64,000 nucleotides of DNA, taken from Thermoplasmata archaeon (GTDB taxonomy: Archaea; Thermoplasmatota; Thermoplasmata; GCA-020350865). The notes below the pieces were generated by a model. It made no database searches, had not been told where the DNA came from, and saw only the letters and a program-made list of their open reading frames with translations. The stretch is from positions 2,753,413-2,817,412 of the forward strand of contig CP070751.1 in the NCBI GenBank assembly GCA_020348445.1, read 5' to 3'. The first letter of the stretch is position 1. Every line of letters begins with the position of its first letter. The position numbers and the translations under genes are program-made. Positions 1 to 64,000 of the stretch are shown here, in pieces.

Positions 1-2
1 TC

Positions 3-3000
3 TCAATTAAGGGTACAAAATCAGATTTGTTGAAAAGGATACTTGCTCAAACGATAGAAGGTGAAGCAGAGGTTCCGGAGGAGGAATCACTTCCCTCTTT
101 GCTTGAAGAGTTCACAGATAGGATGGAAAAGGCAGCCATCGGGCCAAAAGAAGAAAAAGAACTGACCCTCAGGGGATTTATACTCGATCTTCCAACACAA
201 CCTTGTTTCACACCGCTTCCTGACAGCTATTGTATCTTATGCTCAAGGCTCAACAAAGAGGTTGCTGATTCATGCATAAAGGGTGGGCAGCCACTGTCGA
301 AGCTCAAGCGTATGAAGAAGATTCATCTCATTGAAATCGCGAGTTGCCTGGGCCTTTCCACAGATAGAACGAAGATGGAATTGGTAGAAGACATCTTGGC
401 TGCAACCGAGCAACCCGAATTAGCTATAAGAGAGGTAAAAAAGGTAGAGGAGAAAAAAAGGATCGAAGCACCACCCGTTCCAGTGGTTGAAAAGGAAGCA
501 CCGAAGGTCATGGAAGGTGAACTGGAACTTGAATGTCCAGATTGTGGAACTTCGGTTGAGATCGATGCATCAGTGTGCCCTTCTTGTGGATTTGATTTTG
601 CACTTGCAGAAAAGGAGGAATTGCCCGAGGAGGGGTACGAGTGTCCAGAATGCGGCAGAATTTTTACTGAACCTGTTCCCTCTTGTCCGGATTGTGGGAC
701 CGAATTTGAAGGAGTAGAAGCATTTGAAGAGGAAGCAGAGGAGGAGCTTGAAGAGTACGAGTGCCCTGATTGCGGTTCCTTAGTCACTGTAAAGGATTCA
801 GTGTGTCCGTGGTGCGGTCTGGAATTTGACGTGGAAGCCCGGGAAGAGGAAGTTATTGAACATGAATTTGAAGAGTTCGAGGAAGTGGGGGAAGAGGAAA
901 GAGGTCTTGAAAGTCGTGTATCTGAGATTGGGGAACCTGAAAAAGCGGTTTTTACGGCAGGTATTACCAACGGTCTTCGCGAGGGCGAGGGTGGATTGAC
1001 AAATGGCATTACCAATGGATTGAAGGTGGCCAGGCCGGGTCTCACAAATGGACTTACCAATGGCTATAGAAAGGGTAAGCCTGGTCTGACCAACGGTTTG
1101 ACCAATGGCCTAACAAACGGTCTTCGAGCCTTGAAAGTGGGCATTACAAATGGATTGACCAACGGTAACGGTATTACAAACGGTCTGGGTCCTAAACGCC
1201 CTGTTATCAAGGAGAAAAGCAATAAATTGAAACTCATTGCTGTACCGATAATACTGATTATGCTGATTTTAACTCCCTATATTATAGTGGACATGGCCGA
1301 GCCAGAAGAGCGGATTGAAATCGATGGTAGTTTCGGTGATTGGAGTGGCGTGGATAAATTCTCAGAGGAAGCCGATGTACCTCCAGAAAACATAAATGTC
1401 GATATCACCTCCTTTGGAGTTGACAGCAGGCAGCAGGAGCTCTCCTTCTATTTGGAGGTTAAGGGGCAAATGCTTCAAGGTGAGCCTGAAGATATTGGCA
1501 GACATATGGATACTGCCTACATTTTCATCGATGTAGACCAATCTCAAGAATCAGGCTATCTCATAGATAATATAGGTGCAGATTACATGGTTGAGGTCGC
1601 TGGGTGGAGGGGTGAAATTTACTCACAAATTTTAAATTCATATACAGAGGAAGTTAATGATTGGAATCTTTGGGAGTTTATTGGCCGGATTTCTGCAGAT
1701 GCTTCAGACTCAAGACTTGAGGTGCAGGTTGATTACAGCGAATTGGGCATGAAGAACAATGAAAAGGTTGATGTCCTGTTCTACATGCAGGGATACGATG
1801 GATCTGAGGATTTTGCAGATACCGTGATTTCCAATGAAAAGGGAGTTTTAATTGTTAACCAACAACCATTGGGTGATTCCTTTGTAACAGGTGAGAAACA
1901 GGTTATGTTGATGCTTCAGTTGACAGCAAGAAACGAGGATATTACAGTAACTGGCATTAAGATCTCCAGAAAAGGAGTTGGCTCTGATGCTGATGTGAGT
2001 GAGGTAAGGCTCATTAGTGGTTCAACTGACAAAGGTACATTGAACAACGGCGTGTGCGAATTCCAAACCGACATAAAACTGTCAAAGGATGTTCATGAAG
2101 CCGTGTTCGTTGAGGTTGATATAGCTCCTGCTGCTCTTGATATGGGAAGCATCGGATTTAAGGTTGATTCACCCCATGATATAACAACCAATAAAGGTAC
2201 CATAACACTGAAGTCAGTGGAACCGGAATCCTATCAATATGATATCAGCTATATCAAATCAATTCCCAAGGAAATAGTGGTTGATGGTGCATTTGCTGAT
2301 TGGGAGATGATAAACAAGATTAGCGATGATGCAAATGATGTGAATAAAGAAAACTTGAATATAAAAGAGTACGGAGTATCAAATTCATCGCAGATGGCCT
2401 CATTCTATCTAAAAGTTGATGGAAAAATGTGTTATGGGGCGGCTGTGCCGTATTGGAATTACGTGGCGGCAGCTATACCGCAAGAGCCTTCAGAGCCCGG
2501 GGAACCTGGATCTCCCGGGGAAACTCCAACTCTAAAGCCAAGAACTGGCGAGGATTTCGTGTATATTTTTATAGACAGCGACAATTTATCCACAACTGGT
2601 TACAGAATCGGTGACATGGGTGCAGATCACCTCATCGAAATCATAGGAAGGTACGGTGATATAACCTCCAGAACGCATCTGAGTTTCTTAGGCCCATCAC
2701 AACATAATTGGATTTGGTTAAATGAAGGAGATGTCAAGGCAGAAACAAACAGTGCATGTTTGGAGACTCAAATCTCAGTTAGTGGGTTGAATATAACAGG
2801 GAATTTTCAGGTCTACTTTCAAACCACAGATTGGAGCAAGAGCGTATCTGATTATTCGGATGGCACGGTGTCAAGGGGAACAAGGGGAATCGTCACAATT
2901 CAGGAATTTAACGCTGCATCCATTGGAGCAACTGCAACTTCGAATCAAAGATCCCTTATCAGAACAATAGGCCAGTCCACCAATTATTTCTTTAGTTTCT

Positions 3001-4115
3001 ATTACAATGAAGATGTTCAGAATATTACGTGGAAATGGAGTTTGACAGGTGACGACAATCCATGGCCTAATCCCCCGCAATTTGTATTTACAGAGGCTCA
3101 TCAAAACATGACAAATATATCGGTTTGGTACGATGATACCAATCAGAAGATATATGTTGTTGCTGATAATGATAGTGCTGACTATAATGTCACTGTTCGC
3201 AAAGGAACAATTTCTGGAAACACCATCACTTGGGGATTTGAAGTCGATGTCAACGTATCAGCCATAGGTGTGGGAAATAAAAATGCCTTCATTTCAAGGG
3301 ATGCAGATGGGCACCTCTGGGTGATATCAAGCATGATGGAAGCAGTTGGGAATTATGGAGTTGTGGCAAATAGATCGGTGAGTCAAGATGATATTACTCA
3401 ATGGCAGGTCGGTGAACCCTTGACCACATCAGCTGATGATGATCCCTCACCAATAGACGTTTATCCCATAATCCTTTCAATAGGAACTTTAGGCGATCCA
3501 GACATGTACGCAATTTGGTATGACTCATCAGGTATCATTCAAGGAAGACGTTATGATGGATCATCTTGGAGTGGAACTACCGATTATATTGATAATACGG
3601 GTACCGATGACGTTGATGGGCAAAAGTGGGGCCCATCTGCGGTTGTAGATTCTTCAAGTAGGGATGTCCATATTATATATGTGAACGCAACAGGGAATGT
3701 AAATTACACAAAATATAATACCGGCGGGACTTATGTTGAATCCCCAAAGACTCTCCGTTACACAGAAGCTGCTTTTCCCACTATATCATTGGTTGGATCA
3801 ACTGGACTGAATGTTTATTGGATTAATGAATCAGTGGGAGGTAACAACCGGATTGAAGGTAACTCTTCAAATGATCTTGGCTCTACTTGGTCCTCAATTG
3901 TCGATTTTACCCCTGATACGTTTGCCAAACGATTTCTAACCTCCGTTTATTATGCACCAAACGAATTTTTTAGTGGATGGCATTGGACACAAAATGTGAG
4001 CAATGACAATGACGTTCTTTTTGAGCGTATTCCCGAATACCAAGATGTTCTTATCCCGTTATTCGTAACGATTTTAATGGCAGCGGTCTGGCAAAGAAAG
4101 AGGAGAAAGTGTTAA
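3..4115 (+). CDS. Large membrane-anchored protein, 5'-partial: SAP-like motifs, three double-CxxC zinc ribbons, [IL]TNG repeats, TM helix, large ectodomain, PEF-CTERM-like tail
   Basis: Frame is open from nt 3 (SIKGTKSDLLKRIL), so the true start lies left of the window. CPxCG pairs at ~531-820, hydrophobic helix at ~1225-1295, C-terminus IPEY + hydrophobic stretch + RKRRK. Confidence 0.8.
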   Translation, partial: SIKGTKSDLLKRILAQTIEGEAEVPEEESLPSLLEEFTDRMEKAAIGPKEEKELTLRGFILDLPTQPCFTPLPDSYCILCSRLNKEVADSCIKGGQPLSKLKRMKKIHLIEIASCLGLSTDRTKMELVEDILAATEQPELAIREVKKVEEKKRIEAPPVPVVEKEAPKVMEGELELECPDCGTSVEIDASVCPSCGFDFALAEKEELPEEGYECPECGRIFTEPVPSCPDCGTEFEGVEAFEEEAEEELEEYECPDCGSLVTVKDSVCPWCGLEFDVEAREEEVIEHEFEEFEEVGEEERGLESRVSEIGEPEKAVFTAGITNGLREGEGGLTNGITNGLKVARPGLTNGLTNGYRKGKPGLTNGLTNGLTNGLRALKVGITNGLTNGNGITNGLGPKRPVIKEKSNKLKLIAVPIILIMLILTPYIIVDMAEPEERIEIDGSFGDWSGVDKFSEEADVPPENINVDITSFGVDSRQQELSFYLEVKGQMLQGEPEDIGRHMDTAYIFIDVDQSQESGYLIDNIGADYMVEVAGWRGEIYSQILNSYTEEVNDWNLWEFIGRISADASDSRLEVQVDYSELGMKNNEKVDVLFYMQGYDGSEDFADTVISNEKGVLIVNQQPLGDSFVTGEKQVMLMLQLTARNEDITVTGIKISRKGVGSDADVSEVRLISGSTDKGTLNNGVCEFQTDIKLSKDVHEAVFVEVDIAPAALDMGSIGFKVDSPHDITTNKGTITLKSVEPESYQYDISYIKSIPKEIVVDGAFADWEMINKISDDANDVNKENLNIKEYGVSNSSQMASFYLKVDGKMCYGAAVPYWNYVAAAIPQEPSEPGEPGSPGETPTLKPRTGEDFVYIFIDSDNLSTTGYRIGDMGADHLIEIIGRYGDITSRTHLSFLGPSQHNWIWLNEGDVKAETNSACLETQISVSGLNITGNFQVYFQTTDWSKSVSDYSDGTVSRGTRGIVTIQEFNAASIGATATSNQRSLIRTIGQSTNYFFSFYYNEDVQNITWKWSLTGDDNPWPNPPQFVFTEAHQNMTNISVWYDDTNQKIYVVADNDSADYNVTVRKGTISGNTITWGFEVDVNVSAIGVGNKNAFISRDADGHLWVISSMMEAVGNYGVVANRSVSQDDITQWQVGEPLTTSADDDPSPIDVYPIILSIGTLGDPDMYAIWYDSSGIIQGRRYDGSSWSGTTDYIDNTGTDDVDGQKWGPSAVVDSSSRDVHIIYVNATGNVNYTKYNTGGTYVESPKTLRYTEAAFPTISLVGSTGLNVYWINESVGGNNRIEGNSSNDLGSTWSSIVDFTPDTFAKRFLTSVYYAPNEFFSGWHWTQNVSNDNDVLFERIPEYQDVLIPLFVTILMAAVWQRKRRKC
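960..1187 (+). repeat. Eleven [IL]TNG tetrapeptide repeats in clusters
   Basis: GITNG..GLTNGITNG..GLTNGLTNG..GLTNGLTNGLTNG..GITNGLTNGNGITNG; codons vary synonymously between units. Confidence 0.9.
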
Positions 4116-5296
4116 TCCTTTTTTTCATCCAGAACCTCTTTATAAACCTTCTCCAGCTTGTCCACCACTTTTGGCCAGGTAAAATTCTCCTTCACCCTTT
4201 TTCTTCCTGCCCTGCCCATGATTTTTCTCTTGTTCTCGTCCTTGAGTAACTCGATAATGGCATCTGCCAAGGCACCAGGGTTTCCGTATTCCACGAGCAT
4301 GCCGGTTTTATGTTCGTCCAAAACCTCGGGAACTCCCCCCACTCTTGTTGCAACACAGGGTTTTTCACATGCCATGGCCTCCAGTAAAACCAGGCCAAAG
4401 GCCTCATATTCTGAGGGAAGAACAAAGACATCGCATGCAGAAAAGGCGCTTTTAAAAAGTTCATCATCTTTTATGTATCCTGTAAACAGCACTTCGTCAC
4501 TTATTTTAAGCTTTACTGCCCTTTTCTCTAATCTCTTTCTTTCTCCCTCATCTTCACCCACCAGGACAAAGGTTGTGTCCTTTACCTGGGAAATGATTTG
4601 AGGCGCTGCGTCCATGAGATGATGAAGTCCCTTGTTCGAGGCTAATCTACCCGTGTAAAGTACGATTCTTCCATTGATGTTGTAGTAGTCCCTAAAGATA
4701 TCGGGTGAAGGTATATTCTCGAACCTGTTAAAATCCACGCCAGCGGGAATGATTCTAATCTTTTCATGGGGAATAGAAAATTCAGACAGCAGTCTTTGTT
4801 CATTTTTTGAATGACAGACAACGATATCAGGTGCATTGAGTATGGATTTGCCAAACATTTTATCATAAACTTTTCTCAGCTTTTTTCTTTTTTTACCGCC
4901 CCACATGCTCCATGAGGGATGAAAATGCGGTGTGATGACCATGGGGATTTTCTTGAGTTTCTTGGTAAAGGCTCCTGCAGTGGTTTGGTAGTAACCATAG
5001 GAATGTGTATGGATGAGATCAGTTTCCTCTTTTAAAAGGGATTTTAACATGGATGAAATGAAGATATAATGCGCATCTCCCCCGAGAGAGTAGGATTTGA
5101 ACCTTGTTACAGGAACACCATCATAGTTGGAGCTGGATTTTTCAATTCGTACAAATGGTACCTCAGTATAAAGATCAGTTGTGAACACCTGTAAATCGTG
5201 TCCTCGGCTCATGAGCTCCTTTGATATGTGGTACACATGATTTTCGGCTCCTCCTGGCCCTGGAGGAAAACGAATGCAGAGCTGTAAAATATTCAT
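4112..5296 (-). CDS. Glycosyltransferase family 4 (GT-B fold)
   Basis: GGAENHV N-terminal motif and DVFVLPSEYEAFGLVLLEAMAC signature; start set at ATG of MNILQ (track 5317). Confidence 0.9.
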   Translation of the reverse strand: MNILQLCIRFPPGPGGAENHVYHISKELMSRGHDLQVFTTDLYTEVPFVRIEKSSSNYDGVPVTRFKSYSLGGDAHYIFISSMLKSLLKEETDLIHTHSYGYYQTTAGAFTKKLKKIPMVITPHFHPSWSMWGGKKRKKLRKVYDKMFGKSILNAPDIVVCHSKNEQRLLSEFSIPHEKIRIIPAGVDFNRFENIPSPDIFRDYYNINGRIVLYTGRLASNKGLHHLMDAAPQIISQVKDTTFVLVGEDEGERKRLEKRAVKLKISDEVLFTGYIKDDELFKSAFSACDVFVLPSEYEAFGLVLLEAMACEKPCVATRVGGVPEVLDEHKTGMLVEYGNPGALADAIIELLKDENKRKIMGRAGRKRVKENFTWPKVVDKLEKVYKEVLDEKKD

Positions 5297-5412
5297 TTCA
5301 TCACTTTTGAACTTCAACAGACAAACTGAAAATATCTATGTCGATTTTAATGTTTTTCCCCCAAGTTCTAAAAACAGGCTAAAAAAGGATCCCTTTTATG
5401 GTAAAGAATGAA

Positions 5413-5931
5413 TTAGGAGACCAGTTCTGAACCTTTTTCTATAACGATTCTGCACGGGGTGGGCAGCTTCATACTGGCCCTTCTAAGGGCTTCTTTTGCC
5501 ACTTTAAAATACGCTTTTGTGGTGGCTACGGAGATCAAGCTCTGGCCAACCTCCACCCGAGCTGCGGTCCCTACAGCCTTTCCAAAGGCACTTCTCATAC
5601 CATCCGAGACCCTATCTGCCCCAGCACCTGTTGCCTGCTTATTCTCACGAAGAACAACGTTTGGATATATCCTGATCTTCAAATGGTAATTAATTGAGCC
5701 CGCTTTCTTGTTCAGATGCCTGACTGCTGCAATACGTGCAGCTTCCAAGGCATTATGCCTTATTTGGCATGCTTCCTCACCTTTTAAAGTGATCTTAAGT
5801 GGGAAATCCCCTCTGGGATTGCCCAAGTCGAACTGGGTTATCCTTGAGGCAGGAATGCCGCCCATATACTCCCGTCTCGTATATGCTTGACCTCTGATTT
5901 GCCTGTACATCCGCGCAGGTTTTCTTGACAC
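5413..5931 (-). CDS. rpl10e: 50S ribosomal protein L10e (uL16)
   Basis: [46 protein letters not shown]; GTG start after a GGTGA SD. Confidence 0.97.
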
Positions 5932-6106
5932 GCCATCACCAATTCTAGATTTCGCAGGTGGCCACTAATGCGAAACCCCTTTATAACGATTTTGCTTTTA
6001 CACTTAAAAATGGCCTTTATTCCTTATACAATCCCTCTAAGTGTAAATTATCATTAATGATTGTGATTACTCAATTTTTAAATACAAAGAGAGCGTTTGA
6101 AAATCG

Positions 6107-6256
6107 ATGACCAAAGAAGATGACAGTATGTGGAAGGACTGTAACTGTATGAACTGCAGACTCGCCCGCATAGAAGATAATGTCAATAGAATAATTACCT
6201 ATATAAATACGAAATTCGAAGATGCTCCCAAGGGTACAACCGGACATCCACGTTGA
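6107..6256 (+). CDS. Putative 49-aa peptide with CxCxxC motif (not in ORF track)
   Basis: My translation: MTKEDDSMWKDCNCMNCRLARIEDNVNRIITYINTKFEDAPKGTTGHPR; fills an otherwise empty intergenic space; no clear SD. Confidence 0.35.
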   Translation: MTKEDDSMWKDCNCMNCRLARIEDNVNRIITYINTKFEDAPKGTTGHPR

Positions 6257-6503
6257 ACAGATAAGGAAACATCTGCCGGTCAATTTCAAAAATGATGTAT
6301 AATTATTTAATAAGATATTATCTATATGTATTATTATATAAGGGATGTTGTTTACTTTGATTCATTTTTTCTAAATTTATAGATGGAGAATTTAATAAAC
6401 TTGGAGAGCGGGCTACCTATTTATTAAACATACAAAAAAAAAGCCAATTAAAGAGTCCCGAATTTCAGCAAATATTAAGTACACGGATATCTATGTTACA
6501 CCC

Positions 6504-6665
6504 ATGGACCCGTTTTGGATTATGGTCTGTATACCTTTATTAGTGCTTGTGGCGATACTGGTTATTATTGGCATCGTCAAACTTATAAAAATGTTGATCA
6601 TAGTGGGGATATTGCTTTTAATTTGCGCTGCGGCAGTTTTGTGGTACTTGGGCTATATACCGTAA
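6504..6665 (+). CDS. 53-aa small membrane protein with two TM helices (not in ORF track)
   Basis: My translation: MDPFWIMVCIPLLVLVAILVIIGIVKLIKMLIIVGILLLICAAAVLWYLGYIP; stop is 11 nt from the convergent dcd stop. Confidence 0.65.
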   Translation: MDPFWIMVCIPLLVLVAILVIIGIVKLIKMLIIVGILLLICAAAVLWYLGYIP

Positions 6666-6676
6666 TTGGTATCTTT

Positions 6677-7165
6677 TCAATGATCATTTTTTTCTAATGT
6701 CACTCCTTTTTGGCCCATATAGTTGCCTGATCTCTCTTCATATAATTTCTCTGGTAGGCTTTCCATCCTCTCGAAGATCATCTGTGCAAAGGTGTCCATG
6801 ACTTTTATCTCCACAGGGTGATCGGAAGCATTAAAGGCTGATAAAGTCAAATTCCCCTCAAAACCTGCATCCACCTTTCCAAAGGAGCTTAAAATTCCGG
6901 ATCTTGCATATGAAGTCCGAATCCAAAGTTGTGCTGTAATCTCCCCTCCCAGCTTTATATACTCCTTTGTACTTACCAAAAACCACCGCATTGCTGAAAC
7001 ACATGCAACCCCTTCGCAAACCTTCTCATTCAATTCTGGTATAAAGATCTCCTCTATTGTCAGATCATAGCCATTTGGAGTGAGATTTTTCTCCAAAAAT
7101 GGTTCTATGTAGAGCTTCCCCTCCTTGATATGGTCTTTTATGTCCGAATCTGACAGTATTCCCAT
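6677..7165 (-). CDS. dcd: dCTP deaminase
   Basis: ILSD..IK, LTPNGYDLT, RTSYARSG, VDAGFEGNLTL motifs of the trimeric dUTPase/dCTP deaminase family. Confidence 0.9.
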   Translation of the reverse strand: MGILSDSDIKDHIKEGKLYIEPFLEKNLTPNGYDLTIEEIFIPELNEKVCEGVACVSAMRWFLVSTKEYIKLGGEITAQLWIRTSYARSGILSSFGKVDAGFEGNLTLSAFNASDHPVEIKVMDTFAQMIFERMESLPEKLYEERSGNYMGQKGVTLEKNDH

Positions 7166-7188
7166 GAAAATCACTTACTTCAATCGTC

Positions 7189-7671
7189 TTAAAGTTTATA
7201 TCCAATTTTTCTAAGAAATTCCTTCCTTGTCTTGCGCTGCTCCTCTTTTTCGATTCCTTTGGGTTTTTCCCCATCTATTACACCCAAAATTCCCCTGCCT
7301 CTTTCATTTTCTGCAACCACGACGTCCACCTTGTTTGCTGTTGCGCAGAATATAGAGCAAACCTCGGGTACATTCTTTAGGGCCCCCAAGACGTTGATCG
7401 GGTACGCCTCCTTCATTACTATTATGAATGTGTGCCCTGCCCCTATGTTCAATGCATTCTTTGCAGCTATTGATTTAAGCTCATCATCATTTCCCTCTAC
7501 CCTCACCAGACATTCCATGGAGGCCTCGCAGAAAGCCACTCCGAACTTAATACATGGTGCGGAGTTCACCAGGGCCTCATAAATGTCCTCTGCTGTTTTG
7601 ATAAAATGCGTCTGGCCAATGATCACATTGGAATCTGGGGGCATTTCAACAGAAACCAGTTTTGTCTCCAT
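7189..7671 (-). CDS. Adenosine-specific kinase family protein (DUF355)
   Basis: NVIIGQTHFIKTAEDIYEAL..FGVAFCEAS..AGHTF..YPINVL..CATAN..RGILGVIDG. Confidence 0.9.
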   Translation of the reverse strand: METKLVSVEMPPDSNVIIGQTHFIKTAEDIYEALVNSAPCIKFGVAFCEASMECLVRVEGNDDELKSIAAKNALNIGAGHTFIIVMKEAYPINVLGALKNVPEVCSIFCATANKVDVVVAENERGRGILGVIDGEKPKGIEKEEQRKTRKEFLRKIGYKL

Positions 7672-7742
7672 ACAAACCACCTGCTCCTATCATTGGGTGT
7701 AAAACATTGGAGCTTTAAATAGGATGCGGTGAGATCAATTTT

Positions 7743-8417
7743 CTATTTGAAGATTTCCCCAGTCTCCTTGTACCACAATAGAAGGTCCAAGTGGGCCATG
7801 GGAATTTTGATTCTTTCTGCATAATTTTTCATCTTTCCCTCTATCTCAAGGTATCTTTTTTTGGATAATGAAGATGGTACCTCCTTTATCACCCCTTGCA
7901 GCTTCATATTCTTTAAAATGTGCCTATCGAGAATTGCCAATTCCTCCCCAAATCCTATGTTTCTTAAAAAGTGGCTTGCCTCCTTGTATCCCATTCCCTT
8001 TATGTTGGCTACCAGCCATTCTCTTGTATCTATCGGATTGTCAAATTCTGCTATTCTTTTTTTGATTTGGAGCTTTCCTTTTTGAGTGAATAACTTTCTT
8101 GCATCCACGATGTTTTCTGCCTTTGTGTTGTGGAATCTAACACTGCCCCTCAACTCCTTGGCAATCTGTGTTTTACTTCCTTTAAGAAGCAGTTCCTTTT
8201 CTAGGATGGTCCTTACTGCTAAGTCGCAGGATTTTGCCTTGGACTGGGGTGTTAAAAGACAGAATATGAGTTCTGCGAAGATGTCTTTCTCAGATCCTTT
8301 ATCCCTTACTCTCTTAAATTCCCTTAGCCGTGATACAATATCTTTTTCGATTGGTTGGTAAAGCTTTTCTATTTCTTTGATTGGATTTTTTTTTATTGGG
8401 GAACCTTTACCTTGCAT
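7743..8417 (-). CDS. ogg: N-glycosylase/DNA lyase (8-oxoguanine DNA glycosylase)
   Basis: ELIFCLLTPQS, RFHNTKA, HhH KGMGYKEASHFLRNIG, AILDRHIL; start uncertain (track 8468). Confidence 0.9.
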   Translation of the reverse strand: MQGKGSPIKKNPIKEIEKLYQPIEKDIVSRLREFKRVRDKGSEKDIFAELIFCLLTPQSKAKSCDLAVRTILEKELLLKGSKTQIAKELRGSVRFHNTKAENIVDARKLFTQKGKLQIKKRIAEFDNPIDTREWLVANIKGMGYKEASHFLRNIGFGEELAILDRHILKNMKLQGVIKEVPSSLSKKRYLEIEGKMKNYAERIKIPMAHLDLLLWYKETGEIFK

Positions 8418-8593
8418 CTTTTCGTCCGTCCTGTCTTTTTGGGTAATGAGCCTTAATGTCTTTTGCATATCTGTATTTTGCGTTGGTTGGTCTTAAATTA
8501 GAAGGAAAAACAAAAACCTTTATTATAATCTTATATTATTCACAATCCAAATTTACAGTCATTTTATGTGGGACTGATATGGGGGAGATACGT

Positions 8594-10477
8594 ATGAATA
8601 AGATGAAGATAACAGTTATTGGAGCAGGAACAATGGGTGCTGGGATTGCCCAGCGCGCATCCCAATCCGGATTTGCAGTTTCTTTGGTGGATGTAAAGGA
8701 CGAGTTTTTGAAAAAGGGATTTGAAGGCATAGAAAAAACCCTGAAAAAAGGAATTGAGCTGGGAAAGGTCACTGAAGAGCAGTCAAAAAGCATCATCGAA
8801 AACATAAAGGGCACCACTGAATTAAAGGAGGGTGCAGCTGATACCAATTTGGTAATCGAGGCCATCTTCGAAGATATGGAGGTAAAGAAAAAATTGTTTA
8901 CCGAGCTAGATGAACTTTGTGACGACAGCGTGATATTTGCATCCAACACATCCTCTCTGAGCATAACAGAACTTGCCAAGGCTACAAAGCGGGAAGACAA
9001 ATTTGGAGGCCTACACTTCTTCTATCCTGCCGCCATAAACAGGCTTGTTGAGGTAATAGCAGGTGAAAAAACGTCATCTGATACAGTTGACAAATTAATG
9101 GACATATCCCAGGCCCTGGGAAAAACACCGATTTTGGCAAAGGACGCACCTGGCTTTGCAGTAAACAGATTCTTTGTGCCCTGGCTAAACGAAGCCTGCA
9201 GGATGCTTGAAGACAATACAGCAAACATACCAACAATTGACAAGGGTGCCAAGGATGCCTTTGGAATTGGTATGGGTCCATTTGAGCTGATGAATGCAAC
9301 AGGCATTCCAATTGCATATCATTCCCAGGAGTCCCTGCACAAGGGATTAGGCGAATTCTACAAACCAAGTGAACGCCTTAAGGTTCAATTTGAATTAAAT
9401 GAAACATGGGATATGACAGGTGAGATAAATGATAGTGCTCTGGGTACTGTTAAAAGACGTTTTTATGGTGTGGTGTTCGGAGTGGCATGCCAGCTTGCAC
9501 AAGAAAAAGTGGCAAGCAAGGAGGATACAGATCGGGGGGCCACAATTGGCCTGAGATGGGCGCAGGGTCCTTTTGCATTGATGAACGAGGTGGGAATTCA
9601 GGAAGCCTATGACATGGTTAACAACATTGCAGAGATATCAAATGGTACATTCAAGGTACCTGACCTTTTAAAGGAACAGGCTGAATCTAAAAAGCCCTGG
9701 GATCTTAAGACAGTTCGTGTGACAAAGGAGAACAAAACCGCGATTATCACAATGGACAGACCAGAGGCCCTAAATGCGTTGAACTCCAAGGTACTCTCCG
9801 ATTTAAGGGATATAATAAAACAGATCCAAAAGGATGAAGAAATCACAACTGTAATAATTACAGGCTCGGGTAAAGCCTTTGTTGCAGGTGCAGACATCAA
9901 GGAGATGATGGAGAAAAGTCCAATTGAAGCCAGGGAGTTCACATATCTGGGTCAGGCCGTACTCAAGGAACTGGAAGATCTGAATAAGCCTGTGATTGCA
10001 GCAGTAAATGGAGTTGCCCTTGGTGGAGGCTGTGAACTAGCACTTGCATGCGACATAATCCTAGCCTCTGAAAAAGCGAGGCTGGGATTTCCCGAGGTGG
10101 GTTTGGGAATACATCCAGGTTTTGGAGGAACACAGCGACTGCCAAGACTTGTGGGAAGGGCCAAGGCAAAGGAACTGATCTTCACCGCCGATATCTTGGA
10201 CGCAAAGGAGGCGGAGCGAATAGGACTTGTTAACAGGGTGGTTGCACCTGATAAGCTTCTTGAGGAGGCAAGGGGGATTGCAAACAAGATATCAAGACAG
10301 GCACCTATTGCGATTCGTCTGGCAAAATCCGCAATAAACAAAGGATGTGAAATGGATTTGGATACAGGATTGGCGTATGAGGTTGAATCTGTATCCATGG
10401 CCTTCTCCACAAAGGACAGCAAGGAGGGTATGTCTGCCTTTACAAAAAGAAGAAAACCAGAATTTGAAGGGAAATAA
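8594..10477 (+). CDS. 3-hydroxyacyl-CoA dehydrogenase / enoyl-CoA hydratase fusion
   Basis: VIGAGTMGAGIA Rossmann motif, ASNTSSL, GLHFF, then crotonase motifs AFVAGADI, ALGGGCELALACD, PEVGLG; SD GGGGGAG before ATG 8594 (track start 8456 is over-extended). Confidence 0.93.
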   Translation: MNKMKITVIGAGTMGAGIAQRASQSGFAVSLVDVKDEFLKKGFEGIEKTLKKGIELGKVTEEQSKSIIENIKGTTELKEGAADTNLVIEAIFEDMEVKKKLFTELDELCDDSVIFASNTSSLSITELAKATKREDKFGGLHFFYPAAINRLVEVIAGEKTSSDTVDKLMDISQALGKTPILAKDAPGFAVNRFFVPWLNEACRMLEDNTANIPTIDKGAKDAFGIGMGPFELMNATGIPIAYHSQESLHKGLGEFYKPSERLKVQFELNETWDMTGEINDSALGTVKRRFYGVVFGVACQLAQEKVASKEDTDRGATIGLRWAQGPFALMNEVGIQEAYDMVNNIAEISNGTFKVPDLLKEQAESKKPWDLKTVRVTKENKTAIITMDRPEALNALNSKVLSDLRDIIKQIQKDEEITTVIITGSGKAFVAGADIKEMMEKSPIEAREFTYLGQAVLKELEDLNKPVIAAVNGVALGGGCELALACDIILASEKARLGFPEVGLGIHPGFGGTQRLPRLVGRAKAKELIFTADILDAKEAERIGLVNRVVAPDKLLEEARGIANKISRQAPIAIRLAKSAINKGCEMDLDTGLAYEVESVSMAFSTKDSKEGMSAFTKRRKPEFEGK

Positions 10478-10492
10478 GAGGAGGTATGATAT

Positions 10493-10969
10493 TTGGTAAA
10501 AATACTTGTTTGTTATTATTCGAGAAGTGGGAACACAAAGAGTATGGCCGAGTTCATTGCACAAGGGGCGCAAAGGGAAGGTGCAGAAGTTGACTTAAAG
10601 GAAGTCGAGAAAGTAGGGGCCGATGAACTTTTGGGATACGATGGTATCATATTTGGCTCACCAACGTACTACGGTACGTGTGCAGCTCCGATTAAGGAGT
10701 TGATCGATGAGAGCGTCAAGCTTCATGGAGAACTAAATGGTAAAGTGGGAGGAGCCTTCTCATCCAGTGCAAACGTGGCAGGTGGAAACGAGACAACAAT
10801 AATCAACATCCTTCAGATGCTCATGATTCACGGGATGATAGTCAAGGGCGATCCCAGGGGTAGTCACTATGGACCCGTGTCCGTGGGCATACCTGATGAA
10901 AATGTCATAGAGGAGTGCAAAGCCTACGGCAGGAACATAGCGAGCTTGACCAAGAAATTATTTGGGTGA
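10493..10969 (+). CDS. wrbA: WrbA-family flavodoxin-like NAD(P)H:quinone oxidoreductase
   Basis: YYSRSGNT FMN loop, IIFGSPTYYG, GGNETT; TTG start after a GAGGAGGT SD. Confidence 0.85.
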   Translation: MVKILVCYYSRSGNTKSMAEFIAQGAQREGAEVDLKEVEKVGADELLGYDGIIFGSPTYYGTCAAPIKELIDESVKLHGELNGKVGGAFSSSANVAGGNETTIINILQMLMIHGMIVKGDPRGSHYGPVSVGIPDENVIEECKAYGRNIASLTKKLFG

Positions 10970-10973
10970 AAGT

Positions 10974-11495
10974 ATGTTTGAAAAAAGGGACTACCGTGTT
11001 TATCAGGGTGTGGATAGAGAGCAAATCTACCAGCAGGTTTGTGATTTCTGGACAAGGCAGGGCTTCTATGTTGCTCAGATTTCACCTTTTCATATTCAGG
11101 GGCACAGCTATCATCAAAAAATTGGATTGCGAAGGGAGTTTTTTCTGAGGATGAACGAACATGATGGTAACACCTACATAGACCTCCAACTGCAGGCAAG
11201 GATATCTGATGAGGGTCTCATCGGTGGAGCTGCAGCAGCCATTATATTTTGGCCTGTTGCTGTTGTGGGTGGAGCATTGTCATATTCAGAATATGAAAAC
11301 GATGCCAACAATCTCATGATAAACTTTTGGGGCTTTGTAGATCAAATTACGAATATTAGAGGCACAATGTCCCAGGCACCCCAAGTTCCTTCCCCCCAAC
11401 CTCAGCCTCAGGATACTATTCCATGTCAGGGATGTGGGGCAATACTGCTTAAAAATTGGAAGGCATGCCCATACTGCGGTGATGCTTTGGAATAA
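10974..11495 (+). CDS. Hypothetical protein with hydrophobic glycine-rich segment and C-terminal zinc ribbon
   Basis: GGAAAAIIFWPVAVVGG; P/Q linker; CQGCG..CPYCG; SD GGGTGA. Confidence 0.7.
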   Translation: MFEKRDYRVYQGVDREQIYQQVCDFWTRQGFYVAQISPFHIQGHSYHQKIGLRREFFLRMNEHDGNTYIDLQLQARISDEGLIGGAAAAIIFWPVAVVGGALSYSEYENDANNLMINFWGFVDQITNIRGTMSQAPQVPSPQPQPQDTIPCQGCGAILLKNWKACPYCGDALE

Positions 11496-11541
11496 AATAG
11501 AGTATTAAAAGTATGGTCTATATATGATGTCTTGTTGAATA

Positions 11542-12150
11542 TCATGAATGTTTTTTAGCCTCTGTAATTCCAAGCTCGAAGGCTTTTATGTTCTCATCTA
11601 CATACTTAATAGGCACATTCTGTTTGATCGTTTCTTTAATAGTCTCATAAGATACAGGAAAATCTGGACATGCACCCAAGATTGCCCCGAGCATGATCAT
11701 GTTACTTACAATATTAGGCAATCCAGAATCTAACGTAATTTTCTCAGCATCGAGTTTAATAAGTTTTTTAGGGTAGGCTGATAGAATGGACAATAAATCT
11801 TCTAAATTGGGGTATTCCTCATCACCAGAAGTCACAGTAAATGGATACACAGGATTTGTGCTGGTAACTACAGTGGTATTCTTTGAGGCCATATTTAGAT
11901 GACGATATGTTTCCACAGGTTCCATACCTAAAATGATATCAGCCTCCCCTTCTCCGATCATGGGACTGTGGACATCACCTATGCGAATTGTGGACATAAC
12001 CTGCCCTCCCCTTTGGGCCATGCCATGAATCTCGCTTTCCATGACATTCAAATTCGAGTCCAGTGCAGTTTCACCGAGGATCCTCGTGAGTAAAATTATG
12101 CCTTGACCGCCCACACCCACGATCACCAAGTTCGTGCATTCCCCGGTCAT
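11542..12150 (-). CDS. iorB: Indolepyruvate:ferredoxin oxidoreductase beta subunit
   Basis: GVGGQGIIL, SEIHGMAQRGGQV, NMIMLGA; 4-nt overlap with iorA. Confidence 0.95.
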   Translation of the reverse strand: MTGECTNLVIVGVGGQGIILLTRILGETALDSNLNVMESEIHGMAQRGGQVMSTIRIGDVHSPMIGEGEADIILGMEPVETYRHLNMASKNTTVVTSTNPVYPFTVTSGDEEYPNLEDLLSILSAYPKKLIKLDAEKITLDSGLPNIVSNMIMLGAILGACPDFPVSYETIKETIKQNVPIKYVDENIKAFELGITEAKKHS

Positions 12151-14048
12151 TGCCCCTCCTCCTTTTCAGAAATCAGTTTTATGGAATTCGTGGGACAAAC
12201 TTCTGCACACACCCCACAGCCAACACAGAGATTGGGAGAGATTCTGGGAAAATCATCCTCCCCTTTCCAGGATGCTGGGCATCCGAACTCGGAGGTGCAG
12301 GTATAGCACTTGATGCAAGTTTCATGGTTGACATAATAGGGTACTATTTTTTCCCCTCTTCTTCTCTTTTGTCTTGTTTCTACCAATGCACATGGATGCC
12401 TTGATACTACCACAGAGAGTCCATTGTATGCGATGGCCTCTGAAAAGATGACGAGAGATTTCTTTAGATCGTACGGATCAATTAGAGATACAAAATCGAC
12501 TCCGCAGCCCTTTACAACCTTAAATATATCGACTGCCTTGGCCTTGTCATCATTATCTTTGCGTTCTACACCAGGATGGGGCTGAAAACCTGTCATTGCA
12601 GTTGTGCTGTTATCAAGTATTGTCAAAACAAAATTGTGACCCTGGTGCACTGCATTAATCAAGCCTGGAATCCCAGCATGAAAGAAAGTAGAGTCCCCGA
12701 TAAATGCAATCACATCCTGATCTGTGGCCTTGGAAAATCCACAGGCTGTCCCCACACTTGAGCCCATGCATAAAACTATATCAGCAGTTTTTAGGGGGTG
12801 CTCAAACACCAATGTATAACAGCCTATATCCATGGGATAAATGGTATCCTTTTTTGCCACCTTTTTTATTGCATATGCAGTGGCCCTATGAGGGCATCCA
12901 GGGCATAAGACAGGAGGACGCGAGGGCAGTTGCATTGGATTGATGGGAGCAAGCTCTACTTTAGAATCCTTTAATTGCATCATTGGTAGGTTCTTTTTAA
13001 TCACCTTTACAATTCCCAATTCGACAATATCGGGAGTGTATTCATTTGTCCAAGGAAAATGTCCTGAGTCCTTTCCATATATATGTACCTGGATTTTATT
13101 CTCACCAGCAATTGATTTTATCTCATTTTCCAAATAGGGATCCAACTCCTCAAGAACGATTACATTATCAACACTCTTTAGAAAATCACAACACATCTTC
13201 TTTGGCATTGGATTTGTCATTCCCAATTTCAGAACCTTGGCTTGTACATCCAATTTCTTTAGAACATCCATTGCATAAGCATAGGAAACACCTGATGCTA
13301 TAATTCCGAGCCTTGATTGCTTTTCTTTATTTGAAATGAAGTTGAAGTTAGAGCTTTCACTTACCTCTTGTGCTGATTCCATTTTACATACAAGCAAGAT
13401 ATGGTTTTTTCGAGCAATTTCGGGAACCAGCATAAACCTTGTGTGCTCCTTTTCAAATCGAGATTTCCCTTTCCCCCTTTTTATTTCTCCCAATGTAATT
13501 GGCGCCCTTGTATGGGCAACCCGCGTTGTGGTTCTCAAAAGAATGGGAAGCTTCAGTTCGTGGGATAACTCAAATCCACAAACTATCATGTCCTTTGCCT
13601 CTTGGGGTGAAGAAGGCTCAAGCATGGGTATATTGGCCAGCTTTGCATACCACCTGTTGTCCTGCTCATTTTGGCTTGAATGGGACCCGGGATCGTCTGC
13701 TGAGATTATCACATGAGCACCCCTGACGCCCACGTAAGCAAGGCTCACAAAGGCATCGGAGGCCACGTTGAGACCCACATGCTTCATGAAGGTCAGGGCA
13801 TTCAAGCCTGAGATGGATGCCGCGATCCCTGATTCAAGTGCCACCTTCTCGTTTGCGGAGTATTCAAAATAAAGACCGGCTTTATCTGCGATCTGATAGA
13901 GGATATCGCCTATTTCAGATGAAGGTGTACCTGGATAAGTAGAGGCAAAGTCCACACCTGCTTCCAGGGCTCCTCTTACTATGGCCTCGTTTCCCAAGGC
14001 AAGGACTTTTTTTCCTTCCCCATCCATAATCCCCTTCATTTTATGCAT
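12147..14048 (-). CDS. iorA: Indolepyruvate:ferredoxin oxidoreductase alpha subunit
   Basis: LGNEAIVRGA, YPGTPSSEI, MKHVGLNVA, LCPGCPHR, GDSTFFHAG TPP motif, C-terminal 2x[4Fe-4S] Cys motifs. Confidence 0.95.
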   Translation of the reverse strand: MHKMKGIMDGEGKKVLALGNEAIVRGALEAGVDFASTYPGTPSSEIGDILYQIADKAGLYFEYSANEKVALESGIAASISGLNALTFMKHVGLNVASDAFVSLAYVGVRGAHVIISADDPGSHSSQNEQDNRWYAKLANIPMLEPSSPQEAKDMIVCGFELSHELKLPILLRTTTRVAHTRAPITLGEIKRGKGKSRFEKEHTRFMLVPEIARKNHILLVCKMESAQEVSESSNFNFISNKEKQSRLGIIASGVSYAYAMDVLKKLDVQAKVLKLGMTNPMPKKMCCDFLKSVDNVIVLEELDPYLENEIKSIAGENKIQVHIYGKDSGHFPWTNEYTPDIVELGIVKVIKKNLPMMQLKDSKVELAPINPMQLPSRPPVLCPGCPHRATAYAIKKVAKKDTIYPMDIGCYTLVFEHPLKTADIVLCMGSSVGTACGFSKATDQDVIAFIGDSTFFHAGIPGLINAVHQGHNFVLTILDNSTTAMTGFQPHPGVERKDNDDKAKAVDIFKVVKGCGVDFVSLIDPYDLKKSLVIFSEAIAYNGLSVVVSRHPCALVETRQKRRRGEKIVPYYVNHETCIKCYTCTSEFGCPASWKGEDDFPRISPNLCVGCGVCAEVCPTNSIKLISEKEEGQ

Positions 14049-14101
14049 CCACCGAGGCTAGGTAATGCTTTTGGGTAAATAATATTTAGCTTCTCATTCT
14101 C

Positions 14102-14148
14102 ATGTAAATCATCGCCTCCTGGCCATATTATACTGCGATGATTTACAT
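14102..14148. repeat. Perfect 14-bp inverted repeat with 19-nt spacer in the iorA/taw2 divergent region
   Basis: ATGTAAATCATCGC (14102-14115) / GCGATGATTTACAT (14135-14148). Confidence 0.85.
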
Positions 14149-14342
14149 AAGAGGATTATCGTATTCAATCAATCACCTAGATATATAAACTCACGATTAT
14201 CAGTTAATCCCATTGAAGAGGGTTTATATGTTGAGGATATTCGAGAATGAACGTTTTCCAAGATAGATGAGCCATCACAGATAAGCCTTGTCAAATCAAT
14301 TCAGCCACATGTTTTTATAGAGGATAGTTCATTTGCGACTTT

Positions 14343-15221
14343 GTGTCTAGAATGTCCAACGATAGCAACTTTGGATACAACCGCACAACACCCTTTCAAA
14401 ACATCACAGAAAACTTGGTGATACCCACACATCTTAAGGTCTTCCTACCGAGAAAGTGGGAACTGATAGGTGATGTTCTACTCATGAAGATACCAGTGGA
14501 GTTGGAGCCTTTAAGGGAGGATATCGCCTGTGCATATGCCAAGGAGCTGGGTGCCAAGACCGTACTTCAGGATATGGGAATTACGGGCAATCTAAGGGAG
14601 CCGAAGGTGGAGCTTCTTTGGGGCAGTGAAACTGAGACCATACACAAGGAAAACGGTGTTTCGTTCAAACTCGACTGCGCAAGGCTCATGTTCTCTTCAG
14701 GTAACATAGACGAGAGAATCAGGATGGCTACAATTGCTGAAAAGGATGAGATTGTGGTGGACATGTTCGCGGGAATAGGATTTTTCTCAATTCCAATTGC
14801 AGTCCATTCTAAACCAAGGAAGATTTATGCCTGCGAGCTGAATCCAGCTGCCTATGATTATCTTTGTGAAAGTGTTCAAATAAATGATGTGGGGGACATT
14901 GTAAATCCTGTCCTTGGTGATAATCGGAATTTTCAAAGGGAGGGCATTGCAGATAGGATCGTCATGGGATATCTTGAGGATACACACCTTTTCCTTCCCA
15001 AAGCCCTTTCAATTCTGAAAAAAGAGGGGGGGGTGATACATTACCACGAGAAGTGTCCCAATGAACTACTAAATTCCCGGCCCCTTGAGAATGTGAAAAA
15101 AGAGGTAGTGAAGATAGGGCGGAAGATGGAGCTATTAGAAATGAGAACTGTAAAATCCTATGCTCCTGGAGTTTCACATGTTGTTTTGGATATTAAGATT
15201 GAAAGTAGGATCACTAAATAG
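14343..15221 (+). CDS. taw2: Trm5/Taw2 (Met-10+) family SAM-dependent tRNA modification enzyme, most like wyosine-pathway aminocarboxypropyltransferase Taw2
   Basis: HKENGVSFKLD..MFSSGNIDER, VVDMFAGIGFF, DRIVMGY, IHYHE; start uncertain. Confidence 0.75.
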   Translation: MSRMSNDSNFGYNRTTPFQNITENLVIPTHLKVFLPRKWELIGDVLLMKIPVELEPLREDIACAYAKELGAKTVLQDMGITGNLREPKVELLWGSETETIHKENGVSFKLDCARLMFSSGNIDERIRMATIAEKDEIVVDMFAGIGFFSIPIAVHSKPRKIYACELNPAAYDYLCESVQINDVGDIVNPVLGDNRNFQREGIADRIVMGYLEDTHLFLPKALSILKKEGGVIHYHEKCPNELLNSRPLENVKKEVVKIGRKMELLEMRTVKSYAPGVSHVVLDIKIESRITK

Positions 15222-15279
15222 GTAATTTATGGATGGAGAACCTAGAACTAATTACTTAAAGTTTGAGATAACGAAATGA

Positions 15280-15732
15280 TTACATGCTTTTATTTCGCGA
15301 CCTAGGTGGCTCAGTATTTTGTAATGATTCTTTCCGCTTCTTCTCCTTTTGTTTTTTATAAATAGCGATTTCAATGGACGCCCGAATCTCCTGATCCTGT
15401 ACAGGTTTGACTATGTATCCCGCTGGCTCGCAGATTTTCGCTTTTTCAACGATTTTATCATCTGCAAAGGCAGTCATAAAAATGACAGGTAAATCCAGTT
15501 CGTTTTTTATCTCTGCAGCTGCATCCATACCTGTTTTTTCTCCTGGCATTATTATGTCCATGATAATCAAATCTGGATATAATTCCCTAGCCTTCGTAAG
15601 AGCCTCTTCTGCATTTGATGCAGTTCCCACCACATTATATCCCATGTTCGAGAGGAGTTTCTCCATGTGCATTGTTATTATTTTTTCATCATCAACAAGC
15701 AAAATTCTGATTTTTTCTCCTTTTTGTGGCAT
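15280..15732 (-). CDS. Stand-alone response regulator receiver protein
   Basis: ILLVDDE, PDLIIMDIIM, FMTA, GYIVKP. Confidence 0.92.
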   Translation of the reverse strand: MPQKGEKIRILLVDDEKIITMHMEKLLSNMGYNVVGTASNAEEALTKARELYPDLIIMDIIMPGEKTGMDAAAEIKNELDLPVIFMTAFADDKIVEKAKICEPAGYIVKPVQDQEIRASIEIAIYKKQKEKKRKESLQNTEPPRSRNKSM

Positions 15733-18700
15733 TATTTAACATCCTCCCTTGGTACCTCTATTACGAATTCTGTTCCATCCTTTCTGATTATCTCTATATC
15801 TCCTGAAAGTTGTTCTGTTAAGTTCTTCACAATTTTCAATCCAAGTGTTTCCGATTTATTGATATCGATATCAGGTGATAATCCTATACCATCATCTTTT
15901 ACCACCATTGATATGTTTGGGCCAAGATCCTTGAGAATGATGCATATACTGCCCTGATCTTTGTTTACGAAGGCGTGTTTTAATGCGTTGAAAATAAGCT
16001 CATTGGCGATGAGGGCCATAGGTATGGCTTGGTCTGTGTTTAATTGGATGTCGTCTCCCTCAACACTGTAATTGACTTTCATATCTTTATGCGTTTTAAA
16101 CTTCAAAAGGTCGGTTAACAATTCTTCAATGAAGTTCTTCAGATTCAAGCCACTGATTGTTTGTCCTTCATATGCTCTTGAATAAATGAGGGCAATAGTC
16201 TCTATCACGCTTTGAATCTCTTGAAACTTCTTTACCATAGCATCATCTTTTGCCTGCATGCTTTGCATGCTCACCATGCTGGATAACAGTTGGAGGTTGT
16301 TCTTGACCCGATGTTTCAATTCCTTGAACAGGAGTTCTCTCTCCTTTAGGGAGCGTTTAAGTTCTTTTTCCTGTTTCTTGCGTTCCGTGATATCAGTTAC
16401 TATACCAAGAATCGCGTTCTCCCCCTCGAATTTAATTAATTTAGTCGTACAAATTCCCTCGATTCGTTTACCTTCTTTTGTGATGATGGCATATTCAAGT
16501 GTGCCTACTTCCTCACCCCTCATATGAGCAGCGAAGTTGGACCTTAATTTTTCTTTATACTCAGGTGCAATTAATTTGAGATAGTCAAAATCTGTTGAGT
16601 ATAATTCCTCTCTTTTATATCCCATAATTTCCTCGCATTTCTCATTTGCATATACTATGGGACCCAATTTGTTTATAAAGATCATATTAGGTGATTTTTC
16701 TGCAAGATTCCTGAATTTTTCTTCACTTTCCCGTATCACTTCCTCGACGTTTTTACGATCAGTTATATCATTGAATGTCGTGTACACTTGATATGGCTTG
16801 TCCTCCCCAGGCTTAAATTGCGGTATGGCATTGATATTTATCCAATTATAATCCATCTTTTCTGGATTAAAAATACCCATTATCACATTCCGTACCTCGT
16901 TTCCAGTCCCAAGAGCAACCATTGATGGATGATCCTCTCCTAAAAAATCAGAGCCATCTTCACGTACTGCCTTCCATCGGGGGTCCTTAGATGTCCTACC
17001 TAGCATTTCATCCAATGTCAAACCTAAGATTCTTTCAGCGGCAGGATTAGCTGAAATAATTTTTCCATCTGCCGCTTGATATACAACACCTTGTGCCATA
17101 GTCTCGAATAAAGTTCGATGTTTCTTTTCACTTTCACGAAGTGCTAATACAGCTTGTTTACTGTCCGTAATATCCTCTAATATGGTAGCAAAATAACCTT
17201 TTTCAGGACTATAAGCGGTGATAGAGAACCATTTCCCAGTTTGTTCCAGATACTCCTCAAAACGAATCTCCCCTTCCTGTAAAGCCACGGCAGCAGCCTT
17301 CTCTATCCAACCTGCCGCATCATTTTCGATATCGGGAAATATTTCAGTGACCCGTTTTCCTATGATTTCCTCTCTGCGTAAACCCGTCATTCTCTCAAAA
17401 GCTGGATTCACCTCTAGGAACGAAAAATCTACAGGATTTTTATTTTCATCCAATTCGATTTTATGGTATGTAAAACCGTCGATCATATTGTTGAATAAAG
17501 CATGGTACCGCTTTTTGCTATTACGGAGAGCTTCTTCAGCCTGCTTGCGATCAGTGACATCATGAAGAATGGTCTGTATTGCTGGCTTGTCTTTGTATGA
17601 AAAGGAAGTGGTAAACCCTTCCACATATCGCGATGTTCCATCCATTCGAACTATTCTTGCATCAACAATTGGAGGTTCTTTTTCCCCATTTGCTATTTGA
17701 CGCATTCGTCCCTTTACATTATCTTTACTTTCGGAGTGTACGAAATCGAGAAGAGGTTTACCAATAAGATCCTCTGGATTTTTTACACCAACAAGTTTCG
17801 CTGCTGCGGGATTGACAAAGATAATAATGCCCTCACTGTGTACAACTATGGCATTGGGAATCTGCTCTATGAGCACCCGATACTTTTTCTCGCTCTCCCG
17901 CAATGCCTTTTCGGTCTTTTTTCGCTCAGTTATATCGGAAAGAATCCCCTGCATTCCGATAGTCCCATCTTCCGAATATACTGGTCGACTTGAAGTGAGT
18001 ACCCATCGAATCTCACCAGATTTGGTTAAAATTCTGTACTCATTTGATGAAAGATTGCCTGATAGAATACTCTGGATATTCTTGGTTAAATAAGGTAAAT
18101 CTTCTTCATAAACATATTCTTTAAAAGATCGGCCGATTATATTTGAGGGATTATATCCCAATAAAGCTTCTATTGCAGGACTGACATAGGTTATTTCCCC
18201 ATCTAAATTTACTCTGTAAATGACTTCGTTTATATTTTCTACTAAATCACGAAACTTATCCTCACTTTCCCTCAAAGCCTCCTCAGATATTTTTTGCTCG
18301 GTGATGTCGGTTATGATAAGTCCAAGACCATCGCCCACTTTAAAGCTCTTAACTGCTAAATGAACATCTCCAAATTTTGGATGGGGAACAAGATCCTCAA
18401 CAAATGAGGGATTTCCTGATTTAATAACCTCCATATACTCATTGAGTCTATCAGTGGCCTTTATATATGGCATAATGTCCACGATATTCTTTCCCAGTAT
18501 CTCCTTTCTGGGAATCCCAAAGGTCATCAATGTAGCACTATTTACATCTAAAAGATTCAGTTGTGAATCGAAAAGAGCAAAGCCATCGGTTGCAGATTCC
18601 ATAAATGTCCTTATCTGTTCTTCGCGTATTTGGAGCTGTTTTTCTGCCAACTTTCGCTCGGTTATATCCTGTTGGAAACCAATCATAGAGATAAAATTCC

Positions 18701-19547
18701 CTTTCTTATCCAACATTTTATAAATCAACGCTTGTATGTAAAATAATTCACCATTTTTCTTTTTATTAAGAATTTCTCCTTCCCAATACCCCTTTTCCTC
18801 AAGAGCTTCATAGATCTCCTTTTGCGTCCCTTCTGCGTTTGAATCTGCGTTGAGTATGCCGGGATCCTTTCCTAAAAGTTCTCCTTTCTCATAACCAAAC
18901 ATTTTTTCAGTAGAGGGATTTACATAGTTTATCATATAGTTTTTATCAGTTGTAATAACTGAAAATGGAACACTTCGCATCACTTCTTTGTAGAAAATGT
19001 TTTGAGCCTCTGCGCGCTTTCGCTCAATAACCTCTTTCCTCAAATCCTCATTAGCCTTTTGTAGATCAGCTGTGCGTTCTTTTACACGTTCCTCCAATTC
19101 ATCCCGGGCTTTTCTTAATTCCTCCTCTATTTCTTTTCTTTGGGTGATGTTTCTCGCGATTCCGAAAGCGGCAGAAACCTTTTTCTCGGAATCAAAAATT
19201 GGAGCTGCATTGTTTAGGATATGGATATAAGAACCATCTTTGGTTCTATATCTGTATTCGAGATCATTTACCGTTTTCCCTTCTATTAATAGGGCGAATC
19301 TCTCTTTAACAACCTCGAGATCATCTGGGTGGACCAATTCAAATCCATTTATCTTTTTCATTTCCTCCTCAGAATAGCCTAGGTGTTTCTGAACCGCATT
19401 ATTGGTAAACAGAAAATTTCCCATAAGATCTACAGTAAAAATTATATCGTCAGATGTTTCTACTAAAGTGCGGTATATTTCATCGGACTTTTGAAGAACC
19501 TTTTCTACAGAATCATGTTGGTATTCATTTTTTTTCCTTTCCATCAT
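15732..19547 (-). CDS. Soluble PAS-domain histidine kinase (8 PAS/PAC, HisKA_2/HATPase)
   Basis: Eight D/N-I/V-T-x-R/Q/S-K PAC ends, H-box ELKHRVKNNLQ, NELIFNALKHAF, DDGIG, GLKIV, GTEF; no TM helix seen. Confidence 0.92.
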   Translation of the reverse strand: MMERKKNEYQHDSVEKVLQKSDEIYRTLVETSDDIIFTVDLMGNFLFTNNAVQKHLGYSEEEMKKINGFELVHPDDLEVVKERFALLIEGKTVNDLEYRYRTKDGSYIHILNNAAPIFDSEKKVSAAFGIARNITQRKEIEEELRKARDELEERVKERTADLQKANEDLRKEVIERKRAEAQNIFYKEVMRSVPFSVITTDKNYMINYVNPSTEKMFGYEKGELLGKDPGILNADSNAEGTQKEIYEALEEKGYWEGEILNKKKNGELFYIQALIYKMLDKKGNFISMIGFQQDITERKLAEKQLQIREEQIRTFMESATDGFALFDSQLNLLDVNSATLMTFGIPRKEILGKNIVDIMPYIKATDRLNEYMEVIKSGNPSFVEDLVPHPKFGDVHLAVKSFKVGDGLGLIITDITEQKISEEALRESEDKFRDLVENINEVIYRVNLDGEITYVSPAIEALLGYNPSNIIGRSFKEYVYEEDLPYLTKNIQSILSGNLSSNEYRILTKSGEIRWVLTSSRPVYSEDGTIGMQGILSDITERKKTEKALRESEKKYRVLIEQIPNAIVVHSEGIIIFVNPAAAKLVGVKNPEDLIGKPLLDFVHSESKDNVKGRMRQIANGEKEPPIVDARIVRMDGTSRYVEGFTTSFSYKDKPAIQTILHDVTDRKQAEEALRNSKKRYHALFNNMIDGFTYHKIELDENKNPVDFSFLEVNPAFERMTGLRREEIIGKRVTEIFPDIENDAAGWIEKAAAVALQEGEIRFEEYLEQTGKWFSITAYSPEKGYFATILEDITDSKQAVLALRESEKKHRTLFETMAQGVVYQAADGKIISANPAAERILGLTLDEMLGRTSKDPRWKAVREDGSDFLGEDHPSMVALGTGNEVRNVIMGIFNPEKMDYNWININAIPQFKPGEDKPYQVYTTFNDITDRKNVEEVIRESEEKFRNLAEKSPNMIFINKLGPIVYANEKCEEIMGYKREELYSTDFDYLKLIAPEYKEKLRSNFAAHMRGEEVGTLEYAIITKEGKRIEGICTTKLIKFEGENAILGIVTDITERKKQEKELKRSLKERELLFKELKHRVKNNLQLLSSMVSMQSMQAKDDAMVKKFQEIQSVIETIALIYSRAYEGQTISGLNLKNFIEELLTDLLKFKTHKDMKVNYSVEGDDIQLNTDQAIPMALIANELIFNALKHAFVNKDQGSICIILKDLGPNISMVVKDDGIGLSPDIDINKSETLGLKIVKNLTEQLSGDIEIIRKDGTEFVIEVPREDVK

Positions 19548-21280
19548 TTCATCATCCCCTTTCTTTTGGCTATGGATTGTTCCAGAGTGGTTATAAGTTG
19601 GATCTTAGTTACAGGTTTTATAAGATATTCGTCCACACCCATTGACGTTAATTTTGTCTTTATCTTGCTGTCTAGCGATGATGTAAAAACCACAATGCAT
19701 GCTGAGGGATCATAGTCCATAATCCTCTTCGTTGCCTCGATCCCGTTTCCTCCTTTTACAAATATATCCATTAGGACAACATCGGGTTTAACATCGTTCT
19801 CGCACAGCTCCTTATAACGGTCGAAAGCGCCTTGGCCATTGTCAACCGCACCAACAACATCGAAATCTGCCTCGGAAAAAATATCCTTTAATAAATCAAC
19901 CATGACCTTCGAATCTTCTACAATAAGTACTTTATTCTTTTTTCCAGAATCTCCAAATCTATATTGAATATCGGTTAAGGCTCGCAGATAATTTAATTTC
20001 TCGATCAGCACAGCCTGCAAAGAGGTTCTATCATTTTTATTAAGTGGTAATATATATTTGGGTTCAGTTAGCAATTCCAATATCATGCTCAAGACCGTTT
20101 TTGAAGGGACTTTTTTAGAAGGTTCAAGATCCAAATCTTTTTTAACCTCTGTAATGATGGATGTTGCTTCCTCTAAAGCAAAATACTTCTTTAATATATT
20201 CATAAGTTGTTGTTCTGTATCTTCTGAAATCATGTCTTTTTTCTCTCCGGATGGTGAGGCAAACATTTTAGTGGTTGGCTCAGGATTTAAATTCACATTA
20301 AAACTGGAATTATCTAAAGAAAAATAATTAAAATTGATGTTTTCGTAAGATATAATGGTATTGGACATGAAATCATTGATCTTTTGCTGGCCGTTTAACA
20401 GTTCCCTAATATTTAAAAAGACAGATAGTATAAATATATTATCTTTATCATTTACACATAATATTATAGTGGGATCAGAACACAAGTTGGAAAGTATTTT
20501 TTTTTCCACTACCTTACCCTCTAGTCTGATATTGAACCATGCCAATATCGAGAAACCAAAGTCGCTGAGATTTGGTTTGATGGTGCTTTTTACGATACCC
20601 CGTTTAATAAGTGACTTTCTTAATTTGGTTATGGTTGGATGCGATACATTTATAGTTTGTGATCGTTGGAAATCAGAAGGCTGCGAATCTCTTAAAAGGC
20701 TCTGTATAATGATCTTCTCATTCTTTTTTAATTCATCAAAAGACCATGTTGATAAATTATGATTAATCTTTGCTGGTATATTTATATTGAGTGTTTTGCA
20801 CAACAGATGACCGTAGTCAAAATATCTCCAAACTTTCACATTATCTGTATCGAACCAGATTTTATTTATGTCAAAGGTCATTTCATTTATATATTGCTCA
20901 TTGACTGTGGAGGTTTGTTCTTTTAAAAGATCGCTTTCCTTTGGAGGAACCAGACCCATAACCAACCATGATATATTATCTGAAGCCATGAAAAAGGGAG
21001 TAGCGGGGTGTGTAACAAAACCTGTTATAGTATTTCGGACATCATTGGGGAACTGAAACCGATATTTCCCACTTGCAATTATAACTAAACCCGAATCAAT
21101 ATTGAAGAACTCAGGAACATACTTTTTCTTTATCATCCCTTTCTCATTTAATCTTTGTTTAGCAGTAGAAATTGTGGAGGTATTAACAGAGAGTATTTTT
21201 GCTAACATTTTATTGCTTTCTTCTGGATAATGGGAGATTCCGCACAGAACCTTTCTCATGTTTCCCGACAATTTCTGCAT
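19544..21280 (-). CDS. Tandem Lrp/AsnC-like winged-HTH protein with C-terminal receiver domain
   Basis: HTH-like segments LAKILSVNTSTISTAKQRL and RSQTINVSHPTITKLRKSLIKRG; receiver VLIVEDS, VVLMDIF, YLIKP; ATGA overlap with the kinase. Confidence 0.7.
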   Translation of the reverse strand: MQKLSGNMRKVLCGISHYPEESNKMLAKILSVNTSTISTAKQRLNEKGMIKKKYVPEFFNIDSGLVIIASGKYRFQFPNDVRNTITGFVTHPATPFFMASDNISWLVMGLVPPKESDLLKEQTSTVNEQYINEMTFDINKIWFDTDNVKVWRYFDYGHLLCKTLNINIPAKINHNLSTWSFDELKKNEKIIIQSLLRDSQPSDFQRSQTINVSHPTITKLRKSLIKRGIVKSTIKPNLSDFGFSILAWFNIRLEGKVVEKKILSNLCSDPTIILCVNDKDNIFILSVFLNIRELLNGQQKINDFMSNTIISYENINFNYFSLDNSSFNVNLNPEPTTKMFASPSGEKKDMISEDTEQQLMNILKKYFALEEATSIITEVKKDLDLEPSKKVPSKTVLSMILELLTEPKYILPLNKNDRTSLQAVLIEKLNYLRALTDIQYRFGDSGKKNKVLIVEDSKVMVDLLKDIFSEADFDVVGAVDNGQGAFDRYKELCENDVKPDVVLMDIFVKGGNGIEATKRIMDYDPSACIVVFTSSLDSKIKTKLTSMGVDEYLIKPVTKIQLITTLEQSIAKRKGMMK

Positions 21281-21641
21281 AAATATCGTCTATTGTAACT
21301 CAGAGCAAATATATTAATATATCTATTAAAATGAGATATATTGAAAAAAAGCAATAAAGAATCATCTGTATGCTCTTACTTTTTTCGAACTATCCCATAT
21401 CTTTGGTAAAGGAAAAAGAGACCTTGGCCTTCCATCAACAAGGCTGGTGTTCTACGGATGGGATATGGGGAGTTGCGTGAAAAAGGTTAATTAAATAACT
21501 CATCTAAGGAGAAATCGAGATGGGCAATAAGGTTGATTTGGAGTCTCATAATCAAGAAAGGAAAGAGAAATATTTCAGAGTTGTAAGGAATTACAAGGCA
21601 GAGAGATCTAAAAGTGAGACCTAATAAAAATTCTGTTCTTT

Positions 21642-24542
21642 CTAATAAAGAGGAGGCTGTGACGGCGGCCTCCTGTATGGTTCTTGTGGATTTATCCTTC
21701 TGTTTGATTCCCATCCTGTGTTTTGCCCCTCATATGTCACAACTTTCGGAATAACTTCTTGTACCTGAGCTGGTTTATCTCCCTTTTTTCCTCCTAAAAG
21801 ATACCCCACAAGTAATGCAACTACACCGATTATGATACACAATAGTATCCATATGAAATCGAACTGCGATCCCTCACCTTCCTTATCTCCAGGTTCAGAT
21901 CCACCATCTCCACCATCTCCATCTCCACCATCTCCATCTCCACCATCCCCATCTCCACCATCACCACCAACCCCATCATCACCATCTCCATCACCGTCTC
22001 CATCTCCTTCGGCAACATCGATGGATTTGCTAGATTTTTCTTTTCTAGCTGCATCAGAATGGTCTATCTCCACTTCTAATATTAATGACTCACCTTCCTT
22101 ATCAGGAACCTCCCAGTCAACGGACACCTCTTTAGTTTCTCCGAAGTCCAAATCAATGCTCTTTGAGCCGATGGCCTTTCCCCCGTACAGGAAAGTCACA
22201 GAGATATCGTCCGCATTCCCACCATTATTTTGCACATAGGCAGTGATCGTGATCCTATCTTTGGGATTGGGATTGGAATTGTTGAATTTGATCTCTTCTC
22301 CATAAAATGAGAAATCAGGTCTGAGATCCAAGTATATGGTAGCCTCATTGTTGCCCTCGTTTATCTCCTGTATCGGTACTGCCTTCACTTTTAGCTCTAC
22401 CTGTTCAGCCACCACGGTCCATCTGAAGTCTACATCCCTCTGGCCCATTGGATCCAAGGAGGAAATGGATTTGGTATCCACCACAGTGCTGCCCTCGTAG
22501 AATTTGACCTGAATACTTTCGGCCCTACTTGTGCCCTCATTATGAACAGTAGCTGTTATCGTAATAGCAGTTCCCACACGACCTTTTAGATATTCTGTGT
22601 CTTCGAGTCCTGAAATGTCCCCCGAGGAAATAACCAGATCTGGCATTACCACAGATATCGTGATAACCACATGCTGGGATTCCACTGATGGATCAGCTGA
22701 TGATACAACATAAACATCCATTTCATAATCGTCCACATCCCCATCAGGGGGTATTGTAAATTCTATTTGAAAGGTTATTGTTTCACCAGGTTCCAAAATA
22801 TCAGGGATAATCTTGGGAGTAAAGTCCCAATCCTCTGGGAGATCCCCCACTATAACCTCTATGCTGTCCTCGTCTATGTTGCCGTAGTTGGTTACCCTGA
22901 ATGAGAACTCTGGAGATTTTTCATTTGGATTATAATCCTTTTGGGGTAATCCACTGCCTGCATAAGCAAGATCCAGCTCCACCCATTGCTCTACATTGGT
23001 TGAAACCATTGCTGAATCGTGAACACCCTCTAAAATTGTTGAAGTCGCTTTTAAGGTGATAGGATATATCTGATATGCTATGGTTTCACCAGCACCTGGT
23101 ATCGTTACCCTCACGATAACATCAACAAAGTAACCTGGAACGCCCAAAGCCTGCAGTGTAACTTCAGATATGGGATTCTCGGAGGTGTCCAAAATCTCTG
23201 CCCAATCCTTGTTGGGGCCTTCTAGCGTCAACAAAAAGGTATCTTGAGTGTTGCCGGAATTTTGGATTTCGACTAAGTAATCTATAATATCCTCCGGATA
23301 GCCATCATCCCCCTGATTATCGGGTGTTAATGTTACATCTGGAAGGGGTGTAATCTCGACTGTGAGTACAATGAGATGACTTACACCGGGATCACCAATG
23401 GAATTAGCTCTGATTTCTATTTGGTATTCTCCAACTAGAGCCTTTGAACGATCAGGAGTAATTGATATGGAGACTGTGGTTGACTCTGTATAGTCAACAT
23501 CAAGATTTGTTATATCTGCTATTGTCGAAACAGTAAATATATCAGCGTCATAGCTGGTTGCAAAAAACTCGTACGAATCAGTTACCGTGCCTGTGTTTTT
23601 CACCTGTAATGTAAAAACAACGTCATCACCCGGCTCCCCTTCTTTTTTGTTGGAAGGTGCAGTCGAGGTGAGTTCAAAGGAATACGTTGGATTAACTGTT
23701 ATTGTGATATCGAGAGTGTCATATGTTGGACCACTTGTATTACCTGTGGATGTGGCGTTCAACGTTATTGGGATAATATCAGGGCTGTGCTTTGCGTCTA
23801 TTGAAAAATTGTAAAAGACGATCATGGTCTCGTCGGGTTCCAAATCAATATCAGGCACGCTCCACTGACCAAGTTCGGCCCCTGTATGGGAAAAAGAAAA
23901 TGTATCGTTGCCGTTGCCATCATTTGTTACCCAGATCCCAAAAGATATGATCTCTCCTGGATCACCATCCTTGTTGGTTCCTCCTGGCGTTTCAATCCTG
24001 ACTCCAAATTCCTGTACAACATTTGCACGGAGTTGAAGCGAATCCAGACATCCAACCTCCCCCTTATGCCCGATAACGTCCACAGTAATGTTGATGATTG
24101 CGGAATCTTGGTGCATTGCATCTCCAGGAGCCCTCACTATTAAAGTCTCAGTAGTCCTATTCACAGAACCCATCTGAAGATTCGGTACTATCGTTGTGCC
24201 ACTGGGTGTTACCGTCCACCCTACAGCTTGACTTTGGGCATCCAGCGTGACTGTGAAATTTATGTCTTCCCCTGTATTATTGTCTCCAGTGTTTATGATA
24301 TCCACAGAATATTCAAAGTCAATTTGGGGAGTGACATTACCGATGCCATTTGCAGGAGTATTGTATTGTACTTCGACTCCATAGTCGCCAGCTTGGGCAT
24401 GGTTTGATATTAAAAGGAGTATTATCACCACACCTATTATTACTAACATTACCACAAGTATTCTTGGAAAAATCCTTTTCGCGAGAAATCTCTCGCTGGC
24501 TAGATTCCCGTCAATAAAGGATTCAAACTCCCTTCCCATCAT
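21642..24542 (-). CDS. Large cell-surface protein (NEW3/Ig-like repeats + CARDB domains, G/D linker, C-terminal TM)
   Basis: N-terminal hydrophobic signal, repeated VxNTGNxxDxF modules, PDLxI..TVHNEG CARDB motifs, C-terminal TM helix, Pro-rich tail. Confidence 0.8.
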   Translation of the reverse strand: MMGREFESFIDGNLASERFLAKRIFPRILVVMLVIIGVVIILLLISNHAQAGDYGVEVQYNTPANGIGNVTPQIDFEYSVDIINTGDNNTGEDINFTVTLDAQSQAVGWTVTPSGTTIVPNLQMGSVNRTTETLIVRAPGDAMHQDSAIINITVDVIGHKGEVGCLDSLQLRANVVQEFGVRIETPGGTNKDGDPGEIISFGIWVTNDGNGNDTFSFSHTGAELGQWSVPDIDLEPDETMIVFYNFSIDAKHSPDIIPITLNATSTGNTSGPTYDTLDITITVNPTYSFELTSTAPSNKKEGEPGDDVVFTLQVKNTGTVTDSYEFFATSYDADIFTVSTIADITNLDVDYTESTTVSISITPDRSKALVGEYQIEIRANSIGDPGVSHLIVLTVEITPLPDVTLTPDNQGDDGYPEDIIDYLVEIQNSGNTQDTFLLTLEGPNKDWAEILDTSENPISEVTLQALGVPGYFVDVIVRVTIPGAGETIAYQIYPITLKATSTILEGVHDSAMVSTNVEQWVELDLAYAGSGLPQKDYNPNEKSPEFSFRVTNYGNIDEDSIEVIVGDLPEDWDFTPKIIPDILEPGETITFQIEFTIPPDGDVDDYEMDVYVVSSADPSVESQHVVITISVVMPDLVISSGDISGLEDTEYLKGRVGTAITITATVHNEGTSRAESIQVKFYEGSTVVDTKSISSLDPMGQRDVDFRWTVVAEQVELKVKAVPIQEINEGNNEATIYLDLRPDFSFYGEEIKFNNSNPNPKDRITITAYVQNNGGNADDISVTFLYGGKAIGSKSIDLDFGETKEVSVDWEVPDKEGESLILEVEIDHSDAARKEKSSKSIDVAEGDGDGDGDGDDGVGGDGGDGDGGDGDGGDGDGGDGGSEPGDKEGEGSQFDFIWILLCIIIGVVALLVGYLLGGKKGDKPAQVQEVIPKVVTYEGQNTGWESNRRINPQEPYRRPPSQPPLY
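21901..22007 (-). repeat. Gly/Asp low-complexity linker with three ~15-nt tandem units
   Basis: GDGDGDGDDGVGGDGGDGDGGDGDGGDGDGGDGG; CCACCATCTCCATCT-type units at 21910-21954. Confidence 0.9.
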
Positions 24543-24574
24543 GGAATTACCTCAGCCAGGCAATATGGATGCGA

Positions 24575-24606
24575 TATCTTAAATGTTTCGGGAAATTGTG
24601 GATTTT
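24575..24606 (-). promoter_or_regulatory. 32-bp promoter block (BRE/TATA-like), identical to 27560-27591
   Basis: Minus strand AAAATCCACAATTTCCCGAAACATTTAAGATA, ending 33 nt upstream of ATG 24542. Confidence 0.7.
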
Positions 24607-24662
24607 AGTAAAAATTCTGTGTCTTATAATAAGTCCATACTTCTTAGGGGGAATTTCTCTTT

Positions 24663-27527
24663 TTAAAGTGGTGGAGGAGGTGGGGGGGGTGGAGGCGGAG
24701 GCGGAGGTGCTGTTATTGAAGGTTCTTTTAAATTTTCTTCTTCTGGTTTTATATGGTGAAATTCCTCTTTATAATAGGTTGTAGATGGGAGCTCTTTTTG
24801 AGCCTGAAAAGGTTCCACCCTTCCTTTTCTTCCTAATAATAAACCTACCAATAATGCAACGATTCCAATTATGATATATGATAGTATCCAAAGGAAAGTA
24901 GAAGGTAGAAGGTCCCTGTCCCCATCTTCTTTCTCAGCAACCTTGACGTTTCCGCTCGATTTTTCTAGTTCAACTCCGTTTAGATGGTAGATCTCCACTT
25001 CAACAGACAAGGACTCGCCTGGTCTATTAGGAACCTCCCATTTAATGGAAACCTCTCCAGTTTCTCCGTAGATCAAATCTACCATCTTTGAACCGATGGC
25101 TTTTCCAGCATATAAGAAAGTCACCGAGATGTCCTCTGCATCTCCACCATCGTTTCGTATGTAGGCAGTTATGGTGATCTTCTCTTTAGGTTCTGGATTG
25201 GAATTACTGAAGTTGACCTCCTCACCAACAAATGAGAAATCGGGTCTGAGATCTAGGAATATGGTGTCACCATTGTTGTCCATATTGCTCTCCTTGATTG
25301 GGCTGGCCTCCACTTTTAGCTCCACCTGCTCGGCGACAACTGTCCATCTGAATGTAACGTTCTCATATTTTCCAGGTCCTAATGAAGATATGGTTGCAGT
25401 CCCTCTGACGTTGATTCCATCATAGAGTTTGACCTGTATGCTCTCTGCCGTACTTGTTCCCTCGTTGCAGACTTTGGCTGTAATTTGAATTTGAACTCCA
25501 ATTTCTGCCTTCAACTCATCAGGATCCTCAAGGCCTTTGATGTCCCTAGAGGAAATGACGAGATCTGGTTTTATGACTGTTATCTTAATGGGCACTTCAT
25601 TGGAATTTTTCGAGGGATCTACATTAGATTCCAGTACCACTTTCATCTCGTAAGTGTCTTCATCGGCATCAGAGGGGACTGTGAACTCTATTGTAAAGGT
25701 CGTAGTTCCGCCGGGATCCAATGTGGTTGGAATGGTGTAGGGTGTGTAATCCCAATTTGATTCCTTAACTATTATCTTAACTGTACTTTCATCTTGGTTG
25801 CCGTTGTTAGTCACCCGAAACGAGAATTTCGGAGATTTTTTGTTTGGATCATAGTCCTTTTCGGGTTCTCCGCCGCCCGAGTATTCGAGATCCAAATCCA
25901 CAAAATCTTCGACAGTGATGGTAACCTGGCCCTCTGCGAAAACATCCTCTGTGTTCAGGGATTCAACCCTTATGGTTATAGTATATGGCTTATTTGCTTG
26001 GGTTTCACCTGTGGTCGGTATCGTTACTCTGATGAGGATTTTCTGCCAGGCACCGGCGTCCAGTGTTATCTGCTTCCCAGGGATCGGATTCTCTTCGATA
26101 TCCAGAATCTCGCCCCATTCCTTATATTCACCTTCTAATTCAATGGTAAAGTTGTCCCGGGCGTTGCCCTTGTTATATATTTTTATATCAAAAATGATGT
26201 TATCTCCTGGTTCGCCTCTGTCAGTTTGAGTGTCGGGATCTATCTCAACCTCTGCCAAGGGTGTTATTTCAACTGTAAGTGTTATTACTTTACTGACACT
26301 GCGGTCCTTATTAGAGGTGACTGTTATCTCTATGTCATAGGAGCCCACCAATGCCTTGGTTTTATCTGTTGTTACCAAGAAATCGGCATTTGTTGGATAA
26401 ACATCATCCACTTGAACATTCGGAGTTGTCCGGGCGGAAGGATATTGTGGAAACACACTTTCATCGATACTCGAAATCCTGATCTCGAAGTTGTCTTCAT
26501 TTGTTCCATTGTTTTTTACCGCCAAGGTGAAGTAGAGAGAATCTCCTGGTTTTGCCTCCTTTGTATTGAAAGGCGCCGTGCAGGAGAGTTCGATGTCATA
26601 AATGGCATTAACTGTGGTGGTTGTGGTAAAGGATTGAGGAGTAACTGTTCCCTTTTCTGATGAAACCTTCGCTTGCATTTCCAGTGGTGCTGTTAATACC
26701 GCAAAATCAGGATCGCTCTTGGATGGGACATTGATTGTGAATAATATTGTCTCGATCTCATCAGCATATAAGGTAATCGATGAAATCGGTGTTGTAGGCT
26801 CTGATCCTAATGCAAAAGAACCCCATCCAGACTGATCTCCTCCGCCATTAGGCGACTTATCTTGGTCATTCTTATCAAGAATATATGTATTTTCTGAATT
26901 ACCAGTATTCTTAACTCTGAATTGATAGGTAACAGAGCTGCCTACATTTACTGCAGCACTTAGGGATGAGGGTTCAGTCAGCTCAAAGTCGTAAACCATT
27001 ACAACATTAGCTCGTAATTGCAGGGAATCTAAGCATCCCACATCCCCTTTATGGCCAATAACATCCACGGTGATGTTGATTATCGCAGTATCGTCGTATA
27101 TTGCATCCGAAGGTGCTCTAACCGTTACGATCTCCGTTGTTTTATTGTCGATACCCATTTCAAGGCCAGGGATAATTGTGGTTCCTGAAGGTGTCACAGT
27201 CCATCCTGCAGCAACGCTAGCTGCATCCAGTTCCACTGTGAAGTTGATGTCTTCACCTACGTTATCGATCCCTGTGTTTATGATGTCTAACGTATATTGA
27301 AAGTCGATACCGGGGGTCACATTACCGATTCCATTTCTGGGAGTATTGTGATGGATCACTACTCCATAATCCCCTGCTTGTGCATGGTTGGATATTAAAA
27401 GAAGTGTTATAACTACACCGATTATTACCAATGTGGCCACAAGTATTTTGGGAAAAATCGCTCTCGCGAGAAATCTCTCGCTTTCCTTTGTATCAAGACC
27501 ATAAGGTTCAATCTCCCTTCCTGTCAT
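24663..27527 (-). CDS. Large cell-surface protein, tandem paralog of 21642-24542
   Basis: Near-matching N-terminus (ISNHAQAGDYGV..GNVTP), NEW3/CARDB modules, C-terminal TM and poly-Pro tail. Confidence 0.8.
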   Translation of the reverse strand: MTGREIEPYGLDTKESERFLARAIFPKILVATLVIIGVVITLLLISNHAQAGDYGVVIHHNTPRNGIGNVTPGIDFQYTLDIINTGIDNVGEDINFTVELDAASVAAGWTVTPSGTTIIPGLEMGIDNKTTEIVTVRAPSDAIYDDTAIINITVDVIGHKGDVGCLDSLQLRANVVMVYDFELTEPSSLSAAVNVGSSVTYQFRVKNTGNSENTYILDKNDQDKSPNGGGDQSGWGSFALGSEPTTPISSITLYADEIETILFTINVPSKSDPDFAVLTAPLEMQAKVSSEKGTVTPQSFTTTTTVNAIYDIELSCTAPFNTKEAKPGDSLYFTLAVKNNGTNEDNFEIRISSIDESVFPQYPSARTTPNVQVDDVYPTNADFLVTTDKTKALVGSYDIEITVTSNKDRSVSKVITLTVEITPLAEVEIDPDTQTDRGEPGDNIIFDIKIYNKGNARDNFTIELEGEYKEWGEILDIEENPIPGKQITLDAGAWQKILIRVTIPTTGETQANKPYTITIRVESLNTEDVFAEGQVTITVEDFVDLDLEYSGGGEPEKDYDPNKKSPKFSFRVTNNGNQDESTVKIIVKESNWDYTPYTIPTTLDPGGTTTFTIEFTVPSDADEDTYEMKVVLESNVDPSKNSNEVPIKITVIKPDLVISSRDIKGLEDPDELKAEIGVQIQITAKVCNEGTSTAESIQVKLYDGINVRGTATISSLGPGKYENVTFRWTVVAEQVELKVEASPIKESNMDNNGDTIFLDLRPDFSFVGEEVNFSNSNPEPKEKITITAYIRNDGGDAEDISVTFLYAGKAIGSKMVDLIYGETGEVSIKWEVPNRPGESLSVEVEIYHLNGVELEKSSGNVKVAEKEDGDRDLLPSTFLWILSYIIIGIVALLVGLLLGRKGRVEPFQAQKELPSTTYYKEEFHHIKPEEENLKEPSITAPPPPPPPPPPPPPL

Positions 27528-27559
27528 ATGAAGACCTCGATTAATCTATGTCAATTGGG

Positions 27560-27591
27560 TATCTTAAATGTTTCGGGAAATTGTGGATTTT
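27560..27591 (-). promoter_or_regulatory. 32-bp promoter block identical to 24575-24606
   Basis: Same 32-mer at the same distance upstream of ATG 27527. Confidence 0.7.
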
Positions 27592-27639
27592 GGATTGGAA
27601 CTTAGATTTAGGTACAAAAAAAGCGTCAAAAACAAGAGC

Positions 27640-28317
27640 CTAGGCCGCTATTCTTTTTTCTCTTTTTTTAAGTCCTGCCACCTTCAGTTTTTTAAGTGCA
27701 GTAATCAGGTTATCCCTTCCTGCAAGCTCTGCTGCAAATCCATCTGCCTTTGCCTCGTCCCTGTAGCTTCGAAGCCAAAGTGAGGCAACTGCAAGGAAGT
27801 TAGCCATGTACCTGTTTGGAGTGTGTTTGACATGATAGAGCTCATGCGCAGCCACAGCTATGATCTCCTCTGGTTCGAGAAGCTCCACAAGACCCACGGA
27901 TACGTAGATTTTCCGCTTGTGTGTGAAGGCCTTGATCTTCTGCGTGTCCAAAAGGTATATCCTGCATCCTAGCTCTGCAGAGAGCCCTCTTAGAAATTGC
28001 GCATCCATGATTTCGAGATTCCGAATGTGCCTGTCAAAGGCAACATTCACCATTCCTAGAAACACCATGGCTCCTGAAATAATACCGAGATAAATCCAAA
28101 CATAAGCAGCCATGGAACATGTCATTTGCCTAAAACCTTCCATCACTGCAAATGCAGTGACCATCTGGGAGAGGAACATATGATGGGATTTTTTTGTTAA
28201 TAGAAAGATCGTACCAAGAGATAGAGCAATTATAATCATACCGAACATGATGTATCCAGTTTCGGATCTTGCAAGACAGCTGAAGTAACATTCAAAAGCT
28301 TCAAACAACGTGTTCAC
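27640..28317 (-). CDS. Membrane zinc metalloprotease, M48/M56 (BlaR-like protease domain, no sensor domain)
   Basis: N-terminal TM helices, HELYH (HExxH), DEAKAD third-ligand motif; 4-nt overlap with the BlaI-like gene. Confidence 0.8.
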   Translation of the reverse strand: MNTLFEAFECYFSCLARSETGYIMFGMIIIALSLGTIFLLTKKSHHMFLSQMVTAFAVMEGFRQMTCSMAAYVWIYLGIISGAMVFLGMVNVAFDRHIRNLEIMDAQFLRGLSAELGCRIYLLDTQKIKAFTHKRKIYVSVGLVELLEPEEIIAVAAHELYHVKHTPNRYMANFLAVASLWLRSYRDEAKADGFAAELAGRDNLITALKKLKVAGLKKREKRIAA

Positions 28318-28673
28318 TCCTTCTTGTACTTACCAAGGGTCTCGGTTACAGTGTCGCCAAATGTATCAATTAGGCTCTCTATAATTCTTTCGGAAATCTG
28401 ATTTCCAATCTCCTCTTTTGTGTACGCAGGACGGTAGATATATTTGACCTTGGACTCTGACTCCAAAAGCTCCCTTTTTACAACTCCTGACTTTACCAAT
28501 CTATCCAGGGTGCCTGCAATACATGCAAGGGAAAGGTCGTTGATACATCCATTTATATCACTTGAGGTCATGCTTTCCTTTTCCCAGAGCAATTGCAGTA
28601 TCCTGACCTCGTTTGGAGAAAAGAATTTTTCAAGCCCATCAGATTCAATGTTGATCCTGGAAAATTTCACCAT
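28314..28673 (-). CDS. BlaI/MecI/CopY family transcriptional repressor
   Basis: FSPNEVRILQLLWEKESMT..LSLACIAGTLDRLVKSGVVKR..YIYRP..ISERIIESLIDTFG; start set at ATG 28673 (track 28697). Confidence 0.85.
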   Translation of the reverse strand: MVKFSRINIESDGLEKFFSPNEVRILQLLWEKESMTSSDINGCINDLSLACIAGTLDRLVKSGVVKRELLESESKVKYIYRPAYTKEEIGNQISERIIESLIDTFGDTVTETLGKYKKE

Positions 28674-28674
28674 G

Positions 28675-28806
28675 TTTACATCAACCGTAAAATTCAATCC
28701 AGTGGTTATTTACATCAATTGTAAACAAGCACTCATCTTATATAAATTTTTTGGAACATCCTAATATATGACTTTGACATATTACTTGCTTTACAACAGG
28801 TGTAAA
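28675..28806. promoter_or_regulatory. Three TTTACA-N5-TGTAAA palindromic operators in the divergent promoter
   Basis: 28675-28691 TTTACA-TCAAC-CGTAAA (one mismatch), 28709-28725 TTTACA-TCAAT-TGTAAA, 28790-28806 TTTACA-ACAGG-TGTAAA. Confidence 0.8.
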
Positions 28807-28807
28807 C

Positions 28808-29983
28808 ATGCTTCTTCGAGTCCTTGGAAAATCTCTAATTCGCAGGAAGTCAAGGATTGCAATCGCCATAGTGGCAGTGATTATGGGTGCATCCATCACA
28901 GGTGCACTTGTTACCACATCCCTTAATATCAAAGAGAAAGTTGGCTTAGAATTCAGGCAATACGGTGCCAACATTCTGCTTGTGCCGAGATCAGAGAGCA
29001 TACCAGTTTCCATAGGCGATGTGGATTACGGGTCAGTGACTGAGCAGAGGTATCTTGAGGAATCAGACCTGCCCAAGATCAAGGAGATATCCTGGGCAAA
29101 GAATGTCCTAGGATATGCGCCATACCTCTATTCAGTTGTCACAGTGGAGAATCAAAAGACAGTTTTATCTGGTGTTTGGTTCGACGAAATCAAAAGGATA
29201 AGTCCCTGGTGGGATGTGAGGGGTAGTTGGATAGATGATAGAAACGATACCAATAGTGCCATTATTGGTATAGGTGTATCGGAAATACTTGGAGTGGGTA
29301 TAGGAGATGCCTTTTCAGTTTCCTATAATGATACACAGAATGTATCTACACATGATGTGAATGTGGTGGGAATAGTCAGCACTGGAAGTTCAGAAGATAA
29401 TCAGGTGTTTGTAACTCTGCATTTGGCCCAGAGCCTAACAAACCTCCTTGGAAAGGTGAGCACAGTCCAGGTGAGCGCCCTCTGCATAGGGTGTCCTGTT
29501 GAGGTAATAGCCCAAGAAATCGAGGAAAAGATTCCCTATGCACAGGCTAAATCAGTAAAGCAGATGGTGAGGGCCGAGATGGAAATTCTTGGAAAAATCG
29601 AGGAGCTGATGCTCCTTGTTGCTGCTGTAGCGCTTTTGGCTTCTGCCCTGGGTGTGATGACCACCATGACAACCTCAGTTGTGGAGAGAACAAAAGAAAT
29701 AGGGATGATGAAGGCAATTGGCGCCGAGAATAAAAAGATCGCCAGCCTTTTTCTCTTAGAGGCTCTGGTAATTGGTTTAATAGGGGGGTTGTTCGGTTAC
29801 GTTGTTGGGCTCGGTGTAGCCCAGTTCATTGGAATGAGTGTCTTTGGCTCTTCTGTTTCACCAAGAATATCTGTTCTGCCCTTGGTTTTGGGAATCTCCA
29901 TAGCAGTGGTTGTACTTGCAAGTGCATTTCCGGTGAGAAGGGCGATTTCAATAGAGCCTGCCAAGGTTCTGAGGGGGGAGTAG
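28808..29983 (+). CDS. ABC transporter permease, FtsX/MacB family
   Basis: RRKSRIAIAIVAV, large extracytoplasmic loop with CIGCP, VVERTKEIGMMKAIGA, three C-terminal TM helices. Confidence 0.9.
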   Translation: MLLRVLGKSLIRRKSRIAIAIVAVIMGASITGALVTTSLNIKEKVGLEFRQYGANILLVPRSESIPVSIGDVDYGSVTEQRYLEESDLPKIKEISWAKNVLGYAPYLYSVVTVENQKTVLSGVWFDEIKRISPWWDVRGSWIDDRNDTNSAIIGIGVSEILGVGIGDAFSVSYNDTQNVSTHDVNVVGIVSTGSSEDNQVFVTLHLAQSLTNLLGKVSTVQVSALCIGCPVEVIAQEIEEKIPYAQAKSVKQMVRAEMEILGKIEELMLLVAAVALLASALGVMTTMTTSVVERTKEIGMMKAIGAENKKIASLFLLEALVIGLIGGLFGYVVGLGVAQFIGMSVFGSSVSPRISVLPLVLGISIAVVVLASAFPVRRAISIEPAKVLRGE

Positions 29984-29984
29984 A

Positions 29985-30656
29985 GTGTCGAGTATAATCA
30001 ACGTCCAGGATATTTTCATGGATTACAGCCCAAATACAAGGGCTTTGGACGGAGTAACACTTGATGTAAAAAAGGGGGAGTGGGCCACAATAATGGGCCC
30101 CTCTGGAGGTGGGAAGACAACCCTTTTGAACATAATCGGCTGTCTTGAAAAGCCCACCAAAGGAAGAGTGGTTGTTGAAGACACCGAGGTTACCCGCCTT
30201 CGGGAAAAGGAGCTAACAAGATTCAGAAGAGAGAACTTTGGTTTCATATTCCAGCAGTTTCACCTGGTTTCGTATCTCACCGCCCTTGAAAATGTTATGC
30301 TATCCCAGTATTTCCTTTATGGCAGAAAGTTCGATTACGATGATGCGCAAGCTGCCTTGGAGCGGGTGGGGCTTTCGCACAGGATGGATCATATCCCATC
30401 TCACATGTCTGGGGGAGAGCAGCAGAGGGTTTCAATTGCAAGGGCCCTTGTTTGCGAGCCCCAGATTCTTCTTGCAGACGAGCCAACAGGAAACCTTGAT
30501 CAAAAGACAGGCTCTGTGATATTAGAGCTTTTGAAATCCCTTCATTCCGAGGGGCATACAATAATGCTCGTCACCCACGACTTGAGTATAGGTAAAATGG
30601 GTGAAAGGATAATTCAGTTGGTAGATGGAAAGATAACTGAGGATTCATCAAATTAA
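29985..30656 (+). CDS. ABC transporter ATP-binding protein (LolD/MacB-like)
   Basis: [44 protein letters not shown]. Confidence 0.95.
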
Positions 30657-30681
30657 TTAATATGATTTATGAGGTGAATAA

Positions 30682-31263
30682 ATGGCAAAAAAAAGTGGAT
30701 CTAGTAAAAATAAAAAAGGTTCGAACAATAGAAAGGATCGGATGAGCAGAAAAAAGAGTGAAGAGGAGTTTAAAAAGGCAGAGACGGAAAAGAAGGTAAT
30801 AAAAGGTGCCATAGCATTTTTTATCATAGTGGTTATCATAGCCTTGGCAGTTCGAATAGCAAGCCCTCCGCCGGGTGGTGAAACCGACTATTCCTCCCCG
30901 TACGAGATAATCGGCAATGAGCTCGTTATACCGATTTCAGATGTTTCAACATCTGCTTCGTTCTACAGCTACGATTCAAATGGAAAGGATGTTAAGTTCT
31001 TTGTTGTCAGGGGATCGGACGGTGACATACATACAGCCTTTGATGCATGCGATGTTTGTTTTAAGGAAAAGAAGGGCTACTATCAGGACGGTAATAAAAT
31101 GGTATGTAGAAACTGTGGCCAAAGATTCACCACTAATGAAATCGGCACTGCAAACACAGGAACAGGGTGTTGGCCAGGTAATATCATACGTACCGTTGAC
31201 AACTCTTACGTGAGGATCAAACTAAGTGAACTTGACAGGGGTAGAGCTATATACTTTCCTTAG
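30682..31263 (+). CDS. DUF2318 domain membrane protein (predicted Fe-S/metal-binding)
   Basis: Basic N-terminus, TM helix, AFDACDVC..GYYQDGNKMVCRNCGQRF..GCWP. Confidence 0.8.
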   Translation: MAKKSGSSKNKKGSNNRKDRMSRKKSEEEFKKAETEKKVIKGAIAFFIIVVIIALAVRIASPPPGGETDYSSPYEIIGNELVIPISDVSTSASFYSYDSNGKDVKFFVVRGSDGDIHTAFDACDVCFKEKKGYYQDGNKMVCRNCGQRFTTNEIGTANTGTGCWPGNIIRTVDNSYVRIKLSELDRGRAIYFP

Positions 31264-31330
31264 AAGTTGATGCAGATAGGTATTTTTTGAAAAATGCCAG
31301 ATTAAATTCCATTCTTAATCACGTCAGGTT

Positions 31331-33169
31331 TTAGTTGTCTATGCTGACCACAGTGATTTCGAAAATAAGTGTCTCTCCATATAAAGGATAACCTGGATAA
31401 TTGTATCCCTTCTCGGGAGGGATTCTGACCACTGTTGTTTCATTTACTTTTAGACCCAAAACCGCTTCCCAGAATCCTTCTATTACTGTCATATATTCAT
31501 CTGAGGGCTCAGGATCCATGGCACCCACTTGAACTTTGAGAGGAGAATAACTTGGCCAAAGTGTAAAGAATTCGCTTTTTGGGTAATCATCATTATTTGC
31601 CACTTCAGAATAGGAGGTGTTTAGAATCGAACCATCTACCAGTGTCCCTATATAATTTACCTGAATCTTATCACCATCCATTACGACCCTGAATTCAAAA
31701 TCCTTAATAGTTGATGTGTTCAGCCATATGCAGGCAGTGGGTCCCCCGCTTGATGTGGCAGTTATCTTTACATCGAATCTTCCCTTTGAGGTGCCAGGGT
31801 GAGTGGTGATGTTTATGATTACAACCTCAGAACTATAACCATCAACAATGATGGGATTATATTCAAATGATATGATCCAGTTGCTTGGAAGGAACTCGTG
31901 CGAAAAGGAAATAGTATCCTCTCCGTTGCCTGTATTATTGACCACTATGGCATAATAGGTTGACCTCCCGGAATCAGCATCATGAGAATTATTGTAGCAT
32001 AAAAGCGCAACACCATAGCTCAATCTAAAAACTGTTAATTTAAATCCTATTATATAAGTGTCTTGAGTATTTGCTGATGCGATATTCAACATGAATATAT
32101 AGGTTTTGTTCACTGCTGTCTCAAGTGAAGGTGTAATCGAGAACCCAGTTTTATTTGATTTATCACCATCAACTGATATGGTTGTTGGCATGGATATTAT
32201 CCAATCAGAAGGCAGACCTGATATTTGGGGTGAAAAAACATCGTCCTCATTTTCGGGATTGTTTATTGTAAAATTATAAAATAATTCTTCATCTGGGTAA
32301 CCTTGCCTATGTGGTGTGTCTGTAATCAGTATCGAATGTAAAGTGGTGTTTAACCAGATCAAATCACTTTTGCCCCCTTCAGAAGTGGCAATTACTGTAA
32401 TATCGTACCTTCTTAATGGAGAATTTGAGTGAGTATTTATAGTGCATGTCACAGCCTCAGAAGACAAAGCTGGGACATTCATGGAATCAGATTCAAATGA
32501 TATGCTCCAATCACTTGGCAGTTGGCTTTGATTGTAAGTTAAGGTTATTGTATCCTCGGCATTTCCATTGTTGTTAATAACTAAACTGTAATCGAGGGAT
32601 TTCCCTTGAAATGCATCCTTGGAATTATTGGGGCAAAATAGCTCAACACCATAGGTTCTTAATACTGTCAATTTATATTCTAGGGTATATATTTGATTAA
32701 TGTTTTTTGAGGTGACTTTAAACGTAAATGAATATGTCTTATTCAAAGCAGTTGCAGAAGATGGTATAACAGAAATAAATTCTTGCTTGGATTCTTTCCC
32801 CTCAACTGTTATAGAGTCTGGCAAGATCACCACCCAATCAGAAGGCAGGCCTGACACAGAAGGTGAAAAAACATCTTGCTTTGCATTTAGGTTGTAGACC
32901 GTGAAATCAAATTCTATTGTTTCACCAGGATAGTCTGCCTTGTGGAGGTTATCTGAGGTTAACTCAGCTTCTTCTTCCTTTTCCTCAGACTCTGGACTTA
33001 AGAACATGAAATAGATCACTGATGCCAAAATCGCAGCCAAAAGTACAACGATTACAATAATAATAAAAAATAATTTTTTACGGTTTTTTGTTGGTATATC
33101 AGAAGGTTCTTCAAAATCGCCATTTTCCTGTAGGCCCTCTTCATCTATTGTATCTCCTTCTTCTTCCAT
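31331..33169 (-). CDS. Membrane-anchored protein: four NEW3/Ig-like repeats + C-terminal FKBP-type peptidyl-prolyl isomerase
   Basis: Acidic N-tail, TM helix, alternating repeats (EFDFTVYNL/YSLVINNNGN), GDKIQVNYIGTL, VIEGFWEAVLGL..IPPEKGY..LIFEITVV. Confidence 0.8.
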   Translation of the reverse strand: MEEEGDTIDEEGLQENGDFEEPSDIPTKNRKKLFFIIIVIVVLLAAILASVIYFMFLSPESEEKEEEAELTSDNLHKADYPGETIEFDFTVYNLNAKQDVFSPSVSGLPSDWVVILPDSITVEGKESKQEFISVIPSSATALNKTYSFTFKVTSKNINQIYTLEYKLTVLRTYGVELFCPNNSKDAFQGKSLDYSLVINNNGNAEDTITLTYNQSQLPSDWSISFESDSMNVPALSSEAVTCTINTHSNSPLRRYDITVIATSEGGKSDLIWLNTTLHSILITDTPHRQGYPDEELFYNFTINNPENEDDVFSPQISGLPSDWIISMPTTISVDGDKSNKTGFSITPSLETAVNKTYIFMLNIASANTQDTYIIGFKLTVFRLSYGVALLCYNNSHDADSGRSTYYAIVVNNTGNGEDTISFSHEFLPSNWIISFEYNPIIVDGYSSEVVIINITTHPGTSKGRFDVKITATSSGGPTACIWLNTSTIKDFEFRVVMDGDKIQVNYIGTLVDGSILNTSYSEVANNDDYPKSEFFTLWPSYSPLKVQVGAMDPEPSDEYMTVIEGFWEAVLGLKVNETTVVRIPPEKGYNYPGYPLYGETLIFEITVVSIDN

Positions 33170-33380
33170 TTCAATTACCTATTCGAGGTTGATATATGAA
33201 CTTTTTTTTATTGTAGGAATACATTTCAGTTTAATTTATTTTTGCCCTTAGGTTTTAGTATCGAAGAGATTAATAAAGAAGCGTCTATTAGGATAATACT
33301 CTCCTTTGGGGAGAAACATTCCAAGAATAATAAGACACACGGCTACTGCCTCACAAATTCCATGTTGATTCAATGGTTAT

Positions 33381-33503
33381 TTAGAGATCATTTTTAAAAA
33401 AACCATACTGACCCAGACATTTCTCTCCGATTATTGATAACATAGTTGTTATTGATTGATGGATTACTCCCTTAGCCACCTCAGACTCCATAAATGACAT
33501 CAT
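33381..33503 (-). CDS. Possible 40-aa ORF or gene remnant
   Basis: AGGAGG SD then MMSFMESEVAKGVIHQSITTMLSIIGEKCLGQYGFFKNDL; no recognisable motif. Confidence 0.25.
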   Translation of the reverse strand: MMSFMESEVAKGVIHQSITTMLSIIGEKCLGQYGFFKNDL

Positions 33504-33738
33504 TGATGATCTTCCTCCTTTTTAAATTGAACCTCTTTTTTTAAAAGAGAAAGATGAGCTATCCTTCTTGTTTTCCTACTTTCAGTTGATATTTGGTACT
33601 CCTTAATTATAAAATGGTTTTCCCCCTCCCATTTCATATAGTTGATGCCTTTATATGAGTCCTTTTGGCATCATATGTTACATTTGAATATTTTGGTTAG
33701 GGAGGGAAGTAGGGAGGGGGATATATTCTTCTTATTAA

Positions 33739-36723
33739 TTAGAGAAACGTTTCTCCTGGTATCTGGTCATCTGATATCGGATTTTGCGGTATACCTGGAG
33801 GTATGGTGTCTGCTTCCCATTGATGTGCTTCTTCGATGGAGACGAAGTCATCATCGACGAGATAATCAGTGGGCGCCGATACTAACCCATCGTATATGTC
33901 ATAATAGGGTGGAACGCCCCATGAACTCTCTGCTTCTTGACAGCTTAACACGACCAGCCTCATTGGGCCAGCACAATCGGGCAAGAAACCGCCAGCATGG
34001 CAAGCCATCATCTCGAAGATAAGTCTCCAGTATATAATTTGATCATACTCTATGTCCAATTCGTCGTCATACCAGAAGTACGCGGGATCCCAAATATTGC
34101 TTGGGTTACCGTAAGTACAGAATGCTTCGTCCCAATCGTCTGTAGCCTCATCGTATGGTCGTGGATCGCCTGGCGAACCATCTAACCGACTCTGACCACC
34201 ATGGTCCTTCATAGATATGAAAATCATTGTATCGGCGTCTGAGGCATCAAAGGTTTGCGTGTTTGTGGTTCCATCTGAATGTTCAAAGGTATAAGTACCA
34301 CCTGATTCCAAAGCATCAAGTGCATCTTTTACATTCTGCCATGTGGCATCTCCATCTATGTACCATTCATTTGGTTCCACAGGGAAATTTTTCGTGGTGA
34401 GGTAAATAATCCGATCTTCTAAATAACCCCTATCCAGTAGATAATTTCTCATGTCCCTGATGTCTACTTTCAAACAATCTTCCCATTGAGCCCTTACCGG
34501 AGCTATTAGCAGGGCGTATCGCTTGAAACCAAGGGTTAACACAAGATCTATGTTATGATCCAGTGTCACGGTATCTACAGCCGCATAAGTATGTTTCCAT
34601 GCATAAGCAGTATGTGGGGTGTAATAGTACTTCGTAATTTGCCCATTGAATATCTTGTACTGTGTCAATGTTATTCTAGGTGTATATCCGTTCATCGCTG
34701 TGTAATCTTCCCATACAATCGTGTCCCAACAATCCCTTATTCTCACCTTTGCTTCAGCAACATGACCTCCATCTGCGGCCATGGTCCTTACTCTCATCCA
34801 CCATTGTTGCCACACTCTTCCCCTAACATTTTCTGGTGTATATGTATTATCTGTTCCAATAGTGGCTGCGTTAACTGGGGCTTCATACTGCATCCATATC
34901 CCCCATCCATCATTAGAAATGACTTCGTTGTCCTCGATTGCTGGCGAAGAATAATAACCATAGATACCGCCGTAGTCATCCTCCCATGTGTAGCCGTTTA
35001 AGGCTATAACATTATATTCGATAGTCGGTGAGGAGTAGAGCATGTAAATGCCTACGTATCCGTTAGAGCTGATTTCGTTATTTTCGATTGATGGTGAGGA
35101 GCTATACATATAGATACCATAATAGGTATTTGATATTATGAAATTATTATCCTCTATACTTGGGGATGGAGTCCAGTATATAAGTATCCCATAGTAGCTA
35201 CTGGATATGGTATTGCCGCTAATAGAAGCTCCCGATCGGGAGCATATTATCCCATAGCTATTTGAAGATATTATATTAAATGAAATCGTTGCTGAGGAAT
35301 AATAGCAATATATTCCGTAAGTATTGTCGTATATTCTATTAGAATTGATTGTAACTGCTGACGATGAATAGTAACAAAATACACCCATATAAGTATTATC
35401 ATATATATTGTTAGTAAGAATTGTTGCTGAGGCACCATCCTTTATCTTCATACCGTGACCATAGTTAAATATTCCACGGTTATGTCTAACCCAGCTCCAC
35501 TGAATCGTTGGATTAGCTGATGATCCTTCTGCATATAAGCCTTTGCCAAAACCCCAAGGGGAAGGCCCTAAAATATAGCCGCAATATTCTAACACACAAT
35601 AGGGGAAAATGATAGGCGAGCTACCGTAACATCCAATGCCAATAGTATCGCACTCTTTAACAGTTGTCCATCTGAACGAAGATTGCTCTGAAGGATCTGT
35701 ATTCCTTAACTCGATTCCGCCTGTCTCTATTCCACCAAAGTCTTGACCCCAAACATTTCTAATGGAACTTCGTCGGAGTCCGATTAAAGGAGGCCACCAA
35801 TCGTACCAAATCCACCATTCCCTACATTCCAATATACCGTCAACCCAAAAGTAGTAGGTTTTATCTGGCGGATTGTTAAAGACAGTCGAGCCCCAAAGGC
35901 GGAATATACCGGTCTGAAATGGAGTTTTATGAACCCATATATAATATTGGCCACGATTAGAGCAACCAACATCAAAATCAACATTAATGAACCACACTAA
36001 TCCCCATATGTCAAGGCTACCTGCTCTTAGATAACTGTCTCGCAAAGTGAGGCTTGCACCCTCGTTAACCACTATGTCACCCTCAAGGATAATCGTCACA
36101 TTATCCATCTCGGTATCAGTATCTATTATCCAATCACTTGAAATTTCTATAATCGGTAGGTCGTCTCTGAAAACATTGAATGTTAGCACTTCTTCATATC
36201 CTATATCGACAGAATCCTCGAGATAATTTATCACCAGCTTTATACTATGTTCTCCGATGTCAGTAGGTGTCCAAGAAAACGTCACCTCTTTTCCATCTGA
36301 AGGGAGGATTTCGCCACAATCTATTATGGTTAAATGATTTTCTGTAGTTGTGTAGGGTCCGTCCGACAGATCGCCTCCATCGGGGACTAAATAGTGGTAC
36401 TTAATCTCGTATATTTCGACTATCATGGCACTGATCTGATTTTGTCCCCTATTATTAAATGAGAGAGATACATCTGCCAATGCATTTACAAAGAGAATCT
36501 CTGGAAACATACTTTCTGATCTGGTTTCTACTTCAGATAAATAGACACTATATTCGATCTCTGGGGGTCCGCTAGGTTCGTCCTCCATGGGTGTCGGGTA
36601 TGTGGGGGGATCTTCGGGTTCCTCTGCCCTCACATTCACATTTGCCAGGCTCACAAAGGCACTAATAAATAGCACCATACAGAGCATTAAGCTCAAAAAT
36701 CTCCTTACTATTTTTCTTCTCAT
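33739..36723 (-). CDS. Secreted protein: CARDB-like, right-handed beta-helix repeats, C-terminal clan CD (caspase/legumain-like) peptidase domain
   Basis: Signal peptide; YGIY..SSxxIxxNxIxxN repeats; RYALLI..DIRDMRNYL, KDHGG (His codon 34201-34203), MMACHAGGF (Cys codon 34000-34002). Confidence 0.78.
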   Translation of the reverse strand: MRRKIVRRFLSLMLCMVLFISAFVSLANVNVRAEEPEDPPTYPTPMEDEPSGPPEIEYSVYLSEVETRSESMFPEILFVNALADVSLSFNNRGQNQISAMIVEIYEIKYHYLVPDGGDLSDGPYTTTENHLTIIDCGEILPSDGKEVTFSWTPTDIGEHSIKLVINYLEDSVDIGYEEVLTFNVFRDDLPIIEISSDWIIDTDTEMDNVTIILEGDIVVNEGASLTLRDSYLRAGSLDIWGLVWFINVDFDVGCSNRGQYYIWVHKTPFQTGIFRLWGSTVFNNPPDKTYYFWVDGILECREWWIWYDWWPPLIGLRRSSIRNVWGQDFGGIETGGIELRNTDPSEQSSFRWTTVKECDTIGIGCYGSSPIIFPYCVLEYCGYILGPSPWGFGKGLYAEGSSANPTIQWSWVRHNRGIFNYGHGMKIKDGASATILTNNIYDNTYMGVFCYYSSSAVTINSNRIYDNTYGIYCYYSSATISFNIISSNSYGIICSRSGASISGNTISSSYYGILIYWTPSPSIEDNNFIISNTYYGIYMYSSSPSIENNEISSNGYVGIYMLYSSPTIEYNVIALNGYTWEDDYGGIYGYYSSPAIEDNEVISNDGWGIWMQYEAPVNAATIGTDNTYTPENVRGRVWQQWWMRVRTMAADGGHVAEAKVRIRDCWDTIVWEDYTAMNGYTPRITLTQYKIFNGQITKYYYTPHTAYAWKHTYAAVDTVTLDHNIDLVLTLGFKRYALLIAPVRAQWEDCLKVDIRDMRNYLLDRGYLEDRIIYLTTKNFPVEPNEWYIDGDATWQNVKDALDALESGGTYTFEHSDGTTNTQTFDASDADTMIFISMKDHGGQSRLDGSPGDPRPYDEATDDWDEAFCTYGNPSNIWDPAYFWYDDELDIEYDQIIYWRLIFEMMACHAGGFLPDCAGPMRLVVLSCQEAESSWGVPPYYDIYDGLVSAPTDYLVDDDFVSIEEAHQWEADTIPPGIPQNPISDDQIPGETFL

Positions 36724-37085
36724 TTTTTTACCTCCTATTGAATTTTCATATCTTTTTCTAAATCGTATTATAAAAGCATTTCATGATAATTTAATAAAAA
36801 TCTATTTATATCAGAACAGAAGCCAATGTATAGAAAACTTAATATATTATTATATTTGAGTTTTAGAAAACTTTTATAAATATCGATTATTATCAAAATA
36901 TGTATTCTTTATCGAAACATAGTAAATACTACATAATTCCATTAATTATCGATAAATTATCTATCCTGTCACTCCTTTTGGAAATATAAATAATTTCTTG
37001 ATAAAATACATAACCTTTTCTCAGTAATTTTATTTCTAGAAAATTAAATTTGAATAGCAAATAGTTTTTATCTCAATTTGTTTTT

Positions 37086-38813
37086 TTATACCCTTGAGAC
37101 AATATCTGCCCTTTGTTTGAAATAAGATCGTGCTCTCTTCCGTTTACTGTAAATAGAGCATGTTTTTTCTTTTAATTGAAATATCTCAGACTAAATGTAA
37201 TTTTCTAAATTGGATTCATTTATTTTTTCAAGGATATCAAGATATTCATTTGTATATCTGCAATTTAAAATAGAGTCCGAATGTTTGATGACAAGTTTAG
37301 AAGACATTTCATGATCTCCTGCTTTCAAATAATGATAAATAGATTCGATAAAATCTATCGCTTCATTTCTGTTTTCATACCATTTAGCTGCAATTAGATG
37401 ATATTCCCTTTGTTTTGAAGAGCACAGTCTATCATAGAAGAATCGTTTTACAATATTATGTTCAAAGTATCGATTGTGAGTATCCTTTTTCAAAAGCAAT
37501 TTCTCTGTAAGGGTATAAAGCTTCTCAAAATCGATATTATCATGCATATTTATACAATCCCAAGAAATGGGCAAACGATATATAGAAATTATTTGTAGGA
37601 TTTTTTTTTCATCATCGTCAAGATCTAAGCATAATTCGCCATAAATATAATCCTCAATATTTTCGTTTAATGCAATTATCCTAAGAAATTGAGGATTACC
37701 GCCAGTGAGCTTATATATATCATTAAAATTTTTATTATCATAATTCATATCTTTAAGTAACTTCTTACTACTTTCAAAATCAAGACCTTCAAGTTCCAGA
37801 TTAGCCATTAATTTCTTTATAATTTCATCCTTTTTTTCCTGAATCTGAACATTCTCCCTCGATAAGATTACAATCTTTGTTTCTGAAGAAAAGGCAAGTA
37901 TCCTTAGAATATAAAATAAGAATCCTTTTATTTCATTAGAAGACTTATGGAAATTATCAAAAAATAATATTGCATTTATTTCACTTAGATCTGTTTTTAA
38001 AATTGTTGATATTTCTGAGTAATCTAGATGTATTCGTGTTCTTAAATATTTCTCAAGGTTGTCGTGTCCCAATTTCGAAAGAAATCTAGCTAACTTTGAT
38101 AACATACCTCTTGTCGAATCTAGAGGATGAAAATTATACCAAAATAGATGCTTTATTCCACGATAACTATCCAATAATTTTACTGCTAAGGTGGTCTTTC
38201 CTATCCCAGCTATTCCATGTATATAGAGAATATTATACCGTTTTTTATCCTCTATCCAATTTTTAAGTTGAATTAACTCTTTCTCCCTACCATAAATATC
38301 CCCAACATTTGGGGCCTCAGCGGAAAAATCTATAAATTTCTTATTTTTGAAATTCTCAACATTTTTAATATCGATAACCCCATTTTTAGATATTAATTTA
38401 CATAGATTTATAATAGTGATATCAGCGCATATTTTTTCTTTCCTTAAAAAGGGGATAATATCTTTGAACTTCAACATTTTTATTTTATTATTGGATAAAA
38501 TTATTGTAATGGGAAGATTTGATAATCTTTTTTTCAATTTCTTAGTGTAATTTTTTCCTTTATATGTTAAGAGGAAGTAATTTTGATTCTTTTTCCCATT
38601 TTTTACACGACCCATATACACTTGAACAAAACCTTGACTTGCCATTTTTTTAATCAATGTTGAAATATAGCACCTATTTGTTCCCACCGATCGTGCAATA
38701 CCTTTGGAAGTTAATTCAACTGGAACTTCATACATTCGCTTATAACCCTCAGAATCTAAAAGATGAATTAGAATTCTATCTTCTATTTGAACAAGGTTAT
38801 CATGATTTGACAT
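37086..38813 (-). pseudogene. wHTH + STAND (NB-ARC-like) ATPase, apparently truncated at the start of its TPR region
   Basis: N-terminal wHTH, IYGREKEL, GIAGIGKTT, LFFDNFH, GGNP; ORF stops at TAG 37191-37193 but 34 further codons read as a degenerate TPR. Could also be a functional short protein. Confidence 0.55.
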
Positions 38814-39209
38814 CCTTGTTACACCTCCCCTCTTTATAAGATAGTTGATATAATTAAAATAGCTGTTAATAAAGTATTATCATCCATTAAAGTATTATTA
38901 CCGATATGAGAACTATTCCTGAAAAAAGAACATCTACTGTAAGTTCTTTGATGTATCAAAAGAAATTTTTCATACATCAGATGCTGAATACAAAATTTAT
39001 TTATATTACCAATTTTATCATATATATGAGATCTCCAAATTGCATTAAAATAAAAAATAAAGAAAATCAGGGGTCAGAAACACCAATATAATGAATACCT
39101 TATGCCGGGTTTAGGACTCCTATTGTTGCGAAGAAATAGGAAGAACCGTTAAGCCGAAAAATCCCAAAAATGAAAACAACAAAATAAAAACTAAAAGGAA
39201 GGTGAGATA

Positions 39210-39953
39210 TTGAAAAAAATGGTAGCCGTTGGCTTGATATTTATATTAGCAATATTAGTAAATACCGAAAGTGTGGTGGCATGGAATTACTGGACCCCAA
39301 TTACAATACATGAGGTTCAGTTTGACGGATCGAATTATTATGCTCCTGTAGCTGAACATGATCTATACAATAATAGTCCACTTCTAGTGTCAGAATATTT
39401 AATATGGGAGAATGAAACAAAATATTTACCAATTATTAAAGATGATAATGGTAAAGATTATGTTTCCGTGTCTGAAGATACCTCGGGTAGAATTTACATT
39501 GAGCTTCAAAATACCCCTGAAAAGAACAAGAATAACAAGGCTATTGCAGGTCTACCAATTTTGGCTTACTCTGATGCTCATCTGGGGGAAGACATTCTTA
39601 ATCTACCAGTCTTGGGAAGCACAAAAACAGGAGGGGTTGATGGCCTAGAAGAGCCTCCCCTTGACTTCTACATAATGATTCCTTTGAAAAATTATCCCGA
39701 GGGAAAGAAAAGTTATGTAGCCTTTTTAATCGAAAATCCAAATCCGCCGAATGGAAAAAATGGCAATCATGATTGGATTATACCTCTTATTCGAATCCCC
39801 ACCTCTTCCCAGAAAAATACCAATGATATAGGGGGTGGCAGCGTAAATGAAGACGCCTTATTAAGTATTGATAATGATTGGGATATTCAAATGGATCTTG
39901 GTTTGATTTTGGACTATGAACCATTGGGTCCTAGTCCCAGTAAAGGGGGGTAA
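39210..39953 (+). CDS. Hypothetical secreted protein (possibly 5' half of a frameshifted gene)
   Basis: TTG start with GGAAGGTGA SD, signal peptide ending VVA/WNY; terminates just after a G6 tract. Confidence 0.65.
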   Translation: MKKMVAVGLIFILAILVNTESVVAWNYWTPITIHEVQFDGSNYYAPVAEHDLYNNSPLLVSEYLIWENETKYLPIIKDDNGKDYVSVSEDTSGRIYIELQNTPEKNKNNKAIAGLPILAYSDAHLGEDILNLPVLGSTKTGGVDGLEEPPLDFYIMIPLKNYPEGKKSYVAFLIENPNPPNGKNGNHDWIIPLIRIPTSSQKNTNDIGGGSVNEDALLSIDNDWDIQMDLGLILDYEPLGPSPSKGG

Positions 39954-41049
39954 CCCTCGATTGTCCCCAGAAAATGAAGATTTAAGACAGGTTATCTCTG
40001 AGCAAAATGCAGAATTGGAAAGATTAGACAATTCAAGAGAGAATAGAGTTAAAAAAGCCCAATTGTATTTGGATTTAGGGGATAATTACGAGATTATTGG
40101 TGAACGAGATAAGGCACTAAACTGTTATAAAGAATCATTGATATTAAGTAGAGAATTAAACGAGATTATAATAATAGCAAAAGCTTATCAACGAATGGGG
40201 AACATAAAAGCTGATATGTTCTTATTTCCTACAGCGATCGCCTATTATGAAAAGGCTATTACTATTTCAGAGAGAATTTTTAATGATGAGCTACTAGGAG
40301 AGTTATTCTGCGGCCTGGGTGGAATTTACCATCGTATTGGTGCGAATGATAGGGCGATTGAATATTTTAATAAAAGCGCAGAAAAGGCTAATCTTATAAA
40401 GGATACGAAAACCATAATAAAAGATTACAATCAGCTTGGTGTAATGCATGCAGAAAAGGGGGATTTTAAAAATGCCTTATATTTTTGGGAATTGGCTCTT
40501 GACCGTTTGAGAATAATCGATGATCAAAGGACCAAAGCAAAGGTTCTCAATAACATTGGCATGCTATATTATGATAAGGGGGAGTATGAGAAGGCGATCG
40601 AAAGATTCGAGGAACTGAAACGATTAGGTGAAAAAGCACAAATCAAGGATGCAGAAGGGCGTGCTCTGGTGAATGGTGCGCATGCTTATATAAAACTTGG
40701 ACAAATAGGTAAAGCCCAAGAATATAATCAAAAGGGAGAAGAACTTTTTAAAAAATTAAATGATATAAACATGCTCATAGGGGTAAAACTAAATGTTGCC
40801 CTTGTCTACTCAACTAAGAAGAATTGGGATAAATCTATAGCGGTATTTAATGAAATTTTTGACGATCTAAAAGACATTTACGCACCCTATATACACGGAA
40901 TTATGCACTATGAATTTGGTATGGTTCTTAAAAATATGGGAAAACGAGAAGAGGCGAGGATCCAGCTTAATGAATCCTTAGAATCTTTCGAAGAGGCATG
41001 GGCCGTATACTATGTGAATAAAGTCGAGGAAGAATTGGCAAAGATTTGA
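39916..41049 (+). CDS. Tetratricopeptide repeat protein
   Basis: About eight TPR units (LGDNY..ALNCYKESL, MGNI..AIAYYEKA, LGVMHAEKGDFKNAL, IGMLYYDKGEYEKAI); no SD before the ATG. Confidence 0.85.
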   Translation: MNHWVLVPVKGGNPRLSPENEDLRQVISEQNAELERLDNSRENRVKKAQLYLDLGDNYEIIGERDKALNCYKESLILSRELNEIIIIAKAYQRMGNIKADMFLFPTAIAYYEKAITISERIFNDELLGELFCGLGGIYHRIGANDRAIEYFNKSAEKANLIKDTKTIIKDYNQLGVMHAEKGDFKNALYFWELALDRLRIIDDQRTKAKVLNNIGMLYYDKGEYEKAIERFEELKRLGEKAQIKDAEGRALVNGAHAYIKLGQIGKAQEYNQKGEELFKKLNDINMLIGVKLNVALVYSTKKNWDKSIAVFNEIFDDLKDIYAPYIHGIMHYEFGMVLKNMGKREEARIQLNESLESFEEAWAVYYVNKVEEELAKI

Positions 41050-41243
41050 ATTATTATTCGAATACAGTCAAAAATAACGATTTAATCGCTAATTGTATTA
41101 GGCCTTTATTAAAGAATTAGAGCGATTAAAAAGACAAATTCATATTAAAATACAGTTTATGAATGATATAAATATATATAATATCAAACAATAATCGAAT
41201 TGTTAGGAAGAATGATGATGTTATAATCAAGAACGACAAATAT

Positions 41244-41660
41244 CTATATCTTTTCTGTTTTTTCTTTAAATGAGGCTATTCCATATATCACATTATCAAT
41301 AAAGTCATCATTTAATTTTACATAACGACGAAATTGAGAATAGGGTGTTATTTTCACCTCTTTATAATCTAATACTCCGAGTTCGATTAGATTTGGTATG
41401 GATTTTCTATAAAAACTCTCTTTTCCCCGGATTCCTGTTTCTTTAAGCAATTTATAAATAGTGACCCACCTTTCTTCGACCTTTACATCAAAATATCTTT
41501 TCATCATGTATCCTAATATTTCGCTTAGATATGGGGTCTCTTTGAGCTGTTTTATCCATTTTTGAACTGATTTCCTAAACTCATATCCCTCTAATTTATT
41601 TAAAATCTCATTTGTTGAGATATCCATATTAAGTAAACACCTTCCTTTTACACAATTCAT
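41244..41660 (-). CDS. Small hypothetical protein, winged-HTH-like
   Basis: WVTIYKLLKETG..FYRKSIPNLIELGVLDYKEV..RRYVKLN resembles HTH plus wing; start may be 41627. Confidence 0.5.
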   Translation of the reverse strand: MNCVKGRCLLNMDISTNEILNKLEGYEFRKSVQKWIKQLKETPYLSEILGYMMKRYFDVKVEERWVTIYKLLKETGIRGKESFYRKSIPNLIELGVLDYKEVKITPYSQFRRYVKLNDDFIDNVIYGIASFKEKTEKI

Positions 41661-41921
41661 ATAAATTATGAACGATATTTAATTCCTAATAATTTATGTA
41701 TCACACCTATATATAATAAAGATTATTATGTTTTATTAGAAAGGCAATGCTAAATTTTTTATTAAAAATACAGAAAATAATTAATTATCACACTATGTCA
41801 TTCGATAAACATCGTACCGTGGATGTATGGAATTATGCATCCTATAAATATGAGATTAAAAGCATTACTCAAGATTCTTTTTAAAGGATCTGAATTTAAT
41901 TATTACCTTGACAGGAATCTA

Positions 41922-44864
41922 TTACGCACTTCCACTCAAACCGCAATTTGGGCATTGAATCTGTGGGCTTCTAGTGTCTGCTTGAAAAGCAAAACCACAT
42001 TGTGGGCAACTCAAACTTTGAAGTGCACCTTGAGATTGTTTAATTTCGCTATCAGAACCGACGCCTGCCGCCTTTGATGATGATATCCCACCTATCAAAG
42101 CAGCTATGATGGCCACTATTAGTATCAAAATTACAACCAGCAACAAAAGCATCCACAAGGGTAATTCACTTAAATCTTCTGCATTGTCAACTTCAATTGT
42201 CAATGTTTCCTCAACGGACTCACCCTCATCATCTGTAGCCCTTATCGTGATTGTGTGCTCGCCATCTGAAAGTTCTGTGGTATCCAATTGAAAGCTCCAG
42301 CCAGTTTTACCCTCTGCTTCTTCCCAACTTCCAGAATCGATCTGAATCTCTACCTGTGTGATATCACCATCCTCATCAGAAGCGGTGCCTTCTATTGTAA
42401 TGGTCCCTGAGACTTTTTCTGGTATATAAGAGGTGATGGAAAGGGTGGGAGCATGGGGATTGTCCACATGAACAATCACAAATTCTACAATGGAGTAATC
42501 TGTTCCATCGAAGGCCCTGGCCGATATATTGTATTCCCCGTCATCCAACTCTGTTGTATCCCAGTTATATGTCCAATCTGTTGTACCTTCTGCTTCTTCC
42601 CATGTACCTTCGATTTTAACCTCCACAGATGTTATAGTGCCGTCACCATCTGGATCCGATGCTGTACCCGCAATCTCCACAATTCCAGATACGGTTCCTT
42701 CGGCTGGAGATATGATTTCCAAGGTAGGCGGATAGTTTATACTATTATCGACAGTAACAGCCACTGATATAATAGATGAGTGCTCATTTCTATCATCCTC
42801 TGCCCTGGCATATAAGGCATGTTCACCATCGACTTCAGAGGTTGTGTCCCAGGAAAAACTCCAGGATGATGTTCCAGTGGCTGTGAACCATCCCTTATTA
42901 TCGATTTTAATTTGCACTTTCTGAACATTTCCATCCAAATCTGATGCTGTACCTTTGACAATGACTGTACCCGAAACCGTATCCTCATCATGCGGTGAGG
43001 TGATAGCCACTGTGGGGGGATTATTGGGTTGTGGGGAAACATTATTTACAGTAATATTTACCCTCTGTTCTGTTGAGTAGTTCAATCCGTCATAACTTCT
43101 TACGTATATTGTGTATTGTCCATTATCCATCGTTGTAGTATCCAAGGGGTAGGTCCAGGAAGTTGTTCCTTCCACCTCGATCCAATTACCATTATCAATT
43201 CTCAATTCTACATGTTCCACGGTTCCATCTGTATCATATGCCGTGCCTTGGATATCAATGGTATCTGAGACAGTCTCACCTTCATAAGGTGATGTGATGC
43301 TAACAGTTGGTGGATTATTGGTGGCTATGTTACTCACAATTATATTCACCTGCTGCTCTATCGAGTAATTAAATCCATCATAACTTCTTGCATAAATCGC
43401 GTATGGTCCATTATCCATCGTCGTAGTATTCAAGGAATAGTTCCAGGATGATGTTCCTTGCACTTCGATCCAATTTCCATTATCGATTTTCAATTCCACA
43501 AATTGTATGGTTCCATCCACATCTGCGGCTGTACCTAGGACATAAACGATACCTTCAACCACTTGTCCTTCAAAAGGTGATGTGATTTGTACTGTGGGGG
43601 GAATGTTTATTTGAGTCTCGAAATATCTTTTGTAATATATCTCCATCCTGTCCCCATCTAAATAATCCCTGCCGTCAGCCCAAACCACGTTGGCTTTATC
43701 GTTATGGTCCAATTCGACTACCGGAAAAAGAGATTTTGAGGCATTTATAGTGAGCCTCAACTCGTCTTTTAAAATATTTCCTTCATTATTGACTTTCATA
43801 TAATATATCTCGGAGTTTTGGTTGCGCTCATCCTCCCATACTATATGAACATTTTCCTGGGAATCAAGATGAAGAGATGGATGCGTTGCATTTTCCTCGT
43901 CATTTGTCAATCTTTTTTCATCTACTATGGGAGCACCATCATTATCCAATTTCATGTAGTAGACCTGTTTGTAAACATTTCCCTTCCAGTTCGGCATGCT
44001 GCCGCAGGTCAGATGGATCAAATCGTTTGAGTCTATGACTATATTGGGTCTGAAGTGATCGGCACGGACAAAGGTTTTGGTATCATCTATTATCGTGTTT
44101 CCGTTGTTGTTCAATTTTGTATAATAGACATCCTGACACTTTGTGGTTCCTGTCTCATTTCTGTCATCCAGCCAGACCACATGGATATTACCCTCAGAAT
44201 CTGCTTCGCAGTCGGGAAACAGTGATTCCTCACCGTCCTGCCCTGTCAGAGGCAGGTCGTCCACCAGAGTCTGCCCATTGTTGTCAAGTTTGGTGTAGTA
44301 GATCTCCTCCTGCAGAACACTCATTATGTTCACTTCTTCGGACCACACGATGTGGAGGTTGTCAGATGGATCCACAGTAATTGATGGGTACAGTGAATAA
44401 TGGGGGGCATGGGTGATTCGCAACTCATCCACAATTGTATTGCCCATGTTATCCAGTTTCTCGTAGTACAATTCGATATTGGAAACAGGTCCCGTATCTC
44501 TGATATCGCTCCAGATGATATGGATATTGTCATTTGAATCGCAGGCCACATCCACATGGTACGATGTTGCAGCGTCCTGAACTGTAATTAAGGTCTCGTC
44601 AATTATTATGTTTCCTTCCTCATCCAATTTCATATAATAGATTTCAGGTGGTCCATGTCTGTAATCGACATACGCAACATGCAGGTTGTTTTGGGAGTCT
44701 GAGGCAATTCTTGGTCTTAAGGAAGAATTACCCTCCACTTCTGTTATTCTGATATCCTCTGTCCATCCTGATGGAGTTTCCTCAGCGGCTGTTGGGAGAG
44801 TCATTTGCAGAATTGAGATCAGTAACATGAAAATGAATGCTTGTGCCCATATCTTCTTTTTCAT
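41922..44864 (-). CDS. Cell-surface protein: 7-repeat beta-propeller-like domain, five Ig-like repeats, TM helix, cytoplasmic zinc ribbon
   Basis: Seven DSxxNxHxxW..EIYYxKLD repeats; five PPTVxITSP..GTAxD repeats; C-terminal TM; CPQCG..CPNCG. Confidence 0.82.
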   Translation of the reverse strand: MKKKIWAQAFIFMLLISILQMTLPTAAEETPSGWTEDIRITEVEGNSSLRPRIASDSQNNLHVAYVDYRHGPPEIYYMKLDEEGNIIIDETLITVQDAATSYHVDVACDSNDNIHIIWSDIRDTGPVSNIELYYEKLDNMGNTIVDELRITHAPHYSLYPSITVDPSDNLHIVWSEEVNIMSVLQEEIYYTKLDNNGQTLVDDLPLTGQDGEESLFPDCEADSEGNIHVVWLDDRNETGTTKCQDVYYTKLNNNGNTIIDDTKTFVRADHFRPNIVIDSNDLIHLTCGSMPNWKGNVYKQVYYMKLDNDGAPIVDEKRLTNDEENATHPSLHLDSQENVHIVWEDERNQNSEIYYMKVNNEGNILKDELRLTINASKSLFPVVELDHNDKANVVWADGRDYLDGDRMEIYYKRYFETQINIPPTVQITSPFEGQVVEGIVYVLGTAADVDGTIQFVELKIDNGNWIEVQGTSSWNYSLNTTTMDNGPYAIYARSYDGFNYSIEQQVNIIVSNIATNNPPTVSITSPYEGETVSDTIDIQGTAYDTDGTVEHVELRIDNGNWIEVEGTTSWTYPLDTTTMDNGQYTIYVRSYDGLNYSTEQRVNITVNNVSPQPNNPPTVAITSPHDEDTVSGTVIVKGTASDLDGNVQKVQIKIDNKGWFTATGTSSWSFSWDTTSEVDGEHALYARAEDDRNEHSSIISVAVTVDNSINYPPTLEIISPAEGTVSGIVEIAGTASDPDGDGTITSVEVKIEGTWEEAEGTTDWTYNWDTTELDDGEYNISARAFDGTDYSIVEFVIVHVDNPHAPTLSITSYIPEKVSGTITIEGTASDEDGDITQVEIQIDSGSWEEAEGKTGWSFQLDTTELSDGEHTITIRATDDEGESVEETLTIEVDNAEDLSELPLWMLLLLVVILILIVAIIAALIGGISSSKAAGVGSDSEIKQSQGALQSLSCPQCGFAFQADTRSPQIQCPNCGLSGSA

Positions 44865-44919
44865 ACTAAAATATCAATTGGATTGTTGGCTTTTAAATGT
44901 TTTGTTGATCATTAATGCA

Positions 44920-44941
44920 AAAAAGCGGGCCTGGCGGGATT
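44920..44941 (-). repeat. Copy of the tRNA-Lys 3' end (att-like), distal
   Basis: AAAAAGCGGGCCTGGCGGGATT, identical to 47335-47356 (22 bp). Confidence 0.9.
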
Positions 44942-45009
44942 TGTTCCTCGGGTTTTTGGCTAAGATGAAATTTCAGACGCTAAGAAAGCTCAAGGCTTCT
45001 ACTTCCATT

Positions 45010-45100
45010 TATACCTGCAAAAAACAGGTATAGCAAGGATTTTGCGCCGAAAGTAATAAAAAGCATGAACTCCTTATACTACCTGTTAAAAACAGGTATT
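45010..45100. promoter_or_regulatory. Two TACCTG-N7-CAGGTA inverted repeats flanking a BRE/TATA-like element
   Basis: IR1 TATACCTG-CAAAAAA-CAGGTATA at 45010-45032; IR2 core TACCTG-TTAAAAA-CAGGTA at 45080-45098; CCGAAAGTAATAAAAA between them. Confidence 0.75.
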
Positions 45101-45111
45101 ACATTCATATT

Positions 45112-45936
45112 ATGCCGAGTGTGTCCCACATGAAGAAGATTGATATGGTATACGCGGAGATCATGAAAAGACAGGTTGTGAATACTGATGACTTAGATGA
45201 AATCATGTTCTCTGTATTCGGGAAACCTCTTCAATACAAGTATTTTTATAATCAATATCTATCAAAACTTGTTAAAGAAAATAAATTGGTAAGGATTCGC
45301 AGGGGATTATATCACGGTATCGATATCTATTCCACAAGAAAATCAAAACCTGATAAATACCTGATCAGCGCGAAGCTCAGGAAACATTATTATTTGGGTT
45401 ATCATACTGCCCTTGAATTGCATGGATGTGCTTATTCAGATTTCAATCGATGCTATATTGTTACAACCCCTAATTCGAAATTTGAACCTTTTTACTACGA
45501 TAACCTGAATTTTCAAAAAGTTTTCACTCGGGATATTGAAAGTTTTATTGAAACAATAAAATATTCGGGACAAAGCATCTGTGTCTCCAATCCATCAAGA
45601 ACATTTGTTGAATGCATAAATAGACCTGAGTTTTGCGGAGGATGGGAGGAGGTTTTAAAGAGCCTAGATTCTCTCGGTAACGTAAAAATCCATGAAGTGC
45701 AAAAGATCCTTAAAATATATGATAAGCAGATCCTTTATCGAAAATGCGGATATGTACTTGACATCATGATAAAAAATTCTCCATATTATAAACATATTGA
45801 GAAACAAAAAGGGCTACATCCAATTGGGAAAAGCGCTCCAGATTTGTTTATTAAGAAGAACAATAGAGGTAAATATATTCCAAAATGGAAACTGTTTGCC
45901 CCATTCGATTTTGCTGAGCTGATAAGAGAGGTGTGA
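45112..45936 (+). CDS. abiEi: Type IV toxin-antitoxin antitoxin, AbiEi family
   Basis: N-terminal wHTH with LVRIRRGLY, YYLGYHTALELHG, SNPSRTFVECINRPEFCGG; 4-nt overlap with the toxin. Confidence 0.8.
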   Translation: MPSVSHMKKIDMVYAEIMKRQVVNTDDLDEIMFSVFGKPLQYKYFYNQYLSKLVKENKLVRIRRGLYHGIDIYSTRKSKPDKYLISAKLRKHYYLGYHTALELHGCAYSDFNRCYIVTTPNSKFEPFYYDNLNFQKVFTRDIESFIETIKYSGQSICVSNPSRTFVECINRPEFCGGWEEVLKSLDSLGNVKIHEVQKILKIYDKQILYRKCGYVLDIMIKNSPYYKHIEKQKGLHPIGKSAPDLFIKKNNRGKYIPKWKLFAPFDFAELIREV

Positions 45937-46844
45937 ACTTGGATCTCTCATTGTATCAGGATACCATTTCAGAAAAAATCGAGAGAATATGTGATATTTT
46001 GATTCAAACGAATAAAATAAGTACTCTTAGGGATCATTTGAGTTTTTATGGCGGGACGGCATTGAATTTTCTCTATCTGAACGTTCCCAGATTGTCTGAA
46101 GATTTGGATTTTAATTATAGACAGGTCAATTCACAGGACTGGGGGGAGGTCAGGAATGACATCGACATAGAAACCAAAAGGATCTTATATGATCTTGGAT
46201 ACCATCGAGAAAGTATTAAAATTCAGCCTATGTATAACCTGTGCAGATTTTATATAGAATATATAAATTCTAAGAACCTAAAAGATCTCATTAAGATTGA
46301 GACAGGATATATGCGAAGAATTCCCATTCTAAAAAACGACACGTTTAAAGAATTCATCCATCCTGTAACCGGACAGCATATTGATATAAAAACACCACAG
46401 AAAGAAGAGTTATTCGCAAATAAGTTCTGCACGATGTTCTCAAGAGAAAGCATGAGTGTAAGGGATATTTTTGATGTCTACAACATATCTAAAGCTGAGT
46501 TCGAATTTTCCTTGTTTTGTGATGTTGTAATGATCGAATCAATATTCATGAATATAGATATCATGAATTTTTCGTTGACCTCATTGGATGAGAAAATGCA
46601 AATGGATCGAATCCAGGATTTTGTGGCAGGGGAAATCGATTGGACAGCCATCAACGAGGGAGTCAAATCATTTGTCATGAGGATCCAAGCTGAATTAAAG
46701 GTCCGTGACCATCCAAAATTGATCAGGGAATTTCATAAGTCCAAAACAATTAATATTGATCAGATCATTAACAAGAGTAAATTAAATGATGGGATACAAG
46801 AGCATCCGATATTGTTGTGGATAATTGAGGAAATCTCAAAATAA
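45933..46844 (+). CDS. abiEii: Type IV toxin, AbiEii/AbiGii nucleotidyltransferase family
   Basis: FYGGTAL..RLSEDLDF, IKIE, ELFANK..R..RDIFDVY. Confidence 0.85.
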   Translation: MNLDLSLYQDTISEKIERICDILIQTNKISTLRDHLSFYGGTALNFLYLNVPRLSEDLDFNYRQVNSQDWGEVRNDIDIETKRILYDLGYHRESIKIQPMYNLCRFYIEYINSKNLKDLIKIETGYMRRIPILKNDTFKEFIHPVTGQHIDIKTPQKEELFANKFCTMFSRESMSVRDIFDVYNISKAEFEFSLFCDVVMIESIFMNIDIMNFSLTSLDEKMQMDRIQDFVAGEIDWTAINEGVKSFVMRIQAELKVRDHPKLIREFHKSKTINIDQIINKSKLNDGIQEHPILLWIIEEISK

Positions 46845-46869
46845 GAATTTATACCAGATAGGTGAAATA

Positions 46870-46885
46870 CGGGCCTGGCGGGATT
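46870..46885 (-). repeat. Copy of the tRNA-Lys 3' end (att-like), proximal
   Basis: CGGGCCTGGCGGGATT, identical to 47341-47356. Confidence 0.9.
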
Positions 46886-46955
46886 TGTATCTCAAGGACC
46901 CAGAACAAATGAGAATTCGAGCATTAAAATCCGGATGTATCCTTTTTTCTTATTT

Positions 46956-47240
46956 TTATTTGCAGAATACTTTCTCTTCAAATTTATATTTTGCAAGAAA
47001 CCGCCAAACAATCAACCAAAAGGGAATAATAAGAAAGATACCTCCCAAAAGCAAGATTGGCCATGCAACCGACAATGTATGTATAGGCCAGATAAATCTA
47101 TCTAATAATCCAAAGTGAATAAAGAGGAATAAAAGTAAAGCAATAAACCCAGTGAATATTACAAGCAGGATAAACATCAACAGTATCAAACGTGCAATCT
47201 CTCTTCCATGAATTGTTTCCATATTTGAAATGAGACCCAT
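46956..47240 (-). CDS. Small two-TM membrane protein; sole gene of a 471-bp cassette
   Basis: GAGGG SD, two hydrophobic helices; lies between the tRNA 3' end and the proximal repeat. Confidence 0.6.
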   Translation of the reverse strand: MGLISNMETIHGREIARLILLMFILLVIFTGFIALLLFLFIHFGLLDRFIWPIHTLSVAWPILLLGGIFLIIPFWLIVWRFLAKYKFEEKVFCK

Positions 47241-47340
47241 AATATCCCTCTATATCTAATCAATACATCTCAACTATAAAGTTTTTTTCATGAAATAGGG
47301 AAAAAAGACGATATATTACCTTGTCGAGATAGATAAAAAG

Positions 47341-47494
47341 CGGGCCTGGCGGGATTCGAACCCGTGACCGATCGGTGTCCCTGTGGCCAATGCCCCAACA
47401 ACGAAGTTAGGCTGGAATTCACGCCAGGTTTCTTTGTCAGAACAAAGAAACGCACATAAGAGCCGATCGCTCTACCTAGCTGAGCTACAGGCCC
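47341..47494 (-). tRNA. tRNA-Lys(CTT) with an 80-nt intron at 37/38 (intron 47377-47456)
   Basis: Acceptor GGGCCTG/CAGGCCC, D arm GCTC/GAGC, anticodon stem ATCGG/CCGAT with loop CT-CTT-A|A, T loop TTCGAAT, discriminator G, no encoded CCA; complete BHB motif at the splice sites. Confidence 0.95.
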
Positions 47495-47657
47495 AAGCGG
47501 ATGTAAACCCTGTAGCGAAGCTATAAAGTGGCGGAAGCAAAGCGAACGCCACGGGTATAGCTGAGCTACAGGCCCAAATTGATGTATTGCGAATGGAGCT
47601 CAGCTATTTAGTGGTGTAAGCGAAGCGAGCACCACGAACATGCTGAGCTACAGGCCC
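47495..47657 (-). repeat. Two tandem 81/82-nt hairpin units, each starting with a copy of the tRNA 5' end
   Basis: 47558-47575 matches tRNA nt 1-18; 47642-47657 matches nt 1-16; shared covarying inner stem-loop and TACATC end motif. Confidence 0.9.
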
Positions 47658-47682
47658 CTTGCTCCGTCGTAATGGAATGAGA

Positions 47683-47691
47683 TTTAATAAA
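47683..47691 (-). promoter_or_regulatory. TATA-box candidate for the hairpin-hairpin-tRNA transcript
   Basis: TTTATTAAA on the minus strand 26-34 nt upstream of the outermost tRNA-5' copy; no comparable motif between it and the tRNA. Confidence 0.55.
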
Positions 47692-47961
47692 CGTTACCAT
47701 AAAATCGAGTCTTTTTAAGCTATAAAAATACAGCTGAACATTTTTCTTAGATAATTAACTATTTAATATAGTACAAATTAGGTACAAACTAAAATAACCT
47801 TATATATGATATATATTATTATGTAGCCTGGAAAGGGGGGTACGTACAGCCTAAAACTTGGATTTCGAGTTTGAGGTAAGAAGGCTGTATTGTTCGGCTC
47901 ACTTTGACCGTACCCACTGCACAAATAATTGAAATTAAGTATAAAAGGGAAGGTGAAGATC

Positions 47962-48960
47962 GTGAAAAGAATTGCATATCTGCTCATACTGATTGATAAT
48001 TATCCAGAAGAAGGGGAGAAATATTTTACAGACCAGGTACTGGATAATTTGTATGCGGACGGAGATCCTTATCGGGATTTTGTGGATGAGAAAACCGTAA
48101 TCGCTCTCAAGGAGGTGGGAGGTCAAAGTTATGACGAGGATTTGGTAGCGGCATCAACTATAAGATATTTTCTTTTAATATGGAACCACAAACCAAATCT
48201 CGAGGCTTTAACATATCAACAATTCGGTGGTGAAGGAGGTAAAGGAGTTACGATCTTGGAGTGGGGATACAAGCCAGAACCAGAAAAGCTTAATACATGC
48301 CTGCATTGCGGATCTGAAATCGAGCCGGGCGCTGCTTTTTGCGAAAACTGCAATAAACCCACCCAAGTTGAAACATTGGAGGTTTGGGCGTGTCCTTCCT
48401 GTGATGGTGTGAACCAGCCAGGGGATGAAATTTGTCAAATTTGTGGTATGGAAGGTCCCAAGCCCTCAAAAGAAATTGTAGAAGCTGATGAAGGAAGAAG
48501 TATCATAGATAAGTATATTCCTGCTTTATGGGGGGGAAACAGAGCTGATAGAATAAGAGCTGCACAGAGAATAGGTGAATCCAAGGATCCAAAGGGTGTG
48601 GAACTTCTTATTCAGGCGCTAAGGGATGAGGATAAGTATGTTCGAACTGCGGCAATGGGCTCACTTGGAATTATTGGAGATGCAGCCATAGGACCCCTGA
48701 TCCAAGCTGCAAGGGATTCAGATTGGCATGTCCGATTTGGCGCGGCAATGGCCTTGGGTATTTCAAGGGATCAAAGGGCTATTGATCCTTTAATTTCAGC
48801 TTTAAGGGATGAAGACTCTCGAGTACGAAGTGCAGCAGAATCTGCCCTGGAGCAGATGGGAAAGCCGGCCATAGAACCTTTGACACAAGTTTTGAACGAT
48901 GAGAATAAACAGGTCAGTAAAACCGCCAAAAAAGTTCTAAAGAGGATAAAAAAACGGTAG
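47962..48960 (+). CDS. Zinc-ribbon + HEAT (PBS lyase-like) repeat protein
   Basis: CLHCG..CENC, WACPSCDGVNQPGDEICQIC, repeated AIxPLIxALxDxDxxVRxxAAxALG; GTG start after a GGTGA SD (track 47929). Confidence 0.8.
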   Translation: MKRIAYLLILIDNYPEEGEKYFTDQVLDNLYADGDPYRDFVDEKTVIALKEVGGQSYDEDLVAASTIRYFLLIWNHKPNLEALTYQQFGGEGGKGVTILEWGYKPEPEKLNTCLHCGSEIEPGAAFCENCNKPTQVETLEVWACPSCDGVNQPGDEICQICGMEGPKPSKEIVEADEGRSIIDKYIPALWGGNRADRIRAAQRIGESKDPKGVELLIQALRDEDKYVRTAAMGSLGIIGDAAIGPLIQAARDSDWHVRFGAAMALGISRDQRAIDPLISALRDEDSRVRSAAESALEQMGKPAIEPLTQVLNDENKQVSKTAKKVLKRIKKR

Positions 48961-49140
48961 GTAAATGAAGAACGGAATAAAAATTGGTGGTAAATCGAAA
49001 TTCTATTCTTATTTATCAGAGGCTGATATCCTAAAAAATAAAAAACCCAAAAAACCCACCAAAAACTTTATTATAAGGCAGACTCTATACAATAATTGAA
49101 AGTTTCATTCTCAATTCCACCTCAACGGGGTGTGAGGCTG

Positions 49141-51567
49141 ATGAACAAAAGTGGCGTCTCATTGTTGATTATTATAATGGTAATATTTCCGTTGCTGGGA
49201 AGCTCAGGCGACATCTTTGCAGATACTCCCAGATCTGAGGTTTTGGATTCGGGCCTTTTAGCAAGGCTGAATCGCGCCGGTCCAGATGATACTCTAGAGG
49301 TTATAATCCAATTCAGAAACGAGGTTTCCACCGATGACCTCAATCTCCTTTCTGCCCTGAATTTCGATGTTGGAAGGACTTTCTCCGTAATACCTGCTGT
49401 CTATGCCATTGGTACCAAAAATTCCATTGTAAGATTGAGCCATTACAAAAGAACGTCTCATATCGAATTCAACGAGCCACTTGAGTTGCTCATGGACGAG
49501 TCCACGAGTACAATAAACGCGACAAAAGTATGGGCCTCGCAGATCATCGATTCAAGGAACAGGACAAAGATGGATTATGACGACCTGCCCTTGCATATAG
49601 ACGGCACCGGAATAACAATCGTTGTTTTGGATTCAGGGGTGGATGCAGGGCATCCAGACTTGGATTATGGAGAGAAGACCCTAAGGAACCTCAAATCTGA
49701 TATGGACGGCAGTTACACAGAAGCCGAGAATACCGACACTTCTAGCGGTCACGGCACCCACTGCGCAGGTACAATCGCTGGAAACGGTGACGCCTCTGGA
49801 GGAGCCAGAAAAGGAGTTGCACCTGCTGCCAATCTGATAGGTATAAGCACAGGCGAGGCCGTGGCCATCCTAAATGCCCTGGGTGCACTGGAATGGGTGT
49901 ACGAAAATTCCCGACCCAACGCCAACCCTTTCAACATCAGGGGAGTTTCCAACAGCTGGGGTTCATCTGGGGAATACAACGCCGATAACTCCATAAACCA
50001 GGTGACAAGAAGAATCGTAAATGACAACAACGTGGGAGTTATCTTCGCTGCAGGAAATGCAGGTGCAGAGAACCATGACGGCAGCACAGTTACAACCAAT
50101 CCTTACTCCCTGGAGCCCTCTGTAATCAGCGTAGCGGCAATGGAGAGAGACGGAAGTGGAGTCGCCAGTTTCAGTTCAAGGGGGGCAGCAAACGACAATT
50201 TCACTTGGCCTGACATCGGAGCCCCTGGTGTGCATATCTGGGCAACTGAGGCGAGAAAGACCTTGATTTCGGCCATGAGAAAGCAGGATCCCAGTGATGC
50301 GCAGGATGGTTACTATATGAGTATAAGCGGGACCTCCATGGCCACACCACACGTCTCGGGTCTTGTGGCTCTTTTATTTCAGGCTGCCCCAAGCCTTGCA
50401 GTATCAGAGATACCAGATGATTACCAGGGTGAAGAAAGCGAGTACTGGGGTAATCCTGACTATACCATGCATGAGGTAGAGCTGATTATGAAATTGACGG
50501 CAAATTATGTACCTCCTAGTGGGGAGGACAACGGAGTGCCTTCAAACTTCAGTATAGGTTTGAACAACCAGCCTTACGATTTTGCCCAGGGTTATGGTAT
50601 AATCGATGCTGAATCCGCAGTTGCCTTGGCATTGACTTTGGAGGAATTGAGAAGGGGAGATCCAGATACCACGGTCATGGATGCTTATCTTTGGTACCAC
50701 AATATAACCACTAACGGTACAACCTCTGCAGAGACCAATGTACTTGCCACAAGCTGGTCAGGGGACTGGAGCCAGTTCACGGACCCTGAAAACCTTATGA
50801 GTTCATTTACTACAACACATCCAAGAGGTGTATATGTTCACGATAAAACCAGCAGAATAATTGTTACACTGGCATATGATCCCATTAGCACTTCGGATAT
50901 GTACTCATGCACACTCACACTTGTTATCGACTATGATGGTGACGGGAGCATTGATTGGAGGGGTGATTCAAGCTTCTCCACAGAGGGATTGAAGATAGAA
51001 GAGATAGATGTGGGTGGAGGTGGCGGGACGACAGGACAGTACTGGGAGTTCAACGTGGAGGGTAGGGCCCTATGGTCACCCACGCCCAAGGGCTTTGGGG
51101 CTGGGGAGAATGAGTTCAACGAGGCCCTTGTAGAATATACAGTGAGTGTACAGATGATATTTGATATGTCTGGGAATGAGACCATATTGTACGATTCTGG
51201 TGACCTTCATGCAAAAATCGCTCAGCCAGAGTTCGGTGAACCTACACCAGAGTACAGCGGTAACGGCTCAATCGAGATGAGAACATACTTTTATGACCTA
51301 ACCAAGGTTTATCCAAAGGAGGCCCCGCCGCCAAAAGAGTCCGAGGAATTCGAGTTTCCATGGTGGATTTTAGCATTGGCTGTCATTTTAGCTGGTTTGC
51401 TTGGATACTATTTATGGCAGAAGAAAAAGGCACCCAAGGAAGATACTGTATCATCCACTCCTATGGAGCCCGAAACTGGACAACCTGAACCTCAACTAAC
51501 AGGAGAGATCGTGGAGGCCGAGGTCGTATCCGAGCCCCTTTCGGAACCCACAACTTCTGAATCGTAA
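49141..51567 (+). CDS. Membrane-anchored subtilisin-like serine peptidase (S8)
   Basis: Signal and prodomain, VLDSG, HGTHCAG, FAAGN, GTSMATPHVSG, C-terminal TM helix. Confidence 0.92.
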   Translation: MNKSGVSLLIIIMVIFPLLGSSGDIFADTPRSEVLDSGLLARLNRAGPDDTLEVIIQFRNEVSTDDLNLLSALNFDVGRTFSVIPAVYAIGTKNSIVRLSHYKRTSHIEFNEPLELLMDESTSTINATKVWASQIIDSRNRTKMDYDDLPLHIDGTGITIVVLDSGVDAGHPDLDYGEKTLRNLKSDMDGSYTEAENTDTSSGHGTHCAGTIAGNGDASGGARKGVAPAANLIGISTGEAVAILNALGALEWVYENSRPNANPFNIRGVSNSWGSSGEYNADNSINQVTRRIVNDNNVGVIFAAGNAGAENHDGSTVTTNPYSLEPSVISVAAMERDGSGVASFSSRGAANDNFTWPDIGAPGVHIWATEARKTLISAMRKQDPSDAQDGYYMSISGTSMATPHVSGLVALLFQAAPSLAVSEIPDDYQGEESEYWGNPDYTMHEVELIMKLTANYVPPSGEDNGVPSNFSIGLNNQPYDFAQGYGIIDAESAVALALTLEELRRGDPDTTVMDAYLWYHNITTNGTTSAETNVLATSWSGDWSQFTDPENLMSSFTTTHPRGVYVHDKTSRIIVTLAYDPISTSDMYSCTLTLVIDYDGDGSIDWRGDSSFSTEGLKIEEIDVGGGGGTTGQYWEFNVEGRALWSPTPKGFGAGENEFNEALVEYTVSVQMIFDMSGNETILYDSGDLHAKIAQPEFGEPTPEYSGNGSIEMRTYFYDLTKVYPKEAPPPKESEEFEFPWWILALAVILAGLLGYYLWQKKKAPKEDTVSSTPMEPETGQPEPQLTGEIVEAEVVSEPLSEPTTSES

Positions 51568-51792
51568 ATTATTATCGAATCGCAATCACCCTTTTTTTTG
51601 CTCGAATTCGAGGATTTGGGTTATTTTCCGAAATATCCTGCCCTAAATCTGCAGAAATGCTCATATAGAGCTTTTGAGCGCAAATCCTATTTTATCTCAT
51701 TTATTAAAAGAAAATTTTATCAACCTAAATCCCCTTACTCTTATCATCAGTGCTTCGAGGGCAAGGCGCTGGGCAAAGAATTGGTGACAACC

Positions 51793-52140
51793 ATGGAGGA
51801 CATAAAGGCATTGAAGATGCTTTTAAGGCGAATAAAGGGTCTAGACTCTGTATCAGACGCCTTGCTCATGACAAAAACCGGGATGTTCGTTTTAGGCAGC
51901 ATGAGAAGAAGCAGAAAACTGGAGAGATTCATGGGTATGGTGGCTATACTTGCTGGCTCAGCTGAGGCGACTTCCTTAGAATTCGACGATCCATTAAAAG
52001 GTGTAATTGTAAGCACCAAGAATTCCAAGATCGCGGTTTTGGTTCTAACAGAAAATATTCTTCTTGTTGTGACGTTTCTCGGTAAAAAGGACGACAGGAA
52101 AATCTTTGATGAGCTGTCGAAGGTTTTTTCCCCAGAGTAG
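51793..52140 (+). CDS. Roadblock/LC7 domain protein
   Basis: LLMTKTGMFVLGS..FMGMVAILAGSAE..VIVSTKNSKIAVL..ILLVV; GGTGA SD before ATG 51793 (track 51598 is over-extended). Confidence 0.8.
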   Translation: MEDIKALKMLLRRIKGLDSVSDALLMTKTGMFVLGSMRRSRKLERFMGMVAILAGSAEATSLEFDDPLKGVIVSTKNSKIAVLVLTENILLVVTFLGKKDDRKIFDELSKVFSPE

Positions 52141-52219
52141 GGGGGCTCACACATAATTTAAAGGTATGTGATTAATATTCTTTAATGTAGATGGTAGGTC
52201 ATATCAGGGGCATAGGATC

Positions 52220-52945
52220 ATGAATCTGGGGCAACTTGACGATCTCACATACATGTTCGGGAACCTTTGGGATGAACATTTTAAAAAAAGAAAAGAATCC
52301 ACCAGAATTAAGGCGGAGTTCTACCCATATACATCGCTGAAGAGCACCATCCGAAGGCGGGAAAATTTGGTGTTCATTAGAATCAGCGATATGCTGAAGG
52401 ATGCTCCTTTGGAGGTGATCTGTGCTCTTGGGGTAATCCTGTTTTGTAAATTGGAGAGAAGGCCTCCGCCTAAAAAAGAGGCCAAAATGTACAAGGACTA
52501 TGCAAACTCCAAGAAAATGCAAAACCGTATAAGTAAGTTCAGGAAAATCAGGGGAAAAAAGGTATATTTGGGCCCTAAAGGGGAAGTATATGACCTCAAA
52601 GAAAGCTTTGATCGTGTGAACCGTAAATACTTCAAAGAAAAACTAAAGGCGCCGAGTCTAACATGGAGTCTCAGAAAGACGAAAACCAGATTTGGTCATC
52701 ACGATGATGTGTTCAACACGATAGTTATCAGCCGAACCTTGGACAACAAAAGATTGCCATCGTACCTGTTGGATTATGTAATGTACCATGAGATGCTCCA
52801 TATGAAGCACGAAAGGAGCTACAAAAACGGAAGACGTAGCATGCACACAAAAGTATTCAAAGAAGACGAGAAAAAATTCCATAATTATAAAAAGGCAAAG
52901 GCGCTTCTTAAAGAAATATCTGGCAGATCGCATTATTTGGATTGA
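52220..52945 (+). CDS. SprT/YgjP-like zinc metallopeptidase domain protein
   Basis: FDRVNRKYF, IVISRTLD, LDYVMYHEMLH, HTKVFKEDEKKF. Confidence 0.75.
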   Translation: MNLGQLDDLTYMFGNLWDEHFKKRKESTRIKAEFYPYTSLKSTIRRRENLVFIRISDMLKDAPLEVICALGVILFCKLERRPPPKKEAKMYKDYANSKKMQNRISKFRKIRGKKVYLGPKGEVYDLKESFDRVNRKYFKEKLKAPSLTWSLRKTKTRFGHHDDVFNTIVISRTLDNKRLPSYLLDYVMYHEMLHMKHERSYKNGRRSMHTKVFKEDEKKFHNYKKAKALLKEISGRSHYLD

Positions 52946-52974
52946 TCATGATAAGGTTGTCCCCAAAGGACAGA

Positions 52975-53139
52975 TTAATCCTTTATTTTCTCGAACCATT
53001 TCTTTTTAGCCCCGCATTCAGGACATCTGAAGCTCTCACTTATGTTTTCAAATGGTGTCCCTGGATCGATACCTTGATCTGGGAGTCCAGCCTCTGGGTC
53101 ATATATCCATCCGCAAATTGTACATTTGTATTTAGTCAT
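52975..53139 (-). CDS. Rubredoxin, 54 aa (not in ORF track)
   Basis: My translation: MTKYKCTICGWIYDPEAGLPDQGIDPGTPFENISESFRCPECGAKKKWFEKIKD; classic CxxCG..YDP..PGTPF..CPxCG. Confidence 0.93.
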   Translation of the reverse strand: MTKYKCTICGWIYDPEAGLPDQGIDPGTPFENISESFRCPECGAKKKWFEKIKD

Positions 53140-53147
53140 CTAAATCC

Positions 53148-54443
53148 TCAAGAATATCTCTTAAGAGGCTTTGAAAGATGTCTTCTTGCACAGACAGGCA
53201 CCTCATAGAATCCTTTTTTCATATCTCTTTTTACTTTCTCTAATTTTACATCTTCCTCTTTTACTTTAGCTCCGCATTTTATGCATCTGTAACCTGCGCC
53301 CCTTCCTATGGACTTCATCCTTTTTTTACATTTTTTGCAAACCGGATTTCCCACTTTTTCATATACATCAATCAGTTTTTTAATTTGTATCTTTTCTATA
53401 TTTATGGTCAATGGATATTCCCGCACTCCTCCATATACTGTGATCAAATCCCCAGGCTCCAGGGAGCGAATTAAAGTGCGGAACTCCTTTGTTGGTTCGT
53501 AGGCAGCACAGTCCATGGTTCCCCTATTTTTGATTTTGAATATGACATGTCCGCCTTCAATTGTCCTGGGTTTAGAACCTACCATACCAGAGGTTACAAC
53601 TGAGCTGTACTTGGAGATTTTACCAAGTGTCTTCTTATGCAAATGCTCGTCTGTTCCCTGGTTTGTCTCAAATAAGATCCATCTGTCCTTTTTTTCTGAT
53701 TTTATACTGTCCTTAGCCTTTAAAAGATCTCTTGGTTTATCTCCTCTTATACCGAATAAAACCGGGCATGGACTATTGGGTGTAATTGCCACAACCTTGT
53801 TGTGCATATCGTAGTTGTTGAAGGTCGAAGGGAACTTGCGGTCCATCTCAATTACTGAATGAGTATCAACCCTCCTTTTTGTTCCCCATCTATTTTTTTC
53901 CCTGTAAACTATGACTTCATAGGTTCTGTCCCTGGGATGCCATGAGATTGCAGATGTGGCACCAATAAGGCCCCTTTGGTTCTTGTACCCTTTGTAGCTT
54001 GCGTTGCCCATTTTCAATATATTTTTCACATCCTTTAGATTCACAACCTCCCGAACTGCCTTCCAGTATAGACCTGGGGTTGGCTTTTTTTCCATGACCA
54101 CAAATGCGGGATTCGTGTTTTTATCTGAAAACTGTGCATGTTCTTCCATAATCCTTTCGATTCTTTTTTTTACATTTGGAATTGCAACACTTCTTCCCCT
54201 GAGATAACCAAAATAATCCTTTTCCTCTATGTTTCCAATCAAGAACCTTTTTCCATTACCCTTTCCAAGCCTTACTGCAATGGCCCCGTTTCCCCTAGTC
54301 TTCCAAGGAATATTTGGATTCAGCCTCACCAGTCTAGGATAGCCTATGACATCATATTCTGCAAATTCTGTTATAAGTTCTGATGCCAAATACGTGGTGC
54401 ACATTGCAGAAACTGAATCAGTGTCGTCTATTCCGATATATAT
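53148..54443 (-). CDS. tiaS: tRNA(Ile2) 2-agmatinylcytidine synthetase
   Basis: IYIGIDDTD (upstream of the track start 54404), MCTTYLA, PRLVRLNPNIPWKTRGNGA, PCPVLFGIRG, TNQGTDEH, AAYEPT, C-terminal zinc ribbon; start appears to be ATA. Confidence 0.93.
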   Translation of the reverse strand: MYIGIDDTDSVSAMCTTYLASELITEFAEYDVIGYPRLVRLNPNIPWKTRGNGAIAVRLGKGNGKRFLIGNIEEKDYFGYLRGRSVAIPNVKKRIERIMEEHAQFSDKNTNPAFVVMEKKPTPGLYWKAVREVVNLKDVKNILKMGNASYKGYKNQRGLIGATSAISWHPRDRTYEVIVYREKNRWGTKRRVDTHSVIEMDRKFPSTFNNYDMHNKVVAITPNSPCPVLFGIRGDKPRDLLKAKDSIKSEKKDRWILFETNQGTDEHLHKKTLGKISKYSSVVTSGMVGSKPRTIEGGHVIFKIKNRGTMDCAAYEPTKEFRTLIRSLEPGDLITVYGGVREYPLTINIEKIQIKKLIDVYEKVGNPVCKKCKKRMKSIGRGAGYRCIKCGAKVKEEDVKLEKVKRDMKKGFYEVPVCARRHLSKPLKRYS

Positions 54444-54523
54444 GGAAAAACCTCCTCCTCTACATTTTAATTAGGTGGAACTTTTCCCCAAATCGCCTTC
54501 TTTGCCCAGTTGAAATTGATACT

Positions 54524-54724
54524 CTACTTCCATGACTCAAGGAAATTCTCAAGCGATCTGTCGTACGTTCTCTCTCCCTCAGGAGGAAACAGACATCCTG
54601 GAAGACCGCCTCTATTTTTATGATATTTTATGCACTCGCAGCACTTTCCTTTTCTTTCACAGGGCTCGTATGTGCAGCCGCAGTCAGCCTTGTTTGCCTC
54701 TATATTGCATTCCAAATTCCACAC
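54524..54724 (-). CDS. Small Cys-rich protein (DUF6485-like)
   Basis: CGCTYEPCERKGKCCECIKYH..LPGCLFP..ERTYDRS; GGGAGGT SD. Confidence 0.75.
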   Translation of the reverse strand: MWNLECNIEANKADCGCTYEPCERKGKCCECIKYHKNRGGLPGCLFPPEGERTYDRSLENFLESWK

Positions 54725-54791
54725 CTCCCAGCCTGTTGATTTCTTTTAAGGGTAATGGACTTTAGGATATAATTGTTATGCCGATTTTCTT

Positions 54792-55976
54792 CTAAAAAGA
54801 GTGCCTCCTGTATACGGTATAAGCATCTCCTTCCCAAAAGAAGGTCCTGAAAAACATCCTCACAACCAAATAGAAAATCATCATGGTCGTGATGCTAATT
54901 GGTGCAAGCACGTAATAAAAAGACATACCTCTCTCCTCAATTATTTGACCCACCATATATCTGTATACCACGCAATAAACGTATCCTGCCGCCAAAATAC
55001 CCAAGGCTAGAATCCAAAAGAATCCAAAAAGGTAGATTATAATCCCTAAAATCAGCGCCACCTGAAATTGAAGGTTCTTTGCCACCATGGCAGGTACCTG
55101 GCTCCTTAATTTGTTATGTCCAAAAGAAGATATTGTTATAACCCAACGAACCATTTTATCTTTAGTCTGTGAAAAACTTGAAAAAGCCTCATTGGGATGG
55201 TTCAAATTGGCAAGTTGGCTATAGATATAATACCCAGAGTCAACCACGGCATCTGCTAAAATCAGATCATCATTGAACGCAGTGCCCCAGATTTTCGCAA
55301 TTTCCAGTTCATCGAACAGATTCCTTGAAATGGCAATTGAAGCCCCGGAGGCAAAGGGAGGAAACATCTGCTCTTTTAAGGTAAAGTTTGCAGTGAATGT
55401 AACAAGAGACACGGACTGGGCAATGAACTTCCCTGAAAAACCCTCTGGCTCTATGAAAAACGGTGAAGTTACGGCATCTATTTGCTTTCCATTTACAATC
55501 TCACCCAAAGGGGAGGTCATTTTGAAGATCCAATCTTCTGAGTAATTCACATCCGAATCCCCGAAAAGAAGCACCGCTCCTTTTGCATAAGCTGCCCCAT
55601 AAATCAGGTTGTGGCACTTGGCTATGTTCTTTTTGGGATCGTGCTCCCCTGATAAAACAACTTTTACATTTGGATATCTTCTAGTAAGTTCCCTGGCAAT
55701 GCGAAATGCGGAATGTGTTTTCTTCTCGGCAACGAAAATAACCTCGAAGTCGGGGTATTTCTGTCTGCATACTGATTTGAGATTCTTGTAAGTAGTCTTA
55801 TCCCTCTCCCTTATCGGGATGATCACAGAGATAGAGATATCTTTTTTTAGGAATTTCCGCAAGTTAGCTTTCCTTTTTACACGAAAAGCAACAAGAATCT
55901 GCCTAGAACCTACGAAAAAATATATTGAAAGTGCAATCAAGATAAGAGCTTCGAAGAGCATTTTCGCAATCACCAA
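54792..55976 (-). CDS. Membrane glycosyltransferase family 2 (ceramide glucosyltransferase-like)
   Basis: N-terminal TM, ISVIIP, FEVIFV, LLFGDSD, FNDDL, C-terminal TM helices. Confidence 0.8.
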   Translation of the reverse strand: MVIAKMLFEALILIALSIYFFVGSRQILVAFRVKRKANLRKFLKKDISISVIIPIRERDKTTYKNLKSVCRQKYPDFEVIFVAEKKTHSAFRIARELTRRYPNVKVVLSGEHDPKKNIAKCHNLIYGAAYAKGAVLLFGDSDVNYSEDWIFKMTSPLGEIVNGKQIDAVTSPFFIEPEGFSGKFIAQSVSLVTFTANFTLKEQMFPPFASGASIAISRNLFDELEIAKIWGTAFNDDLILADAVVDSGYYIYSQLANLNHPNEAFSSFSQTKDKMVRWVITISSFGHNKLRSQVPAMVAKNLQFQVALILGIIIYLFGFFWILALGILAAGYVYCVVYRYMVGQIIEERGMSFYYVLAPISITTMMIFYLVVRMFFRTFFWEGDAYTVYRRHSF

Positions 55977-56163
55977 TGCTTTTTACCATAATCAAAGCAA
56001 AGCATAAAACGGTTTACATTACACACCTTAAAATGGATTCTCGAATTTGGCTATTGCATTTTACACTCCGTCAGATCTAAGGTATCCTTTAATGGTCGGG
56101 TCAATACCTTCAAATACTATAATCAATATTCTCGGTTCCAGATACGTTATAAGGAGTATGAGA

Positions 56164-56484
56164 ATGTCAGCAAATACCATCGAAGTAACTGATTCTACAT
56201 TCAGCGATATAGTTCAGGGTGGCTCCCTTGTGGTTGTGGACTGCTGGGCTCCTTGGTGCGGGCCCTGCAGGATGATAGCCCCGGTGATAGACGAGTTATC
56301 CCAGGAGTATACAGATGTGAAGTTTGGAAAGCTCAATACAGATGAAAACATGGAGATTTCCAGGAAATTCCAGATAATGGCAATTCCAACCTTACTCTTC
56401 TTCAAAAATGGCGAGCTTGTGGAACGTGTAACAGGTGTCGTGCCAAAGGGACACATCGCGGACTTGGTAAAAAAACACAAATAG
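56164..56484 (+). CDS. trxA: Thioredoxin
   Basis: DCWAPWCGPCRMIAP, KLNTDEN, IMAIPTLLFFKNG; AAGGAG SD (track 56047 is over-extended). Confidence 0.95.
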   Translation: MSANTIEVTDSTFSDIVQGGSLVVVDCWAPWCGPCRMIAPVIDELSQEYTDVKFGKLNTDENMEISRKFQIMAIPTLLFFKNGELVERVTGVVPKGHIADLVKKHK

Positions 56485-56574
56485 GATGGGAATCCCATCA
56501 CTGGATAATTCCGTAAAGCCTTAGGTTATACGGAAACGCTATCTGCTAATAAGCCCTTGTAGTTACGCGAGGAT

Positions 56575-58020
56575 ATGGATATGTACACAATTTTAGGCTC
56601 TGGGAGGTTCGCTTACGAGCTGGTTCGAGGCCTGGATGTTGATACCAAGGATATTCTTGTTATAGATGAAGATGAAAACAATCTAAAAGAGCTCAAAAAG
56701 GAGGGATTTTCTGTTCTTTTGGTGGATGGGCTCTCCTCTGATGTGATAAAGGACAACATCAAATCCCAGGACAAGGTTTTCATTCTTGGTGAGGATCCAA
56801 TAAAGAACCTGAAACTCGTAAATATTACAAAGGAGCATTTCCCAGATATAACAATCATAGCAAATGCACCCGGAAGAGAAATCGAGGATGAGATGGGTAG
56901 GATAAAGGGTGTTGTTCCCATTCGGATTTCCGATTCTGTTACAAATGCCTTAAAAAGCGCCCTTGAAACACGGATCAAGGAAAAAACAGCGACTCTCCTT
57001 CGAAAAATCCTGCAGAAAGCAGGTTCTGGAACCGTGGCTATTTTTACACATAACGATCCCGATCCTGACTCAATGGCCTCTGCCTTGGCATTTTCTGCCA
57101 TCTGTGAAAACGAGGGTCTTTCTTCTAAAATATATCATGGCGGCGAGATATCTCATCAGGAGAACCTGGAACTTGTGCATCTTCTTGATATCGAACTTCA
57201 CAGAATAGAAGATCAAGACGAGCTGAAAATCGCCCTTAACAATTCATCCAAGGTGGTTATGATAGAAACCGCGATACCAGGGGAGAACAACGTACTTCCT
57301 TCTGATTTCGTGCCAAATATCATATTGGATCACCACCCAACGCCCAGGGAGGTTGCCGCATCAGACCTCGTGGATATAAGAAGCGATGTAGGGGCACTGT
57401 CCTCTATTCTCACCACTTATCTTCAACAATTGGATGTGAAGATGGATGCAAAGCTCGCAACCGCTCTTTTGTACGCCCTAAAAGTCGACACCAAATCCTT
57501 CACAAGGAAGGTGTCCCCAACAGATTTGAGGGCAGCTGCATTTCTTTCACCTTTTGCAGATGAAAACCTTTTGAAGAGGATCGAATCCCCGCCCATGACA
57601 CCATCCACAATGGACGTGATAGGAAATGCAATAGTGAACAGGGAGGTTAAAGACGGCGTGATGTTCAGTGCAGTGGGCTATGTTGAGGAAAGGGATGCCC
57701 TTCCCCAGGCTGCTGAGTTCTTATTAAGGGAAAGCGATGTCAAGGTAGTGGGCCTTTGCGGGATAAGAGGATATAACATCCATATCTCGGCAAGGAGCAA
57801 CGATCCTTCTATTCACTTGGGCGATGTGGTCAGGAGGACCTTTGGAAACCTTGGTTCTGCAGGTGGTCATCCAGGCTCGGCAGGTGTGCAGATATCTTTG
57901 GACAAGGTGAATATTGAGGATAAAAGCGATAAAGAGCTCATTGCCAACGAAGTGGCCAACATGTGCAGGAAGATGTTCTTCACAGGTTTTGGAATAGATA
58001 TCTCGGCCAAGACGATTTAG
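56575..58020 (+). CDS. TrkA-N + DHH/DHHA1 phosphoesterase
   Basis: LGSGRFA..VIDED N-domain, THNDPDPDS, ILDHH, SARS..AGGHPGSAG. Confidence 0.88.
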   Translation: MDMYTILGSGRFAYELVRGLDVDTKDILVIDEDENNLKELKKEGFSVLLVDGLSSDVIKDNIKSQDKVFILGEDPIKNLKLVNITKEHFPDITIIANAPGREIEDEMGRIKGVVPIRISDSVTNALKSALETRIKEKTATLLRKILQKAGSGTVAIFTHNDPDPDSMASALAFSAICENEGLSSKIYHGGEISHQENLELVHLLDIELHRIEDQDELKIALNNSSKVVMIETAIPGENNVLPSDFVPNIILDHHPTPREVAASDLVDIRSDVGALSSILTTYLQQLDVKMDAKLATALLYALKVDTKSFTRKVSPTDLRAAAFLSPFADENLLKRIESPPMTPSTMDVIGNAIVNREVKDGVMFSAVGYVEERDALPQAAEFLLRESDVKVVGLCGIRGYNIHISARSNDPSIHLGDVVRRTFGNLGSAGGHPGSAGVQISLDKVNIEDKSDKELIANEVANMCRKMFFTGFGIDISAKTI

Positions 58021-58036
58021 GATAAGAGGAGAAAGT

Positions 58037-58723
58037 ATGAGGGGAGATGATAATAGAGGAGTGACTTATCGAGTGAGTTATCAACCCTATGAGATATATT
58101 ATGAGCCACCTGGCGGAGGTGGCCTGAAATTCAGTGATGAGGAAAAGAAACATCTTATAATGGCCATAGGTGCTTTGACTTTGGCTTTTACTGTTTTTTG
58201 GACGCAGATGAGCATTTTTTCAATGGACCCCGTAGTTCTTTTATTTGTTGTTGGTATTGCATTTGTGGCGGTGTTAACTGGGTTTTTATTGCATGAGCTC
58301 GGACATAAAATAATTGCACAGAAGTATGGTTGCTGGGCAGAGTTTCGGGCATGGCCCATGGGGCTTATGTTGGCCGTGATTTCGGCATTCATAGGTTTTC
58401 TGTTTGCTGCACCTGGTGCTGTTTACATAAGGGGCAATATTTCGAAGGAGGAGAACGGTAAGATCAGCGCGGCGGGGCCTGGAATGAACATAGTTGTGGC
58501 CTCGTTTCTTTTGCCTGTTTTGATTTTCATTTACGGACCTGATACATTAATCGGTAGCTTGATTTGGATGATATGCTATCTAAATGTCTTTTTAGGTGGC
58601 TTTAACATGATTCCGTTTCCACCTCTTGATGGTTCAAAAATTATCAGATGGAATCCTGTTATTTGGATCGGGATAATAGTGGTTTTGGGTTCGTACTTTA
58701 TCTTACTTTTGACCATGTTTTAA
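58037..58723 (+). CDS. Site-2 protease family intramembrane metalloprotease (M50)
   Basis: LHELGH, AAPGAV, ISAAGP, NMIPFPPLDG. Confidence 0.92.
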   Translation: MRGDDNRGVTYRVSYQPYEIYYEPPGGGGLKFSDEEKKHLIMAIGALTLAFTVFWTQMSIFSMDPVVLLFVVGIAFVAVLTGFLLHELGHKIIAQKYGCWAEFRAWPMGLMLAVISAFIGFLFAAPGAVYIRGNISKEENGKISAAGPGMNIVVASFLLPVLIFIYGPDTLIGSLIWMICYLNVFLGGFNMIPFPPLDGSKIIRWNPVIWIGIIVVLGSYFILLLTMF

Positions 58724-61230
58724 AGTGGGACCTCCCATTCACATTCGGTTTTTGCGTGGATGTAGTAACCTTTTCCCACTTCAAAATAATCTGATTCACC
58801 CATCTCATCCCATTTTTGGGAGGAAGCGTTGTATGACCATATTGCATCCACTTCTATCCCGAACTTGAGTTTGTTCAATCCCTCTGTTCGGTCGTAATTT
58901 GTTAGGGAAGGATAGCCTACGAGATTCCACCCGGGATTAAGTACAATTGTCTGGTTCTCGGTTGGTAAGGTGCCATTGTATGCAAAGATGATCTCCTTCC
59001 AATAAGTAATACGGACCCAAAAGCCCATGGTTTCGTTCAATTCAAATAGATCGTTTCCGAAGGGCTTATCTATCTTGTTGTGTTTCCATTGGTCGCTTTG
59101 ATCAGACGAATCGTACCACTGGACAATATCGTACCATCCATCAATTGAGCCGAGCACCCTGATCAGATTCTGCTCCTCTTGGATGAGGGGAATGGATATC
59201 AGGTTCCAACCTCTTTGCAAAACAGTGTAGTTTTCAAGAGGTTTGTACTGATATGGTTCCATTAACGGGTAATCATCATACGTATAATCAACCTCGTGTG
59301 GGGTATCGCCTATTCCATCAACACCAGGGATGTTTTGATTCGGGCCTTTAAAGCCGTCAGAACCGTTATAATCTGACCAATAGTTCCCACCCATTGGATA
59401 CCCATTGTCCATATAATTGAATGGGGAAAAAAGTCCCTGAGTTGTGTTATTTATAATATTATTATGGTATACGTAATTGCTTTCAGAGGTCCAAATTTCC
59501 AATCCAAAGTAGTTATATGAAATATTGTTTCCTATGATTTGATTCCTATCAGCGTACCATTGGTAAATTCCACGATAACTGTTATTAGAAATGTTGTTGT
59601 TGGCTATGGTATTGCGGTCAGAATCCCTCATATGAATGCCGTATTCTGAATTAGAGCATATGGAATTATCAATAAATGAATTCCAGTGGGAATCACCCAT
59701 GTAAATACCATTTTTATTATTTGAGGCATTGTTAGATCTAAGAAGATTGTCATGAGAATTACTAAGGAATATCCCTGTGCCATTGATCGGGCTTATGTTA
59801 TTGTCGACTATCGTATTTCCTTCTGAATATGAAAGAGCTATCCCATAACCATTTCCGGTTCCATTATTGGAACTAACATTGTTTCCATCAGAATGTGTTA
59901 GGGAAATTCCTTCAAATGAGTTGCCTATGATCGTATTTTTAGATATATTGTTCCCCACAGAGATTAGAATATAAATTCCTCTAAAATTTTCACCGACCTG
60001 GTTACCTGTGATATTATTATAATCTGAATAATAGAGCTCCATGCCCTGTTTGGTATTTGAATAGAGTGTGTTTTGTGTGATGTTATTAAAATCAGAATAA
60101 TGGAGATTGAAACCATGATGTATCTTTGTGAGCGATCCGTTATTTCCAAGAAGGAGGTTACTATTGGAATAATATAGAGAAATTCCATACATCCTGTTGG
60201 AAGAAACATTATTGTTGATGATGGAGTTGTTACTTGAGAAACCAAGAATGATTCCAATGGAGCCATTTGTTAGGTTCTGATTATCTACCTTAATTCCGGT
60301 ACAATTCCCCAGAATCACCTGCCCCGAACCTGCGGGGATGGTACCCCCTACTTGATTTTTCAAGTATTGAACAGGTTTTCCATTCACAGTGTTGGAGGTA
60401 TCGATATCATGTGAGTTCCAGTACTCGATTTGATCCCCTAGTAAATCGAATCCATTTTCCATCATAATATTATCTGTGAAATTATTTTCAACTGAAGAAC
60501 CAATATAAATTGCCGCTCTTATATTAGAGATTATATTGTTACTTGTTATGTTATTTCTATTTGAAGAGGATAATTGGATACCATTACCGTGGTTTGAATA
60601 AACAGTATTGTTAGTAATAATGTTTCTGTCTGAATATGACAGAAAAATACCCCTTGAATTATCGGATGCAATGTTAAACGCGATGGTATTTTCAAAGGAA
60701 TTTTTAAGGTTAATTCCGTAATTGTTATCCGTAACATTGTTGTTAGTAATGATGTTGTTACTAGAATTGTAAAGATATATTCCATCGTCGTAATTTTGTA
60801 TTATGTTATTACCAGTTATGTTGCACATACTAACATTGTTTAATTCTATTCCTGCATCTTCAAAGGCAGATCCGCTCAGGGTACAGGTGAAACCTGTTAG
60901 ATTCACATAATCCCTGGTGATTAGGACTACATCGTCTACATACCAGCCATTGATTATCGTGCTATTACTGTCCTCCCCAACTAGACTTATACTTTTATTC
61001 ACAACCACATTCTCGTAATAGGTCCCATTATAAACAAAAACAGTGTCCCCGTCCTTACTTGCATTTATTGCATCCTGAATACTTGTATACGCCCCGTTCG
61101 AACCAGTGGTGTTCACATAAAAGGTCTCCCCCTCAACCACTTCAACAAAACCAAATTTGAAATCAAGAATAATAAATGTGGATAAGATAAGAATTGAACA
61201 TAATACAATTGAAGTGATCTTTCTCTTCAC
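58720..61230 (-). CDS. NosD/CASH right-handed beta-helix surface protein, array copy 1
   Basis: Signal peptide, SIQDAIN..GTYYENVVVNK, NNxxGIxLxxSxxNxI repeats, GGNYWSDY, C-terminal GWNL domain; GTG start at 61230. Confidence 0.88.
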   Translation of the reverse strand: MKRKITSIVLCSILILSTFIILDFKFGFVEVVEGETFYVNTTGSNGAYTSIQDAINASKDGDTVFVYNGTYYENVVVNKSISLVGEDSNSTIINGWYVDDVVLITRDYVNLTGFTCTLSGSAFEDAGIELNNVSMCNITGNNIIQNYDDGIYLYNSSNNIITNNNVTDNNYGINLKNSFENTIAFNIASDNSRGIFLSYSDRNIITNNTVYSNHGNGIQLSSSNRNNITSNNIISNIRAAIYIGSSVENNFTDNIMMENGFDLLGDQIEYWNSHDIDTSNTVNGKPVQYLKNQVGGTIPAGSGQVILGNCTGIKVDNQNLTNGSIGIILGFSSNNSIINNNVSSNRMYGISLYYSNSNLLLGNNGSLTKIHHGFNLHYSDFNNITQNTLYSNTKQGMELYYSDYNNITGNQVGENFRGIYILISVGNNISKNTIIGNSFEGISLTHSDGNNVSSNNGTGNGYGIALSYSEGNTIVDNNISPINGTGIFLSNSHDNLLRSNNASNNKNGIYMGDSHWNSFIDNSICSNSEYGIHMRDSDRNTIANNNISNNSYRGIYQWYADRNQIIGNNISYNYFGLEIWTSESNYVYHNNIINNTTQGLFSPFNYMDNGYPMGGNYWSDYNGSDGFKGPNQNIPGVDGIGDTPHEVDYTYDDYPLMEPYQYKPLENYTVLQRGWNLISIPLIQEEQNLIRVLGSIDGWYDIVQWYDSSDQSDQWKHNKIDKPFGNDLFELNETMGFWVRITYWKEIIFAYNGTLPTENQTIVLNPGWNLVGYPSLTNYDRTEGLNKLKFGIEVDAIWSYNASSQKWDEMGESDYFEVGKGYYIHAKTECEWEVPL

Positions 61231-63869
61231 AATGGGACCTCCCAAACACATTCAGTCTTTGCGTGTATATAATATCCTTTCCCTATTATAAAGTAATCTG
61301 AATCTCCCATTTCTATCCATTCTTGGGAGGAAGCATTGTAAGACCATATCGCATCCACATGAGACCCAAAGGTGAGTTTATTCAATCCTTCTATTCTGTT
61401 GTAACTTGTTTGGGAGGGGTAGCCCACGAGATTCCAACCTTTGCTAAGGGAAATGGTTTGGTTTTGGGTTGGTTGCGTGCCATTGTAAAGGAAAATCGTG
61501 TCTCCTGGATTGGTGATATGGATCCAGAATCCCATGGTCTCGTTTAACTCGAATAGGTCGTTTCCGAAGGTCTTACCAACTTTGTGGTGTTTCCAAGAAT
61601 CTCTCGGAGCAGTTGGATCAAACCACTGAGCTGCATCGTACCAACCATCGATTGAGCCAAGCACTCTTGTAAGATTCTGCTCTTTTTGGATTAGGGGAAT
61701 AGAGATTAGATTCCATCCTTGTTTTAAAATTGTGTAGTTATCGAGGGATCTGCATGATTCCATAAGAGGGTAGTTGTCCTTGGTATTTGAATCTATAACA
61801 TAAGGGGTGTCTCCAATACCATCAGAGCCTGGGATGTTTTGATTTGACCCTTTGTAGTCGTCATCACCTATGTAGTCGGACCAATAATTGCCGCCATAAG
61901 GATAGTTATGCCACCAAATGTTAGTGTCTTCATCATCCCCTGTATCATATGCTTGAAATGTGTTATCGATGATATTATTGTGGTATATTCTATCATCGCC
62001 TGAGTCAATGAGATAAATACCGTACATGTTGTTTGAAACAGTATTGTTAACTATAGTCGTATAATAGGAATAATCGAGATGGATGCCGTATTGAGAGTTC
62101 GAATAGGCTGTATTACCCGTAAGATCGTTATTGAATGAAGAACGTAGGTGAATGCCATTATCATTGTTCTGGTAGGCTGTGTTATTAATAATTAGGTTGA
62201 GAAACGAATCGAAAAGATAGAGACCATTAAAATCGTTTGAATGAGCGGTGTTATTTATAAGGGTATTGTACGCCGAGTAATAGAGATGGATGCCATACAT
62301 CGTATTTGAGAAGGCTGTATTGTTGTTAATGGTATTATATTTGGAGCTACTAAGAGATATGCCATCATAGTTATCAAAAGCAGTATTATATGAAATAACG
62401 TTGTTATTTGAGGTAAGTCCTATACCAGAACGATAATTTGAGAAGGCCATATTATATGCAATATAGTTGTTTTCGGATGTTAGATAGATGCCATAGCCAT
62501 TATCAGAGACAATATTATTAGTGAGGATATTACCATTGCTGAATTCAAGTAGGTAAATGCCAGCAAGATAATTAGAAGAGGCTGTAATGTTGGCGATTGT
62601 ATTTCCTCTGGAAACATAGATAAGGATACCACTCCCTCCATTATCGGAGATGTTATTTTCTGTGAAATTGTTATAGTGGGAATATTCAAGATATATGCCA
62701 ACCTCATTATTTGAGGAGAACGTACTATTATCAATTAAATTAAGGTTTGATCGAAAAATATACATGCCATATTCATTATTCGAACTATTAACCTCTGTAA
62801 TCGTATTATTTGATGAAAATCCCAATTCTATACCCACGCTACCATCGGATACATTTTGATTATCAACGACAATATTGGTACAGTTTGCAAGGATGATCTC
62901 CCCAGCGCCTTTGGGAACAGTCCCTCCTACTTTGTTCTTCCAATAGTAAATGGGCTTATCGTTTATGGTATTAGTTGTATTTATTATATGGGTATTCCAA
63001 TCTTCAGGTATGTAACCCGCTATGAATATCCCATTATAAATCATAGTGTTGTTTTCGATTAAATTTCTCTGAGAACGATAGAGATATAAACCCTCGACGA
63101 TGCTCGAAATATTATTGTTTATAACATTATTATTGTTCGAAGTGGAGAGAACGATTGCGTAGCTATTCGAATAAAGGGTGTTAAGATATATATCATTTAA
63201 GTCAGAAATTATAGCAAAGATACCATGTTCGTTCAAATAAACCTTGTTACCAGAGATATTATGCCCCTTTGAATAATAAGGAAATATTCCATAATAGTTG
63301 TTAGAGATATTATTATCAGAGATTGTACTCATATTTGACTTCTCAAGATAAATGCCGACTTCATTATTCGAGGAGACATCATTGCATGTAATAATATTCC
63401 AGTTAGACTCATAGAGATGCATCCCATAATAATTGTTCGATACATTGTTATTAAAAAATTTACAGTTTTGGACATTGTTGAGCTCTATCCCAGCATCAAT
63501 TGAATTCAATCCACTTCCGGTAATGGTAAACCCCGTTATATTCACCCAGTCCTTTGTCACAAGAACTACATCGTTGTTACCACTACCATTTATTATAGTT
63601 TTATCCCGATCCTCACCAGTCAAATTTATTGTCTTATTAATAACAACATTTTCATAATAAGTTCCATTAAAAACGAAAACAGTGTCCCCGTCCTTTGAGA
63701 AATTTATCGCATCCTGAATACTTGTATACGCCCCGTTTGAACCGGTGGTGTTCACGTACAAGGTCTCCCCCTCAACCACTTCGACAAAGCCAAATTTGAA
63801 ATCAAGAATAATAAATGAGGATAAAATGAGAATTGAACATAATACAATTGAAATAATTTTCCTCTTCAC
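61227..63869 (-). CDS. NosD/CASH beta-helix surface protein, array copy 2
   Basis: Same architecture as copy 1; GTGA start/stop overlap at both ends. Confidence 0.88.
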   Translation of the reverse strand: MKRKIISIVLCSILILSSFIILDFKFGFVEVVEGETLYVNTTGSNGAYTSIQDAINFSKDGDTVFVFNGTYYENVVINKTINLTGEDRDKTIINGSGNNDVVLVTKDWVNITGFTITGSGLNSIDAGIELNNVQNCKFFNNNVSNNYYGMHLYESNWNIITCNDVSSNNEVGIYLEKSNMSTISDNNISNNYYGIFPYYSKGHNISGNKVYLNEHGIFAIISDLNDIYLNTLYSNSYAIVLSTSNNNNVINNNISSIVEGLYLYRSQRNLIENNTMIYNGIFIAGYIPEDWNTHIINTTNTINDKPIYYWKNKVGGTVPKGAGEIILANCTNIVVDNQNVSDGSVGIELGFSSNNTITEVNSSNNEYGMYIFRSNLNLIDNSTFSSNNEVGIYLEYSHYNNFTENNISDNGGSGILIYVSRGNTIANITASSNYLAGIYLLEFSNGNILTNNIVSDNGYGIYLTSENNYIAYNMAFSNYRSGIGLTSNNNVISYNTAFDNYDGISLSSSKYNTINNNTAFSNTMYGIHLYYSAYNTLINNTAHSNDFNGLYLFDSFLNLIINNTAYQNNDNGIHLRSSFNNDLTGNTAYSNSQYGIHLDYSYYTTIVNNTVSNNMYGIYLIDSGDDRIYHNNIIDNTFQAYDTGDDEDTNIWWHNYPYGGNYWSDYIGDDDYKGSNQNIPGSDGIGDTPYVIDSNTKDNYPLMESCRSLDNYTILKQGWNLISIPLIQKEQNLTRVLGSIDGWYDAAQWFDPTAPRDSWKHHKVGKTFGNDLFELNETMGFWIHITNPGDTIFLYNGTQPTQNQTISLSKGWNLVGYPSQTSYNRIEGLNKLTFGSHVDAIWSYNASSQEWIEMGDSDYFIIGKGYYIHAKTECVWEVPL

Positions 63870-64000
63870 AATGGGACCTCCCAAACACATTCAGTCTTTG
63901 CGTGAATGTAATATCCTTTTCCTATTATAAAGTAATCTGATTCACCCATATCATTCCAATTTTGGGAGGAAGCATTGTTCGACCATATTGCATCCACATC
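63866..64000 (-). CDS. C-terminal end of array copy 3 (partial)
   Basis: My translation: DVDAIWSNNASSQNWNDMGESDYFIIGKGYYIHAKTECVWEVPL then TGA. Confidence 0.85.
   Translation of the reverse strand, partial: DVDAIWSNNASSQNWNDMGESDYFIIGKGYYIHAKTECVWEVPL

Follow-up and report, generated by a model that had tools for sequence, protein, structure and literature searches.

Small hairpin insertions at tRNA gene ends in one genus of Thermoplasmata: an apparently undescribed DNA family

Many tRNA genes of an uncultured Thermoplasmata archaeon, and of its close relatives, carry short hairpin units at their ends. The units make up a family of small DNA insertions that is restricted to one genus and has apparently not been described. 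Mobile DNA classically targets tRNA genes, and in archaea these genes are interrupted by introns unusually often; tRNA genes that bear introns are numerous in the genome under study (G000; 5.16 Mb in one contig, 41.5% G+C). In the reading that we prefer, and to which we give slightly less than an even chance, the units are a non-autonomous DNA foldback insertion that would duplicate the leader together with the 5' portion of the gene it enters, expand and contract by unequal recombination, and be transcribed as a leader removed by RNase P. This reading is favoured because the units are restricted to tRNA genes and to one genus, share core subfamilies between loci, occur as empty and filled alleles, and show a strand bias that is described below.

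The array ahead of tRNA-Lys(CUU)

The units were recognised in a 64-kb stretch of G000 (the window, meaning this whole stretch at its full length), where two of them lie on the minus strand ahead of tRNA-Lys(CUU). The window holds exactly three copies of the 16-mer GGGCCTGTAGCTCAGC (47642-47657, 47560-47575 and 47479-47494, minus strand), and shuffled sequences are expected to hold none. The copies follow one another at 81-82-nt steps, and the third is the start of the tRNA-Lys(CUU) gene itself. An inner hairpin pattern, GTGGYG followed by a 13-nt loop and CRCCAC, has two matches in the window (47611-47635 and 47528-47552) and again none expected in shuffles. With X standing for the first 16-18 nt of a tRNA and X' for an antisense (inverted) copy of X, each unit consists of X, a CGTGG...CCACT hairpin, X' and a leader-like spacer of 14-21 nt that holds TACATC.

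Unit A (82 nt; 47576-47657, minus strand) comprises X at 47642-47657, the core hairpin at 47611-47635, X' (GCTGAGCT) at 47597-47604 and the spacer at 47576-47596. Unit B (81 nt; 47495-47575, minus strand) comprises X at 47558-47575, identical to the tRNA over 18 nt, the core hairpin at 47528-47552, X' at 47509-47525 and the spacer at 47495-47508. X' measures 17 nt in unit B and 8 nt in unit A, and unit A, with its shortened outer arm, is considered the more decayed of the two. Predicted folding energies are -27.2 kcal/mol for unit A (z -3.97) and -33.4 kcal/mol for unit B (z -5.13), which none of 200 shuffles equalled. A preliminary description of this DNA had proposed an array of two tRNA-5'-primed hairpin units upstream of tRNA-Lys, and the three exact 16-mers, the two hairpins and the folds that beat shuffles show that array to be real. 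Its sizes for the two units on the minus-strand reading were upheld, as were a compensatory T-A/C-G change in the inner stem, a conserved 13-nt loop (10 of 13 bases common to A and B), the position of TACATC at -11 to -6 of the next copy, and the antisense relationship of the 3' arms to the 5' arms.

Downstream of unit B, the whole tRNA gene is present (Rfam positions 1-71), and its mature sequence is uninterrupted by the units. It occupies 47341-47494 on the minus strand, with exon 1 at 47457-47494, a canonical intron of 80 nt at 47377-47456 and exon 2 at 47341-47376; it matches Rfam RF00005 with 48.2 bits, and ARAGORN run with -i gives the anticodon ctt and the intron as i(39,80). In its default mode, ARAGORN called no tRNA in the window and missed tRNA-Lys(CUU). 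Stubs and long introns of this kind defeat default tRNA finders, and the tRNA sets of such genomes are therefore under-called or mis-called. A TATA-like box, TTTATTAAAT (47682-47691, minus strand), lies 34 nt before unit A and is the candidate native promoter of tRNA-Lys. It had been put forward as the only TATA candidate, which was incorrect: the octamers TAAATAGC and TTTATAGC, situated 35 and 33 nt ahead of the next copy and within the 3' arms, are also TATA-like.

Short tandem repeats can be mis-assembled, and the preliminary description had named an assembly artefact as grounds for refuting the array. There is practically no chance that reads of a single tRNA gene were wrongly assembled into the array. 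Units A and B differ at 16 of 67 aligned hairpin positions, and orthologous arrays with conserved flanks occur in the independent assemblies of three related genomes and in one metagenome contig. The core of unit A is nearest to the single unit of one relative (G001), and unit B is orthologous to the second unit of another (G002).

A family at tRNA gene ends within one genus

In G000, copies of a gene's own 5' end lie upstream of approximately 17 tRNA genes, in approximately 30 units, and copies of the 3' end lie downstream of about as many tRNA genes. Most 5' units have the order X, hairpin, X' and spacer, with an invariant foot (C-GTGG...CCAC-T) and a variable tip; those of the Leu and Pro type are longer, and their hairpins are variants. 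The inserts measure a uniform 65-110 nt and carry the conserved hairpin together with an inverted copy of the target. The break point within the tRNA differs by tRNA, from nt 11 to nt 33, which argues against a strict site and against a site-specific recombinase. For example, the tRNA-Glu(UUC) gene of G001 also has a 5' unit, and its tRNA copy reaches to about nt 33. A subfamily of 13-nt loops is common to the upstream cores of Lys and Glu, and the 5' end found in the units ahead of the tRNA at 4,127,488 in the genome is that of a different Ser tRNA. Derivation of the core from the tRNA's own 3' end was considered and rejected, the 3' ends of Lys, Ser and Thr being unlike their cores.

A covariance model, R1, was built on 25 cores with the invariant CGTGG/CCACT and was limited to the core, as the arms, which differ by tRNA, defeat MAFFT. 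Beyond the invariant 4 bp, the stem covaries among the 25 cores, with 26 cells changed on both sides and a score that none of 500 shuffles reached. The genome searches scored part of the candidates, and some stretches of the relatives were masked, so that the following counts are lower bounds. In its own genome, R1 gave at least 15 matches, 14 of 15 at tRNA genes rather than scattered intergenically; the only match away from a tRNA gene (G000 3,739,889-3,739,920, minus strand; CCTCCGTGGTCTCGCTTCGCTCGCCCACTTAG) has the loop of the Lys/Glu subfamily. Across 60 relatives, R1 was convincing only within the genus, with at least 11, 3 and 3 matches in G000, G001 and G002, respectively. Elsewhere among the 60, it found three single weak matches, none at a tRNA 5' end. 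The congeners include CP070739.1 (Methanomassiliicoccales archaeon) and an uncultured Thermoplasmata archaeon. Pattern scans of whole collections returned, from genomes, only the two known relatives and bacterial chance matches, and from metagenomes, one further contig. A covariance search, which had been suggested for the units, has in this core-only form brought to light homologues at tRNA genes across the genome as well as in congeners. An Rfam search of both strands up to E = 10 yielded nothing beyond the tRNA itself, and no description of such units was found in the literature searched; to that extent, the earlier remark that no named feature matches them holds.

Stubs of a related kind were seen in two bacterial-looking metagenome contigs, L088 and L089, each with a truncated tRNA 5'-end copy of approximately 24 nt that precedes a tRNA gene by about 100 nt. 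In L088, the tRNA that follows is a full one with the same 5' end; in L089, it has a different 5' end. These stubs are without the CGTGG...CCACT hairpin, and 5'-end stubs therefore exist outside the lineage too.

Unit number varies between species, in a comparison whose relatives are few and not independent. For tRNA-Lys(CUU), it is zero in G003, one in G001, two in G000 and three in G002; for tRNA-Thr(UGU), one in G001 versus two in G000; and for tRNA-Ala(UGC), two versus three in the same genomes. At tRNA-Phe(GAA), G001 and G003 have empty sites, one unit is present in each of G000 and G004, and two are present in G002. Such a comparison of unit numbers had been envisaged between strains and was carried out here between species. 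The tRNA-Lys(CUU) gene without upstream units is the only one found in G003, and its contig (C20) ends inside the gene. When filled and empty tRNA-Phe sites are compared, the repeated part is seen to comprise the native leader hairpin, a leader stretch of approximately 40 nt and 21 nt of the tRNA, and only the core, approximately 22 nt, is new sequence; it is absent both from the tRNA and from the empty sites. The tRNA-Phe unit in G000 is an exact 63-nt repeat. At tRNA-Lys, the spacers look like old leader copies because they are more alike one another and the native leader of a relative's contig (L092) than they are the local leader.

The preliminary description had offered two inferences, the first being a family of elements that insert at about tRNA nt 16-18 with a target duplication that rebuilds the tRNA. 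As an outline, this fits best, since the units are genome-wide, tRNA-specific and variable in copy number and have empty counterparts at tRNA-Phe. Its details required revision: the break point is not fixed, the duplicated block takes in the leader, and at tRNA-Phe nothing but the small core is new.

Several of these features would also be expected if the arrays were products of passive replication errors, that is, of template switching at tRNA genes, which are highly transcribed, and then of unequal crossing-over and palindrome correction, with no dedicated element or enzyme involved. Tandem inversion duplications have a direct-inverted-direct arrangement of segments that arises from template switching during replication, and the X, X', X layout of the units is the signature of such triplications. 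Tandem expansion, the exact repeat at tRNA-Phe in G000 and the variable break points point in the same direction, and the pair changes in the stems are all double changes or mismatches, as DNA palindromes predict. However, the junction in the units is a shared and conserved hairpin that is not parental tRNA, and its invariant CGTGG/CCACT foot recurs at more than ten different tRNA genes. Moreover, subfamilies are common to unrelated loci such as Lys and Glu, the module is found in one genus while errors would be expected in all, and it also occurs within a T-loop. We consider replication errors an unlikely explanation of the units.

The 3' end of tRNA-Lys has a history of its own. The 15-mer ATCCCGCCAGGCCCG, which runs from the end of the T-loop to the discriminator, is present in three exact copies where chance expects none. 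The first downstream repeat (46870-46884, minus strand) bounds a 456-bp insert (46885-47340) with a 94-aa hydrophobic ORF (46956-47240). The second (44926-44940, minus strand) is followed by a terminator-like CTTTTTT and bounds a 1.9-kb insert (44941-46869) that holds an AbiEi/AbiEii toxin-antitoxin pair (45112-46844; PF09407/PF13338 and PF08843). Such a terminator-like tail on the distal copy is what a displaced original end would be expected to retain. Similarly, tRNA-Val(GAC) (G000 1,266,000-1,270,300) has a 3'-end copy 3.9 kb downstream and a 3.8-kb insert with a MacB/FtsX-type ABC transporter pair. No integrase was found within the 456-bp and 1.9-kb inserts at tRNA-Lys or the 3.8-kb insert at tRNA-Val. 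The tRNA-Lys locus is an insertion hot spot.

Direct repeats of tRNA ends are a classic mark of integration (PMC9897764), and with two att-like 3' repeats bounding inserts at tRNA-Lys and a large insert bounded alike at tRNA-Val, the 5' stubs might be scars of the same process, each an attL remaining from a virus or plasmid which a tyrosine integrase had placed in the 5' half of the gene and which was later deleted to approximately 65 nt. This is quite improbable. The whole genome holds no 5'-end copy kilobases from its own gene, only other tRNA genes and their units that share a 5' end, and no large element is bounded by X. Random deletion would not yield uniform remnants of 65-110 nt, each with a conserved hairpin and an inverted target, and the units are kept across species. 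The nearest published case is a 5' fragment of tRNA-Thr in Caldiarchaeum, situated 1.8 kb upstream, with a recombinase-bearing insert and a rebuilt gene (PMC3293823).

A co-occurring HUH/TnpA transposase or integrase had been suggested for the units, and no transposase or integrase proved to be tied to them, which counts against the foldback reading. There are no ORFs within the units and no integrase among the neighbouring ORFs, and no RAYT-like gene flanked by units was found. The genome has five matches to Y1 (IS200/IS605) transposases. The analysis covered two of them, in a delimited and duplicated IS200/IS605 copy whose terminal hairpins are unrelated to the units, and that copy was discarded as their mobiliser on this ground.

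Pairing, transcription and the folded strand

Outside X, unit B and its orthologue in G002 are identical at 48 of 50 positions. In the same comparison of the Lys loci of G000 and G002, identity is 100% in the exons, 64% in the intron, 56% in the 60 nt upstream and in the spacer, and 53% in the 60 nt downstream. Across six Lys units, 93.6% of cells are paired, and three pairs are doubly changed: one position has CG, UA or AU, its neighbour has GC replaced by AU, and the outer stem of G001 has AU replaced by GC. A pair-keeping change on one side alone, such as G-C to G-U, was not seen in the six. X is identical to the tRNA in seven of seven Lys units. In G001, a TATA-like octamer has become TCCATAGC, with a compensating change in X, and the pair is retained; the octamer being lost and the pair kept, it is therefore pairing, not a unit-borne promoter, that is retained. 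To judge from these alignments, the hairpin is held at the level of pairing. The near-exon conservation of an orthologous unit between species is odd for a selfish relic and speaks against the foldback reading; it could mean that the units have a host function.

A leader can be complementary to its own tRNA without a unit, as at tRNA-Phe: a variant of GTTACCGC, which is antisense to tRNA nt 4-11, is present in each of the five leaders, those of both empty sites included, and reads GTACCGC in G004's upstream leader. The proposal that native leaders generally pair with their own tRNA was rejected: among the tRNAs examined, such complementarity is found in those that bear units, the empty Phe leaders apart.

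The array behind tRNA-Lys's candidate promoter is probably transcribed. Ahead of the first 5' copy, G001, G002 and G003 share a conserved block, GATACRTTTATYTAA, that is a putative promoter. Over 1443 nt of core-type units, T never occurs four or more times in a row, and 31 of 47 tRNA genes have a T-run of at least four within 30 nt downstream; the lack of runs of five or more T is not significant alone, given that 27% of shuffles likewise have none. An RNase P RNA is encoded in the genome (184.8 bits). As the units are free of terminator-like T-runs and the only conserved promoter lies ahead of them, the array is most likely transcribed as a leader, which would be approximately 170 nt long, structured and removed by RNase P. 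A promoter in each unit was ruled out as a general rule, since the octamers are not a regular feature of other arrays and one was lost in G001 with its pairing kept.

Which strand of the hairpin matters was examined by folding both. The antisense strand is the more stable in 17 of 21 5' units with RNA parameters and in 19 of 21 with DNA parameters; among intronless tRNAs of the genome, by comparison, the sense strand is the more stable in 30 of 35. The 3' units have no clear strand bias (14 of 24 and 17 of 24). The asymmetry comes mainly from pyrimidine mismatches and loops on the sense strand (U-C, UC/UC, CCC/UU) and may reflect composition. A bias that is the reverse of that in real tRNAs argues against a selected sense RNA, and the strand result is moderate evidence to that effect. 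It suggests that the hairpin matters as folded DNA, as a substrate for recombination or replication, and not as sense RNA.

These results bear directly on the possibility that the units are selected as sense RNA, either as cis-acting leader hairpins that would help a pre-tRNA with a long intron to fold or to be processed by RNase P, or as released RNAs of approximately 80 nt whose antisense arms would act on tRNA 5' parts or on the tRNA sequences of integrating elements. Such a role would account for a hairpin that is 96% conserved next to neutral neighbours at 53-64%, for the compensatory changes and for an X that matches the tRNA in every Lys unit, and a transcribed leader is what a lone conserved promoter, missing T-runs and an RNase P RNA would fit. 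Against it stand the reversed strand bias and the want of any one-sided change, such as G-C to G-U, that leaves a pair intact. Furthermore, copy number ranges from zero to three between species, tRNA-Phe works without a unit in two of them, and tRNAs free of units have leaders without complementarity to their own 5' end. Rfam gave nothing on either strand, and the unit folds hold no C box or other C/D motif and have internal loops too small for an H/ACA pocket. Selection for sense RNA is thus doubtful in our view. The second inference of the preliminary description, a co-transcribed array processed into small anti-tRNA RNAs, fares accordingly: co-transcription is plausible, and the selected sense RNA is disfavoured by the better folding of the antisense strand in 17 to 19 of 21 units.

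Under the preferred foldback reading, a hairpin module and an inverted copy of the tRNA's first bases would be placed in the D-arm region of the gene, and the leader and first 16-18 nt would be repeated behind the module. This would leave an intact gene downstream and an orphan 5' stub behind the native promoter. The arrays would then grow or shrink by unequal recombination between the direct 5' copies, and the array behind the native promoter would be transcribed into the structured leader and removed by RNase P. Each stub may pair early with its own antisense arm, which would then be unavailable to the true tRNA 5' end. If, by analogy with attC and CTX, a recombinase acted on folded single strands, this would account for the target copy being inverted, for the invariance of the foot and for the mismatches that are conserved. 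Alternatively, the units may spread between tRNA genes with the assistance of homology, the D-arm and T-loop break points coinciding with the two most conserved sequence blocks of tRNAs.

The units mix traits of att repeats, of REP and MITE palindromes and of bulge-helix-bulge (BHB) introns, yet miss a defining feature of each. Elements that integrate into tRNA genes leave partial genes behind as att repeats, among them tandem accretions and integrase-less remnants that can be mobilised in cis. Like these repeats, the units present a direct repeat from a loop to the gene terminus, rebuild an intact gene, form tandem series and differ from one relative to the next. Three exact 16-nt 5' copies bound inserts of approximately 65 nt beside an intact tRNA-Lys, and the 3' end of the same gene holds true examples of att repeats. 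The units differ, however, in being non-coding, uniform and only about 65 nt long, in carrying an inverted target copy and a hairpin, and in breaking anywhere from nt 11 to nt 33, and no integrase-bearing parent was found. REP, BIME and REPIN sequences and MITEs are small palindromic repeats mobilised in trans, for example, by RAYT Y1 transposases. Like these, the units are short imperfect palindromes, present in dozens, whose foot is invariant and whose tip varies; they are lineage-restricted, clustered and kept in place across species. Unlike them, the units occur only at tRNA gene ends, with outer arms tailored to each host tRNA.

Two further systems offer an analogy only. In CTX-phage attP, the duplex of a hairpin imitates the target on the chromosome, and integration gives rise to tandem arrays with both inverted and direct target copies. 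The units resemble this attP and integron attC sites in their structure-defined imperfect hairpin, short invariant foot, conserved mismatches or extrahelical bases, and strand asymmetry; they differ in having no cargo and in a strand bias that is modest and absent from the 3' units.

A possible link to tRNA introns

The tRNA-Glu(UUC) gene at about 668 kb in G000 (668.2-668.5 kb, minus strand) contains a 49-nt insert in its T-loop that begins with the core module. When the precursor is folded without constraint, the T-stem, a helix of 4-5 bp and the intron helix are separated by bulges of 3 nt on one strand and 2-3 nt on the other, a predicted structure that is essentially a BHB. In G001, the T-arm of tRNA-Glu(UUC) is intact, and a homologous module (94% over 62 nt) lies approximately 120 nt downstream as the second 3' flanking unit; the insert is missing from G002 and G004. 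By this homology, one module is a flanking unit in G001 and an intron-like insert in G000. A near copy of it occurs in the 3' unit behind tRNA-SeC. A second tRNA-Glu(UUC) exists in G000, and the interrupted copy could therefore be dispensable. This second gene is located, together with a Lys-like tRNA, in a 3-kb array of approximately 20 tightly packed tRNA genes (4,640,570-4,643,566) that has no flanking units and may be of mobile or viral origin.

Other genes of the genus are interrupted at comparable positions. In G003, tRNA-Lys(CUU) has a 36-nt D-loop insert right after nt 18, the exact point at which the units lose homology to the tRNA, and in sequence this insert is unlike the units. In G002, G003 and G004, the tRNA-Lys(UUU) genes apparently have three intervening sequences each, in the D-arm, the anticodon loop and the T-loop, and non-canonical splicing therefore appears normal in the genus. 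The intervening sequence in the T-loop ends in CTCGAAAT, which resembles the inner hairpin of the 3' units. "Intron transposition" at non-canonical tRNA positions has been proposed in Thermoproteales (reviewed in PMC4090602).

It is tempting to suggest that the foldback units and the D-loop and T-loop BHB introns are two states of one mobile hairpin module, although we hold this to be somewhat doubtful. Interchange between unit and intron would come about through a small deletion or duplication between the repeated copies of tRNA ends. The likeness to BHB introns (PMC4090602) consists of the core module inside the T-loop of tRNA-Glu(UUC) and of the D-arm and T-loop introns of tRNA-Lys(UUU). 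The Lys units differ from such introns in standing upstream of an intact gene, not within it, and their borders, drawn by hand and from MFE folds, form no BHB, with 3x2 and 2x2 loops instead of staggered 3-nt bulges across 4 bp. The notion that the units are themselves introns spliced from the first stub was rejected, as no BHB could be drawn for it.

Taken as a whole, the family consists of miniature insertions without genes of their own; the gene entered is rebuilt, and the arms are fitted to each host tRNA. The route by which archaea gain tRNA introns was still called open in a 2026 preprint (10.64898/2026.10.13.758758). If the link between units and introns is true, it would supply a concrete route to such gain at the level of DNA, and the closely related filled, empty and intron-bearing alleles of this genus would make the mechanism of tRNA intron gain and gene fragmentation a workable problem.

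What the first reader, a model, noticed from the sequence alone, without database searches (positions are those of the whole stretch)
54405..54465. tiaS, the AUA-decoding enzyme, appears to start at an AUA codon
Seen: the conserved N-terminal motif xYIGIDDTD lies upstream of the first in-frame ATG (54404). Between an in-frame TAA and this motif there is no ATG, GTG or TTG. A strong SD (GGAGGAGG, 54451-54458) sits 7 nt before ATA (54441-54443), and codon 5 is also ATA. An out-of-frame ATG-TAG directly precedes the SD. Known: TiaS agmatinylates tRNA-Ile2 so it reads AUA, GIDDTD is catalytic, and infC uses an AUU start for autoregulation. Inference: non-canonical initiation that limits or feedback-tunes TiaS.
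Basis: partly seen in the sequence, partly recalled or inferred. Interest (0 to 1): 0.72.

Follow-up and report, generated by a model that had tools for sequence, protein, structure and literature searches.

The report
tiaS gene starting at AUA codon
The gene for the enzyme that lets archaea read the AUA codon really begins at an AUA (AUC or AUU in relatives) 7 bases after a strong ribosome-binding site, but it is one of a class of weak start codons in this Thermoplasmata lineage, not a self-sensing loop.

Summary
Observation confirmed. tiaS (window 54443-53148, minus strand) has no ATG, GTG or TTG between an in-frame TAA and the conserved IYIGIDDTD N-terminus. ATA 54443-54441 is the first near-cognate codon. 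It lies 7 nt after GGAGG(AGG)T, the modal SD spacing in this genome.

It is not an error. All five genomes of the genus carry ATA, ATC or ATT at that codon. So do four further Thermoplasmata families (16 of 85 genomes examined) and extra metagenome lineages. Each has a GAGG-core SD, and coding-type conservation begins exactly at the ATH.

Other tiaS genes carry ATG or GTG at the homologous position and mostly lack an SD.

The AUA-specific feedback idea is not supported. The third base drifts among A, C and U, codon 5 is not conserved as ATA, and AUA use in tiaS equals the genome average.

tiaS is not unique. At least six other genes of this genome need ATA, ATC or CTG starts by Pfam domain position, and three keep ATH across the genus. 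Other first-stage readers of this scan had flagged such starts in other genes of the same genome, not in tiaS.

Best reading: SD-anchored initiation by initiator tRNA at a near-cognate AUH codon, giving weak but sufficient expression. Public gene calls cut off the catalytic motif.

The parts
53148..54443 (-). tiaS coding sequence read from the ATA start (431 codons plus the TGA stop)
   Evidence: Pfam TiaS_TCKD covers residues 2-149 (profile 1-150 of 156, E 8e-46), TiaS_FLD covers 157-267 and Zn_ribbon_TiaS covers 366-407. A. fulgidus TiaS structures 4rvz and 3amt match at E 5e-98, and their residue 3 aligns with residue 1 here.
54441..54443 (-). ATA, the proposed start codon
   Evidence: It is the first near-cognate codon after the in-frame TAA and lies 7 nt after GGAGG. 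The homologous codon is ATA, ATC or ATT in 16 genomes and ATG or GTG in most others.
54450..54458 (-). Shine-Dalgarno GGAGGAGGT
   Evidence: It is complementary to the 16S 3' end CCTCC. A GAGG-core SD is present in 16 of 16 ATH-type tiaS loci, 14 of them at 7-nt spacing.
54471..54473 (-). in-frame TAA that bounds the frame upstream
54417..54428 (-). GAC GAC ACT GAT, the conserved DDTD motif upstream of the first ATG
   Evidence: The motif is invariant in the 16 ATH-type loci aligned, and the search pattern DD[TVSAC][DE] was found in all 88 loci classified.
54402..54404 (-). first in-frame ATG (Met14), the start used by public gene calls
   Evidence: The stored protein P0001 is 418 aa and begins MCTTYLA.
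54429..54431 (-). codon 5, ATA (Ile of G-I-DDTD)
   Evidence: It is not conserved as ATA in relatives.
54460..54465 (-). out-of-frame ATG-TAG. It is not considered part of the mechanism.
   Evidence: Present and absent from all relatives aligned.
54524..54724 (-). upstream small gene (DUF6485) ending 80 nt before the ATA. Co-transcription with tiaS is possible.
   Evidence: Pfam PF20095 at E 1e-6. No terminator-like site was found in the gap.

Best explanation
tiaS of this uncultured Thermoplasmata archaeon is translated from the AUA at 54443-54441. Shown: the gene is an intact TiaS whose conserved N-terminus lies upstream of any canonical start. The AUA sits at the genome's preferred distance from a strong SD. 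The same SD + 7 nt + AUH layout is conserved in relatives, with codon-type constraint starting at that codon. Inferred: the 30S subunit is held by the SD:anti-SD duplex, so the AUA lies in the P site, where Met-tRNAi (anticodon CAU) pairs with a third-position mismatch and the protein starts with Met. Also inferred: initiation is intrinsically weak, and the strong SD partly compensates, giving a low but sufficient dose of an enzyme that has one tRNA species to modify. Once the strong SD is in place, a return to AUG would overshoot, which would stabilise the AUH state. This start type is a class feature of the lineage, with several other genes using it. It has no specific link to AUA decoding by the TiaS product.
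For: No canonical or other near-cognate codon lies between the TAA and the ATA. The Pfam TCKD profile starts at residue 2, and the solved A. fulgidus TiaS aligns from its residue 3.

The genus carries ATA, ATA, ATC, ATC and ATT. Families f15 (5 ATC), f17 (ATC, ATT, ATT), f21 (2 ATC) and f23 (1 ATC) carry the same, usually with an in-frame stop 4-13 codons upstream. Metagenome loci L141 and L142 also carry GGAGG + 7 nt + ATC.

An SD of at least 5 nt is present in 13 of 16 ATH loci but in only 6 of 72 canonical-start loci. 14 of 16 ATH loci have exactly 7-nt spacing, which is the modal spacing for GGAGG-ATG in this genome.

In codons 2-13, the variable sites by codon position are 5, 4 and 12 (of 12 each). 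The 30 nt upstream show 10, 8 and 10 (of 10 each), so coding constraint begins at the ATH.

Other genes of the genome need near-cognate starts by Pfam domain position: GatD-like, radical SAM, LplA, hydantoinase A, saccharopine dehydrogenase and a Pyr_redox protein. ATH is kept across the genus in hydantoinase, LplA and radical SAM.

In E. coli, AUA, AUC and AUU give 1-2% of AUG, and the products carry N-terminal Met (10.1101/063800). Weaker start codons associate with stronger SDs across prokaryotes (PMC5622118).
Against: There is no protein, Ribo-seq or transcript-end evidence. An AT-rich stretch (TAATTAAAAT, 54473-54464) about 25 nt upstream of the ATA could be a TATA box, which would put the transcript start near the ATA and leave the SD untranscribed. 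In two genus members an in-frame ATG lies 14 or 30 codons upstream and could also be used. The claim that the weak start is selected for low dosage is not demonstrated: ATG and ATH states interconvert at least 4-5 times on the TiaS tree, so the third base is not clearly barred from G. Related genomes are not independent samples.
Confidence: 0.85

Rival explanations
1. AUA-specific autoregulation. The AUA start and the AUA at codon 5 make tiaS translation depend on agmatidine-modified tRNA-Ile2, so the enzyme senses its own product.
For: In this genome the start and codon 5 are both ATA. AUA is the commonest Ile codon at 29.9 per 1000, so AUA decoding matters to the cell.
Against: Start codons are read by initiator tRNA. 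The start is ATC or ATT in 3 of 5 genus members and in all four other families with this layout, and those codons do not need TiaS. Codon 5 is not conserved as ATA. AUA frequency in tiaS equals the genome share. Dependence on its own product would be positive feedback, not homeostatic. Unrelated genes use the same start type.
Confidence: 0.03
2. Translation begins at the downstream AUG (Met14), as public gene calls assume, and gives a protein without the DDTD segment. Alternatively the gene is decaying.
For: The stored gene call is 418 aa from that ATG. No canonical start lies upstream.
Against: The 13 codons upstream are under codon-type constraint (third positions vary 12 of 12, first and second positions 5 and 4 of 12). 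They contain the invariant DDTD that opens the Pfam TCKD model and the solved structure. All four domains are intact and no stops occur.
Confidence: 0.02
3. Sequencing or assembly error: a true ATG misread as ATA, or an indel that hides an in-frame upstream ATG.
For: The genome is a single-contig assembly of unknown read type. Another gene (GatD-like) has ATA where a 92%-identical sister genome has ATG.
Against: Independent assemblies of four genus members, of four other families and of metagenome contigs all carry ATH at this codon. The upstream ATG is followed directly by TAG and is not conserved.
Confidence: 0.01
4. Leaderless or near-leaderless transcript. The AT-rich box about 25 nt upstream is the promoter, the mRNA starts at or next to the AUA, and the G-rich run is not used as an SD.
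For: TAATTAAAAT lies 54473-54464. Three of five genus members have AT-rich sequence just upstream of the G-run. Canonical-start tiaS loci such as L176 and L177 look leaderless, with a TATA-like box near -31 and no SD.
Against: The GAGG core at a fixed 7-nt distance is conserved in 16 of 16 ATH loci from five families but rare in ATG or GTG loci, which promoter function does not explain. In other ATH lineages the TATA-like box lies further upstream, for example in L142. The literature read here describes leaderless mRNAs as carrying AUG, GUG or UUG at the 5' end (PMC7531240; PMC5622118).
Confidence: 0.05
5. Same initiation mechanism, but the AUH + strong-SD genes form a regulated set whose output follows start-codon stringency (aIF1, aIF1A or aIF2 activity, or growth state), by analogy with infC and IF3, rather than simply being weakly expressed.
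For: ATH persists in tiaS over five families, and in hydantoinase, LplA and radical SAM across the genus. The pairing with a strong SD is unusual for a gene that merely needs low output.
Against: The genes found show no functional theme. Some ATH starts are species-specific: GatD-like has ATA against ATG in a sister genome, and the LplA orthologues of family f17 use ATG. ATG and ATH interconvert on the tree. Nothing here measures regulation.
Confidence: 0.15

Closest known systems
infC (IF3) and pcnB of E. coli, AUU start codons
   Same: An SD-led gene starts at an Ile-type near-cognate codon read by initiator tRNA, and the codon is conserved in relatives. By the source read (10.1101/063800) these are the only two confirmed non-canonical starts in E. 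coli.
   Different: This case is archaeal, with aIF1, aIF1A and aIF2 instead of IF3. All three AUH codons are used interchangeably. There is no evidence of autoregulation by a fidelity factor. The gene encodes a tRNA-modifying enzyme.
A. fulgidus TiaS (structures 3amt, 3amu, 4rvz)
   Same: Same four-domain enzyme. The N-terminus aligns from residue 3 of the solved protein, including GIDDTDS.
   Different: Only the initiation signal differs. Most Thermoplasmata tiaS genes examined, and the three Methanosarcinaceae ones, begin with ATG or GTG and mostly lack an SD.
Near-cognate initiation sites seen by ribosome profiling in Haloferax volcanii (PMC7261190)
   Same: About 30% of putative alternative initiation sites were near-cognates of AUG, so archaeal ribosomes can start at such codons.
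   Different: Those were unvalidated alternative sites that the authors set aside. Here the near-cognate codon is the only possible start of a conserved essential-type gene and is conserved between families.
Start-codon and SD compensation in prokaryotes (Belinky, Rogozin and Koonin 2017, PMC5622118)
   Same: Weaker start codons go with stronger SDs, which is the contrast seen between ATH-type and ATG- or GTG-type tiaS loci.
   Different: That survey found 1 AUG-to-AUU switch among 61,358 annotated AUG starts. Here at least 7 genes in one genome use near-cognate starts, and one of them does so across five families.

Membership tests
TiaS, tRNA(Ile2) 2-agmatinylcytidine synthetase | N-terminal kinase-like TCKD domain beginning with the G-x-DDTD strand | tested here: met
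   PF22641 covers residues 2-149, profile 1-150 of 156, E 8e-46. The motif is at 54434-54417.
TiaS, tRNA(Ile2) 2-agmatinylcytidine synthetase | FLD, OB-fold and C-terminal zinc-ribbon domains in order | tested here: met
   PF08489 covers 157-267, PF01336 (below its cut-off) covers 285-354 and PF23783 covers 366-407. Full-length alignment to 4rvz and 3amt at E 5e-98.
TiaS, tRNA(Ile2) 2-agmatinylcytidine synthetase | A tRNA-Ile2 (CAU) substrate encoded in the genome, and AUA codons in use | tested here: inconclusive
   aragorn finds two elongator-type CAU tRNA genes, plus the intron-bearing initiator noted earlier, but they were not assigned to Met or Ile2. AUA occurs at 29.9 per 1000 codons.
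TiaS, tRNA(Ile2) 2-agmatinylcytidine synthetase | Agmatine- and ATP-dependent modification of C34 | not testable with these tools
   Requires a biochemical assay.
SD-led near-cognate (AUH) start codon, infC/pcnB type | No ATG, GTG or TTG between the upstream in-frame stop and the conserved N-terminus | tested here: met
   The same holds in 11 of the 14 further ATH-type genomes distinct from the window's own.
SD-led near-cognate (AUH) start codon, infC/pcnB type | SD complementary to the organism's 16S 3' end at functional spacing | tested here: met
   GGAGGT lies 7 nt from the ATA, the 16S end is CCTCC, and the modal spacing is 7.
SD-led near-cognate (AUH) start codon, infC/pcnB type | The non-canonical codon is conserved at the homologous position in relatives | tested here: met
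   16 of 85 genomes from five families, and all 5 genus members.
SD-led near-cognate (AUH) start codon, infC/pcnB type | The protein N-terminus maps to that codon and carries Met | not testable with these tools
   Needs proteomics or initiation-site profiling. Codon-position variability supports translation from that codon.
SD-led near-cognate (AUH) start codon, infC/pcnB type | Autoregulation through an initiation-fidelity factor (specific to infC) | not tested
   No data. TiaS is not an initiation factor.
Rare-codon (AUA) self-sensing control | AUA specifically conserved at the start or early codons | tested here: not met
   The start is ATA, ATC or ATT, and codon 5 is ATA, ATC, ATT, GTC or GTA. 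There is no AUA bias in the gene.
Start-stop or frameshift leader element | Conserved upstream AUG-stop or slippery site | tested here: not met
   The ATG-TAG is present only in this genome.
Structured RNA leader (riboswitch or thermosensor) | Stable or known structure around the SD | tested here: not met
   Fold z-score 0.12 and no Rfam match at E up to 1.

The most novel reading that the evidence does not exclude
This Thermoplasmata lineage has an enlarged working start-codon set. AUA, AUC and AUU, placed 7 nt after a strong SD, would serve as stable, heritable start codons for roughly 0.5-1% of genes. tiaS would be the oldest case found, having kept this state across at least five families. 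That would imply either a relaxed start-codon check in these archaea or a gene class tuned through initiation stringency.
Probability: 0.3. Interest if true: 0.65.

Novelty: new member of a known kind. Interest (0 to 1): 0.5.

Why it matters
1. Annotation. The public gene call for this gene is 418 aa and lacks the DDTD motif. Of the 120 closest protein clusters worldwide, 30 start at MCTT and 6 at MDDTD, for the same reason.

2. Archaeal translation. The review read here lists only AUG, GUG and UUG as archaeal start codons (PMC7531240). Here an AUH start is the only possible start of a conserved gene and is kept across families, always with an SD at one fixed distance. That gives a clean natural test case for SD-anchored near-cognate initiation in archaea.

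3. Evolution. The contrast within one gene family, between an ATG or GTG start without an SD and an ATH start with a strong SD, illustrates two alternative initiation designs that replace one another.

4. It removes an attractive but unsupported story, that the AUA-decoding enzyme senses itself.

Tried and rejected
- AUA-specific feedback: rejected on relatives and codon usage.
- Upstream ATG-TAG as a start-stop or frameshift element: not conserved.
- RNA structure or a known RNA family around the SD: none.
- Stop read-through or pyrrolysine as the reason for start-less coding extensions in this genome: the upstream stops are not enriched in TAG, 7 of 45 against 536 of 2640.
- A dedicated AUH-reading initiator tRNA: aragorn's 'tRNA-Ile(TAT)' call at genome 4641809-4641908 is a 94-nt, long-variable-arm model with a 6-nt 'intron' and is most likely a miscall. 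No initiator-like GAU or UAU tRNA was seen.
- Crude genome-wide counts of codons behind SD motifs were uninformative, because codons next to real ATG starts contaminate them. They were replaced by a coding-potential scan and Pfam checks.
- Bacterial-type promoter and terminator scan: nothing found, and not suited to archaea.
- Literature searches for a described non-canonical tiaS start: none found.
- Hydantoinase and LplA were tested for depth of ATH conservation beyond the genus. Hydantoinase orthologues were not found in the other ATH-type families. The LplA orthologues of family f17 use ATG.
- Two DNA look-ups (P0078, P0018) returned no DNA.

Full report
THE SEQUENCE. On the minus strand the frame reads TAA (54473-54471), TTA AAA TGT AGA GGA GGA GGT TTT TCC, ATA (54443-54441), TAT ATC GGA ATA GAC GAC ACT GAT and onward. 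No ATG, GTG or TTG lies between the stop and the motif. No other codon one mismatch from ATG lies there either, so the ATA is the first near-cognate codon. The first in-frame ATG is 54404-54402, where the mechanical ORF list starts its 418-aa ORF. GGAGGAGG occupies 54458-54451. The 16S rRNA of this genome ends ...GGATCACCTCCT, so GGAGGT (54455-54450) can pair over six bases. The last G of GGAGG is 7 nt from the ATA. Among genes of this genome whose first canonical start is ATG and which have GGAGG upstream, 7 nt is the modal spacing (85 of 261).

THE GENE. Read from the ATA, the 431-residue product matches Pfam TiaS_TCKD over residues 2-149 (profile positions 1-150), then TiaS_FLD, a weak OB fold and the TiaS zinc ribbon. 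It aligns along its length with the solved A. fulgidus TiaS, whose residue 3 (VWVGIDDTDS) pairs with residue 1 here. The protein therefore has to begin within a codon or two of the ATA.

THE ORGANISM. The window lies in a 5.16-Mb single-contig genome of 41.5% G+C. A same-genus contig is titled 'uncultured Thermoplasmata archaeon'.

RELATIVES. tiaS was found in 39 of 41 relatives and in 248 of 251 sampled genomes of the class. The class tally includes two unpublished genomes, G092 and G197. I read the start region in 85 Thermoplasmata genomes of 27 families and in three Methanosarcinaceae.

- At the codon three positions before the G or A of [GA]-x-DDTD, 16 genomes have ATA, ATC or ATT and no usable canonical start.
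- These are all five members of the genus (ATA, ATA, ATC, ATC, ATT), family f15 (five ATC), f17 (ATC, ATT, ATT), f21 (two ATC) and one of two genomes of f23 (ATC).
- In most of them an in-frame stop lies 4-13 codons upstream.
- Two genus members have a chance in-frame ATG 14 or 30 codons upstream, but that stretch is not conserved.
- All other genomes have ATG (47) or GTG or TTG (25) at or next to the same position.
- Two further metagenome lineages show GGAGG + 7 nt + ATC (L141, L142).

IS THE ATH REALLY THE START? Three lines of evidence agree.

1. SD. All 16 ATH loci have a GAGG-core SD, 13 with at least 5 matching bases, and 14 with the last G of GGAGG exactly 7 nt from the ATH. Only 6 of 72 canonical-start loci have a match of 5 nt or more. 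Sister groups show the same contrast: f17 against f9, f15 against f20, and the two f23 genomes. ATG-type loci such as L176 and L177 have a TATA-like box about 31 nt upstream and no SD, as near-leaderless genes do.
2. Codon-position variability. Across 16 ATH-type loci, codons 2-13 vary at 5, 4 and 12 of 12 first, second and third positions. The 30 nt upstream vary at 10, 8 and 10 of 10 with no periodicity. Protein-coding constraint therefore begins at the ATH.
3. Position. The ATH is homologous to the ATG or GTG of other families.

These genomes are related and do not count as independent trials, but five families and at least four sister contrasts point the same way.

EVOLUTION. On a quick maximum-likelihood TiaS tree the ATH state needs at least 4-5 changes. 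ATH groups sit in three well-supported clades: (f1,(f20,f15)) at 98, (f17,f9) at 100 and (f21,f23) at 99. Each clade also contains ATG or GTG members. ATH and ATG therefore interconvert. I cannot show that G at the third base is selected against.

THE FEEDBACK IDEA. Start codons are decoded by initiator tRNA. AUC and AUU do not depend on TiaS, yet they are the commoner states. Codon 5 is ATA, ATC, ATT, GTC or GTA in relatives. tiaS uses AUA for 15 of 34 Ile codons, against a genome share of 37% (p = 0.38). AUA is the most used Ile codon in this genome at 29.9 per 1000. Nothing ties the start to AUA decoding.

tiaS IS NOT ALONE. A look-up of earlier notes of this scan showed that other first-stage readers had flagged ATA, ATC, ACG or CTG starts behind strong SDs in other genes of this genome. 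I tested this independently.

- A dicodon coding-potential scan of 2640 likely genes gave 44 of 2012 genes with a clearly coding-like, start-less N-terminal extension, against 3 of 628 controls whose first start is SD + ATG. tiaS was among them.
- For 20 candidates with an SD and a near-cognate codon, Pfam placed a domain upstream of the first canonical start in at least six. These are a GatD-like protein (ATA), a radical SAM protein (ATC), LplA (ATA), hydantoinase A (ATA, profile position 1 at residue 2), saccharopine dehydrogenase (CTG) and a Pyr_redox protein (ATA).
- With a strict SD register, ATA was the most frequent non-canonical codon (10; ATT 5, ATC 2, CTG 3, ACG 3). Canonical first starts scored under the same rule were 266 ATG, 61 TTG and 21 GTG.
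- Across the genus, hydantoinase A has ATA, ATA, ATA, ATA and ATT, LplA has ATA, ATC and ATA, and radical SAM has ATC three times, each behind an SD.
- The GatD-like ATA faces ATG in a 92%-identical sister genome. The CTG faces TTG or ATG. The LplA orthologues of family f17 use ATG.
- So AUH starts are a stable minority class in this genus, and tiaS is the most deeply conserved case found.

CONTEXT FROM PAPERS. In E. coli, AUA, AUC, AUU and CUG initiate at 1-2% of AUG, their products carry N-terminal Met, and only infC and pcnB are confirmed non-canonical starts (10.1101/063800). A survey of 36 groups of prokaryotes found 1 AUG-to-AUU switch in 61,358 annotated starts and an association of weaker starts with stronger SDs (PMC5622118). 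A review of archaeal initiation names AUG, GUG and UUG only (PMC7531240). H. volcanii ribosome profiling saw near-cognate sites but set them aside (PMC7261190). I found no paper on a non-canonical tiaS start.

MECHANISM AND VERDICT. The best-supported reading is SD-anchored initiation at a near-cognate AUH by Met-tRNAi. The steps shown are the gene's identity, the absence of any canonical start, the SD and its spacing, and conservation with constraint starting at the codon. The steps inferred are the tRNA used, the low efficiency, and the reason the state persists. The main open point is the transcript start, because an AT-rich box about 25 nt upstream leaves a leaderless reading possible at low odds. 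No RNA structure or Rfam family is involved.

Public gene calls truncate this protein and 36 of its 120 closest clusters.

Noticed in passing
L091, L092, L097, L101, L102, L106 (G000 genome 3724504-3725703, 2525449-2526504, 4584017-4585003, 4212111-4213310, 2603236-2604402, 3805530-3806729): Six other genes of this genome whose Pfam domains begin upstream of any ATG, GTG or TTG. Each has ATA, ATC or CTG at SD spacing. They are GatD-like, radical SAM, LplA, hydantoinase A, saccharopine dehydrogenase and a Pyr_redox protein.
   Followed up: partly
window 54446-54450: A run of five T lies between the SD and the ATA. Oligo-T can act as an archaeal termination signal. It is not conserved in the genus (TTTTACG and TTTATCA in relatives).
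   Followed up: partly
L176:262-300 and L177:262-300: ATG-type tiaS genes of related Thermoplasmata have a TATA-like ATAAATAATTAATA about 31 nt before the ATG and no SD. This suggests (near-)leaderless transcripts, in contrast with the SD-led ATH type.
   Followed up: partly
L051 (G001:C1:2370700-2372800): The tiaS locus of the other single-contig genome of the genus is interrupted by 100 N after about 250 codons, so its apparent truncation cannot be judged.
   Followed up: partly
G000 genome 3364176-3366122, 1486137-1487222, 1927039-1928652 and others listed: Several ORFs have 100-250 coding-like codons upstream of their first canonical start but no SD plus near-cognate candidate. They may be split or frameshifted genes or intron-like interruptions. 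Their upstream stops are not enriched in TAG.
   Followed up: no
G000 genome, whole: Among first canonical starts with a strictly registered SD, TTG (61) outnumbers GTG (21), an unusual order.
   Followed up: no
L111-L119 (GatD-like gene): G000 has two GatD-like genes. The ATA-start copy has 70-92% identical counterparts scattered over distant families (f2, f3, f10, f12) but not in most others, a patchy pattern that may reflect transfer.
   Followed up: no
G000 genome 4641809-4641908 and 4643400-4643474: aragorn calls a 94-nt 'tRNA-Ile(TAT)' with a long variable arm and a 6-nt intron, probably a miscalled class II tRNA. It also calls a weakly folded CAU tRNA. Which CAU gene is tRNA-Ile2 was not settled.
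   Followed up: partly
window 54524-54724 (minus strand): A small DUF6485 gene and then a family 2 glycosyltransferase (54792-55976) lie upstream on the same strand as tiaS. The 80-nt gap shows no terminator-like site.
   Followed up: no
L037, L038, L040 (family f20): These tiaS genes keep ATT at the old start position but have gained an ATG two codons upstream (M-T-I-A-I-G-I-DDTD) and have no SD. This looks like an escape from the ATH state by a new upstream start.
   Followed up: no
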